Assembly (NCBI RefSeq): GCF_018977255.1
Contig: NW_024704742.1
Coordinates: forward strand, 132,930,001-132,994,000
Length of the DNA: 64,000 nucleotides
Reading direction: 5' to 3'
From: Callorhinchus milii
Taxonomy: Eukaryota
In this document: piece after piece, positions 1 through 64,000 of the stretch
Position numbering within the stretch: the first letter of the stretch is position 1
Layout: every line of letters begins with the position of its first letter
Notes under the pieces: model-generated
Databases searched by the model: none
Told to the model about the DNA's origin: nothing
What the model saw: the letters and a program-made list of their open reading frames with translations, nothing else
Translations under genes and position numbers: made by a program

Positions 1-38
1 TTCAGTTTGCCTAATGATAGATAAAGATAAAGCACCTT

Positions 39-315
39 TCACATCAGGAGGACATCTCAAAGCGCTTCACAGGATTTTCTAGGATGACATCCAATTTGAG
101 CACAGCAACATCCCTACAAGCAGTCATGACCAATTTTATTTGGGAGATTGTTGACCAGGACACTGGAAGAAATTCCCTTCTCTTTTTGAATAGTGCCATG
201 GGATCATTAACATCCACCTGAACAGACACTCCAGGTTTAATGTCTTATCCGAAGGACAGCACTTCCAACAATGTAGTGTTTCCCCCAACATGGTGTTGGA
301 GTGCCAGCCTAGACT
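39..315 (-). mobile_element. Deu-domain SINE fragment
   Basis: Reverse complement contains GGATAAGACATTAAACC...GATCCCATGGCACTATTC...GTGTCCTGGTCAACAAT, similar to the Deu central domain of AmnSINE1/SacSINE1-type SINEs, plus the L2-type tail. Confidence 0.75.
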
Positions 316-1571
316 TCATGATGTAAACTGTTTAGTCAGCAGAGAACCCTCACTCCTTCGTAGGACTTTGTGTCAGAAATTATCAACACTGCAGCTTTCA
401 ACAGCAATCGAGGCTCATTCAATAACATAGTAGAATAAATGGACACAGGTTTAGAGTTGCAAAAGGCAATTTCAGGACAGACTGCAGGAAGGTTTTCTTT
501 ATGCAAAGGGTGGGCAAAGATTGCCAGAAAAGGTGGTTGAGGCTGGGACACTGGGACTCATTTGAAAAGCAGGCTTTTGCAGTAATGGGAGAGGGTTGGG
601 GAGGAAGGGGGAATCTAGTCACAAGTCTAGTCTGATGCTCCAGATGGGCATTAATGATCTCCTGGCACTATTTGAAAAGAGAAGGGAGTTTCTCCTGGTG
701 TCCTGGCCAACAATCCCCCAAATAAAATTGGCTGGTTTGTGGGACATTGCTGTATGCAAATAGGGTGCCGGGTACGCCTACAAAATACAAAGTCACAGCA
801 CTTTACTGTAAATTCTGTGAAGCGCTTTGAGACATCCTGATGATGTGAAAGGCGTTATGTCAAATGCAAGGATTATTATTACAGTAAAAGTCACATGAGT
901 CATTTGAGTCAGGACCATAGCATTTAATCCGTTTGACATCACGAAGCATGAGTTAGAGGCAAACTTACGTAATTTGTATAAAATCTGATTTAATCAATAA
1001 TTAATTTAATCAATAATAGTCTACAGGTTCAGAACATTTTCCACAACTCAATGCAGCTGGTAAGTGCGCTAATGGCGTTACAAGTTAGGAGATGATTTTC
1101 TTTATGAAATCGACTAGTGCAAAGAAACCTAAGTGAGTTTTGGTAGGAAACTGAATGCGGCTCAAGTGCATGTATGACTCGGGCGATTATATGATTGATA
1201 AAGATAAGATGTAAGCGAGTTTTACTGTTATTTATTATTATGGGTAGAGAAATGAACTTCTCCAAAACAGACAGGCAGGAGCAGATACTCTGGATTACAT
1301 CAGCTGCAGCTGGGAGAAAGGCAGTATCCAATTGTACATATTTTCCGTCCACTGAAATTAGCAATGGATGTCCTGATACAAGACAGTACTCTGATAGAAA
1401 GTCCTTTGGGCGTTAACCTTGAGGTGCATAACAGCGAGGAACTAATTTATTGTGAAAGAAGTTTAAGTTAAATTATCTCCGGACTTCAGAGCAAAATAAA
1501 ATGGTACAAAAAAAATTTTTCACAAAAATTTCAAACCAATTCACTCCGATTTATATCAAACTAAGTGAATA

Positions 1572-1677
1572 CAGGGTGACCAAAAAGTTGTGATTTTATT
1601 TAAAACAAAACACAAATATCATAATTTCTTTAAGAATTATTAGACAGCAATATTATCATGACTTTTTGGTTACCCTG
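1572..1677. mobile_element. Tc1/mariner-type MITE (106 bp), probably within a GALT intron
   Basis: 23-bp terminal inverted repeats: CAGGGTGACCAAAAAGTTGTGAT versus reverse complement CAGGGTAACCAAAAAGTCATGAT (20/23 identical). TA flanks both sides (1570-1571, 1678-1679) and the interior is AT-rich. Confidence 0.8.
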
Positions 1678-1746
1678 TAGTTTCTCCACTGATAGTTTAC
1701 AGAGTAAAGGAGATGCAGTTCTAGGGAAAATCGGGCACCCAGTTCA

Positions 1747-2147
1747 ATAATAACAATCCTTGCTTTTGATACTGTGTCTCTCAGGTCAATCAGAAGTCTC
1801 ACAGGATTTTACTGTTAAATGTAGTGACTTTGCATTTTGAGGGTGAATGAGGCAGTACACTGCAATGTTCTCACAAATAGCCTTGAAGTGAATGAATGGT
1901 CGATTTTGTTGGCCAAGTCACCGGGAGAAACTCCTTTCTTTTTTCAAATGGTGCCTTGGGATCCTTAACATCCATCTGAATAGCCAAAACGGGACCTTGG
2001 TTTAACGTCTCATCCAAAGGACGTCATCCTTCAATGCAGCGCTCCCAATGTAATGGATTGGTGTGTCAGCCAAGACCAAAGTGGGATTTGAACCCACAAC
2101 CTTCTGACTCAGAGGCGAATGTGCTGCTAACTGAGCCAAGCTGACAC
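1747..2147 (-). mobile_element. Deu-domain SINE with tRNA-derived head (internally deleted)
   Basis: Minus strand reads GTGTCAGCTTGGCTCAGTTAGCAG (A box)...GGGTTCAAATCCC (B box), then the Deu domain and a TTA-like tail. Confidence 0.75.
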
Positions 2148-2439
2148 CTGATCTGTTAAGCAGTGTACTATTGTACAACTTAGTGAGCCAATTACACAAT
2201 GTATTGACATACGGAAGAGTGAGACGGTTATACAGTGACAAAATAATAAGCCTATAATCCTTGCATTTCGATATTGCTCGCTATCTATCATGTCAAAACC
2301 CTCAAAGTGCTTCACAGAATTGAAAATGTAGTGACTATGTTTTTTTTAGGCAAACCTAGAAATCAATTCGTGCACAACAATGTCAGTCAAAGAGCCATGA
2401 AGTGAGTGACCAATTTACCTCTAAAAGTAACGAGCTCTC

Positions 2440-2785
2440 CAGTGCAGTGCTGGGGGAAACATTCTTGTCGGAGATGCTGTCCTTCAGAAGAGAAGTCAAA
2501 CTGCCTGTTTGTCCCATCTGCCTGTTCAGGTGGACGTTTAAGATCCCGTGGCACTATTCAAAAAGAGAAGGGAGTTTCTCTCTCTGCCGGTGTGCTGGCC
2601 GACAATCCCCCAAATAAAAATTGTGGTCACTCACTCCATGGGTGTTTGTGGGACATTACTGTGCGCAAATTGACTGCCGCATTTGCCTACAAAATACAGT
2701 CACTATACTTGACAGTAAAATCCTGTGAATCACTTTGAGACATCATCGGGACATAATGTCAAATGCAAGGATGATTGTTATTAAT
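2440..2785 (+). mobile_element. Deu-domain SINE, 5'-truncated, immediately upstream of the GALT exon 8 acceptor
   Basis: CAGGTGGACGTTTAAGATCCCGTGGCACTATTCAAAAAGAGAAGGGAG...GTTTGTGGGACATTACTGTGCGC...AATGCAAGGATGATTGTTATT. Confidence 0.8.
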
Positions 2786-2813
2786 AAAGTGTCTGTGGTT
2801 TTGGCCTCTTTAG

Positions 2814-3074
<261 letters not shown>

Positions 3075-3669
3075 TAACACCCAGTACAATTTACCATTAT
3101 ATACTGTAGTGCTTTTCACATCCAGAGGACGTCTCAAAGCACTTCATATCGTTAACAGCACCCAAGCTGGTGGGGAGGAGAGTGGGGTCGGGCAGCTAAG
3201 AAGGGTGGAGATGGAAAAAATGACTGAAAAGCAAGTTCAAAGAGACGACTTAAGGCGGACTTTAAAAGTGGGGAGGGAGGGGCGAAGAGGGGAGACTCTG
3301 GGATGGAGTTCCAGGGAGCGGGGCAGAATTGTTGAAAACCTGCATGCTGATGACATGTTAAACCGAGGTCCTGTCTGCCTGTACAGGTGCATGTTAAAGA
3401 TGCCGTGGCACCATCCGAAAAGAGAAGGTAGTTTCCTCCTGGCCAACAATCCCGCAGATAAAATAAAAATTGGTCATTCACTTTATGGCTGTTTGTGGGA
3501 TGTTGCTGTGTGCGAATCGGCTGCTGTGTTCACCTGCAATATATACACTTAACCGCAACACTTCAGAGTAAAATCCTGAGAAGTACTTTGAAGTGTATTG
3601 ACGACACTACATGAAATGCAAGATTTTCTGTTAGTATGATTCTATGAGCTAATCTATGACCTGGATTAG

Positions 3670-4480
<811 letters not shown>

Positions 4481-4621
4481 CTACCTCCATCTCGAGCATA
4501 GGGGAGGGAGGGAGCATGTCGCAGAGACCTGGGAATGGAGTTCCAGAGCACAAACGCTAAATACCAGAGCAACTCCTCCTTGTCCTGTGTACTTGGCCTT
4601 AGCCAAAAGGCCAGGAAGTGA

Positions 4622-4888
<267 letters not shown>

Positions 4889-5712
4889 TAGAGTCCCAGA
4901 GTGGTTTGAAAGACTGTACAGCACGGAAACAGGCTGCTCGACCCAACCGGTTCCACACAAGTCTTCATCCATTCCTTACTCCCTCTGATACAATTGGCTG
5001 CCACATTTCGCTCACAAAATATACAGTCAATCTACTTTACAATATATTCTGTGAAGTGCTTTGAGACGTGTCAACAACGTGATAAGGCACTGTATCAAAT
5101 GCAAGGATTATTATTATTACATTTCTATTCCCCTCTCCCTCGTGTGAAGGTTTAGCTTCTAGAATGCATCTGTGCTGTCTGATTTAAGCACCACTTCAGG
5201 CAGTGAGGTCCACAGTCTCACTGCCCTCTGCGGGAAGTAGTTCCTTGCAAAATACAATACAATTTACGTATACATAACGGCTTTCACGTCAGTAGGACAG
5301 CTCAAAGCAGTTGACACTGCTGGCTGGGCACCTGTGATAGGGGTGGGAGCCAAAGGGGATGGGAAGGGATAAAGATGACAGAAAATGCAGTCTTGAGACG
5401 GACATTGATAGAGGAGAGGGAGGGAGTGAGTCAGAGAGACTCCTGGATGGAATTCCAGCTTTGAGAAAATAAAGTGCTATATCAAATGCAAGGATTATTG
5501 TTTGTAGTCACTGTGAGTGTGTGTGAAAGAGAGAGACAATTCTACAGCTACGGAAATAAATGGGGACATAGAATATAAAACTTCATTCACCTACAAAATA
5601 CACAGTCACTACACTTTATAATAAATCCTTAAAGGTGCATAGAGAAGCCCTCCCAAAGTGAAAGATGCAATGATTATTATTAATATCGTTATTATCAACC
5701 TTTGCCTTGTAG

Positions 5713-5781
5713 GCTGCTGAACGCTTAAGGAATCTACCAGGAGATCATTACAAACTGAGAGAGAAACCGACAGAGAAATAA
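5713..5781 (+). CDS. GALT: GALT last coding exon (human exon 11 equivalent), ending in TAA
   Basis: Acceptor tttgccttgtag|. Encodes AAERLRNLPGDHYKLREKPTEK*, in phase 0 after ...TPEQ. The AAERLRxLPxxHY C-terminal motif is present. Confidence 0.96.
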   Translation, partial: AAERLRNLPGDHYKLREKPTEK

Positions 5782-5856
5782 AAGAAGCCCCTTTCCCTGA
5801 AAAAATAACATATTACTGCTTATATTGATCATTTTTCTTTCGATTGAATGACCTAC

Positions 5857-5905
5857 AATAAAATAACATTAACGTCCTCCCTCTTCTGCTGTTCTGTCTT
5901 TTTTG
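5857..5905 (+). terminator. Probable GALT polyadenylation signal with U/GU-rich downstream element
   Basis: AATAAA at 5857-5862 is followed about 20 nt later by cttctgctgttctgtctttttt. A second AATAAA overlaps the stop codon (5777-5782). Confidence 0.6.
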
Positions 5906-5910
5906 AGGGG

Positions 5911-6410
5911 TCAGCTGGGTGTCTTGGTACATGCGGAAACCCATCACCATGTTTATGCATATCCAAACCAAACTGAGAATTCCATGCATCCCACCTTTAC
6001 ACGGATATTCCTTAGAAATTTCTTGGAATGGAATGCCCATTCTCCCTGGAAAGATGCAACCTGCTTACCTAATTCTGAAAAATATTAGGTGCAGATTGGC
6101 AAGAGCCAAGGCTTGGGGACCCCAGAATGTGTGTTGGGGGAAAACTGCTGGAGTCTAACCAGCTAAAACTGCATAGCTTGCCATTCAGCCTGGCTAGTCT
6201 TTCCCACTGCTTGTCTAGCTAGCTAGAAACTCAACCTGCTCGGGTTTTGTCTGTTAACGGGAGCTGAGTGGGAGAATTGTCTTCCCTCAGTGACTGGTCT
6301 TCCCTTCCAAATCCTGTCAATGTCCCAGTCTGGCTGTGCTGTCATCAGCAGTGCCCTGGAATACTGTGGACCTGGCTAGCTCAGGAACAGAACTAGAGAC
6401 CAGAGAGTTC
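5911..6410 (+). repeat. Family X copy directly downstream of the GALT polyA region
   Basis: Aligns along its length with 3985-4480. Confidence 0.8.
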
Positions 6411-6967
6411 AGAGATTCGGGTCGTAACGGCTGAAAGCACAGCCACTACAGTGTAGCGGAGAAGAAGAGGCACGTGCAGAAGACCGGAGCAAGCAGAGCG
6501 AAGGGGATGAGTAGAGGAGTGGGGTGTAAGTGGGTCGGAGAGGTAGGGAGATGCTAGGGAGTGAATTGATTTCTAAGTAAGAGTGAGGATCTTGAAATCG
6601 ATTCATTCTTCAACGGAGCCAGTGGACTGGGTTGATGGGGGTGCGGAGTTAAGTACAGCCTATTCAGAAACTATTAGCCAGACTTCAGTAATGGGAAAAC
6701 CTTGTGGAATTAGTTATAAGATGCTGAATGGAAGATTACCTCTATTATGTTATTTAATAAATGACAGCCATCAGGACTCCAGCTCTTGTACAATCTCCAG
6801 GACTGGCTCTTAAACAATTTCTGGTTTGTGCTTGATATAACGCTGATAACATTCAAACATCTCAAAACACTTCACAGGGAATTAGAACCATAGAAATAGC
6901 CACACAGAAGAAGGCCATCATGTCTGTGCTAGTTCTTTTAAACAACAATCCTTTCAGTCTTTAAGGT

Positions 6968-7333
6968 GAGTCCTATAGCATAGTAGTTAGAGCCCTCGCT
7001 TCGCAAGCGAGAGGACCCGGGTTCGATTCCTGGGCAGGGCAACACGTTAGGCAAGGTTCCTTACTCCACACGCCACTGTTTACCCAGCAACCCAATTGTT
7101 AGTCGATTGCTGGATTGCTTTTCCCCGGGTAATAATCCTTTCAAATAAATTTTTTTAAATAATAATAATTTGGTCACTCAATCCACGACTGTTTGTGGGA
7201 CACAGCTATTCGCAATTGGCTACCTCGTTTCGCCCACCAAATATACAGTCACTACATTTTACAGTATATTCTGTGACGCGCTTTGAGATGTCTCAAAGAT
7301 GTTTAATATCAAATGCAAAGATTATTATTATTA
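6968..7333 (+). mobile_element. Full-length tRNA-derived CORE-like SINE (family B)
   Basis: Head GAGTCCTATAGCATAGTAGTTAGAGC...GGGTTCGATTCC (A and B boxes), CORE-like TTAGGCAAGGTTCCTTACTCCACACGCCACTGTTTACC, the shared 3' half and an (ATT)n tail. More than 15 copies in the window. Confidence 0.9.
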
Positions 7334-8651
7334 TTCAGTCCCATTTAATAATAATAATCCTTGCATTTGATATAGTGCCTTAGCACATCATTGAGACGTC
7401 TCTAAGCGTTTCACAGGATATACTGCAAAGTGGATTGATTGTGTATATTCTGGGCAAAACTGCGGCAGCCAGCTGCGCACAGCAGTGTCCCACAAACGGG
7501 GGGGAAGGAATTACATTCTCTCTTAGAGAAGCATCACAAAATCCTTAATGTCCACCTGAACAAGCAGACGGGACCTGGGGATTAACGTCTCAACCAAATG
7601 AACAGCAAGTCCAACAAGCCAGTGCCTCCACCATGTGCCACTATGGACCAACTCAAAGTCTGGACATGAACCTTTTTCGTGCCGACTGGAAAGCTTTTCC
7701 GCTGTTTGTCCAGCTAGGACCACTTTACCGATTAGGGCTATGGCTTTCATGGTTAACAGGAGCTGAGTGGGATGATTCCATGTCCCCAGTGATTGGTCTG
7801 CCCTTCCATGTCCTGCCGATGAGCCAGACTGGCCTTGGAATACTGCAGACCCACCCGGCTCAGGGATCGGACTACCGAGACCACCACAGAGGGCTGGCTC
7901 GATTCCAAACATTCAACATGGACTTTGAACCCATGACTGTCTGACCCAGAGATGAGAGCACTACTAACTGAGGCAGAGACCATGGCGGGGTTAGGTTTTT
8001 TCTTTTCATGGGGGGTCTTTTAGAAAACTTCTGTCTATGCCCCTGGGCATATATACCTTCTCATGTCAACTCTAACTCTTTAAAAACTCTTTGAGGTATC
8101 ACTTTCTTTACTTCAAAAGAGCTGCAGGCTGCCTGGCTGATTAGTCCAGGAGCTTTGATATGCTTTGAGGATATATATATATATACATATATATGTTTTG
8201 TTCTAGACAGTGGATTGCACAAACATGGCTGAAATCCGTGACATACACCCTGAAAGCTAAACAGACACTAGAGATGAATCCATTTGTGAGTCTCCCAAAC
8301 ATTCAGAAACCAAAGGGCACCAAATTTTTACCTTTGAGTTGCCGTGATCTGCCTTTGTACATTTCTGGACCTCTACAAAACACAGCGGGTGGACACTCAG
8401 TGCTGTTATTAAAGCTGCTGAAGGCTGGGTTTAATCCTCCCTTCCATGTGTAGTATTTAACCCATTCTGAAGCCTCATAATCCACAACATTACGAGTGGG
8501 TTTTGATGAGGTGAATAAAGGGAAGATGCTTAAGTCAGTAACTAGACTCCATCAGTTTAAGATAATCACCGAAAAATCTCAAACCAAACAACACAAGGGG
8601 AGAGGTCATTTAACACAAATAGGGTTATTGGGAAGTGAATCGCCCATTGGA

Positions 8652-9383
8652 TAATAATAATCATAATCTTTGCACATGATATAGTGCTTTATCTTATAGA
8701 TTTCTCAAAGCGCTTCATAGAGTATATTTTTAAAGTGAATTGATTGTATTTTGTGGGCGATTTGTGGCAGTCAACTGTGCTCAGTAGAGTCCCACAAACA
8801 GTCGTAGATTGAATGAGGGATTATTACCCCCGGAAAGCTATCCACCAATCGACTAATAACCAGGTTCTTACTTACTGCTAGGTAAACAGAGGCGTGTGGA
8901 GTAAGGAAATTTACTCCGTTCCTCCGGCTCCGGTCTGCTCCACGTCCCCCGCCCCAATCGCCCTACCATTGGTGGTCGGGCCTTCAGCCTCTCAGCCCCG
9001 AGGCTCTGGAACTCTATCCCCCAGTGCCTTCGCCGCTTCCTCCCTTTCCTCCTTCAAGGCCGGTCTCAAAACCTTTCTCTTTGACCAAGCCTTCAGCTCC
9101 CCTCTCAACTCTCTTCCCCCTTCTCGCTCCCTCCCATCCCTCCCCTCACCCTGACCATTTCCCTCCTCCTCGCTCCCTCCCCTCCCCTGACCATTTCCCC
9201 CCTGCTCGGGTCATGACCCAACTGTGCAGCGCCTTGGGACGTCCTCCTGACGTGAAAGGCGCTTTATAAATGGAATCTTGTTGTTGTTGTTGTTGTTCAA
9301 GGTTTCACTCCCATCTGGGAATTGAACCTGGGTCCCCTCGCTTGCGGGGCGAGTGTCCTCTGACCACTATGCTACGGGACTCC
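8652..9383 (-). mobile_element. Family B SINE interrupted by an L2 insertion (8914-9297)
   Basis: Tail and body at 8652-8913 and head at 9298-9383 are contiguous in the family consensus. Confidence 0.85.
8914..9297 (+). mobile_element. L2 LINE 3' end, 5'-truncated, with (TTG)n tail
   Basis: Nearly identical to the corresponding part of 20878-21308. Encodes LRSSGSGLLHVPRPNRPTIGGRAFSLSAPRLWNSIP and carries the 3' stem-loop and (TTG)n. Confidence 0.9.
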
Positions 9384-9859
9384 ACCACAATCGAGAGTTG
9401 AAACAGAATCCACCTTTTTTTAAAAAAGAGAAAACTCTGAAAAGAAAAATCTAAATGACAGGCGAGTGCATAACAAATAGCTATTTTAGAGATACTGGAA
9501 TGGTGGTCTAAAAGGCCTCCTTCTGTGCTGTAAAACTCCTTGACTTGACAGTTTTTAACTATCCCTTGATTCACTGCATTTTATCTTTCTGTATGATTTT
9601 AGTCCATAGCATACAGAAGCATCCTAATAACTTAAATATAATAATAATCCTTGCAATAGATAAAGCCCCTCTCAAGCTGGCAGGACCTCACAAAACTCTT
9701 TAATGTTCGAAAAGTAGTTGGGACTTGGGAATCATATAGTCTAAAATGACACTTCAGTGCAGCGCTGGTAAACTCATGCAACACTGCCAACTCACATTCT
9801 GGGGTCCGTCCCCAAGCCTTGGCTCTCACAAACTTATGCCTAATACTCTCTGTATTTAG

Positions 9860-10177
9860 GTGCAGTGCTGGGGGAGGGTGTTGCATTGTCGGATGAGATG
9901 TTCAACCGAAATCCCCTCTGCTGCTTCAGGTGGACGTTAAAGATTCCATGGCACTTCTTGAAAAGAGAAGGGAGTTTGTCCCTCTCTCCTGGCCAACAAT
10001 CCCCTAAATAAAATGGGTCACTCAATCCATGGCTGTTTGTGGGACATTGCTGCGCATAGCTGCCTGCCGCGATTTGCCCACAAAATACACAGTCAATACA
10101 CTTTGCAGTGTATTCTGTGAAGCAGTTTGACATGTCTCGATGACGTGATAAGGCGCTGTATCAAATGATTATTATAA
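9860..10177 (+). mobile_element. Deu-domain SINE, 5'-truncated
   Basis: GGATGAGATGTTCAACCG...CAGGTGGACGTTAAAGATTCCATGGCAC..., followed by the shared 3' half. Confidence 0.8.
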
Positions 10178-13100
10178 TGTAAAGTGTAGACTCTGGGTAT
10201 TCTGTAGGCAACGCGACGTTCAGCAGATAACCGTTAAACCATGTAATTATTCATAACTCCAGCCAAGACGGGGACAATGCTCATTAATCTGAACTCATTA
10301 AAGCGAATTAGTTGAGAAAGATAATTAACTTTATCTCGGCATAATTACATTAGCAAACGGTTTGTAATCCATGGCAGAATGGCTATCCCTGCCAGAGTCC
10401 TTTTTGCTATTTCCTGACGCTAATGAGAATTTCATGCTATTTATTATATCGGTAATCCACACGCTTTAGAAGGTTATTTAAAAAAGAACATGTTGCTGCA
10501 GCTAGGGGTTGGTTGAAACATTTATATAATAATTCTTGCATTTGATACAGTGCCTTTCATGTCTGGAGGACGCCTCAAAGCACTTTACAGCATTCACTGT
10601 GAAGTGTTACGAATGTATGTTTTTTGGTAAACACAACACCCTCTTTGAATTAACATTTTTTTTATATTTTGGAAGATCATTGGCCAGGACACCGAGAGAA
10701 ACTTCCTTCTCTTTTCCAAAAGTGGCATGGAATTTTTAATATCCACCTGAACAGGCAGATGGGATCTTGGTTTAATGTCTCAAATCCCAAATCTTTTCTG
10801 CTAGATGTTCACAGCTTGAAAAACTGCAGTACAGATTTAGGTTCAAAAATATCACTATTTAGTGCTAAAACTATATTAAAAAAACAGCCACAGGAAAATA
10901 AAAATATCTGCTACCAGTTTTAGTTTGCAAAAAAACAGTAAGTCATTCATTTCCAATACTGAACTTGTTTTCTTTGGCGTATTTTGCTGTTTTAACATCT
11001 TAAAATAGAGGAAAAAGGAACTTGCATTTAATAGCGCCTTTAACATTGAAACATCTCAATGTTTTCCAATAATTAATGTAAAATAAAATAATAATTCTTG
11101 CATTTGATATAGTGCTTTTTTACATCTTCTAGATGTCTCAAAGCGCTTCACACAATATACTGTAAAGTGAATTGACTATATTTGTCGGCGAAACGTAATC
11201 AAGTGTAATAATCTTTACATTTGATATACTGCCTTTCACATCAGGAGGACATATCAAGGTGCTTCACAGGATATACTGTGTAAAGTGACTGTGTATTTTG
11301 TGGGCACAGCAACCAATCTACACCCAGCAATGTCCCTGAAACAAACATGAAGTAAATTATTAATTTTACTTGGGGGATTGTTGGCAATAACACTGGGAGA
11401 AACTCTTCTCTTTTCGAATAGTGTTTTGGGATCAGGGTTTGTCAGCCTGGTTAAGTGTTAGCACTCTTGCCTTTGGGCTCAAGCCCCCAAGTAAAATTGG
11501 TCACTCACTCCATTGCTGTTTGTGAGACATTGCTGTATGCAACTGTGTTTTGCCCACAAAATATAATATCAATCCACTTTACAGTATATCCTGTGAAGTG
11601 CTTTCAGATATCTCAATGATGTGATAAGGCACTATATCAGATGCAAAGATTATTTTTAGTATTAATCTCAGTCCACACCTCTCATGTCTTCAGGTATGGA
11701 ATCAATTGGGATGTTTAAAAAACGACAGGATAACTACATAAATATATATTTGAGAATATTGAGGACTAGGTGAAAAGGTGGGGAAAAGGTCTTAAAAGTT
11801 TGTGCTACAATTTAATAAACCGGAGGAATTGGTTAAATGGACCTCTTCTTCCTATCTTACATTATGTTAATAAATAACCTTTGAAGGGTTTTATGTTGAA
11901 CACAGGTAGATTGTTTAAAGTAAATTGATAGTTGTACACTTCAGTGCCATTTAGTGTGTCTTTCTTTGCCTGAATGCCTGTCCCAATGAGAACCAGATGC
12001 AATGTAATCCAACCTCACTGGTTTGAATTTGTTGACTGGGGTTTGTTGTGCCTTCTCTCTGTGAGGTGTCAATAACATTAGATGCAGCTGCAGACGAGAG
12101 TAACAAGGGTAGATGTCTCGCAACATTGACCCCATCGTTGCTGGGAGCACAGGACGAAAATGAAGAGTCTGCCAGTGGCGACATTAGATCCTTGTCATAA
12201 AAGGAATACAAATTATTAGTAATAATAAAAATAATTCTTTTTGGTTAACCGAGTGTCTGAATGGGATGCGCACTCTCTCTCCTGCTTTTGATACAGCGCC
12301 TATAATGTCTTTTCGTGCCTCACAGGGACTTACTGTCAAGTGTAGTGACTGTGATTTGCAGCCAATTTGCACTCAGCAAGGTCCTGCAAAGAACCTCAAA
12401 GTGAATTAACAAATTATCCGGAGGATTTTCAGCACAGAAGTATGCCATCCGGCCCATCAAATCTAACGCTCATTGCTAGCTTCTTCATTGGTACTATACA
12501 CCCTAATCCCTGCTCAGGGCCTAATGATTGATTCATTAGCCTAATTCAACAAGCAATGAATAATTAACTCTGCATTAGAACTGTTAACCATGCAAGCCAA
12601 CCCTTGGCAAGCTACCTAATGGTTGTCCAAGCTGGACAACCAGTAGGTAGCTTGGCAGACTGTGTTCACAATTGCAAACTGTGCGCACTCCACTCTGGGC
12701 TAAGGGGTGTTTCCATGCATTTGTGGAGCTCTCATAAGCATAGCAATGGGTTTCTGTGGGTGTCAGACTGAACAAATACACAAAAAAGAAAATTCTTGCC
12801 TACATGAAATCTGAGTGCTAGGATGTGCCTTGACATGGGGAGTTGGACAAGCAAAAGGAACATTGTGAAGATTCTTTGCTGTTGTTTCTTCAGATTGATA
12901 CTGAAAGTCAACGGGTGGATACAGCAGCTCTTGTGCCCCAGGTATGAACATGAAGCACCTAGGTTCAATGTCAGCAACTCCATTGTTGCCAGACAAGCTA
13001 CAAGCCCGTGGAGAACGAAGATTTGTGCCACTTCTCTGCAGTTTTGCAGATAGTCCTCGAGGGGAGGTAAGGATACACATAGAGGATTGCATAGGTAATC

Positions 13101-14087
13101 CTGATTTCAGTATAGTGAATGAATCCAAAGGCCTTACCTCTATCACGGGAATGAACATTCCACACACGCCACCTCCCTCCACTTAGCAAACCAGCCTGCT
13201 TCATGCCTGTATCCACACCACCATCAGCGAACAAGCTTTCAGCCATTCTGCCTAGACTCTCTAAAACTTCATCCCAGATTCTCTCCTCCTCACTCCTTCC
13301 CTCCCCACCCTTAAAGCCCATTTTAAAACCCATATTTTCGATTGTGCTTTCAGGCTCCCCGTCCTCTTGTTTGGGTTTCCATTCCGCTGTGTAAAGCGCT
13401 TTGAGATGTCCTCCTGAAGTGAAAAGCACTGTATAAATGTAAAGTGGTGTTATGTACCTCTGTAAATCCTTTCTTGAGATGGCTCTTAAGAGATTAGTTT
13501 ATTTAGTCTTTATTTATTTCAAAGAGTAGTATTGTGGTTTGTATCTAAGTGAAGGACCAAAGTCCAGTGTCTAATACAGGTTTACTGTAAAGTGATAGAT
13601 CAGGTGAGACTCAGTGGTTAGGTAACACCAAGCTCGGGTTTTAATTTGTATTGATGAGGGATGAGCGAAGAAGGTAATGAGGTCCACATTCCTACAGCGC
13701 TTAGAATAAATGGGTTATGGCAGGGAATGGCGCAATGAGTTCCCATTTCAGAGTGTTGAGGATGCATGATGGAGAAAGAGTTTATGTGAAGACACAGTTT
13801 AAATCCGTTTGGGACAAGGGAAGATTAGGAGGAGCGATGTTCATAGCTATACAAGTGACAGGAATCATTGTGGCAGAGTAGAGAACATGGAGGCTAGAGC
13901 TCCCTGGGACCTTGCTGCAATAACCATCCCTGCACATGACATTATGTACCCGTTCAACCTTTGAAATGTTTCAACATGATAAAGCACTATAATCAAAGCA
14001 ATGTTCTCCCTGCTCGGTGCTTCTTTTCATAATTGTTAAGCATTTTGAGAGATTTATTCAACATGAAAGATGGTACAGAAGTACAAT

Positions 14088-14232
14088 GTCTCTCCCTCTC
14101 TCTTTCTTGTCTCTTTTTTCTCTCTCTTTCATCACTCTTCTATTTTTGTCTTTTTTTTTCTCTAACCTTTTCTGGCCTTTCACTCTCTTTTCTCTTTTAT
14201 TCTCCCTCTCGCTCACAATATCTTCTCTTGAT
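14088..14232 (+). repeat. CT-rich low-complexity (polypyrimidine) tract
   Basis: About 145 bp composed almost entirely of C and T. Confidence 0.85.
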
Positions 14233-15112
14233 CAGGAAGACAGAACATTACAGCACGTGAAGGTCTCCGCTGTTCATTAATCAACCCAGCATGAGGTGCC
14301 CAAAAGCCCTAACTCTCTCCCTTCCCACTTTTCCCCTCTGCCTCAGATATCTTGGCAGACTAGCACCTCGAATCGGTGACCTTCTGAGATCCCGAGGCTT
14401 GCACTTGCTTTGAAGGTGTTGCACAGAGGAACATACTGGTTTATTCAATTACAAAAAGATGACTGAGTCAGACACTCTATTTGGACAGTTCAATTAACAT
14501 TGGGCTGCTGTGAATTGAACCCAGGTGCTGCTGATCAGGTAGGTTTACAATCACTTAGTTGAACAACTCATGACTGGATCAGACATCTCATCTCATCTTT
14601 CACAAAGAACGCAACTCCCGTGTTATGACTGGAAGCTAGAATTCAACCCCAAAAGTTTCTAATTTAGAATGTAAAGGCTCGCTGTTCATGGCGGAATGGG
14701 TTATTTGATGCGTTTCCCGATAAAAAGAGAATTCCTTTCAAGCACAAGAGCGTGAGGCTTTTTCTTTAAATGCAACAGCATTTCTCGAAGAAAAAACTTT
14801 GCGGTCACCTGAAAATGTAACTTTCTTTGTTCTGTGAATCCAGGTTATGTTGTATACAGGAGAAGGAAGAGGCTTCAGGATACATGGTTTCACCCTCTGA
14901 TGGTGGATCAAAGCCCTGAGCAGCAAGCCAGAGTCAGAAGTGCATTGGAGATTACAATGATAGGGTGCAGTGAGACCGTGGATGGATTTGAAAACGAGAT
15001 TGAGGAGTTGGAAATCAACCACTCTCTAGGACTCTGGTCAGTGAAGCCCAGGGATTTTTTTGGGGGTCAGCCGGGTGTCTGACACATGTGGAGCCTCATC
15101 AAGGAGTGATAA

Positions 15113-15463
15113 GGAGTCCTGCAGCTCAATGGTTAGAGCGTTCGCCTTGTAAGCAAGAGACCTGGGTTTGATTTCCATCAGGGCAAAACGTTGGACAAGT
15201 TTCCTTAATCCACACGCCTCTGTTTACCTAGTAGTAAGTAAGAATCTGCTTGTTAGTTGATTGGCGGATTGCTTTTCCGGTGGTAATAATTCCTTCAAAA
15301 AAATAATAATATGCATGCTATTTGTGGGACACTCATGTGCACAATTGGTTTCTGCGTTTCACCCACAAAATATAGTTAATTCATTTTACAGTATATTCTG
15401 TGAAGTGCTTTGAGATGTCTCGAAGATGCGATAAGACGCAATATCAAATACAAGGATTATTAT
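15113..15463 (+). mobile_element. Full-length family B SINE inserted into a family X copy
   Basis: GGAGTCCTGCAGCTCAATGGTTAGAGC head through to the GGATTATTAT tail. The flanks (15068-15100 and 15470-15560) are consecutive parts of family X. Confidence 0.85.
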
Positions 15464-16344
15464 CATCAGGCTTAAGAGTACCCAAACCAAACTGCACCAG
15501 AACTCCGTTCATCCCACCTACATGTGGAAATTCCTGAGATGGATTGTTGGAATGGCCAGGAATTCCAGGAAGAATAACAGAGTGGGAGTTTGTGTGGGGA
15601 AGGACTCGAGACCTTGGATTTTTTTTAAACATGAGTTGAAATTTGAGAAGCATGAAACCACAGAGATGTGCAGAGTTTGCACAGAGAACGAAGAGATCAC
15701 GAAGCCAAAAGAAAACATTTTTAGTTTATAACAATAAAACACTTGGCACTCCAGACTGACACTGGGTAATGCTGGGGGAGGGGGAGAGGTGTGCAATGTT
15801 ACTGATGCCGTCCTTCAGATAATAATAATCCTTGCACTTGATATATTGGGCCCTGAAGTTAAGACCTCAAACTGAGGTCACATCTGCCTGTTCTCCAGGT
15901 GGACGTTGAAGATCCTGGGACACTTAGAAAAGAGAAGGGAGTTTCTCCAAGAGTTGTGGCCAACAATCGTCGAGGTTAATTGATTATTCACATTGTGGCT
16001 AAAAATAATCCTTTTGTTTGTAAAGCGCCTTTCATATTGGGAGGACACTTCAAAGCACTTCAAAACATATATTTTAAGATGTAATGATTGTGTATGTTAT
16101 AGGGGAATGCCGCAACTAATTTGCAATGTCCCACAAACAGCTATGAAGTGAATGAAGTCAATTTATATTTGGGAGACTTTTGGGCAGAACACCAGGAAAA
16201 ACATCTTTCTCTGATACCATATGCCATGGGATCTTTAATGTCCACCTGAACAGGCAGACGGAACCTTGGTTTAATGTCTCACACAAAGGATGTCACCTCC
16301 AAAGTTGCAGCACTTCCCCCAGCACTGCATTGGGGTGTCAGGGG

Positions 16345-17170
16345 TGGAGAGGTACGGGGGGAGGTATTAAATGGGGTGTCTCAGGGGTCTGTTCTGGGGT
16401 CCCTCCTGTTCCTTATATATATTAATGCCCTAAATTCACAGATCCAGTGTAAGGTACTTAAAATTACTAAACTGTGGAATCAGAGGAGACAGCAAAGGTC
16501 TTACAAAAAAAAGGATATGCACTTGTGCTGCTAACTGGCAAATGAAATGCAATACATATAAATGCAAGGTACTGCATATAGGAACAACAGCATTACATTT
16601 GTATAGCGCCTTTTATGTTGGGAGGACGTCCCAAGGCGCTGGACAATCAGTGTTTGGCAAATACAAAATAAGAGGGAAATTTACTCCATGGATGGTCTAG
16701 CATTGTCAAAGAGCCCAGGGTATTAGTTGGCTTGTCATTTGTAATGTTAAAATAGTGCGAGGCAGAAAAAGCAGGACAAATAGATTCTGGGCTATATTTG
16801 CCAAATATGAATTGAGTTCAGTTTCCCAGAAGTCATACTGCAACTGTAAGTGCTCTGGCCAGGCTGCACCTGGAGAACTGTGTACAGTGCTGGTCGTTGC
16901 AACATCAGGGACCTGACAGCCTTGGGAGGCAGTGCAGAGGGGAGCAGTGAGGAAGATTCTCAGTGTTAGAGGAATGAGCTATGACTCTGAGGAATAGTTA
17001 GACAAGCTAGGCACTCTTCTGTCTTGCAAAGAGAGTCTCAGAGTGAACCTATTGAGCCGGGCAACATTTTAAATGGGATTGAGAAAGCAAACACAGAACA
17101 ATACTTTCCGACGCACCAAACAAGAGGACGCAGTTTAGGGTTGCAAAGTATGATTCCAGGACAGACTCCA
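16345..17170 (+). mobile_element. Decayed CR1 LINE ORF2 (reverse transcriptase) fragment
   Basis: Encodes VLNGVSQGSVLGSLLFLIYINAL (CR1 GVPQGSVLGPLLFLIYINDL motif), WQMKCNTYKCKVLHIG and RLHLENCVQCWS. It has frameshifts and a short antisense L2-tail insertion near 16583-16650. Confidence 0.85.
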
Positions 17171-17290
17171 CAAACTACTTCCAGAATAATAATAATCTTT
17201 GCATTTCACACCATGTGTTTCACATCAGGAAGACTCAAAAGCACTTCACAGGATTTTGCTCTGAAGTGTAGTGTTCATGTATTGTAGGTG

Positions 17291-17649
17291 AATAATAATA
17301 ATCCTTGCATTTGCTACAGCACCTTATCACATCATTGAGCTGTCTCAAAGTGCTTCACAGAATATATTGTAAAGTGAATTGAGTGTATTTTGTGGACAAA
17401 ACACGACAGCCTATTCTAGCCAACAGTGTTCCACAAACAGTTGTGGATTGAGTGCCCATTGCCTTTTTGAAGGGTTTATTACCCCAAAAAGTGATCTGTC
17501 AATCGACTAACAACCGGGTTCCTACTTACTGCTAGGTAAACAAAGGAGTGTGGGGTAAGGAAACTTGCCTAAAGTTTTGCCCTGCTGGGGAGTCGAACCC
17601 GGGTCCGCTTGCTTTGCGAGGTGAGCATGCTAACCACTACAGTACAGGA
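17291..17649 (-). mobile_element. Full-length family B SINE
   Basis: Reverse complement of 6968-7333-type sequence, with A/B boxes at 17590-17649. Confidence 0.88.
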
Positions 17650-18925
17650 AATTAAAATGCCTGTTTATGATGACTTCCAAAGAGACGCCCTAGGTGCATC
17701 AGGTCATAAACCTTCTACAGCAGTTATCTTTTAGCGTTAGAAGTGACAGATTATTCTCTTTACACCCCTGTGCATTGTTGCTTCCTTGTCCTCTGCTCCC
17801 CTGTCTCCTTGTTTCGGTGGTGTTAGTGGTGTGGTTTGGACGGACGGTGGGGGGGTGCCGGCGTTGTGCAGCTGGTTTGCACGGGGAGGTGGAATAGGCT
17901 GGCAAGCCGAGTGCAGCTGGTCATTTTCACACAGTTCAACACCTCCGACAGGCAACATCTGGCAGCTGACAAACTCATTACACTAATACTTGCCAGCCAG
18001 TGAACTGATGGGCTCATTATACACATGGCTGCACTCAGAGCCGATGAGGGAAGGGGCGGTGGGGGGAAAGAGCACAGCCTTTTGAGGTGCAAGATGAAAA
18101 TGTTAAATACCAAATGCAGGAACGTTGATCCATTCGTCATTGCAAACCAGCAGCGATGCCTGAAATCCGCTTCCAAACTTCACCCATATTTCTTTGTTCC
18201 TCTTAGTCAACAAACGAGGCTAAAAAGTTGAACCACAAGAAGTAGCATTCGTTAGTTACATGACTTGCTGGAATCATGTAATTCTGTGGAATCTGATCTA
18301 TTGGCACTTATTAAAACAATTTTATGGGGGAATAGAGTCTAAACAAACTCAGATGCCAGAAGAATCTTTCCCTTGTGCTGTATCGCTTTTCAAGTAATTG
18401 CCTACTTAATACGCTTTGAGGAAATGCATGATTATGGAGGTGGCTTTAGAAGCAGAGTAGCATGAACTTTCTCTTTAATGAATTACAAGCCATGTTTTAA
18501 TAATAAAGTCATTTTATTGTCCCCCGTAGGTGATGTACAGCTGATGTTGTATTAAACGCTGCATTTATGGGAGCTCTGCTTCTATTTCCCTTCAGGCAAT
18601 AGCCTTTTATATCCTCTCTCCTTTCTCACTCTCAATCTGCTGTGCTGTTCAATTTCCTGTTGCAGAAATTGTCCGCAATTTCTCTAGCTGCCAGTTCTAA
18701 CCCAAGCTTATGTCTTTTGTTTGTTCTCAACTGATTGGGGTTGTCTTAGAATCATGGAATCTTAAAAATAATAATAATCCTTGCATTTGGTATAGTGCCT
18801 TATCACAGCGTAAGGAATTCTCAAAGCGCAAAACAGGATTTACTGAAAGTGAATTGACCGTGTATTTGTAGGCAAAAGCAGCAGCACAATTACGCACAGC
18901 AGTATCCCACAAACAGCCAAGGAGC

Positions 18926-19385
18926 ACAGAAGGAAGCCATTCGGCCCATCGCGCCTGTGCCAGATCTTTGAAAGAGCTACCTATTCAGCTCCACTCTTAC
19001 CCCATAGCACTGCAATTTTTTCCTTTTCAATCCCCTTTAGAAAGTTGTTATTGAATCTGCTTCCATCACCCTTTCAGGCAGTGCAATCCAGACCGTAACA
19101 ACTTGCTACGTAAACATAAAATATCTTCAGCTCCCCTCTGGTTCTTTTGGCAATTATCTTGAATCTATGTGCTCTGGTTACTGACCCACCTGCCAGTGGA
19201 AACAGTTTCTCCCTATCCACTCTATTAAAACTCCTCATAATTTTAACACCTCTATTAAATCTCCCCTTAACCTTCTCTGCTCTAAGGAGAACAAGCCCAA
19301 TTTCTCTAGTCTCTCCACATAACTGAAGTCCCTAACCACTTGTAAATCTCCTTTGTTACCTCTCCAGGCCTTGCCATCCTTCAAA
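18926..19385 (-). mobile_element. CR1 LINE 3' end (ORF2 C-terminus and 3'UTR)
   Basis: Minus strand encodes RDFSYVERLEKLGLFSLEQRRLRGDLIEV...REKLFPLAGGSVTRAHRFKII and ends in the CR1-type GATGGGCCGAATGGCTTCCTTCTGTG. Confidence 0.9.
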
Positions 19386-20877
19386 GACTTGACTCAAAGT
19401 CTTCAGGACTGGGATCTGGGTATCCCTCTATGCAGCAAAGTACTCGTTTGTTCAGCATTGAGAATTATTTTAACACAAAGGAAATTGATTTATCAACTCT
19501 AAACAACTAACAAACTGGAGTTAAGCAATTTGTCCTGTCGCTCTGTTTCTATTCTCCCTCTGCTGGAATCTCAAGGAGACGTGTGTGCTTTTTATTCTAA
19601 CTAACAAGGGGTGAAATTGGTGGCGTTTCTCTTATTGCTCAGCTAGTAGCACTCTAATCGAGTCAGAAAGTTGAGAGTTCAAGCCCCATGTCAGGACTTT
19701 GAGCTCACAGTCCAGACTCACACTCCAGTATAGTGCTGGAGAAAGAATTGCATTATTAGAAGTACTTTTCCCACTGTTGAACCCTGCCTGTTAAAAGTTA
19801 ACATTCGCCCACAAAATACACAGTCAATCTACTATATAATATATCCTGTGAAACCCTTTGAGATGTCTAAACCACATGATAAGGCGTTGTATCAAATGCA
19901 AGGATTAATATTATTATTATTAACATAAAAAATCCCATCAGTATCAGAAAGGAGAAGAGAATTTCTAACAATCCCTCAGATATAATTGGCCGTTCACTTC
20001 ACGTCTGTTCATGAGACTTGCCAAGTGCAAAGTGGCTGCTGGGTTCACCTGGAAACATGTAGGAACTGCATATGACAGCAATTAACTGTGAAGTGCTTTG
20101 AGATGTTAAACATTAAGGGCGCGGTATGAAAAAAGCTGAAGTAACAATCCTGAAACACCACAAAATTCATCCTGGGGTTTCAAAGACTTTACAAGATTAC
20201 AAGATTGGTTTGGGTGAAGAAAGTCCTTTGGTCCATTTGATCTCATCCTTCCAGAACACCCACCCTACTGTGCCCCACCAACACAACATCAAGCTCAGAG
20301 GTCAGAGGTCTACATGCCATCAAGTGACATGCAAATAAGATAACTAGGAGCAGGTCTAACAGGGATTTAGGAGGAACTTCTTCCCACAGAGAGGGGGTGA
20401 GAATGTGGAACTCACTACCAAAAACTTAGTTGAAGCAAAAAGCATCAACATGTTTAAGAGAAACCTTGATCCATATGTGAGGGAAAAGTAATAATAAGAA
20501 TAATAATAAGAATCCTTGCATTTGACACCTTATCACTATTTGAGACGTCTCAAAGTGCTTCACAGAATGTACTGTAAAGCGAATTGACTGTATATTTTGT
20601 GGGCGAAACGTGGCAGCCAATTGCGCATGGCAGAATCCTCATCTCGTCTCTGGTTCTTTTGCCAGAAAGACTATTACAAATATTAATTAATCCTTACATT
20701 TGATATAGAGCCTATTATGTTGAGAGATGACTCAAAGCACTTTGCAGGGAAAACTTGATGAAAATCATCCCTTTCCTTGGCTCACAAAGGGGAAATACAC
20801 CAACATTTAAAAAATCCATCAAGAAAAAAATATATTCAATAATAAATAGCAAATGTATGGATTTAGAAAATACAGTT

Positions 20878-21308
20878 TACTCATCCTCACCTACAAAGCC
20901 ATTCACGGCCTTGCTCCCTCCTACCTCTCTGACCTACTATCCCCCTACCTACCTGCCCGTACCCTCCGTTCCTCTGGCTCCGGTCTGCTCCACATCCCCC
21001 GCCCCAACCGCCCTACCATCGGTGGCCGGGTCTTCAGCCTCTCAGCCCCGAGGCTCTGGAACTCTATCCCCCAGTGCCTTCGCCGCCTCCTCCCTTTCCT
21101 CCTTCAAGGCCGGTCTCAAGACCTTTCTCTTTGACCGTGCCTTCAGCTCCCCTCTCGACTCTCTACCCCCTCCTCGCTCCCTCCCTTCCCTCCCCTCACC
21201 CTGACCATTTCCCCCCGCTCGGGTCCTGACCCAACTGTACAGCGCCTTGGGACGTCCTCCCGACGTGAAAGGCGCTCTATAAATGGAATCTTGTTGTTGT
21301 TGTTGTTG
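20878..21308 (+). mobile_element. Young-looking L2 LINE 3' end with (TTG)n tail
   Basis: Encodes LILTYKAIHGLAPSYLSDLLSPYLPARTLRSSGSGLLHIPRPNRPTIGGRVFSLSAPRLWNSIPQCLR, a typical L2 ORF2 C-terminus. Stem-loop at 21242-21275, then (TTG)6. Confidence 0.92.
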
Positions 21309-21645
21309 ATATAGCACCTTTGACATTCGGATGACATCTCAAAGTGCTTCACAGGATTCAGTTCATGTAAAGTGCAGTGACTGCAGTTTGTCGAACATAG
21401 CAACTAACTTGCACACAACAACGTCCCCCAAACAGCCATGAGGTGATTGACTAATTTATCTGGGGGATTGTTGGCAAGGAGAAACTCCCTTCTCCTTTCA
21501 ATGATGATCTTTAGTGTCCATCTGAACACATGACAGCAGTTTAACATCTCAATCAAAGGATGACACTTCTGACAATGCAGCATTGGGTGAAACCCACAAC
21601 ATTCTGGCTCAGAAGCAAAATTGTTACCGACTGCTCCAGGCTAAC
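21308..21645 (-). mobile_element. Deu-domain SINE abutting the L2 tail, tail-to-tail
   Basis: Reverse-oriented tail, Deu domain and degenerate tRNA head. Confidence 0.7.
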
Positions 21646-24600
21646 ACATAAATTACGTGTGACGTGGTTCTTTATGGCATAAATTTGGTTATAACATGGT
21701 AGCAGTGTGGACATCATTCATTGTGCTTGGATATAGCTGGGTTTTGTCCTAAAATACAACAACTTGCATTTATTTAGCGTCCTTCACCCAGGGTAGCATC
21801 CTGGAGCGCTTAAAATGGCCGACTTGCCGCCAATGTCACTTCCCATGCGATGACCTGGAAGTTGTCCCTTTTTAATATACAATTGCCTTGGAGGGAGGGA
21901 GCTGATTCGTTGCGTTCGCAGGCAACAATACCAGCTATGGCACCTGTTTTGTGGGTCCCAACCACTGTGTTGTGATAGAGCTCCTCTATACAGTCAGCGG
22001 GTACAGAGCGATGAATCAAAAGAGGACTTTAAGGAAAAGTGTCAAGCTGACCACTGGAAGTTCATAACTGCTCAAAGCAACCTGTTACTCCCCACTGAAT
22101 AAACAACAGTGTAGTTGACTCGTGGTAAACAGATACAGTAATTCACTTTATCAAGTGTTATGTTTGTGTGCAGAGGGGAGGGGATAAGGAGGGTACACCG
22201 ACATTTACGCTGGGGTAAAGGGGCCATACCTAGGCATTAAGGTGAGTGTCATGGCAATTATAGCTCACATCTGGGGAGTTGGTCGTGGAAAGAAATTTGA
22301 AACAGGTTTTTCGGTAGTTTTAACCAGAGCAAAATATCAGTCATAAATTGCTACATGACTGATCAGGAGTCTGGAGCTTTTAGATAATAACATAGCTGTT
22401 TTGCCAAAAGAGGTTTCTGACTGATTAAATAACCATCTTGCTCCATCAGCAACGTGTCAATTCTTTTATCTTGTTCGGTGAATTTCGCAACTTTCTATTT
22501 ATCAACGCTGGCATATTATTTTAGGCTTTATCCCTGTCCACCTCCCCCTTCCCTGGACTCCTCCCCACTCCCCACCCCTTCCCTGCCCCGCCCTCGCTGC
22601 ACGCACTATTGCACAAAACACACAGTCACTGCATTTTATAGTAAATTCCGTGAAGCGCTTTGGGGACGTCCTCCTGATGTGAAAATCAGGGATGATGATG
22701 ATTCCCACGCTGGTGTACCAGACTGCTATCCTGTGCCCGGCCCCCTGTGACTGACCACTGGGAGTTGTGTGGCGAATGGTCTGCGGTTTTCCATTCCTCC
22801 CTGTGGGAAAGGTGTCTGGGCCACGTCTGGGATTTTCCCCGTCGACCTAGAGAAAGCCGGACTGCGTCTCCAGGGCACATCAGCCTCGCCAGCCGGCAAA
22901 ACAGGTAAAAGCCATGTTCACTGTTTGCTCAGCAGCCTGGGCTGGGCTGAACAACTTGACTCGCAACAGGAAGATTGTGAGTCTGTGTCAATAAATTGAG
23001 CCATTGCGTCTTCAAATTAAAATAGCCTCTTTTTTTTGGAGTTGGGTCTCCCAGGGTTTGAAGCAACAGCGCTGACTGACACTAACTCCATTGTTGATGG
23101 AGTTACTGTCATGTGTCATGTCTGTCTCATCAATGGGACTTGAAAGTGAATGTGTGTTTTACCCCTGCAAGCCACAGGGTAAATAATAATAATAATCTTT
23201 GCATTTGATTTAGCGCTTATCACGTTGTTCAGACGTCTGAAAGCGCTTCACAGAATATACTGCAAAGTGGATTCACTGCGTATTTTGCGGGTGAAACGCG
23301 GCAACCAATTGTGCACGTCAGTGTCCCACAAACAGTGGTAGACTGAATGACCCCAATTTTTTTTTGAGTGCTTATTACCACCAGAAAGCAATCCGCCAAT
23401 CAAAAAAAAATTGACTTGGAAGTGAATGCGTGTTTCAATCCCTACGAGCCACACAGTAAAGGGGGTTTCCTAGTCAAATTTGCTAATGGCTCATAGTTAC
23501 CTAAATTTTGCTATGTGTAAGATTGACTCAGTTGTTAGCACTTTTGGCTCTGGGGCAGGAGGTTGTTGGTTCAAGCCCTATATTGGGCTAATCATAGTCC
23601 AAGCGGCACTCCAAGTGTTGTTCTGACTAGGTGCTGTTCAGGATCCCTTGGACGTAGGTTTCTCCAGGGCACTAGCTAACGATCCTACAGATTAACAAAA
23701 TAAAGATCCTACAGATTAACAAAAAATATAATCCTGTGTATTCTGTTTCGCTCACAAAATATACTGTCAATTCACTTCGAAGTATATTCTCTGAAGCGCT
23801 TTGAGACGTCTCTTTGAAACAACCCTTCATAATAATTTCCTTACCTTCCTCCCTTCCTATCCTCCCTTTTCCCCTTACTCCCTTTCTTTCTCATTTGTAA
23901 GAATTATCGACTTAACCTGTTGATGAAGTGGGCACAAAGGCAGCATTTTTCTGCTCACTGCCAACAAGAACACCAATGAGCTGGATTTCATCTGACTCAC
24001 ACTCAGCCAACACATCAGGGCATGCCATACATTTTGACCTGCTCATGTATCTGCAAATATATGTACAGTTCATAGTTGACTTAGACCAACTGACGGCTGC
24101 TAGTCTTCACTGGGTTGGGTACTTGTACACTTCAGTCAACTGGGGATGTGGGATCTGCTTAACTTCTGGTCAATTTACCTGCAGAAAATATCACCCCAGA
24201 GTGACAGAGTCAAATGAGTGGTGAGTGACAATGTGGAAATACTTGGTTGTCCCACTGGGGGTATCTGTGGCATTTTGACAGCTTGTTATTGATAGAAATC
24301 AAAATGCAGGAAAGTACATTTGATACAGCGCCATTCAAGTCGGGAGTACATCCCAAAATGCTTCACAGGACGTACTGTAATGTAAACTGCGTGTTTTGTG
24401 GGCGAAGCACATGATTGACTGGAGCCAATTATTATTAATTTATTATTTTTCCCTCACAACCATCACAGCTTGATACTGGGGTCTAAGCTGTTTGCAAACG
24501 GCAGCGATGGTTCTGTTACCTGTTTGAGCGAGTCTCTACCTTCTAAAGCGTATGGATTGCGAGCCAAAGCTGCAGAACAAATATCTACTTTGGCAGCTCA

Positions 24601-24801
24601 ATCTGCAAAACAAACACTGCCTTTGGAAGACTTTGGGGTTTGGTTTGGATTTTTGGAAGGAGAGAGAGCGAGAGAGGGAGACTAATTTTTGCTCAGCCTT
24701 TCAGTGGCTGAAATATAATAATAATCCTTGTATTTGATATAACACCCTGTCATGTCTTCGAGACGTCTCAAAGCGCTTCACAGAATATACTGTAAAGTGA
24801 A

Positions 24802-25482
24802 CAAAATGCAAAATACTGCAGATGCTGGGAATCTGAAACAAAAACAGAGAGAGCTGGGAACACTCAGCAGGTCAGGCAGCATCTATGGAGAAAGGAAAAT
24901 GAGTCAACGTTTCGGGTCCATGACCCTTCGTCAGAACTGGGGCATGTTGGTAGGGAAAGGCTTTTAAGGACAAGTTGAGACGGGGATGCAGGACAAGGAA
25001 GACAAAGAAGATTAAAAAGAAGACAAAGGAGAGAATGTGTTAGTTGATGGGTTAAAGAGGTGATAGTGGCGTAAGACAAAAGTGGGGGTGGGTGGGTTGA
25101 AACAAAACTGGGGAGAAGCTGTGTTGCTAGTGCAGAACAGGCAACACACCAGAGAGAGAGACAAAGAGTGTCTGGGGTGATGCTTGTAATGATAACAGAA
25201 GATATCAGGGTTGACCTTGCATACAGAATGGAGGTGTTCTGCAAATCGGTCACCCAATCTGCGCTTAGTCTCCCCAATATAGAGGAGGCCACACCGTGAG
25301 CAGCGGATGCAGTATACTACAATGGTTGTAGGATATGTAAATCGCTGTCTTACATGGAAGCTGCGTTTGGGGCCTTGGATAGTGGTTTGGGAGGAGATGA
25401 ATGGGCAGGTATTACCTCTCCTGCGCTGGCATGGGAAGGTGCCAGGGAAAGGAGAGCAGCTGGTAATGCTGACGGTGGAATG
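24802..25482 (-). mobile_element. Penelope-like retroelement 3' fragment (GIY-YIG endonuclease remnant plus terminal repeat)
   Basis: Minus strand encodes PGTFPCQRRRGNTCP...VVYCIRCSRCGLLYIGETKRRLGDRFAEHL, a GIY-YIG motif with the Cys/His pattern typical of PLEs. It is followed by a pyrimidine-rich 3' region containing a hammerhead motif. Confidence 0.9.
24902..24938 (-). ncRNA. Minimal type I hammerhead ribozyme motif (PLE-associated)
   Basis: Minus strand AGTT-CTGACGA-A-GGGTC-ATG-GACCC-GAAAC-GTT-GACT. It has the CUGANGA and GAAA core, a 5-bp stem II, a 4-bp stem I (AGUU/GACU) and a palindromic ACGU in place of stem III. Confidence 0.8.
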
Positions 25483-26967
25483 AAAAGTGATCCGCCAATC
25501 GACTAGCAATCGGGTTCCTACTTACTGCCAGGTGAACAGAGGAGTGTGGAGTAAGGAAACTTCGCTAATGTTTTGGTCTGCCTAGGAATCGAACCAATAC
25601 GCTACAGGACTCCACAAATATTCTTTTGTACAGATGCTAAAAATCCCTTCTTTCTGCACATTGCTTTCATCCTGGGTGCTGCGGGTGTGTGTGGGGGTGG
25701 GGTGGGAGAGAGAGAGAAAGAAAAATGGGAAAACCAAGCCTGATTTAAGTGCTGCTGGGGAGAGGGCTTTCCTAAAATCTCCCCCAGGGCATAGAATTAC
25801 TGAAATTATCCTGTCAGATTAGTGTCAAAGGAAAGAACCTGCTCTGCTTATAATTATCCAACCTCACAGCGCAATATATATTATCCAACCTCACAACACG
25901 GTAAAATGCATAGCTGTAAAGGATTCAGCTGAAATAATTCTAGGGTAACAGAGTTAATGCGGGAATTGGTGTACTAATTTAAGACCTTTCCATCTCGTTG
26001 GGTGACAGATTGCCGTTCTGCACAGTCATTTTGACGCTGCGATTTCCGCGGGGTATTTAAAAGAAGCCGACAAGTTCTTTTGGTGGTAGGGAGAAAGTCC
26101 CTGGTATTTTTACAGCATCTTTTCTGGTCGAAATGTCTCGAAAAACTTTGCAGGAATCGCTGTCAAGTGTAGTGACGGCTTTTTCTTGGCAAACGCGCAG
26201 CCAGTTATCGAGGCGATGTCTCGCAAACAGCCATGAATAGTTTTAACTGGGGGATTGGTGACCAGGACATTGGGTGAAACTCATTTCTCTTTTCAATTAG
26301 TTCCGTGGAATCTTTAATGCTCACCTGTACAGACAGACAGATTTAAAATCTCATCCAAAATAGGGCATCTCTGACAATGAAGAGTTTCCCACCCCACCCC
26401 AACATCAGAGTGTCAGCCTCAACTATGACTGTGATTTTAAAATCCTCACATAATAATAAACCTTGCATTTGATATAGGGCCTTCGCCTCAAAGCTTTTCA
26501 CCGAATATACTGTAAAGTGAATTGACTGTATATTTTGTGGGCGAAAACATGGGACTTGAACCCACAACCTTCTGATTCAAAGGTTTGAGTGCTGTACTTT
26601 GAGCCAGGCTGAGACCTTGACTTTACACCTGATAAACAGGCAGGTTGTAAGCATAAGAAAGATATTGAATGTAATTTAAGGTTTGGTCTCACTAGCTCGG
26701 GAGAACCTCAGTTAAGATATTCATTTCTTGACAATAAATGCCTCAAATCAACTCCAAGTCAGACATAAAGAGAATATTCTGATCCTTTCAGTAAGTAAAA
26801 GGAATCTTTCAATGAAGGTTTCCAATCGGAAATCCTATTATAAACCTTCAGTGAACAATTCGTTTCACTTAATGATTTTTTTTTAGTCAGCCGGATATCT
26901 TAAACATGCAGAAACCCATTCAATGCTTAAGAGTCACATTACCCATCACCAGGCTTCACTCACTTAA

Positions 26968-27048
26968 TGACCCATTTCTGGATCATTAACTGTGCTCCAT
27001 CAATTCACTTAATGAATGGAGCACAGTTAATGCTACAGAAGTGGGTCA
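26968..27048. repeat. Inverted repeat / hairpin with 33-bp arms and a 15-nt loop
   Basis: TGACCCATTTCTGGATCATTAACTGTGCTCCAT versus ATGGAGCACAGTTAATGCTACAGAAGTGGGTCA: 30/33 Watson-Crick pairs, with the inner 17 bp perfect. Confidence 0.9.
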
Positions 27049-27831
27049 ATTGGCCCATCGAGTCTCTTCTGTTGTTTCTCTCTACAAGCATCACCACAAG
27101 CATTAGGTCCTATTCCACTCACCTATTCGCTCTCCACAACCTTTAATATCCCTTGTCGTTCGGGCAGGTATCTGTCCATTTTAAAATCATTGATGGACCC
27201 TGCCTCAAGAGCGGTTTGTGCAGAGAATTCCACATTATTATTAATATTATTATTAATAATAATTCTTTAATTTTGTATAGTGCCTTTTACTTCGGGAGTG
27301 CGTCTCAAAGCGCTTCAAAGGATTTAGTGTATAATGCAGTGACTGTATTATTAGGCGAATGTGGCAACCGATTTGTGCACAGCAATGTCCCACAAACAGC
27401 TATAAAGCGATGACCAATTTTATTGTTGGCCAGGACACTGGGGGAAACTCCCTTCTTTTTGGAAAAGTGCCACAGTATTTTTCAAGGGTATCTAGACAGT
27501 CAGACAGGAACTCGGTTTAACACCTCAACCAAAAGACAGACATTTCAACCACTCACTGTGTACTGGGAATTTTTCTAACCTCCCCCATTATATCTTTTTG
27601 TCATTGTCTTCAATTTGTTAAAAATTCACCAACTATTGCAAATAATCTATCACTTTTTACATCATCAAAACCCTTCATGGTCTTGAAGGCTATGCAATCA
27701 CCTTTAACCTTCTTAGCTGTGGTGGGGATAAAGAAACTAACTTCAGTGCAGTGTTGTTGGGGGAGAACTACATTGTTTGGGGAGGTACATTGGCTTTAAA
27801 TCACAACAAAGATGCTTATATAATAATGTAC

Positions 27832-28191
27832 AATAATAATCTTTGATTTGATAAAATGCCTTATCACGTCTTCAAGATGTCTCAAAGAGCTTCACAGAAT
27901 ACACTGTAAGGTGAATTGATTGTATATTTTGTGGGTGAAACGCAGCAGCCAATTGCGCAGAGCAGTGTCCCACAAACAGTCGTGGATTGAGTGACCAAAT
28001 TATTATTATGTTATTTTTTGAAGGGATTATTATCCTCAGAAAAGTAATCTGCCAATCGACTAGCAACTGGGTTCCTACTTACAGAGGTATGTGGAATAAG
28101 GAAACTTGCCTACCATTTCGCCCTGCTGGGAATTGAACCCAGGTCATCTTGCTTGCGAGGCGAGTGCTTTAATCACTAAGCTACAGGAATC
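27832..28191 (-). mobile_element. Full-length family B SINE
   Basis: Reverse complement of the family B consensus, head included. Confidence 0.88.
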
Positions 28192-29193
28192 AATAGGGAA
28201 GAGGGATAGACAGGTATCAGGGTATTAGAGGTATTAAGGGATATGGCGAAAGGGCGAGGCATTAGGATTAAAGGAGAAGTTTGATGGGCGAATGGCTTCC
28301 TCCTGTTCCTGTTTTCCTATATTCCTAATCTCAGCATTGCTTATTACTCTAGGCATCGATGGGTTGTCTCACACAGCCTGGTTTGGCTCAGCACCTCAGT
28401 ACAGGTTGCTCAGGCTTGCGGGAACCTTGAATTTCCTCATGCAGGACACTCTCCTTCTGCAAAAACGTGTAACCACATAATTTGATGTCGCCTGTCCCTG
28501 CTTGGCAGAATGCTTACCATTGTGAAGGAACTCAGCCCTGCCTCACAGACACTGACTCATTCCCTGCAATCTAAACCCATGATTACAGCAGTGTAAATGC
28601 AATGTCCCAGCAATTAAGCTGGCACATTGGTTTTCTTGCCTCTTGTTGTTTTCAAAGCAAAAAAAACAGCATTTGAATCTATTGAAGGGCCAGCTTGGCT
28701 CAGTTGGCTGCACTCTCACCTCTGAGTCAGAAATGTAATAATAGCAATTCTCTTTACAGCATAGTCTGTGAAGTGCTTTGAGATGTCTCAACGATATGAC
28801 TAGGTGCTATATCAAATGCAAAATATATTATTATTATTTATTATTGTATCCCGTGAAGCAGTTTGCAACTTATTTGTACAAAGTGATAAGGTACTGTATA
28901 AACAACAACAACTTGCATTTATTAGAGCTCCTCACGCAGGCCCTAATAATCTCCTCTGACAATGAGCCAAGGGGAGAGGTAGGTGAGTATCAATTCCAAG
29001 TACAGTATTATAATAATATCAGCAGTCTAAAATAAAATATTTCCTAATAGTAAATCCAAGGTACTAATAGCGACTCCTAGTTACTCCGGTAACCAAATTT
29101 TAGCACTGAGCTGTGGGATGTTTGCTCCGAGATTATGGACTTTCAAAGTGTCTGGAAAGTCCCATGTTGTTGGTGTAATGGGACCTCAATTTT

Positions 29194-29207
29194 CCAGCAG
29201 AGGTCGC
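29194..29207 (+). promoter_or_regulatory. Candidate CTCF binding site
   Basis: CCAGCAGAGGTCGC matches CCASYAGRKGGCRC at 13/14 positions and lies in a repeat-free stretch. Motif match only. Confidence 0.35.
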
Positions 29208-32200
29208 CATTTGAAACGCCAATTCCAAATAACACAGTTTAGATCCCATTGTCGTAGCCATTTCATTATCCCTGAGAGGCCTGAAGTGTGTGGGTCACAA
29301 CATGTGGTTTCAATTTAGGGTGTTTACCTTGCAGTGTCATGTCTTATTCTTTAGGAATAATACTTTGGAGAGAAATGCAAGTGCTTTGGGGATTTTAACC
29401 AACGGTATCACTTGCCCACTTATATCCGAGGCAAACAGGTATTATAGATATTGAGCACAAATTTTATAATGACAATTAATAATGACATGGCTGTTTGTGG
29501 GATGTTGCTGAGGCTGCAAATGTACAGTTGCTTCACTTCACAAAATCCTGCAACGCACTTTGGGACATCTCAACACTGTAATCAGGTGCTATACCAAAAA
29601 TGCAAGGCTTTCACATCAGACACACGTCTAGCAAGTGACTGAGCTGAAGGGCGATTTTCTTCAAAATTCCATCGTTTGTTGTCAACCGTTCCTTAGACTG
29701 GTGACTTTGTTTGCCCTCCAGCTGCCAGAGTTAATTCCCAATTTCTCATCTTTAAAGTACTTTATTCACCAAAGTATAAAGTTTGTGCTGTTGAGCATAA
29801 ACATTATGACACAAAGGTTTGCTTTTCCAAAGTTTCATTTCAATCTTTATACAAGTGACCAGAATCGAGTCACACAATTGGGGTTTCCGTATTTTGGGAA
29901 TATTGGAATTGGGGCCTCATAGTCTCAAGACGATCACAATCTCATTACTCACTCTCTCCGTGTACATTACACCTCTGTTTAACCACATTGGGACTTTGAG
30001 CTGAGATTCTGGGCTGGAACCACTGCTCGGGAGTGAGCATATCAGATATTCGTCCTTCAGATAAGGCTTTAAACCAAGATCCAAAACTGACCGTTCAGGT
30101 GGACAATAAAGATCTCCATGGCATGAATTAAAAAGAGAAGGGAGCCTCGTCCAGTTTCCTGGTCAACAATCCTCCAGATAACTTTGATCATTCATTTCAT
30201 GGCTGTTTGTGGAACATACTGTGCACAAATTGGCTGCTGTGTTCACTTACAAAATACACCACCTTACAGTAAAAACCTGTGAAACAATTTCAGATGCCCT
30301 CCTGACATGAAAGGCCCTATATCAAATGCATTGGTAGCGAAACTTTTTAAGGTTGGAACGGTTGAGGGTGGGAGGGGCGAATCACAATGAAAGACACTGG
30401 AGTGATCACTGGGACGCTTTGATGTGTCCATCTTCACCATTAAAAAAGATTGGTGACTCAATCCACGACTGTGTGTGAGACACTGCTGTGCGCAATTGGC
30501 TGCCACGTTTTGTCCACAAAATATACGATCAATTAACTTTCCAGTATATTCTGTGAAGCGCTTTGAGACGTCTCAAAGACGTGATAAGGCGCTGTATCAA
30601 ATATAAGGATTTGTTAATGTCTCAAAGCACTTCACAGAATATACTGTAAAGTGAATTGACTGTAATTTGTGTGCGAAATGCACAGATACACAGAGGAGCC
30701 TCAAAAAAAACATGAGGAAGAAAGAAAGATTCATCAGGGATGGCGAGAAGCCAAGTGTCCAAGCTGGAAACAATTTGAAAAGACCAGGGACTCATAAAGA
30801 GTGTAAAAATGAGGCTTGTAAGAGTTTGGACATGGCCTATGGTCAAGTATGACTGTAAAAGAACGCGTAAAGTAGGGGTTGTAAAAAAACTAATTGACAT
30901 GTTCAAACTATGGCGTCTCTGCAAGATATTGAGGGGAATCGCAGACAACTTAAAGTATCAACCAGTTGAGGCTTGATTTGTTTCATTGGTCACTCACTCC
31001 ATGGCTGTTTGTGGGACGCTGCTGTGCACAACTGATTGCTGTGTTTCACCCATAACAAAATAAAGTTTCATCCATTTACATTATATCCTGTGAAGGGTTT
31101 TGAGATGTCTCAATAATGTGATAAGGTGCTATGACCTATCTCAAGACCCTCCTCCTCAACTGTGCCTTTGATCTCCCTCCTTCCCCCCTGCCCTCCACTC
31201 TCTCTGATTTCGAACCCCAGCTTGGGTCAAGAACACTGATTGTTCAGCGCCTTGGGACGTCCTCCCGTTTTGAAAGGAGCTTTACAAATGTAATTTTGTT
31301 GTTGTATATTAAATGCAAGGATTATTATTACTTATTAACACAAAACTCCACCGCCCATATCCTCATCTGCGCCAAACTCCACACGCCCTTCACCCCAAAT
31401 CCTCACCAGGCTCCACTCGCTACCCGCTTGTAAATTTTGTGGGCAAAACACGACAGCCAATTTGCGCACAGCAGTGTCCCACAAACAGTTGTGGAGTGAG
31501 TGACCAAATTATTCTTTTTTTATTACCCCCAGAAAGTGATCTACCAATCAATTGACTAACAACATTCCTACTCACTGCTAGGTAAACAGAGGCGTACGGA
31601 ATAAGGAAACTTGCCTAAGGTTTCGCCCCGCTTGGGAATCAAACCTGGGATCTCTCGCTTGAGTGCTCTAACTAATAAGCTACAGGAATCCACACTCCAG
31701 ATAATGAAATGCAAAGAGGAATTTATTACCCAGTGGGGTTAATATCAGTCATGAGAACATTTCTTCACCAAAGAGACTGGTCTAGTCTTGAACATGTTTT
31801 GTGATAAATTTAAATACCAGTATTGTAAGGCACTTGTGCAAGACTGTGAGAGAAGCTTGTGATTGGCAATGACTGGCAAAGCCTCCAGACATGTAGGAGT
31901 CCTGCACAGAACAGAACTACTTAGAATATTCAAGGCTGCAATGCAGTAAAGTAACTTTCTTTCATGTCCTGGGGTCAAGGTGGAGTTGAACTTGGGCTGA
32001 AAGGTTTTCTTTACATATATGTAATGTACAGCACAGAAACAGGCCATTCAACCTCACTCATCTATGCCAGTGTTTATGCTCCACACTTGTGTCCACCCAC
32101 TTCTTCATACCCCAGCACCTTAGGTGTCAGTCTGGCTTGTTGGTAGCACTCTCGCCACTGAGACAGAAAGTTGTGGGTTCAAGCCTCAGGTCGCGACATT

Positions 32201-33345
32201 GAACTCAAGTAGTCTAGGCTGACAGACTATTTGAGTACAACATCCTGACTGCCTGTTTAGGTTTGCTATTTTGCAAGTAGCGCTATTTCAAAAAATGAAG
32301 GGAGTTTCTCCCAGTGTCCTGAGCAACAAATTCCCCTGGATAAAATTGCGGTCATTTACTTCATGGCTGTTTGTGGGTCACAGCTGTGTGCAAATTAACT
32401 GCAGTGCTTGCCTACATAGGCAAAAATTATTATTATTACTGTCAGTATTTGTGTATCACATGTTTCGTCAGCCACGAAAGAACCGCTGGCCTAATGGAAA
32501 ACAAAACAAGAACATTCGGTTACTTGGAAAGACAAGAAAGTTTCTTTAGAACCATAACTGGAAGGATCATGCCAGCATCAGCTCAATTCTCAAATATGTT
32601 TGTGGCCTATTTGTTTTGTTAAATAAAATGCTTGCTTCTTTCCATCATTCACCCACAAGACATCCAGTCACTTCACTTTGCCTCCTTTGAGGCCCGTCTC
32701 AAGACCTTCCTCTTCGACCACGCCTTTGGTCACCCTCCTAACCCCCTACTCCTGCCCTCTCCTGATCTCAACTCCCTGCTCGGGCGCACATCCTTGACTG
32801 TCATTCCTTTGGACATCCTCCCGACGTGAAAGGTGCTGTACAAATGTAAGTTGTTATTGTTCTTGTTTACTTTACATCTTGTGAGGTGCTTTGGGACATC
32901 CTCCTGAAGTGAAAGGCACTAATAAGCGTTATTATTTATAATAATAATCCTTGCATTTGATATAGCGCCTTATATTGTTGTTGAGGCGTCTCAAAGCGCT
33001 TCACAAAATATACTGAAAGCCAATCGACTAACATTCGGGTTCCTGCTTACTGCTGGGTAAACAGAGGATAGGCAAACAAATCAAAGCGTTTCACAACATA
33101 TTATAAAGCGAATGGACTATTATTTGGTCAATATTCTTAATTTTGCTGTGTTGTGCTGTTTAAATTAGTTTTACTGTACACAGCTATAGGTTGTGGCAAC
33201 AAGAATTGCAAGGTCTAAAGAGAGGTTTGGATGAAGGATGCTCTTTGGCTCAGTTGATCTCATTCTTTCTGGAATGCCCACCCTCCTTCTTCCCACTGCA
33301 GCATAGAGAGTCGTTTTTGTTAAAATTCCTGGACTCGCCACTTTT

Positions 33346-33725
33346 GGAGTCCTGTAGCTTAGTGGTTGGAGCAATCGCCTCGCAAGCGAGAGGACCTGGA
33401 TTTGATTCCCGGGCAGGGCAAAACATTGGGGAAATTTCCTTATTCCACACAACCCTGTTTACCTAGCAATAAATAGGAACCTGATTGTTAGTCGATTATG
33501 GATTGCTTTTCCAAGGATAATAATCCCTTTAAAATTAATAATAATAATAATAATTTGGAAACTCAATCACGACTGCTTGTGGGACATTGTTGTGCGCAAT
33601 TGCCTGCTGCATTCCTCCCACAAAACATACAGTCAATTCACTTTACAGTAAATTCTGTGAAGCGCTTTGAGATGTCTCGAAGACATGATCAGGCGCTATG
33701 TCAAATGCAAGGATTATTATTATTT
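33346..33725 (+). mobile_element. Full-length family B SINE
   Basis: GGAGTCCTGTAGCTTAGTGGTTGGAGC...GATTCCCGGGCAGGGC...GGATTATTATTATT. Confidence 0.9.
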
Positions 33726-34773
33726 TATTGTTGTTTGCTGAGCCAGACTGACATTTTGTAAAGAAAGCTTTCAAACGGTATTTTATCAAAAGCCTAGGCA
33801 CGCATATAGGCATACTGTCAATTTGGGGGTGACAGCTCCTCAGAATCTTCTGCAAAGTTGGTCATTAAATGCCAAATAAGTCACCCTGTAGGAACATTCA
33901 CGGTCGCAGTTTAGAGTGAAAGCATTCTGACTCATTGAAATTATTCGAATTTGTTCCAAACATTTTCTAGGCCCACAATTTGGGTGCCCTGCTCTATGTA
34001 GTTTGGGTTATTTTATCCAGGTGATCAGGCTCTGAGTTTTTGTGGTATCAAATGTTAGCTCCTAACCTCCACTCTGCCCACTTTGGCAGCTGAGCAGTGA
34101 TGTGAAATTCAAGGCAAAACACGGCCCATCTCCGTAACTCACCTCTCAATTGGTAATTCTCCTCTGAGTTGGTGGTGGATGAAAAGCAGGCGTCTGAGTT
34201 TGAGAACAGCTTGTGCAATTTTATTTTCTGGAGCACGCTAAAGAAATTGAACTGACGAGCAGAAAAAGTGGTCAGGTTTGAAGAGTTTTCGAAGGGCGAT
34301 AAATTGGACTTGTTAGCGATTTTCCTTGGCACACAGCAGGGAACTCAGCTCTGACCCTGCCTCAAAACTGATGAGAATGAAAGCATTATCCTAGCGGACC
34401 TTGAAAATATTTGAGTGCAAGTAATTTTATACTATGAGCAATTTTTCTATTTTGGGGGGGAAAAATGCAAACTAGACGTGAATCGACGGAGACACAATAA
34501 TGGCACAAGATACACTTGAATCTGCAGAAATATATTAATGATACAAAATAGACTCGACTTTGCAGAGACATAATAATGATATAATTTGGATCTCTGTCGG
34601 GTTGCATTTATAGGGCGCCCTTCATGGAGGAAAAGGTTTATAAGGATTGTGCTGGGCTCCAAGTGAGGGGGGGGGTAGGGGAGTTGACCACAGGACCTCG
34701 AAGCCGAATGATTTTTTAGGTGGAATTGAAAGACTGATGGGGGAATGGGGCGAGATAGAGAGAAAGGGGAGAG

Positions 34774-35125
34774 TGGACTCTTGTAAAATATTGGTTAGAG
34801 CACTCACCTCGCAAGCGAGAGAACCCAGGTTCAATTCCCGGCAGGGCAGAACCTTAGGCAAGTTTCCTTACTCCACATACTTCTGTTTACCTAGCAGTAA
34901 GTAGGAACTCGGATGGTACTCAAATGGCGGATGGCTTTTCGAGGGTAAAAATCCCTTAAAAAAAAGTGGTTACTCAATCCACGACTGTTTGTGGGATACT
35001 GCTGTGCGCAATTGACTGCCTTGTTTCGCCCACAAAATATACAGTCAATTCACGTTCAGTATATTCTGTGAAGCTCTTTGAGAGGTCTCAACAACGTGAT
35101 AAGGCGCTATAACAAATGCAAGGAT
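34774..35125 (+). mobile_element. Full-length family B SINE
   Basis: Same architecture, with B box GGTTCAATTCC. Confidence 0.88.
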
Positions 35126-37535
35126 ACATTAAAGGGAGTTCCGAAGCATGTCAGCATAGTTCTCTTGATTCCAACCTCCAACTCAAGTTAAGCAAACACT
35201 TAACTGCTCAACGCCTTGGGACATGCTACCGACATGAAAGGTGCTATATAAATGTAATTTCTTGTTGCTGACGATTCAGAGGGTTCGGGGGGCCATGCAG
35301 CAGGCCTGAATTAGCCAAGTGGAGGGGGATAGCAGAGGAGTGGGGTAGAAGATCACAGAGTTGGAGGTGGTGATGGGTGGAGGGGGCATCTACAGCCTGA
35401 AGAGATTTGTAGGTAAGAGTGAGGACCTTAAAATCATTCCATTGGGAGCCAGGGAGCCTGGCATGGAAGAGGGTGATGTGCGTGCATAGTTTGGTTGGCT
35501 AAGGCTACCAGAAATGAAGTTTTGATTGAACTGAAGCTTGTGGACAGTGAATCTCAGAAGAGCGTCAAGGTGTTCATTAAGGAGGTAACAAATGCATGAA
35601 TGATGGTCTCAGCAGCGTTTTCTGAGACAGGGATAGGGGCAGGCAGTTTGCTAAAGGTATAGGGACCCAGTCCTGGTCAGGAGCTAAATGTGAGGAAGGA
35701 GAGAGCACTAAAGGTTGAACTAGACACTGAGATAGCGCATTGGTTCAGGGAGTTTGAGGAGGTCAGCGCCTGATATTGTTGGCCAGAACAACAGGAGAAA
35801 CTTCCTTCTCTTTTCAAACATGCTGTTCAATCTTTAATATCCAACTGAACAGGTAAGATTGGACCTCAGGTTAATGTCTCATTTAAAGGATGGCGCCTCC
35901 AACAATGCATTGGGTTGTCAATAAATGCTGTGAAGCACTTTCAGATGGCCTCCAGACCTGAAAGGCGTCATTCAAATGCAGGGATTATTTATTATTGTAA
36001 CCTGTTCTGATCAACATAAACACAGGTGTATTAAAGGGAATATGTTGAGAGCAGGAGTGTGAGTCAAGAATCGGTGGCTTAAGTGTGGATAAACATCAGT
36101 ACAGTTTTGATGGACTGGCAGAAAGTTCAGTTGAATGTATTTAAGGGAAAACTGTGGGGGGCTCTTGTGAAGTATACACATTGGCCTTACTAGTTGGGCC
36201 AAATGGCCTGTTTCCCTGCAGTATAATAATCATAATAATAATAATCCTTGGATGTTATATAGTGCCTTTCACGTTGTTGAGATGTCTCAAAGCGCTTCAC
36301 AAGTTCTGAGTGACACTCTGTAACTCTGTGATGGAGTTCTATGAAACCACATTGTAAGAATCTAGGATTCCACGAGTTATCCTGTGTTACACTATAACAA
36401 CAACAAAATTAAATTTGTATAGTGCCTTTCACATCGGGAGGACATCTCAAGGAGCTGAATACAATACAACTCACACTTACAGTAGCGCCTTTCACATCCT
36501 CTGTGTTAATAAGGTGTTTATTCCAAACTTGCTGGAAACGGCAGTGCCCAATGCAAATAAATTCCCTGCTTTCAGTACTTTTTTTTGCTGTTCCTGCATT
36601 CAGACAGTTTGGTTACCAGCTCTTTGCGTATCCATGTTACTAGGTGTTTATAGTAGCATGAGGGGAGCCAGGCAGACAGACTGAGTTGGTGGAACAGAGA
36701 GAGAGAGAGGGAAAGTGCAGAGGGGGGCTACTGACTTTGCAGTGACTGATTGCTATTGAGTTAACACTGTCTCTGGCCCAGGCATCAAACGCAACAACAA
36801 CTGTACACTCTGCAGGGTGGATAATTCATTCTGACAAACCTAACAGTGTAGACTTGTGTGTTGGCCCCAATGTGATGGATGCCTGGTGACTCAACCCCCA
36901 AGAGGGCAATTGGAACAGCAAAGGCTAGAGAGGCCAGATTGCCAGAGCGTCAAATAAACCACAAAAAGAGCCCCGAATGGACCACTAAATGCTTGTAAAA
37001 ACACATTACCATTGCAGCGTTGACAAGCTTGAGCCCATTATAATGGTTACGCATATTATTTTGTTTCAGCCCGCTCTACAGCCAATGAAGGCGGAGTACA
37101 GTCCAAACACACACAATGCTGCTCTTAATGATAATTTTGTTTAGGCAGATTAAACAATTGGGGATGGAAAAGAAATGACACGTGATAATTATTCCAAAAG
37201 GCAGCCCGGCTCAGTCGGCAGCACTCTTGCTACTGAATCAGAAGGTTGTGTGTTCAAACTCCCACATCGAGTACTTTGGACTCACAGTTCAGTCCGACAC
37301 ACCAATGCAGTTCAGGGGGTATTCTGCATTGTTCGAGGTTCTGTCTTAATAATAATAATAATCCTTGCATTTGATATAGCCTGGCCATTTAAACTTCACT
37401 TCATGGCTATTTGAAGAACATTGCAGAGTGCAAATTGACTGCTGCATTTGTGTACAAAATACACAGTCACTACACTTTACCGTAAATCCTGTGAAGAGGT
37501 TTGAGACATCCTAAAATATCAATAATTATATAATT

Positions 37536-38240
37536 GTAGCTGTACTCGTTGCAGCTTCGCTTGCAACAAAAGGATCCAATATGGAATGTAGATTGACACA
37601 CAGATAGACATTTTGTCTTCATCTTTCCTCAGCTGGGAGGACTCCTGTGGGAGAACTCAGTGGGAGGACTCCTTTAATATATTTTCTCTCACAGTCTCTC
37701 TGTCTCACACTCTCTCTGTCTCTCTCTCAGTCTCTCTATCAGTCTCTCTCTTGCTCAGTGTGTGCATCTCTCTCTCTCTCTCTCTCTCCCTCTCTCAGTC
37801 TCTCTCACTCAGTCTTTCTCTGTCTCTCCTACAAAACACACAGTCACTACACTTCATAATATATTCTCTCTCACAGTCTCTCTCTCTCTCTCTCAATCTC
37901 GCTCTCTGCTTGTCCCACATGGGAGGACTCTAGCTCCCATGACAACCAGAAGCAGTGCCATACATTTCTCCCTCAACTGTGTGTGCTTTCCTCTGTCGCT
38001 ACGTAGTTGCAGAATATGATGAACACCTCACATTTTGGGGCTTAATTAAAGAATATTTTTTAATATAGCTCATCACCGATAGGAGATCCCCCCAAAAAAA
38101 ATATGCCCATGACACTGCCAGATGTAAGACCTTTCCGATGAGGTATAAATCATGTCTCTGTGTCAATTGGTTATTGCGTGAGTGTCAGATACACAGATAG
38201 ACAGTCACACAGACGCACACTTTGTCTTTATTATATAAGA
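37536..38240 (-). mobile_element. Probable non-autonomous Helitron (~705 bp)
   Basis: The minus-strand 5' end is A|TCTTATATAATAAAGAC followed by a (GTCT/GTGT)-like repeat. The 3' end has hairpin GTTGCA-A-GCGAAGC-TGCAAC 12 nt before a CTAC terminus (degenerate CTAG). The interior is microsatellite-rich and there are no TIRs. Confidence 0.62.
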
Positions 38241-39584
38241 TAACCAGTGTTTAATGACGGCTATAGACTAACTGGTGTAAACAATTGAAGGGTGACCATT
38301 TTTTATCTGGTGGTATTGTTGGCCAGGAAGCTCTCTTATCTCTTATCTCTTTGACTGTATCTTTAGTCTGCCTGCTCCCACCTGCTCAGTGACACTATCC
38401 TGCACTGTATTCAACTTAAGTTGCTGTCGCTCATTTCAAGCACATTTCCTTCTCTCACGTGTTGAGCTTCCACCTCTCTTTTCTTTATCAAAATATCTGT
38501 CTCTTTATAACCGGGTATGGCACGACATGTGAAAATGAAAATCACGCTGTTTAATAATAATTCCTTTTCTTCTCTCGGCGGGAGGAGGGACAGTACGGGA
38601 AAAAAAAATACCCTTGGATCCACGGAGAAACCCTGGAGGCGTTTGTAAGGGATTTGGTGAGGATTATATATTTGACAGTTATTAAATGTGATCTGTGAAG
38701 GCTTACACAACAGTTACTGGTGCTTTGAAGTTGTTGACATTTTTAAAGTTGTTGACTTGATCAGACTTGTTCTTAAACTTCCTCCCCCTCCCCCCACTCC
38801 CCCACCTTTATTAAAGATCTGTCGTCTCCTGGCTTGTGCTTATCCAGGAATTTTTTTTAACAACAGAGGCCACACAACTAACTTCACTTTTGTCTTTGGA
38901 TTACTGATGCGATTTACTGGCTATTCAGGGGGCCAGTGATATTATACTCTGACCATTCAGTGACCCCCATTTTTCTGTCCTGAGAGGAGAGGAGAAGAGA
39001 GGAGGGAATGTGAATTCAGCCAGCTCAGGTGAGATGTTCAATCCCGTGCAGATTTGCAGTCAGACCTATTACAGACTTGCTTACAAAGCCTGATTCGTGA
39101 GTCGACTGAGCCAAGTTTTTGCTGACTGACAAATAATGCGAAGAGTTGGGAGTAACTAGGCAGACAGCTAGTATGATAAAGTAAATATACTGCACATATA
39201 TAAGTAAATGTACCGTATATATAAAGTATTGGTACAACGACGCAGTGTTTAATGAAGCTTATTTTCTTATCATCCACTCGCATTAGGTAACGTGTTATTT
39301 TTGTTACTGACATTGATGAGCGCCCGTCAATGCTATTGTTTGTGGTGAACGTGTGTTGATCTTCTGGCTCTCAAGTATTGGCTATACATATCTACACAGG
39401 TTATTTTTCTCTGATCCAAGTGCTTATTTGTACCTGCTTCTTTCCCCGAAGAATTTGTGACCATATTCGGATTCGGAGAGAGATCTTATCTTCTGAGGGT
39501 CTTACTTGTGCCAAAGAAGCCTGGAGTTATCCAAGGCTGGAGTTTAATATATTAATTAGTTTAATAATATTACTTAACCACTAT

Positions 39585-40004
39585 AAGTAGTATCATGGTT
39601 AGCGTGCTTGCCTCCAAGGAAGAGGACCTGGGTTCGATTCCCAAGTGGGATGAAACCTTGGGCAAGTTTCCTTACTCCACATGTCTCTGTCTCCAGTTTA
39701 GCAGGAAATAGGAACCTGATTGTTAGTTGATTGTTTGATTGCTTTCCAGTGGTAATAATTTCCCCCTACACTCTCCCCCACCCTCTAAAAAATAATAATG
39801 CATTGATTCACTCCATGACTGTTTGTGGGTCACTGCTATGCTCATTAAGCAGCTGTGTTTCGCCCATAAAGAGCAGGCAGACTAAAGATACAGTCAAAGA
39901 GATAAAGTACAGTTAATCCACTTTGCAATACATTTTGTGAAGCACTTTGAGACGTCTCGACGATGCGATTAGGCTCTATATCAAATGCGAGAATTATTAT
40001 TATT
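39585..40004 (+). mobile_element. Family B SINE (diverged)
   Basis: B box GGGTTCGATTCC, CORE-like CCTTGGGCAAGTTTCCTTACTCCAC and an (ATT)n tail. Confidence 0.85.
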
Positions 40005-40006
40005 AC

Positions 40007-40560
40007 ATCCCAAGATATGCGGGGTCGGGGTTGGGAAGGGTGGAAGACAGGGGAAAAGTAGGGAGATCAAAATCATGGTCAAAGAGGAGGGTCTTGAGAT
40101 GGGTCTTGAAGGAGGCAAGGGAGGGGTCGAGGTGAAGGAACTGTGGGATGGAGTTCCAGAGGGTGGGGGCAGAGTGGCAGAAGTCCTGCTCACCAATAGT
40201 GGGGCAAGCCAGGCGGGGGACGTGAAGCAGACCAGATCCTGCTAAGCGGAGAGAGCGAGCAGGATGATAGGGGTTAGAAGGTTCAGAGGTAGAGGGGAGC
40301 AAGACCATGGAGGGCTTTGAAGGTGAGGACCAGGATCTTGAACTGTATCCTCTGTATAATGGGAGTCAGGCGAGGATGGGAGTGATAAGGTCATGGAGCC
40401 TATGCGGGACAGGACATGGGCTGCAGAGTTATAGATAATCTATCAGAGCCGCGAAATGTTGCGGAGGTGGGGAAGGCAGAGCTGGTCATGATGCAGATGG
40501 GTGTAGAAAGAATAGTTGAGGGTCAAACAAGACGCCAAGTTTCCGGACTGGCTTAGCAAG
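40007..40560 (-). mobile_element. L2 LINE ORF2 3' fragment
   Basis: Minus strand encodes YHPARSLRLAGSGLLHVPRLACPTIGEQDFCHSAPTLWNSIPQFL...FKTHLKTLLF. Confidence 0.88.
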
Positions 40561-40954
40561 GTGACTATGACCATGCAGTGAATGGCCAATTTAATCTAGG
40601 GGTTTGTTGGCCAAGACACTTGGAGAATAGCGCCATGGGATGTTTAGTATCCACCTGAACAGGCAGACGGGACCTCGGGTGAATTCCCAAATTCTTTCTC
40701 TCAAGCTTTCTTCTGCTTTGAAAGTTAAGTTAGAATAAAATCCACTGATTCATAAATCTGGCTTCTTCCTTCAAGGCTTTTAGATTCTTTGATTTTTTTA
40801 ATTGTACCGACTGCTTTGACCCAATTGTAAACATCCTTATGTCAGTAGAAACTGCCCAGCCTTGTCCTGTTCCTGGAAATCGTGAATAAGTAAATTGCAG
40901 GCAACGAAACACATGTATATACATGCATCGGTTCACTCAGACACTTATAGAAAA

Positions 40955-41115
40955 TCACACACACCAAAAAAATCACACACACACAAAATCACAAACACGC
41001 AAATCACACACACATTCGCATGCCCACTCTCAAATCACAAACTCATGTGCACTCACACAAACACACACACATTCACTCATATGCTTACACGCCCACTGTC
41101 AAACACACGCACACT
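40955..41115 (+). repeat. Degenerate (CA)n-rich low-complexity tract
   Basis: Interrupted ACAC repeats. Confidence 0.8.
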
Positions 41116-42665
41116 GCACTAGGGGTTTGTTACATTGTCGGAGACGCTGTCCTGCAACAGAGATGTTAACCCGAGATCCCGTCCGCCAATTCAGGAGGAT
41201 GTTGAAGATCCGACAGCACTATTTGCCAGTTGGGTTAGATGTGGGTTGGGGCTGTTTGAATGAATTGGTTCAGAAATTAGCTATTTAGGAACATGATGTT
41301 CAGCTGTGTGTTTATGTGCGATTTTAATATAGAAACATACAGAAGTTCGGCAGAAAAGAAGGTCATTTAGCCCGTCGTGCTACCACTTCAAGCCCTGGCA
41401 CCTCCCTATCTTTCCAACCTGCTAACTCCCCACTCCATCACCCGCCGCCACTGCTCGGTTGGCTCCAACTTCTTGCTGGTCCCTCGCTCCCTCCGCTCCA
41501 CCATTGGTGGCTGAGCTACTATGCCTCTAAATGTTGGAATTCCGTCCCTCAATCCCTCCGCCTTGGCGTTTCCTTCCCTTTTACAGATCATGTCTGAAGA
41601 CCTTCCTCTTCGACCGTGTTAACAGTTACCTCCCAGGCTCGGCTTCAGGCTCCGCCACTGTTAAGTGCTCCGAGGCTCACACACACACCAAAAAAATCGC
41701 GAAGGCTTCTGGTTACTTAGCAGTAAGTAGGAATCTGATTCTTAGTCGATGGGTGGATTGCTTTCTGGGGATAACAATCCCTCCAAAAACAAAAAGTGGT
41801 CATTCAACCATAACTGTTTGTGGGACACTGCTGTGCACAATTGGCTGCTGTGTTTCTTCCACAAAATACACAGTCAATCCACTTTACAATATATTCTGTG
41901 AAGCCCTTTGAGACATCTCAATGACATGATAAGTTGCTATATCAAATGCAAGGAATATTATAATTATTATTATTTTTTATTATCTCGTGCTTTCCCACTC
42001 TAGCATTTACAAGCTCACCAGCCCCATCTTCTCCAGAGGCTTGAGTTCCAGATCCTCATCCTCACCTTTAAAGCCCTCCACGGACTCACCCCCCCACCCC
42101 CAACCCCGCCACCTGTCGCACCTCTGCAACCTTTTCAAATGTGAAGCGCTTTGAGATATTTTGACTTATAAGTGCTATATCAAACATTGTTATTATCTTA
42201 TTTTTAAGTATTTGACTTTGCCAGATGAAACACAATGATTGTTTGACTCAGCAAATGCAACGCATCTTCTGCATTTTATATTGTAAAAGGGGGAGAAATT
42301 CCACTGGTATCCAGATTTACTCTATTTACTCATTTCCAAGCATTTAACATTTGGCAAATAGTTGAATTCAATCTTAACTTTCCAGTTGGCTCTGTGTCAT
42401 TTGTCAAGGAAACCTACTTAAAAATACCTTCAAAACTAAGGCTGCATTTATGAATTGGCCAAATTCTGCACATTCTGACGTGAAATATAATAAATCTGCA
42501 ATAGAATAAATCTAAACCCTGGTATAATTTATATCCCAATATACATTAACGGTCATGCAGCTTAGCTCATAGCTGTCTGTGGGATTTGTTGGTCCAAATA
42601 GCTGTCATTTTTGCCTGTGAAAATAGTCTTCAGACAGTAATTATTTAAGACAATATTAATTTGAG

Positions 42666-42897
<232 letters not shown>

Positions 42898-44339
42898 TAT
42901 GCATCGTGGCTTTAAAGCTGTGCTTTTTCTAAGCACCAACTAAAGCGCTCATTACCCATCAATCGCAGGGGTACATGCTGAGTCTGTTGCATTGAAAGGA
43001 AGCATTAGGTGCTTGAGAATGTGCTGTGAGCATTGTAAGAGGATCGGTCTGATCGTGAAATAGAGGAGTTATTGATACTGCTGTCAGGGCCACGGGTTAA
43101 CTCAAAGGTTTTGAGAAATTCTCCATTAGAAAACGTTGCTCCACGGGAAACCCATTTTTGCAAGTCAAGAAGAAATATTATGTTGCTTCTTCTCTTTCCC
43201 TTTCCTCAGAAAATAATGTATTCGGGGTTTGTTTTATCGTTCCCTTGAGCAAAATTCTTAGTTGAAAAGGAAGTTGTCCATGTACATCTGGACTAATGGT
43301 GCCAATTGTTTTAAGTATGTGTGTCGCTGTGTTCATTGAGGTCAAGAGGGCGCCAGTTCTGTTTTAATAATGTCAAAGGGCGCGAGTCGTAAAGCGGTTG
43401 ACCCCTGCATTAAATTGCATCGAAGCAGGGTTTTTGTGTTGAACAACGGAGATGTAGCTATTCTGTCCAACAGAGTTGACCACGCGTTGGCTCGGCAGTG
43501 GGGGAGTTCACGTTGACTGCCTCGGGGGTGGGAAATGTCCAACAAGGGACAAGTGATCATTACAACTATGTGCCATTGAGAAAAGAATGTCTTAATGTCT
43601 ACTGCTGGACGTGACCAGTGGGGGAAGCGGGGGAGGCAGGAGTTAAAGTTGAGTTTCAGAGCTGGGAATGTCAAGTTCCCACCGGGGTGATTGATTCAGG
43701 GTCTCGCACTGTGAGGGGAAGGATATAAAGCATTTGTTCAGAAAGAAAAGGTCACAAATAACCAGCAGACTCTCATGAGAAATATTAGGTTAAAAGCGCT
43801 GGAGATTACAAGCGAGAATTGGATGAAGAATGCTCTTCTGCCCATTTAATGCAATAAAACTCAGCCTGGCTCAGTTGGTAATAATAAGAATAATCCTTGC
43901 ACTTGGTATAACGCCCTTCACATCGAGAAGACATCACAAAGCACTTCATAGTATATATTGTACTGTAAAATGTTTCGCAAGTGTTTCGCAAATGCAGCTA
44001 CCCGTGTGATTTTATGCAGGCTGCAAAATACACAGTCACTACTTTTATGGTGAATTCTGTGAAGTGCTTTGAGACATACTCTCAATGTAACAGGTGCTAT
44101 TCTCGAATGCAAGGATTCTTATTTATTATTAAATCCTGTGGAGCACTTTGAGACTTCTCCGTCACATGCAAGGCGTATTGTAAATATAACAGCTGATGCA
44201 GCAAAGAATGACTGTGATTCTCTTGAAAAGATTGGACTGTTTACTCTATGTCATTTACATCAATGCAGAAGTCAGTACTGTACAACATTAGGGTGACTGA
44301 CCAAGCTAGTGTTGGGTGGGTGGAACAGGCCTTCTGCGA

Positions 44340-44740
44340 CAACAACAACAACAACAACTTGGATTTACATAGCGCCCTCCACGGCGGACTGTGTCTCAGA
44401 GCGCTTCACAGTAACGGATCCCAGGACCGAGCCAGGGGGAGGGGAGGAAGGTGACCAAAGACGCGGTCGAAAAGAAAGGTCCTCAGCAGAGACCTGAAAA
44501 TAGGAAGGGAGGGAGCGAGACGAAGGGAGTGAGGAAGGGAGTTCCAGAGCCTCGGGGCATAGTAGTTGAAGGCACGGCCGCCAAGGGTGGAGCAGTGGAC
44601 TCAGGGGACGAGGAGGAGGCCAGACCCGGAGGAACGAAGGCAACGGGTACTGTTTTGAGGAGAGAGGAGGTCAGAGAGGTAAGGGGGTGCAGAGGAGTGG
44701 AGGGATTTGAATACAAGGATGAGGATCTTGCATCCACCTT
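44340..44740 (-). mobile_element. L2 LINE 3' end, second subfamily, with (TTG)n tail
   Basis: Minus strand encodes KILILVFKSLHSSAPPYLSDLLSPQNSTRCLRSSGSGLLLVP. The tail stem-loop variant is GCGCTCTGAGACACAGTCCGCCGTGGAGGGCGC. Related pieces lie at 54770-54830 and 54975-55200. Confidence 0.88.
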
Positions 44741-45873
44741 GTTCAGTAATTATTATATTCAAGTAAGTACTCAGGGAGTAGGTGAGATTTAACAAATATC
44801 TGCTGGTTTTGACAACTTTGCAAAGGTCTGATCAATTTCTAGCTGAGTGAGCGCAAAAACGTCTTCTCAAGGATAGTACAGAGTTGATGCATTTATGTAG
44901 AGTCCATTTTCCCTGCATTGACTTTCAGTGAAATATTCGCCTGCTTTCTCGGTTTTTCCGATTTCCCATAAAAAATAACAACCAGACAGCAAAAAAAACA
45001 AACACTGAATTTCATAGCTGTTTACGGGACATTGCTGCATGCAATTGGGCCGCCACGTTTGCTATAAATACACAGTTGCTCCACCTCACAGTGAATCTAG
45101 TGAAGCACTTTGGGACGTTCTCCTGACTTGAAAGGCCCAACACCAAATGCAAGGATTATTTTTTTTACCGTAGCATAGTGGTTAGCGTCCTTGCCTCGCA
45201 AGCGAGAGGTTTGATTCCCGGGCAGGGCAAAACCTTAGGCAAATTTCCTTTCTTCACACACCTCTGTGCTGCGCACAATTGGCTGCCACGTTTTGCCCAT
45301 AAAATACGAAGTCAATTCACTTTACAATGTACTCTGTGAAACGCTTTGAGACGTCTCAATGACACGATAAGGTGCTATTTCAAATGCAAGGTTTATTATT
45401 AATTGACTATCCTTCAAAAGTGCCCAGAGAGAGAGAGAGAGAGTGAGAGAGTCTGGGCTCCACAACTGTTCCAGATTATAATACCACAACTGCAGGGTCT
45501 CTTAATGAGCCTCTTAAATATAATGTGGGATCAATCCAGTGGTGCAAACCTGTTTGAAGGAATGATGGCTAATCTCCCCCGGTGCCCGAGGCCACCTGTT
45601 AACTGAATGGTGTATGTAGTTAAACTGATTAAAAGTTTGCACTGAAATCATTTGAACTTTCGGGAGAACAGTCCTGGGAAATTTGGCTTAATTTAGTTTA
45701 GGATCCAGCCCTGTCGTTGTCTGCACCCCCACCCCCCACACCCCCACCAAATAACGGTTGTCTGACTACAACTCCTGTCTTCATCCATATTTTTTTTCAA
45801 TGATATAGCAAAGACTGAAACTCACGACTAATTTACTTCTGCAAAACGAAACAATGTTATACACCCGATTTCG

Positions 45874-45900
45874 ATGTGTGTGTGTGTGTGTGTGTGTGTG
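45874..45900 (+). repeat. (TG)n microsatellite
   Basis: About 13 perfect TG units. Confidence 0.95.
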
Positions 45901-45989
45901 ATACCTGCAGGTCGAATCTGCTGTGAACGGGACTGTTTTTCACTCCATGTGCACATTGTCAAATAAAGTTTCTTGGGAGCATCGGAACA

Positions 45990-46215
45990 GGAACATAAGA
46001 ACATAAGAATTTGCAAGGCGAGAGAAGACCAAGGTCCATCAGTTTGCCTTCCACCATCCTGGGCAGTCGCATGACATGTCGTGACCCAAACTATTTACTA
46101 TATCTCAAGATATTATTTCCTGGCAGAAATGTATCTAATTTGTTCTTGAAAGAATCAGCACTTTCTGCTTCCACCGTACTCCATATGTTTACTACTCGCT
46201 CACTGAAATAGTGTT
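45990..46215 (-). mobile_element. CR1 LINE 3' terminal fragment
   Basis: Minus strand encodes YFSERVVNIWSTVEAESADSFKNKLDTFL and ends in (TTCTTATG)n-type tail repeats. Confidence 0.75.
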
Positions 46216-46931
46216 TCTGCAGATTTGAAGAAGGAGGCCATTCAGCCCATTGAACCTGTTGCTTAGAACATGAAAGGCCCTTGAACTGGCTCCAAAGTGA
46301 CTTGCTTGCCAACAGAATGTCAGAATTGACCTCTGTGGCGGTCTCGGTAGTCCAACTCCTGAATCCAGGGCCCCGAGTTCTGTGTTTCGCCCACAAAGTA
46401 TACAGTCAATTCACTTTACAGTATGATTTGTGAAGCACTTTGAGACGTCTCGAAGACGTGATAAGCTGCTATATCAAATGCAAGGATTATTATTAGTATA
46501 GTTGGCTATGTGAAGCCATGACATGACATGACATGAAAGGTGCCGTATAAAAGTGGTTGTTGGTTTATGCTGGTGTTGAGTATTCAGGATTCAGGCTGAG
46601 CAGAGACAAATAACCCGTTTGGGATAGAGATAGATGGAGCGAGCCAGCTGTTTGGAATGCTATTTAAACTTGAATGGGAAGTGTGGTGGTGGTGGTGGTG
46701 TGGTGGGCATGGAGGAGTATCTGGAAGTGGGTGTGCTGTAAATCACATCTGGCCAAAACACTTAAAAGTGCTCTGTGTGGTACTATTCACTGTGATCTGG
46801 TGTAGCTTATAATAGAACATTATAAATGTGTACTCTGTGAATCTCTTAGCGCTTTAGTTATTTGATGTTCACAATCATCGGCTACGTTAAAAGCTGGGTG
46901 GGTGATCAGATAGATTGGTGTTTTGTTTTGA

Positions 46932-47770
46932 TCAGCTGGGTGTCTGACACACGCGGAAACCTGTCATTGTGTTTTGGAACATTCCCGGGTGGGGCAAAAC
47001 CTAAGGGAAACCAAATTTCCCTACACCACACACCTCTCTTTATCTAGCAGTTAGTATGAAGCTGGTTGTTAGTCGATTGGTGGATGACTTTACAGGGGTA
47101 ATAATCCCTCCAGAAAAAAACAATTTGGTCACTCAATCCATGACTGTTTGTGGGACACTGCTGTGCGCAATTAGCTGCCCACAAAATACATTGTCCAGTC
47201 CACTTTTCCAGTATATTCTGTGAAGCGCTTTGAGCTCTCTCAATGATGTGATAAGGCGCTACATTAAATGCAAGGATCATTATTCTTATTATTAATATCT
47301 AAACCAGACTGAGAGCTCTACACACTCGTGAATAATTACCAGTTCCTGGAATAGAATGCTCCCTCTCTCTCCCTGGAGGGATGCATCCTGCTTACCTAAG
47401 TCGGGAAAGTATTAAGCGTAGTTTGGCAAGAGCCAAGGCTTGGGGGACCCCAGAGTGCGTGTTGGAATATTGTATTCGCCGTGGTTTTGGCAAAGAGAGT
47501 GCTGTCTGGCAAGCATTGCTGCTGCTTGTCCAGCTGTTCACCCCACCTGTTGGAGATTTGACTTGCAGGGTAACAAGAGCAGAGTGCTGCCTCCTCCCCT
47601 CCCCTCTCTCCCTCCCCCCACCCCAGTCTACCCCTTCAAACTCAGCCAACGAGCCAGGCTGGATGGTCTGTCATCAACAAGGATCGGAAGTAGCGCGGAC
47701 CCACCTGGCTCAGGAAATGGATTGCTGAGACCCCCACAGAGGGTCAACTCGATTCCAACATTCCTTTGCC
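46932..47770 (+). repeat. Family X copy interrupted by a 5'-truncated family B SINE (~46981-47294)
   Basis: The 5' block TCAGCTGGGTGTCTGACACACGCGGAAACC is followed by the SINE, and family X then resumes at TATCTAAACCAGACTGAGAG. Confidence 0.8.
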
Positions 47771-49799
47771 CAGCACGTCACCTTGGAGCCAACTCAGCCC
47801 CAGAAGGAGACCTGGTTGAATCTCCAGGGAGGAAAATGCACAGTGATGCTCACAATAGCCCTCTGTTGTCACACAGCTCCCCAGTGCCAGGTGGCGGGCA
47901 CTTCTCCAATGCCGTTACCAGTGTGAGTAATGACTTTGGTTAGTTTTCTGAAGGGTTACAAGGTGGGACATCCGACTCGGAGCCAGCCCACATCGCAACT
48001 GCTGCAACCAATTTGTATGGAAATTAAACTAAATCATTAAAATGTGATGCAGATGGAATATGTTTTTAAGCTTTATTCCCAATTTAGTAGTGTGTAATTT
48101 GTTAGCTAGAACCAATTTTCTGCGTTTTACAGTTAAGAGGAATGTTTTACATTAGGATGAATGACAAATTATTTTGGTACATTGAAAACACATGCAGCCC
48201 GAGATTAAATCGCTTAACTATTGAACCAGAAAATAAGTAAGAATTAATGCTAACGAAAGGGGAATAGGAAACAATCGTGAACCATGCAGCTAGGGTTTTG
48301 GGGGGATTCAGAAAGAGATGCCTTTCATTCTTCGCAATCCTTCATTAACATGTTAACACTATCTCTGTTGTACTTTACCAAGACCTCTGAGTTCAGTGTC
48401 AGAGTATCAGGGTTAGGCCTTGGTTGTCGCCTGATAGAATGGGTTTGTCCCAGGATTTACTTCACAGGCAGCATGAGGAGTTCCTATTCCTTTAGCCTTG
48501 CAAATGGTTAACCCTTTGAGCACCGCTCCGCGGTTGTGAATGTATCAATAATTCCATCCTTCAGATGAGACTTTAACCCGAGGTCCCACCTACTGTTCAG
48601 GTGGATGTTAAAGATCCTATGGCACTTTTTCGAAAAGAGAAGGAGTTTCCCTCTCCCGGTCTCCTGGCCAACAATCCCCCAAAATAAAATTGGTCACCCG
48701 CTCCATGGCTGTTTGTGGGACACTGCTGTGCGCAACTGCCTGCCGCATTTCACCCATAAAATACACAGTCAATCCACGTTACGTTATATCTGGGATCCGC
48801 TTTGAGATATCTCAGCCATGTGATGAGGCACTATATCAAATGCAGGGATTATTATGATTATTAATAAACATCCCTTGTGTTTAATGTAGCGCCTTTCACA
48901 ACAGGAGGGCGTCTTGATGGGATTTTTCTCTAAAGTGTAGGGACTGTGTGCTTCTTGCCTATTCAGTAACCGCTGTTTGCTCAATACACTCATTTAATTC
49001 AATGCTCTTCCCGTCTTCATACAGGTCTAATGCTAAATGGGCAGAGAAAGTAAACCCAAAAGAATAATAATCCTTGTGTTTGATACCATGTCGACAAGGC
49101 GCTTCACTGGGTTTACTGTAAAGTGCAGAGACTTGTATTTGTAGAGAAAGTCGCAGCACAATGTGCCACAACCTTCCTTTGAGCAAACACATTTTAAATT
49201 CCTAATCTTTAACTCGTGTTCCCTGCAATTTGAATCCTTCGTCAGAATGAGCAATTATATCAACATTATCAAGCTGTTGTTATTAATCTTCAAAAAGCTT
49301 GACCAGTTCATTTCAAAGCCATTGCTGTTCCAAAGAACACAGATTTAACTTCTTTAACCTCATACTTTAAATTGGGTGTCCGCCTGCCTGGCTCAATGGA
49401 TAGCACTCTCACCTCTGTGTCAGAAGGTTGAGGGTTCAAACCCCTGGTCAGCCATTTGACCTCTAAAGTCCAGCTGACACTCCAGGGGAGGTCTGCATTC
49501 TCACACATGCCGTTCTTCAGATGAGACGTTAAACCAAAGCTCCATCTGCCTGTTATGATGGACCCTGGCACTATTTGAAAAGAGAAGGGAGCTTCTCCTA
49601 GTATCCTGGCCAACAATTCTCCCAGATAAAATTGGTCATTCACTTGGTGGCTGTTTGTGAAAGGCACCATACCATATGCAAGGATTATTATTGTTGCTGT
49701 TTGTGGCCTAGGATTGGCAGAGATCTGGCATATCCTCACCTCCATTTCTGAAGCTAGTTTTCCTCCTGAGGGAGGGAGGGAGAGAAGGGGGATAATGTA

Positions 49800-50131
49800 A
49801 TAATAATCCTTGCGTTTGATATAGCACCTTATCACATCATTGAGATGTCTCAAAGCTCTTCGCAGAATATACTATAAAGTGAATTAACTATAAATTTTGT
49901 GGGCGAAACACGTCAGGCAATTGCACACAGCTGTCTCCCACAAACTATTTAGAGAGATTATTAACCCCTGAAAGCGATCCACCAATCGACTAACAACCGG
50001 GTTCCTAGTTACTGCGAAGTAAACAGAGGCGTGTGGAGTAAGAAAACTTGCCAAAGATTTTGCCCTGCCTAGGAATCGAACCCAGGGCCTCTCGCTTGCG
50101 AAGTGAGTGCTTTAACCACCACGCTACAGGG
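49800..50131 (-). mobile_element. Full-length family B SINE
   Basis: Reverse complement of the consensus with an intact head. Confidence 0.88.
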
Positions 50132-52329
50132 ATGGAAAGGGAAAAGGGTGCGGAGGTGGAGATTCAGACAGAGTCAATAGCTGAGTGGCCACATTATGGT
50201 AGTGACAGCCACTGCAAATACCTGGCACATCCTTTTGGGGGCTGCGCTGCCGAACACCTCCTGATCTGTCCAGGGAAGCTGAAGTGTACTTTGAGAATTC
50301 CTAACGTTCCAGGAGATCACTGTATCCGTGTTCTGTGAGAGCCTGTGGTTTGTGAGTTATGTAATGGAGTCATGAGCCACGACCAAATGCCATGCCATCC
50401 ACAAAAACTCAGAACCTATCTGTGCACTATCATCATCTCTCTCTCTCTCGCTTTCTGTGTCTCTCTCTCTCAGACATAGCCAGCACATTAATAATAATAA
50501 TAATAAATAATCTTTGCATTTGCCACAGCGCCTTTCATGTCGGGAGGACATCCCAAAGCGCTGAGTAGGATATACTGTAAAGTGCAGTGACTGTGGGTTT
50601 TGTGGGTGAATATGGCAACAGTAGCTGCTGAATTTGCCCATCCCATCTAACAACAATATTCACTGCATTTCTGGTTATTCTCATTCTGTGAAGAGTTTGG
50701 GGGCAGATGCATGTTTTATGAGAAAGTCCCTGAACAGATCGAATTTGCTTTGAGTAGAAAACAATAAACAAGTCAAACGGTCTCCCAGGTTAGAATCATA
50801 AAAATCCAAACATCCCTTCCCCTTACTATTCTTTCACACTACCTTCAAAACTCTTCTCAGAATACATCTCTCTAACCATTTTTTTTCAAATGTTGCGCCT
50901 TTCTCGTCGGGAGAACATCTCAAAGTGCTTCACAGGATTTTACCGGCAGGGCTTAATGTTGGGCAAGTTACCTTATTCCACACGCCTCTGTTTACCTAGC
51001 AGTAAGTAGGAAACCGGTTGTTAGTCAATTGTCGGATTGCTTTTCCCTGTGTGATAATTTCTTCAAAAAAATAATAATAATAAATTGGTCACTTTAACCC
51101 ACCACTGTTCGTGGGAAACTGCTGTGTGCAATTGTCTGCCGCGTTTCACCCACAAAATATGCAGTTAATTCACTTTATAGTATTTTCTGTGAAGCGCTTT
51201 GAGATGACTCGAAGATGTGATAAGGCGCTGTATCAAATGCAAGGATTATTATTATTATTAAAGTAGCGTGACTGTTGTTTGGACATCACCCTTTGGAGTC
51301 AGAAGCTTATGGGTTCCATCCCTAAATCAGGACTATGAACTCATATCGTCTAGGTTGACACTCCAATGTAATATTGGGGGGGGGTTTGCATTGTTGGACG
51401 TGCTGTCCTGCAGATGAAAAGTTGCACCAAGGTCTGCAGTTCTGCCTGCGCAGGTGGACGTTAAAGATCCCATGGCAAGATGTGAAAAGATGAGGGAGTT
51501 TCTCCTGGTGTCTTGGCTAACAATTCCCCAAGTACAATTGGTCATTTGTTTCATGGCTTTTTGTGGGACATTGCTGTGCGCATAAATTGGCTGTCGCATT
51601 CGCCTACAAATGCACAGTCACTGCACTTTGCCTATATTAAGAAGTAACAGCAAGAGCAGGATATACTGCAACGGAATTGGTGCCACAATCCTGTTTAAAC
51701 TCTATTTGCTCATTAATCAATACAATACAAATTTACATTTATCCTTTCATGTTGGGAGGACGTTGGGAGGTGCTTAAAAATAATGGCGTGGCACCTGAGC
51801 TGGGAGGTGGGAGCTGATGGGGTTGGGGAGGGGTAAGATGACCGAAAGGAAGGTCAAAAAGGTAGACCTTGAACGAGGGAGGTGAGGGAGCGAGCAACGC
51901 CAGTGTTTGATGCAGAAAATGTTTGGTTGACTTATTGCAATCAGACGTGTTCCTCAGTAATCGGTTGAAGTGGGTGTTACAGCAATTGCCCGCTAATGGC
52001 TCATGGCTGTGTTCAATTAACTGTGGAAAAAGTGGGTTTGCCAAATATATACTTAACCCTGGATGAAGAGTAAAAGGTGCCGCTGTTAAATAGGCACTAA
52101 AGGTGATGGACCGCAGGACACTTTCATCCATCACCTTTAATTATTTTTAAACAAAAGCCATTTGCGGCACATTTCCGTGGCCTCTGCCGGTCACACTGCG
52201 CTTGAAAACTGTTTACAGCTGTTTGCGTCCTGCGCGCACATCTGGATTTAAAAGCTAAGGTGTTAGCCCGGCTCATTTGGTAGCACTCACACCTCTGAGT
52301 CACTTATAACAATAATAGGGCGGAATCCA

Positions 52330-52700
52330 ATAATAATCCTTGCATTTGGTGTTGCACCTTTCACATGGTGAAAATTTCCCAAAGAGCTTCAAACGGTATA
52401 CTGTAAAGTGCAGCAACTGTGTGTTTTGTGGGTGAATATGACAGCCAATTTGTGCAAAGCAATTTCTCACTAACAATCATGAAGTCAATGACAAATTTTA
52501 TCAAGAGCATTGTTTGGCCAGAACACTGGGAGAAACTCCCTTCTCTTTTTGAATAGTGCCATGGATCTTTAACTCCCACCTCCGTGCCCTCAGCACTGCA
52601 TTGGAGTGTTATCTTAGACGATGTGATTCCTGAAGTGGGCTTTAACACACAACCTTCTGACTCAGATGTGAGAGCGCTTCCAACTGAGCCAGGCTGACAA
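52330..52700 (-). mobile_element. Near full-length Deu-domain SINE
   Basis: Minus strand GTCAGCCTGGCTCAGTTGG head, Deu domain and tail. Confidence 0.8.
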
Positions 52701-54216
52701 CAACACTAATTCCTGCATTTGGTACAGTGCCTTCCACGTTGGGAGGATGTCTCAAAGCACTTCACAGGATATACTGAAACGTGTAGTGACTGTGTGTTTT
52801 GTAGGCAAAGACAAAGGGGCATGAAACTTATTCAGACCTTTCTATATTCAATATCTATATTCAAACCAGAAACTAGGGCCCAAGGGCAAACGACAACAAC
52901 AACATGAATTTATACAGCGCCCTTCACACAGGGTAGAGTCTCAGAATGCTGACAACAGTGCAACAGAGCTCATGTTTGCAGACGTTTGCAAGACTTTGTT
53001 TCTTGTTTGTTTTAGTGAGAATGCCAGTCAGCGGATTCTTAACGTGTGGACTCAGCTGAACTATTCCATGGCTTTGGGGTTCACTCAGTGCTGGGCGTGT
53101 GCAGGCGACACTGCGTTTGTGTGAAAGCCGACGGATAAATACTTCAGCATAGAACAAAAATGTAATCCTTGCATTTGATACGGCACCTTTCAAGCCCTCT
53201 GAGACGTTACCCAACGTGAAGGGCGCTGTATAAAATCAAGTCATTGCTGTTGTTTCACATCAGGAGGACGTCTCGAAACACTTCACAGAATTTTCCTGTG
53301 AAGTGTAGTTAGTGACTGTGTACTTTGCAGGTGAACTGGCACCAATTTGTGCACAGCAATATTCCTCCCTTGCTGTGTTCAAAACGCTTCTCAAAACCTC
53401 TTTGATCAGCTCTTTGTTTACCTCCCTCGCGATTAAAAATCCTGTGGTGTTGCTCAAGTGTTTCTCACCGTTCTCTGTGCCAATAACCCTCCGGGTGAAG
53501 TTGGAGGCTGACTTCACAGATGTTTGTGCGAACAAACAATCATCATGTTTACTTGAAACCAATGTTGCTCCTCTTTAGGGCGTTTACCTATGAAGCAGTT
53601 ACTGAAAGTCTTTTTATAATAAAAGCATTTCAAGCGTGTATCTGCTGCTAACTGGAACACCCTGATCTTCACAGGCACCATTTACAAGGGGGCTCCCTTG
53701 TTGCCGATCTCAAACAGGCACCATTTATAACTCCGTCACCAACAAAGCTGTATTGAAAACCCGAGCAGATTTGGTAAACCGCATGACCGGCGTCAAATCG
53801 TTTCTGCTCACCCTGATCCTGAAGTCACTCCAAGCTGGACATTTTGCCCCTCTGCCTTTTAATAATGGTCCTTTTCTCTTTGATAAAGTGTCTTATCACG
53901 TTGAATCATCTCAAAGAGCTTTTGCAGAGTTTTTTTTCTGTTCAGTACAGTGACGGTGTTCTTAGAGACGAATGCAGCAATCGATGTGCACGCAACAATG
54001 TCCCACAAACAGTCAAGAAGTGAGAGACCAATTTTATCAGGGGGATCGTCGGCCAGGATACTGGGAGAAACTTTCTTCTCATTTCGAGTAGTGCCAAGGG
54101 ATTCTTCAATGAACACCTGAGCACAGGCAGACTCAACCTCGGTTAATATCTCAATCATGGGATGACACCTGCGATGATGCAACCCTGTCCCTGCAACAAC
54201 AAGAAGAACAGGTTGT

Positions 54217-54598
54217 GGAGTCCTATCGCGTATTGCTTAGAGCACTCGCCTCACACGTGAGAGGAAACGGGTTCGATTCCCGGGGGTGGGGCAAAATCTT
54301 AGGCAAGTTTCCTTACTCCATACCTCTGTTTACCTAGCTGTAAGTAGGAACCCGGTTGTTAGTCAATTGGCGGATTGCTTTCCGGGGTAATAATCCCTTC
54401 AAAAATAAATAAATAACTAAATGATTCAGTCACTCAATCCATGACTGTTTGTGGGGCACTGCTGTATGCAATTGGCTGCCGCATTTCAGCCACAAAATAA
54501 ACAGTCAATTCAGTTTACAATATATTCTGTGAAGCGCTTTGAGGCATCTCAACATCATGATGAGGAGCCATATCAAACCAAAGATTATTATTGTTATT
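54217..54598 (+). mobile_element. Full-length family B SINE
   Basis: GGAGTCCTATCGCG...GGGTTCGATTCCC...GATTATTATTGTTATT. Confidence 0.88.
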
Positions 54599-55739
54599 AA
54601 AATGCATTTTTATAGCAACTATCCATAAAGAATAGTGTCTCGGACCATCACAGAATGGTGTGGTTGGATCCAGAGCAAAGGAGAGGAGGGAGGAGGGCTG
54701 ACCATAGACACAGATGAAGTGTAAAGACTTAAAGTGGAATTTATACATAGGTTAAGAAGAAACAACAATTTACAATAACAACTTGGATTTATATAGTGCC
54801 CTCCACACCGGACGGCGTCTCAGAAAGGGTGAGGTGGATTGAAACAGGGAGTGCCTGTCTAGACCGTCAGTTGAAGGTGTGGAGCTCTAGCACTAGGGAG
54901 TAGCTATATAATAACAACTTGCATTTATAAGGCGATTTTTACACATGGTACCATCTCAGAGTGCTTAGCAGTGACAACAACAACGTGGATTTATATAGCT
55001 CCCTCCTCGCCGGACGGCATCTCAGAGCGCTTTACAGTAACAGATCCCGGGACTGAGCGAGGGGGAGGAAGGTGACCAAAGGTGCGGTTGAAAAGAAAGA
55101 TCTAAAGCAAAGACTTGAAAATGGGAAGGGAGGGAGCGAGGCAAAGGGAGTGAGGAAGGCAGTTCCAGAGCCTTGGGGCATAGTGGCTGAAGGACAGCTC
55201 AATGCCAAGCCGGAGGAAGGGAGGAGGTGGCCATAGGCACAGTCAAAGAGGAAGGTCTTGAAGTGTGATCTGAAAATAGTCAAGGAGGGAGCAAGGCGGA
55301 GGAATTGAGGGAGAGATTTCCAGAGTTTCGGGGTGTAGGTGGCTGAAAGAATAGCCACAGCTGAACTCAGGATTTGCACCAAACGCCCTCAAAACAACAT
55401 CTTCCTGTGTTCTGGACTTGAAGCCTGATAATATTTTTGAGAGCAAATATGAAAACTGCTTCTCTTTGTAAGCTGCGGTCTTGCCTCTCTCCTTTCCTCG
55501 CCAAATTTATACTTATTCCATCCATGTTTCAAAAACATTCCCAGCTCAGCCTTGAAAGGAATGCAAGGAATCAATTTTCATGTGTACATTTTTGTAAGAA
55601 AAATATCAGAATTTAAAGTAGAAAATTCTGGTGTTCACTAATTCCCAGTTCATCTCGTAGCTAAAACTGTGTTTTCACAAGTGGTGGGGATGCCTTGACT
55701 CGGTTGATCCTATCTCTTTGACTCTGGCTATAATGATAC

Positions 55740-56105
55740 AATAATCCTTTCATTAAATACAGTGCCTTAACACGACGTTGAGATGTCTCAAAGCACTTCA
55801 CAGAATATATTGTAAAGTGAATTGACTGTGTACTTTCTGGGTGAAATGTGACAGCCAATTGCACACAACAATGTTCCACACACAAACAGTCGTCGTTTGA
55901 GTGACCAAATGATTTAATTATTTTTGAAGGGATTATTACCCCCGAGAAAGTGATTGACCGATCAACTAACAACCGGGTTCCTATGTACTGCTAGGTAAAC
56001 AGGGGTCTGTGGAGTAAGGAAACTTGCCTAAGGATTCACTCCACTTGATAATTGAACCCGGGTCCTCTCACTTGCGAGGTGACTGCTCTGACCAATACGC
56101 TAATG
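55740..56105 (-). mobile_element. Full-length family B SINE
   Basis: Reverse complement of the consensus. Confidence 0.85.
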
Positions 56106-56412
56106 ACTTCATTGGGTGCATTATGAGACAGGGTGTGATATCAGGGCAGTGGGGGTCGGGGAGAGAAAGTGGGAAAGGGAGAAGTTTAACAATCAGCAAA
56201 GATACAGATGAAATATCTTATTCAAAGGGCGACAGACCTGAGGAATAGACAGGGAAAGGTGTTGACATAAATGATATCAAAGGGTTCCAGAAGCAAGAAA
56301 GCATGAGAATCTGCAGTGGTTGGTAAAGGGATGTGTGCTTTCAATGGGATATTTCAGACCAGGGTGTAATATCACCTTCCGATCTGTAGGCTTGGTGCTG
56401 TACAGGTACAGG

Positions 56413-56770
56413 TGGAGTCCTGTAGCATAGAGGTTAGAGCACTAGCTTCACAAGTGAGAGGACCCAGATTTGAAAACTTAGGCAAGTTTCCTTACTCCAC
56501 GCGCCTCTGTTTACCTAGCAGTAGGAACCCAGTTGTTAGTTGATTGGGTAGATCGCGTTTCTGGGGGTAATAATCCCTTCAAAAAAAAATAATAATAACA
56601 ATTTGTTTACTCAATCCATGACTGTTTGTGGGACACTGCTGTGCGCAATTGGCTGCCTCGTTTCGCCCACAAAATACAGTCAATTCACTTTACAGTATAT
56701 TGTGTGAAGCGCTTTGAGATGTCTAGAAGACATGATAAGGCGCTATATCAAATGTAAAGATTATTATTAT
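56413..56770 (+). mobile_element. Family B SINE
   Basis: GGAGTCCTGTAGCATAGAGGTTAGAGCAC head with a B-box region deletion, plus the full body and tail. Confidence 0.88.
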
Positions 56771-58332
56771 AGGTACAGCGTCTCTACCAATTGGTTAATG
56801 GATGGGACTTAATGATCTTTTCATCTAAAAAGACGTTTCAGATGTTTATCTTGACAAGAGAATGAGATCAACGTTTGCGGTATTCCTCAACACATTCCTT
56901 ACCTTAATTAAACCTGACCTGGAACCTTTAAACTAATCTGTTTTGACACTCAAATGCACACTGGGTGTGCATTGCATTATTGGAGGTCTCGTTCTTTGGA
57001 TGAGATGTTAAACTGAGACCCATCTACATGTTCAAAAGGACTGTTTCTTTTTACCCTGGCAAACAATTCCCTTCTCCCCCACCCCGCACCCCTGATTAAA
57101 ATGTTAATTTGCTTCATGGCTGTTTGAGGACGTTGCTGTGCTCAAATTGGCTGTTGGGTTCACTACAAAATTCGCAATCGCTTCACTTTACAGTAAAATG
57201 CTCTCAAGCGTTTTGAAACGCATTGACGTGAAAGGCTACATATTAAATGCAGAGAACGTTATTGATGAATAATTTAACAAGGTAAAAATCAAGTCTTAAG
57301 TTTCCATCCCTTTTAGATCCAAGAGTTTATTTTGTCTCCATTTTGTCCAGTGCTCTACATATTTATTGAAAATAAACTTGTGGTCCACCTGGAATTGAAA
57401 TAAAACATACTTTTAGTTATTAATTCCCCCATCAAATGCTCTCTGTTCTGCCAAAGTACATATTTTATCATATTCACAAGCAAAATGCTGAATTTCCTCT
57501 CAAGCACTGTTTTTACAGCAAGTTTTCTGATGATAGTCCAGTAAAATATTTTAATATTGCTTATTTCTTTGCAGTTAGAATATCTGTTAATCATTTCAGG
57601 AATTTTCTACTAGGGACAAAAAACATTAGCTTTTTTCTTGAGGCATTTCTTATTTTTTGGACAATAATTGCTCGCCCACCCCCCCCCCACCCACCACCAA
57701 CATCTTGTCCCATTACTTCTTTCTCTCTCCTCTGCATCCGGGTAGATTTCGCCCACAAAATATACAGTCAATTCACTTTACAGTATATTCTGTGAAGCGC
57801 TTTGAGACATCTCGAAGATTGATAAGGTGCTATATCAAATGCAAGAATTATTATTATTATTTCAAAGATTCCATGACTCTGTTCAGATAGAGAATGGACT
57901 TTCTTCCATTGTCCTGGTCAACGATCCCTTCCGATATATTGTCAGCCTGGCTCACTGAGCCACTGTGCAGCCTTGCTTTGCGGTAGCTCACCTCTACCAC
58001 CTCTCACCTCTGAGACAGAAGGTTGTGGGTTCAATTCCCACATAAGGATTTTGAATCACCTACTGTAGTCTAAGCTGACACTCCAATGCTGTACTAGGGT
58101 GCGTTGCAATGTCAGAGGTGGCGTCCTTCGGATGAGATGTTAAAAAAAGACTGTCTGCCTGTTCGGGTGGATGTTAAACGTCCCGTGGGACTATTCAAAA
58201 AGAGAAGGGAATTTTTCCCAGTGTCCTGGCCAACAATCCCCCAAATAAAATTGGTCACTCACTTCATGGCTGTTTGTGGGACATTGTTGTGGGCAAAACT
58301 AGCTGAAGCATTTCGCCCACAAGATAGACAGT

Positions 58333-58645
58333 CATAGAATTATACAGCACAGAAGGAGGCCATTCAGCCCATTGTGTCTGTGCCGGTTCTTTGAAATGAA
58401 CTATCCAAATCAATCCCACTCCCCCGCGCTCCCCCCATAGCCCTGCAAACTTGTCCTCTCCAAATAATTATCTGCTTCTCTCTTAAAATTTGATATCGAA
58501 TCAGCTTCCACCGCCCTTTCAGGCAATGAATTCTAGATCCGAACAACTCACTGTGTAAAAATATTTCTCCTCACCTCCCCTCTGTTTCTTTTAACAACTA
58601 TTTTAAATCGGTGCCCAACCCTCCCACCAGTGGAAGTAGTTTCTC
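58333..58645 (-). mobile_element. CR1 LINE 3' end
   Basis: Similar to 18926-19210, ending in ACAATGGGCTGAATGGCCTCCTTCTGTGCTGTATAATTCTATG. Confidence 0.85.
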
Positions 58646-61524
58646 AGTCAATCCAATTTACAATATATCCTGTGAAGCCCACAAAATATACAGTAACTTC
58701 CCCTCATACCAAAGCCCTGTGAAGCGCTTTGAGAGATCTTCCCAATCCAAGGCAATATACCAAATGCTAGAATTATTATTAATAATAATAAGTGGGGTAA
58801 AATAAATACACAGATCAATTCCTATTTGCAACAAACAGTTAATGCAGGAAGCTACAGCTGTGTTATCGGCAAGCAATCTTCTCTGTAGGGACTTCAATTA
58901 ATATGGACGGTATGTGTGACTGCAGTACTCGGCAGCCCTTTGCCATAACTTGCCCAGCCCTCGTGTTGGTTGACACACAGTAACTAGTCCTTTATTGATC
59001 CTGATTAGGTTATCTAAGGTACGATTCACTCAGAGAGTTTCCTTATCCTTTCATCTCACTCCAAGTGTTGCCCATCCCTTACCCCTCGCTTCCTCCTCTC
59101 CCCCCCACCCACCCCATCCTTCCCACACTCCCCACCTCAGACAAACAGCCCGACAAAGACCTACAGAGACGGCAAGGCAGCCTAGCACCTCTGCCTGATG
59201 TATTTTTGGTAAATAGGCATATTCAACACTCTGACAGTCTGTCCCCTCGAGGAAGCTTTTTGTCTTGTTTTGTTTGCAGAGACATAGTCGTCCCTCCTTC
59301 AGTGCTCTCCCAAAACTCCCGGCTTCCCCTTCGGGGGGTGAAGTTTGAGGAATGCCAATCATCCATTAATTCCTTTCATTTCAAAATAATCTCACCTATC
59401 AACACTCTGACCTACATAGGCTGCACAAAGCACAGAGACAGTCTCCTCTCCTTAACCCAAAGGCTTTAATGCCGGTTTAGCAAATCTTGGCATTATGTAT
59501 TCAACGAACAAATTGTTACTGCTGTATTGATTCGCTGAGCAGTGATATTTGCTTAGTTAATTGTCTGCCCTCCTTCCACCAAATGCTTCGGAAACACTTA
59601 TCGACTGCAGTTCAAAGATTTATTCAGCGGCAACTGTTTCAATGAATAATCCTTGCATTTGACATTATGCCCATAACACTGAAAGCCTCAAAAGAGCTTT
59701 ACAGTAATTATTGTCAAGTGTAGTGACTGTGACTGGAAACCAGGCAACCCCAGCCAGTTTGGACGCAGAAAGATCCTATAATAATACTGTATAACAATCT
59801 TTGCATTTGATGTATCACCTTATCACGTCTCATCTCAAGTTTGGCACCTCCGACAACACAACAAACCCCCAGCACTGCACTGGAGCATCAGTTTAGACTA
59901 TGCAATCCACAAGCTTCTGACTCAGAGGCGATAGTGCTACCACTGAGCCAAGCTGACACTGAGCCAAATTATCTGAGGGATTGTTGGCCAGGACACCGGG
60001 AGAAACTCCCTTTTCTTTTCAAACAGTGCAGTGGGATCTTGTAGCACTCTCATCTCTGAGTTAGAAGTTATGGATACAGGCTCCACGCTGAGACTTTGAG
60101 CTCATAGTCTAGGCGATCATTAAAATATGGTACTGGGGGAGTGCTGCATTATCAGAGGTGCCGTCTTTTGTTGACACGTTAAACTGAGGTCCCGGCCACT
60201 TGTTCACGGAATCGTTAACGATTCACTATTCGAAAAGAGAAGGGACTAAATAAAATTGGTTGTTCACTTCATGACTGTTTGAGGGTTTCTTCATGATTTC
60301 TGTGTACAAATTGGCAGCTGTGTTCACCCACAAAACATCCAGTCATTACACTTAAAATCCTGTGAAATTGTGTGAAGCCCTATTGTTAATGTTTATGTTG
60401 TATTTTTATATTGTCCTGTAAATTTAGAGCTGATCTGGAAAAACACAAGACTACAGTACCTACCAGAGACACAAATAGGACTTGACTATGTGTGTGTGTT
60501 TATGCTTTTAGGGTGTTTCTCCACTATAAATTTGGTTCATTACGTGGATCTAGTTGAAAAAACTTTTTGCAGTGAAAGCTATTTTGTTAATAGGAGTGAG
60601 TGTGGTGGATAAAAGCGGAAAATACTTAATTTTAATTCACACCAGAACTGGGTAACTGCTGTGTGGGAATGTTATTTTCAACAAATTCTGTTTGCCAGGG
60701 CTGCTGTCAGCAATGTTTGGTGGAAACGTATTTAGAACGAAAGGAAGAAAGAGAGAAAGACAGACACAGAGAGAAAGACACAGAGAAAGAAACAGACTGG
60801 TATTTTGGTATTTTTATAGCATCTTACGTCGAAGTACCTTAAAATACTTTGTAATAATTATTGTCAACTGCAATTATTGTATTGACTGGATTTATTTATG
60901 GGCAAAATGTAACAGCTGTTTTTTGCCTCAGCCAAATCTCACAAACAGGTGAATGAGGTGAATGACCTGTGAATGGAGAGAAGGAGGGAGTGAGAGTGGG
61001 GGGGAGGGGGGGGGTCGTGGTGATTGGGGAGAGCTCCAGTTCTGCTCAGTGCCCCATCTTAGAGAGTGGGGGTGGGTGAAATATGCCAGAATTCACACTA
61101 GGTAAGGCTTTGCCAACCCACTCTGCCACAAGTCGTTGCTAAAGATGACACACACAAGAAGAAACGTAAAAGACAAAAACGGCTAAAATAAAAGAGAAAT
61201 ACGGCGGCGACAATGTGAACAATGTAACTTGTGATTTGATAATCATCATCGGTGACCATTAGCAGAAAATTGCAGTCAAACCAATCGATAAGTATTTATG
61301 AGTGTGACCACTCCAGTGGAATGGTTCAGCTCTTCGTGTCTGCCACTGTCGATGCCATCCATAGAGCACTAAGTGTTCTGAAGCTCTGAAATTGCTCCTC
61401 TTCACACTCAAGCACCTCTTTACCTCTCTGATCTGCTCTTACCCCCACTCCTCAGCCCAATCCTCACACCTTCGTTCAGTTAACACACCAGCCTGCTGCG
61501 CATCTCCTAACTCCTCTGCACCAC

Positions 61525-62128
61525 CATTGTACTGGGACAGGGCGAAATGTTGGGCAAGTTTCATTAATCCACACACCTCTGTTTACCGAGCAGTAAGTAG
61601 GAACCCGGTTATTAGTCAATTGGTGTATCACTTTCTGGGGGGAACAATCCCTCCAAAGCAAACAAATGGAGTCCTGTAGCTCAGTGGTTAGAGCACTTGC
61701 CTCTCAAGCGAGAGACCTGGGTTCGATTCCTGGGCAGAACGAAATGTTGGGCAAGTTTCCTTACTCCACACACCTGATAATAATCTCTCAAGAGAAAAAA
61801 CAATAATAAAATTGGTCACTTAAATCCACGACTGTTTCTGGGACAATGCTGTGCGCAATTAGCTGCCTCATTTCGCCCACAAATATACAGTCACTTTCAG
61901 AATATTCTGTGAAGCGCTTTGAGACATCCAGAAGACGTGTAAGGTTTATTATTATTAAAATAAGACAAAAAAATGGTTAATCAATCCACAGCTGTTTGTG
62001 GGACACTGCTGTGCTGCGTTTCATCCACAAAATACATACTAACTCCACTCTACAGTATATTCTGAGAAGCGCTTTGAGAATTCTCAATGACGTGATAAGA
62101 CGCTATATCAAATGCAAGGATTATTATA
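61525..62128 (+). mobile_element. Head-to-tail cluster of three family B SINE pieces (partial, full 61668-61956, 3' half)
   Basis: GGGCAAGTTTC occurs at about 61551 and 61749. The tail section is repeated at 61975-62128. Confidence 0.85.
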
Positions 62129-62386
62129 CAATGCTCTGAGGCATTTTCCCACATAAGCGGGCTGTGTTAATGTAAGTTTATTTTGTTGTGTGAACTATTT
62201 AACCATTTCTGTAATCGAAAGGGAATAAATTCTGTTTTGGATGTGGTTGAATCTTGTAAAATTTTGAAAAACTGGGGACTTTGCTTTTGTGCAGTACATT
62301 AAAAAGTACCGTTTAATATTTACGAATCTGATTTTTATAAGACAAACACGATGGATCACAGCCAACAAAAGAAATGTAGGTTATAG

Positions 62387-62760
62387 GTGTCAGCCTGGTT
62401 TAGTTGGTAGCGCTCTTGCCTCTGGGCCAGAAGATCGTGGGTTCAAGCCCCACGTCGAGATTTTGATATAGTCTCGGCTGTCACTCCATTGAGGTGCTGG
62501 GGTTAGCATTTCATTGTCAGAGGAGCTGTCTTTCAGATGAGGTGTTGAACTGAGACCCCGTCTGCCTGTTCAGGTGGACATTAAAGATGCCATGGCACCA
62601 TTCAAAAAGAAACGAGTTTCTCTCAGTGTCCTTTTGTCCCCCAGATAAAATTGGTCATTCACTCCATGGCTGGTTTGCGAAATATTGCTGTGTGTGAATT
62701 AGTTGCCACATTAAACTACAGAATAGGCTACACCGCAGTTTACAGTAAATCCTGCAAAGT
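62387..62760 (+). mobile_element. Near full-length Deu-domain SINE with tRNA head
   Basis: GTGTCAGCCTGGTTTAGTTGGTAGCGC (A box)...GGGTTCAAGCCCC (B box)...TTTCAGATGAGGTGTTGAACTGAGACCCCGTCTGCCTGTTCAGGTGGACATTAAAGATGCCATGGCAC. Confidence 0.85.
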
Positions 62761-62764
62761 GATT

Positions 62765-62945
62765 TATAGGAAAATAGGAATTAGGAGCAGGAGTAGACTA
62801 TTTGGCCCCTCGAGCTGCTCCCGCCATTCATTAAGATCATGGCTGATCTTCTAACCTAACTCCATCTGCCCGCCCTATCCCCATATCCCTTAATCCCTCT
62901 ATCCTTTAGAAATCTATCAATCTCAGTCTTGAATATGTTCAATAT
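62765..62945 (-). mobile_element. CR1 LINE 3'UTR fragment
   Basis: AGGAGCAGGAGTAGACTATTTGGCCCCTCGAGC...GATCATGGCTGATC...CCCCATATCCCTTAATCCC, the reverse of a CR1-type 3' end. Confidence 0.7.
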
Positions 62946-63352
62946 GTTGAATATGTCCACTGCACCAAGACTTCCCTACTGTTGTATTCGAACCCTTTTG
63001 CAATAAACGCTAATTTGAGACGTTTCATCCACATACTAAAGTGCTGTAATAAAATGCAGGGATTATTATTCTTATAAGTGCTGTGTGACTGGATAGTATG
63101 AGTTTTTCCAGCTGATGTAACGTGATCCCTTTGTAAAAAAAAACCTCCTAATTGTGAGGGAATTATCATAAATTCATGACATCTTGCCAATTAATTGTTT
63201 AAAAACTGGAAGATTTGGTATGTTAATGATTAAGATTTATTTTGCTGCGTGGCTTGTTAGCAGAGAGACAGGACACAGCGTTGTCTGACAGTGAAACTGA
63301 TATCCCGAATTTCTCACGGTGTTTGCTTTAAGACGGTTGTCTTAACACTATA

Positions 63353-63727
63353 GGTATCAGCCTGACTCAATTGGTGGCACACTCTCCTCAGCATCAAGAG
63401 CAGTGTGACTGACCTTCAAATACAGAGTTTGAAGACAGCTGCATTGTCGGAGGTGCCATCCTTCGGATGAGATATTAAAGCCAAGTTACCATTTGCCTGT
63501 TCAGATGGATGTTAAAAATCCCAAGGCACTATGCATAAAAAAAGGGAGTTTCTTCCAGTGTCCTCGATAAAAATGGTCATTCACTTCATGGTTCTTTTGT
63601 GGGGCATTTTCTATGCGCAAATTGCCTCCAAACCACACAGTGACTACACTTCAGAGGAACGTGAAGCTCTTTGAGACCTTTCGGATTGGGATACAGCGCT
63701 GTCTCAAATACAAGCATCATTATTATT
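63353..63727 (+). mobile_element. Deu-domain SINE (diverged)
   Basis: GCATTGTCGGAGGTGCCATCCTTCGGATGAGATATTAAAG closely follows the Deu-domain consensus. Confidence 0.8.
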
Positions 63728-63738
63728 CAGACATTGTA

Positions 63739-63866
63739 GAATTTTGGAAGGTTCTTAAATTCGGTCTGAATTTAGAAGCCAGCTTCTGTGGGGGTCATTT
63801 TAAGAACCGTGGGCACTCGTCTTCCGAATTTAGCCTGAAGTTAAGAATTTTCCAGAATTCTTCCCC
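63739..63866. mobile_element. Degenerate MITE / inverted repeat
   Basis: 40-bp arms at 63739-63778 and 63821-63860 are complementary at 31/40 positions. The right end reads TTCCCC followed by TTAA. Confidence 0.55.
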
Positions 63867-64000
63867 TTAAGATTATTGTTGCAGATGCGGAGGGTAAGAC
63901 CATGACGAATTTCAAATCCCGGTCCTCAGCACCTTCAATTGCGAGCAGGAGCCTTGCGTAATCACAGAAGAATATCTCAAGTGGCTGCTGTTAGGGATCA

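Follow-up and report, generated by a model that had tools for sequence, protein, structure and literature searches.

The minus strand of a 64,000-nucleotide stretch of Callorhinchus milii DNA (the window) was found to carry a minimal type I hammerhead motif (min-HHR) near the 3' end of a decayed Penelope-like element (PLE). Every testable sequence feature of the 2014 min-HHR definition is present. The class has been in print since 2014, and the window motif is one more example of it. Its anatomy supports assignment to the obligate-dimer type of PLE hammerhead. It is very likely that the family as a whole encodes a weak, dimer-dependent and probably protein-assisted ribozyme, and that the window copy is an inert relic inside a 5'-truncated, internally deleted Neptune-type PLE.

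Read directly from 24938 to 24902 on the minus strand, the 37 nt are AGUU CUGACGA A GGGUC AUG GACCC GAAA CG UU GACU. Nucleotides are numbered by the standard hammerhead system, and the motif is divided as follows.

24902..24938, minus strand: the whole 37-nt min-HHR, matching the consensus of PMC4209133 (Fig. S3)
24935..24938, minus strand: helix I 5' arm AGUU, from folding; 24937 is the apparent 5' boundary of many copies in public contigs
24927..24934, minus strand: core box C3-A9 (CUGACGA) with the extra A between A9 and G10.1
24914..24926, minus strand: helix II GGGUC/GACCC with the 3-nt loop AUG, from folding
24906..24913, minus strand: G12-A15.1 (GAAA), C15.2, G16.2, U16.1 and U17, by standard numbering
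24902..24905, minus strand: helix I 3' arm GACU, from folding

Helix II consists of five Watson-Crick pairs, G10.1-C11.1 among them, and helix I of four, of which G1.1-U2.1 is a wobble adjoining the cut. Helix III is shrunk to the palindrome ACGU at 24910-24907, and the cleavage triplet is GUU, with the cut predicted between 24906 and 24905. An earlier reading of this DNA, made from the letters alone (the sequence-only reading), had given the same minus-strand sequence with a complete catalytic core, a 5-bp stem II, a stem I with one G-U pair and a stem III reduced to ACGU beside a GUU triplet; direct reading bore out all of this, and folding bore out the stems. The core boxes CUGANGA and GAAA and an NUH triplet are all there, and so are the single nucleotide between A9 and 10.1 and the G10.1-C11.1 pair described in PMC4209133. 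The extra A after A9, which had been taken for a tolerated variant, fits the consensus published there. Helix III is absent beyond the palindromic positions 15.2-16.2, and the motif lies within the pseudo-LTR, downstream of the PLE ORF and in the same sense, an arrangement repeated in all seven same-clade loci described below.

A min-HHR descriptor matched only this site on both strands of the window. When 400 dinucleotide shuffles were scanned, a loose descriptor matched in 14, and the strict one (helix I of at least 4 pairs, helix II of at least 5, GAAANNUH) matched in none. No other window site came within 12 mismatches of the 37-mer, in agreement with the single copy noted before. Rfam hammerhead families gave no match at gathering score over the whole window, where only six tRNA-like matches appeared, and none at E ≤ 10 over 24500-25600, where three unrelated weak matches were returned. 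The sequence-only reading had proposed covariance models or a descriptor as a check; the descriptor recovered the motif and the Rfam models did not.

The motif follows a GIY-YIG endonuclease remnant (25446-25205, minus strand; Pfam PF01541, E 3.9e-4, 21.1 bits, just below the cut-off of 22.6) by about 270 nt; it has the same sense, as had been stated. The surroundings of the motif were resolved into these parts.

25481..25615, minus strand: SINE part upstream of the element, recognised by the tRNA-like heads of other copies
25205..25446, minus strand: remnant of the C-x4-C-x2-C linker and N-terminal half of the GIY-YIG endonuclease (Pfam, relatives, contigs)
24939..25204, minus strand: pyrimidine-rich 3' untranslated part of the element, spanned by family contigs
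24802..24901, minus strand: remainder of the 3' terminal repeat (pseudo-LTR), from copy ends in public contigs
24712..24801, minus strand: 3' part of the same SINE family, adjoining the element 3' end

In the window copy the second linker cysteine is replaced by glycine (C-x4-G-x2-C). In a family contig from public sequencing (run X1, record 1), 373 nt stand in place of the 122 of the window, and records 1 and 3 of that run both break at 25204; thus about 250 nt are missing, including the C-terminus of the endonuclease. An alignment of relatives places the invariant H, E and N columns in the lost part. A longer endonuclease match from tblastn, reaching 25120, was rejected as spurious because the family contigs break at 25204. 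No reverse transcriptase (RT) of this element was found in the 64-kb window.

The element fragment (about 25480-24802) lies between the 5' and 3' parts of a SINE in the same orientation, and some 125 nt of the SINE middle are absent; the arrangement came about either by insertion into a single SINE or by the joining of two fragments. The SINE is tRNA-derived, about 400 nt long with an ATT-repeat tail, and dozens of full or partial copies occur in the window (6970-7041, 15115-15186, 28122-28187, 33349-33420, 50063-50131 and 61670-61742 are examples). Self-repeats make up 39% of the window, and a short match at 16364-16444 (plus strand) to the LINE-type RT part of protein P0021 is probably a LINE fragment.

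Three further observations concern the 3' terminal repeat and its border. An ATG at 24882, after the motif, opens a 34-codon frame; it is unsupported as an ORF start, the sole match among 1.84 billion representatives being a repetitive protein, and the frame matched none of the proteins gathered in this analysis. Two pyrimidine tracts on the minus strand resemble 3' splice acceptors, one at 24937-24960, which runs into a CAG directly ahead of helix I, and the other at 24883-24900, which runs into a UAG directly ahead of that ATG; in a Drosophila element an intron ends at helix I (PMC4209133). Finally, 24810-24886 (minus strand), beside the element 3' end, is predicted to form a multi-branch fold closed by an 8-bp inverted repeat, which could mark the start of reverse transcription.

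The nearest recognised gene encodes galactose-1-phosphate uridylyltransferase (GALT). Its last three recognisable coding exons lie on the plus strand at 2814-3074, 4622-4888 and 5713 to about 5780 (PF02744 matches; the final exon follows an AG acceptor). GALT was rejected as a host gene carrying the motif, as it ends about 19 kb away on the opposite strand. No other frame reached a Pfam cut-off among the 291 of 351 non-repeat frames that were scanned, a scan which a gene of short exons could escape. The locus of the motif is probably intergenic.

A search with 63 endonuclease residues returned 26 relatives among 29 candidates, the four with a species name coming from rays and a skate (Mobula, Hypanus twice, Leucoraja), which points to a cartilaginous-fish host. 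The close relatives P0001, P0002 and P0008 have an intact C-x4-C-x2-C linker with RT motifs upstream. Among the best 120 of the 992 relatives of P0015, an RT motif of YxDD type was present in 119 and an endonuclease motif in 106; the RT preceded the endonuclease in 105, and a C-x2-5-CxxC linker was found in 101. The CX2-5CxxC linker marks both Neptune and Nematis (PMC8557442). By its linker and motif likeness the element appears to be of Neptune type, a placement in which the linker is shared with Nematis and the link to Neptune comes from likeness to the Acropora motif printed in PMC4209133.

An alignment-based scan of genome contigs confirmed seven of 36 stretches as same-clade loci (L009-L015), at 44-49% protein identity. 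They fall into three families, namely five loci at 93-98% identity, L015 and L013. All seven carry a hammerhead-like core in sense, 56-130 nt past the ORF match; it is intact in two, reads CCGACGA in four and is more decayed in one. The L015 motif is one loop letter apart from the Acropora Neptune motif of PMC4209133 (Fig. S3), and this locus has in addition one relaxed antisense match without stems. In viral contigs a protein-based scan confirmed none of 55 stretches. The search for family copies gave four stretches with the downstream motif only and none with the core pattern in viral contigs, and four pattern stretches in metagenome contigs; none of these eight loci resembles the element beyond the pattern.

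Several features of these loci were observed in passing. CCGACGA (U4 to C) occurs in four of the five post-ORF motifs of the five-locus family, those of L009, L011, L012 and L014, about 105-107 nt past the ORF match, and represents a founder variant that was propagated with its core altered; a separate L010 copy has the usual CUGACGA. Min-HHRs unattached to a matched ORF were seen in L011 (2187, plus strand, and about 295, minus strand), L009 (4739, plus strand) and L010 (about 354, minus strand). The two in L011 lie in opposite orientations and have the longer palindrome ACAUGU, an arrangement that inverted PLE ends would be expected to show. The L009-L015 contigs belong to two bacterial metagenome-assembled genomes and bear animal-type PLEs with coral-like hammerheads, which suggests that animal host DNA probably lies inside those bacterial bins.

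Covariation was evaluated over seven motifs: those of the window, L015, L013 and L012, two of L010 and the second of L009. The post-ORF motifs of L009, L011 and L014 were left out as near-duplicates of L012; also left out were two L011 motifs with a longer helix III and two weak descriptor matches (L011, L014). Helices I and II showed compensatory changes: both sides had changed at seven of ten pairs, 95.6% of the cells paired against 16-44% when the pairing was slid, and the covariation score was reached by none of 500 shuffles; the set is small, hand-picked and partly related, two of its motifs are unattached to a matched ORF, and the same sequences served to draw the structure. Alignment columns 41-42 are complementary in all seven motifs (CG in six, UA in one). 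Covariation between such distant families supports the class as a whole, rather than the window copy. With the anatomy fitting PMC4209133 and same-clade elements carrying the motif at the same place with covarying stems, the identity as a dimer-type PLE hammerhead, proposed by the sequence-only reading, holds up.

The folding predictions bear on activity. In the predicted monomer helices I and II are kept and G5-A6-C7-G8 pairs with C15.2-G16.2-U16.1-U17 (probabilities of 0.87-0.99), giving a shut fold. The same fold was predicted for L015, and not for L013 or the second L009 motif. The modelled energies were -14.5 kcal/mol for the active dimer, -21.6 for a pair of monomers and -27.9 for the most favourable dimer, a mispaired one that likewise pairs the core with CGUU; such nearest-neighbour energies leave out the tertiary contacts of the core and proteins. 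When upstream sequence was added, the probability of helix I fell to 0.01-0.23. Positions 15.2 and 16.2 are joined without a loop, so a helix III requires two copies. A GUU triplet cleaves more slowly than GUC. It is a cleavable triplet (PMC3138052), and it occurs in many motifs of PMC4209133 (Fig. S3). For a Schistosoma min-HHR, PMC4209133 reports an uncleaved monomer and low cleavage of the dimer. The anole PLE hammerhead is described in PMC11167929 as cleaving only in the presence of the element's protein. The predicted energies fit this published behaviour of monomer, dimer and protein. The proposal of the sequence-only reading, that the window copy could still cleave when paired with a second one, is qualified by this poor dimer cleavage, by the predicted pairing of the core with CGUU, and by the fact that an intact core is to be expected by chance where a family is young and very abundant.

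A mechanism consistent with these data would run as follows. In a live element, tandem or partial-tandem transcripts would contain two motifs, whose ACGU palindromes could pair as a 4-bp helix III while helix I forms between the copies. The dimer would yield two cores cutting after GUU, slowly and probably only with the element's own protein. Dimer cleavage and protein assistance are here carried over from other PLEs by analogy. A lone motif could not close helix III, and here it would lock itself by pairing the core with CGUU. The window copy, without an RT, with half an endonuclease, with no partner in the window and with no sense transcript in evidence, is best regarded as a relic; its shut fold, inertness and neutrality are what the model and the state of the element suggest. 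An intact core would have been kept in such a relic because the family appears young and very numerous.

The abundance of the family was assessed in contigs of four public sequencing runs (of 24), aligned at 80% likeness, with 11,503, 3,818, 26,133 and 25,665 contigs. The summed depth in run X1 was 174,523 at 24905-24929 and 547-4,362 across the ORF remnant; the corresponding values in run X7 were 1.30 million and 3,205-44,057. These sums are not copy numbers, and they show that the 3' end of the element is repeated far more than the ORF. In X1, 8,103 of the 11,503 contigs were 90-99% alike. The only motif position among the variants listed (40 of 170 rows, the variants being unlinked) was 24921 in loop II, where G makes up 73-84% of the depth and the window copy has A; the window copy therefore seems to equal the family majority in the core. 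By calculation, 42-60% of neutral copies at 3-5% divergence would keep 17 given positions. As the motif region is very highly repeated in the public contigs, an intact core needs no selection.

The ends of the copies were then compared with the predicted cut. The 3' ends fall at 24800-24809, and loose-end consensuses suggest a second 3' end near 24830; the tail would then be about 25-30 nt long, in keeping with the PLE tail described in PMC11167929 and PMC8557442. Loose ends at 24853/24854 were rejected as true 3' ends, as their consensus runs on for about 20 nt in family sequence. On the 5' side, loose ends pile up at 24937 in three of the four runs (111, 241 and 185 contigs), with unrelated, AT-rich flanks (agreement 0.35-0.36), and six of ten opposite-strand joints end at 24934-24937 among the rows listed (15 of 199). 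No loose end was found at the cut site 24905/24906 among the rows listed (24 of 1,638). A drop in depth between the bins 24880-24904 and 24905-24929 was discarded as a sign of cut-site ends, the depth at 24899 being already low (345,840 in X1, far under its bin mean of 599,625). That the start of many copies coincides with the 5' edge of helix I rather than with the cut site should be taken as a lead and not yet as a result.

These ends are an argument for a different function, in which the motif, still of PLE origin, serves the family chiefly as a boundary mark or structural signal and not as a cutter. Under that account, a unit of about 135 nt from helix I to the tail would have uncut RNA as its template and would have spread in the manner of a SINE, as a non-autonomous element. 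The anole PLE offers a parallel: mutating its hammerhead left insertion in vitro unaffected, and RNA reads with an end at the cut site were absent (PMC11167929). However, the end pattern comes from the listed rows only, contigs of repeats fragment, local alignments may stop where families diverge, and a strong excess of 3' ends is ordinary 5' truncation in PLEs. Moreover, the catalytic boxes and the NUH triplet are kept across families, which argues for selection on the chemistry. We consider a boundary role unlikely, yet the strongest competitor of a weak, dimer-dependent ribozyme.

A bolder form of the same idea is more doubtful still. The helix-I-bounded unit of about 135 nt ending at the PLE tail might be a hugely amplified chondrichthyan element in its own right, copied from uncut RNA, with the pairing of the core to CGUU as a catch freed only by the PLE protein. 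Either a start site or a splice acceptor would then fix the 5' end of the uncut RNA at the helix I edge, where the boundary does come after the pyrimidine tract and CAG. If this were true, the ribozyme would act as a switch, gated by protein, that decides between template and processed RNA, and the family would provide a large natural data set on what PLE hammerheads are for.

Host exaptation, in which the window copy cuts a long transcript in trans together with a sister copy, is highly improbable. The core is complete beside a decayed ORF and sister motifs are abundant, but neutral survival accounts for the former, no recognised gene lies nearby on the motif strand, and folding of a trans dimer is predicted to be disfavoured. 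Pol III read-through from the upstream SINE is likewise unlikely, given that its head is deleted and that four runs of T4 or longer lie between SINE and motif. A chance match to a short motif, for which the loose matches in shuffles and the silence of the Rfam models might speak, deserves practically no credence in view of the strict shuffles and the covarying stems, and is refuted by the same position of the motif in same-clade elements.

The preferred reading, a weak dimer-dependent ribozyme with an inert copy in the window, leaves the lone copy with little importance, as a single relic of a class known since 2014. Some value attaches to the family, since the role of PLE hammerheads is still called open in PMC8557442 and cleavage was dispensable in vitro (PMC11167929). 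With its very high abundance, this chondrichthyan family lets copy ends be mapped exactly relative to the cut site. The literature search returned no description of it in sharks or rays, though the supplements of a 2026 bioRxiv preprint on animal non-LTR retrozymes (10.64898/2026.07.22.740005) may list the family.

Those retrozymes share with the window family a type I hammerhead and short, PLE-derived non-coding units, and they are reported in the one chondrichthyan sampled. They are defined there as tandem repeats of which two or more units bear a hammerhead, whereas the 64-kb window holds a single copy on an ORF remnant. The Poseidon element PAc of Anolis carolinensis (PMC11167929) has its hammerhead in a pseudo-LTR, as here, and an optional tail with two 3' ends, for which the probable second end near 24830 would be the counterpart. 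It shows no pile-up of ends at the cut site, as among the rows listed here, but belongs to another PLE clade, and its ORF starts within the hammerhead, a start that is unsupported in the window.

The closest match is with the PLE min-HHRs of PMC4209133. They share with the window motif CUGANGA and the extra nucleotide, G10.1-C11.1, GAAA, the lack of a loop 3, the palindromic 15.2-16.2, NUH, a short helix I and a lone 3' copy behind a 5'-truncated ORF; CG with a GUU triplet is also found in several motifs of Fig. S3. No cartilaginous fish was found among the 56 motifs of that figure or in Table S1 as read here, and the window family differs in its 3-nt loop II and the G-U at 1.1-2.1. Compared with Neptune PLEs such as that of Acropora digitifera (PMC4209133), the window copy lacks the RT and the C-terminal part of the endonuclease, and Gly stands in place of the second Cys in its linker. 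Its relatives share with them the C-terminal GIY-YIG after a CX2-5CxxC linker, and the motifs of L009-L012, L014 and L015 are near-identical to the printed Acropora one.
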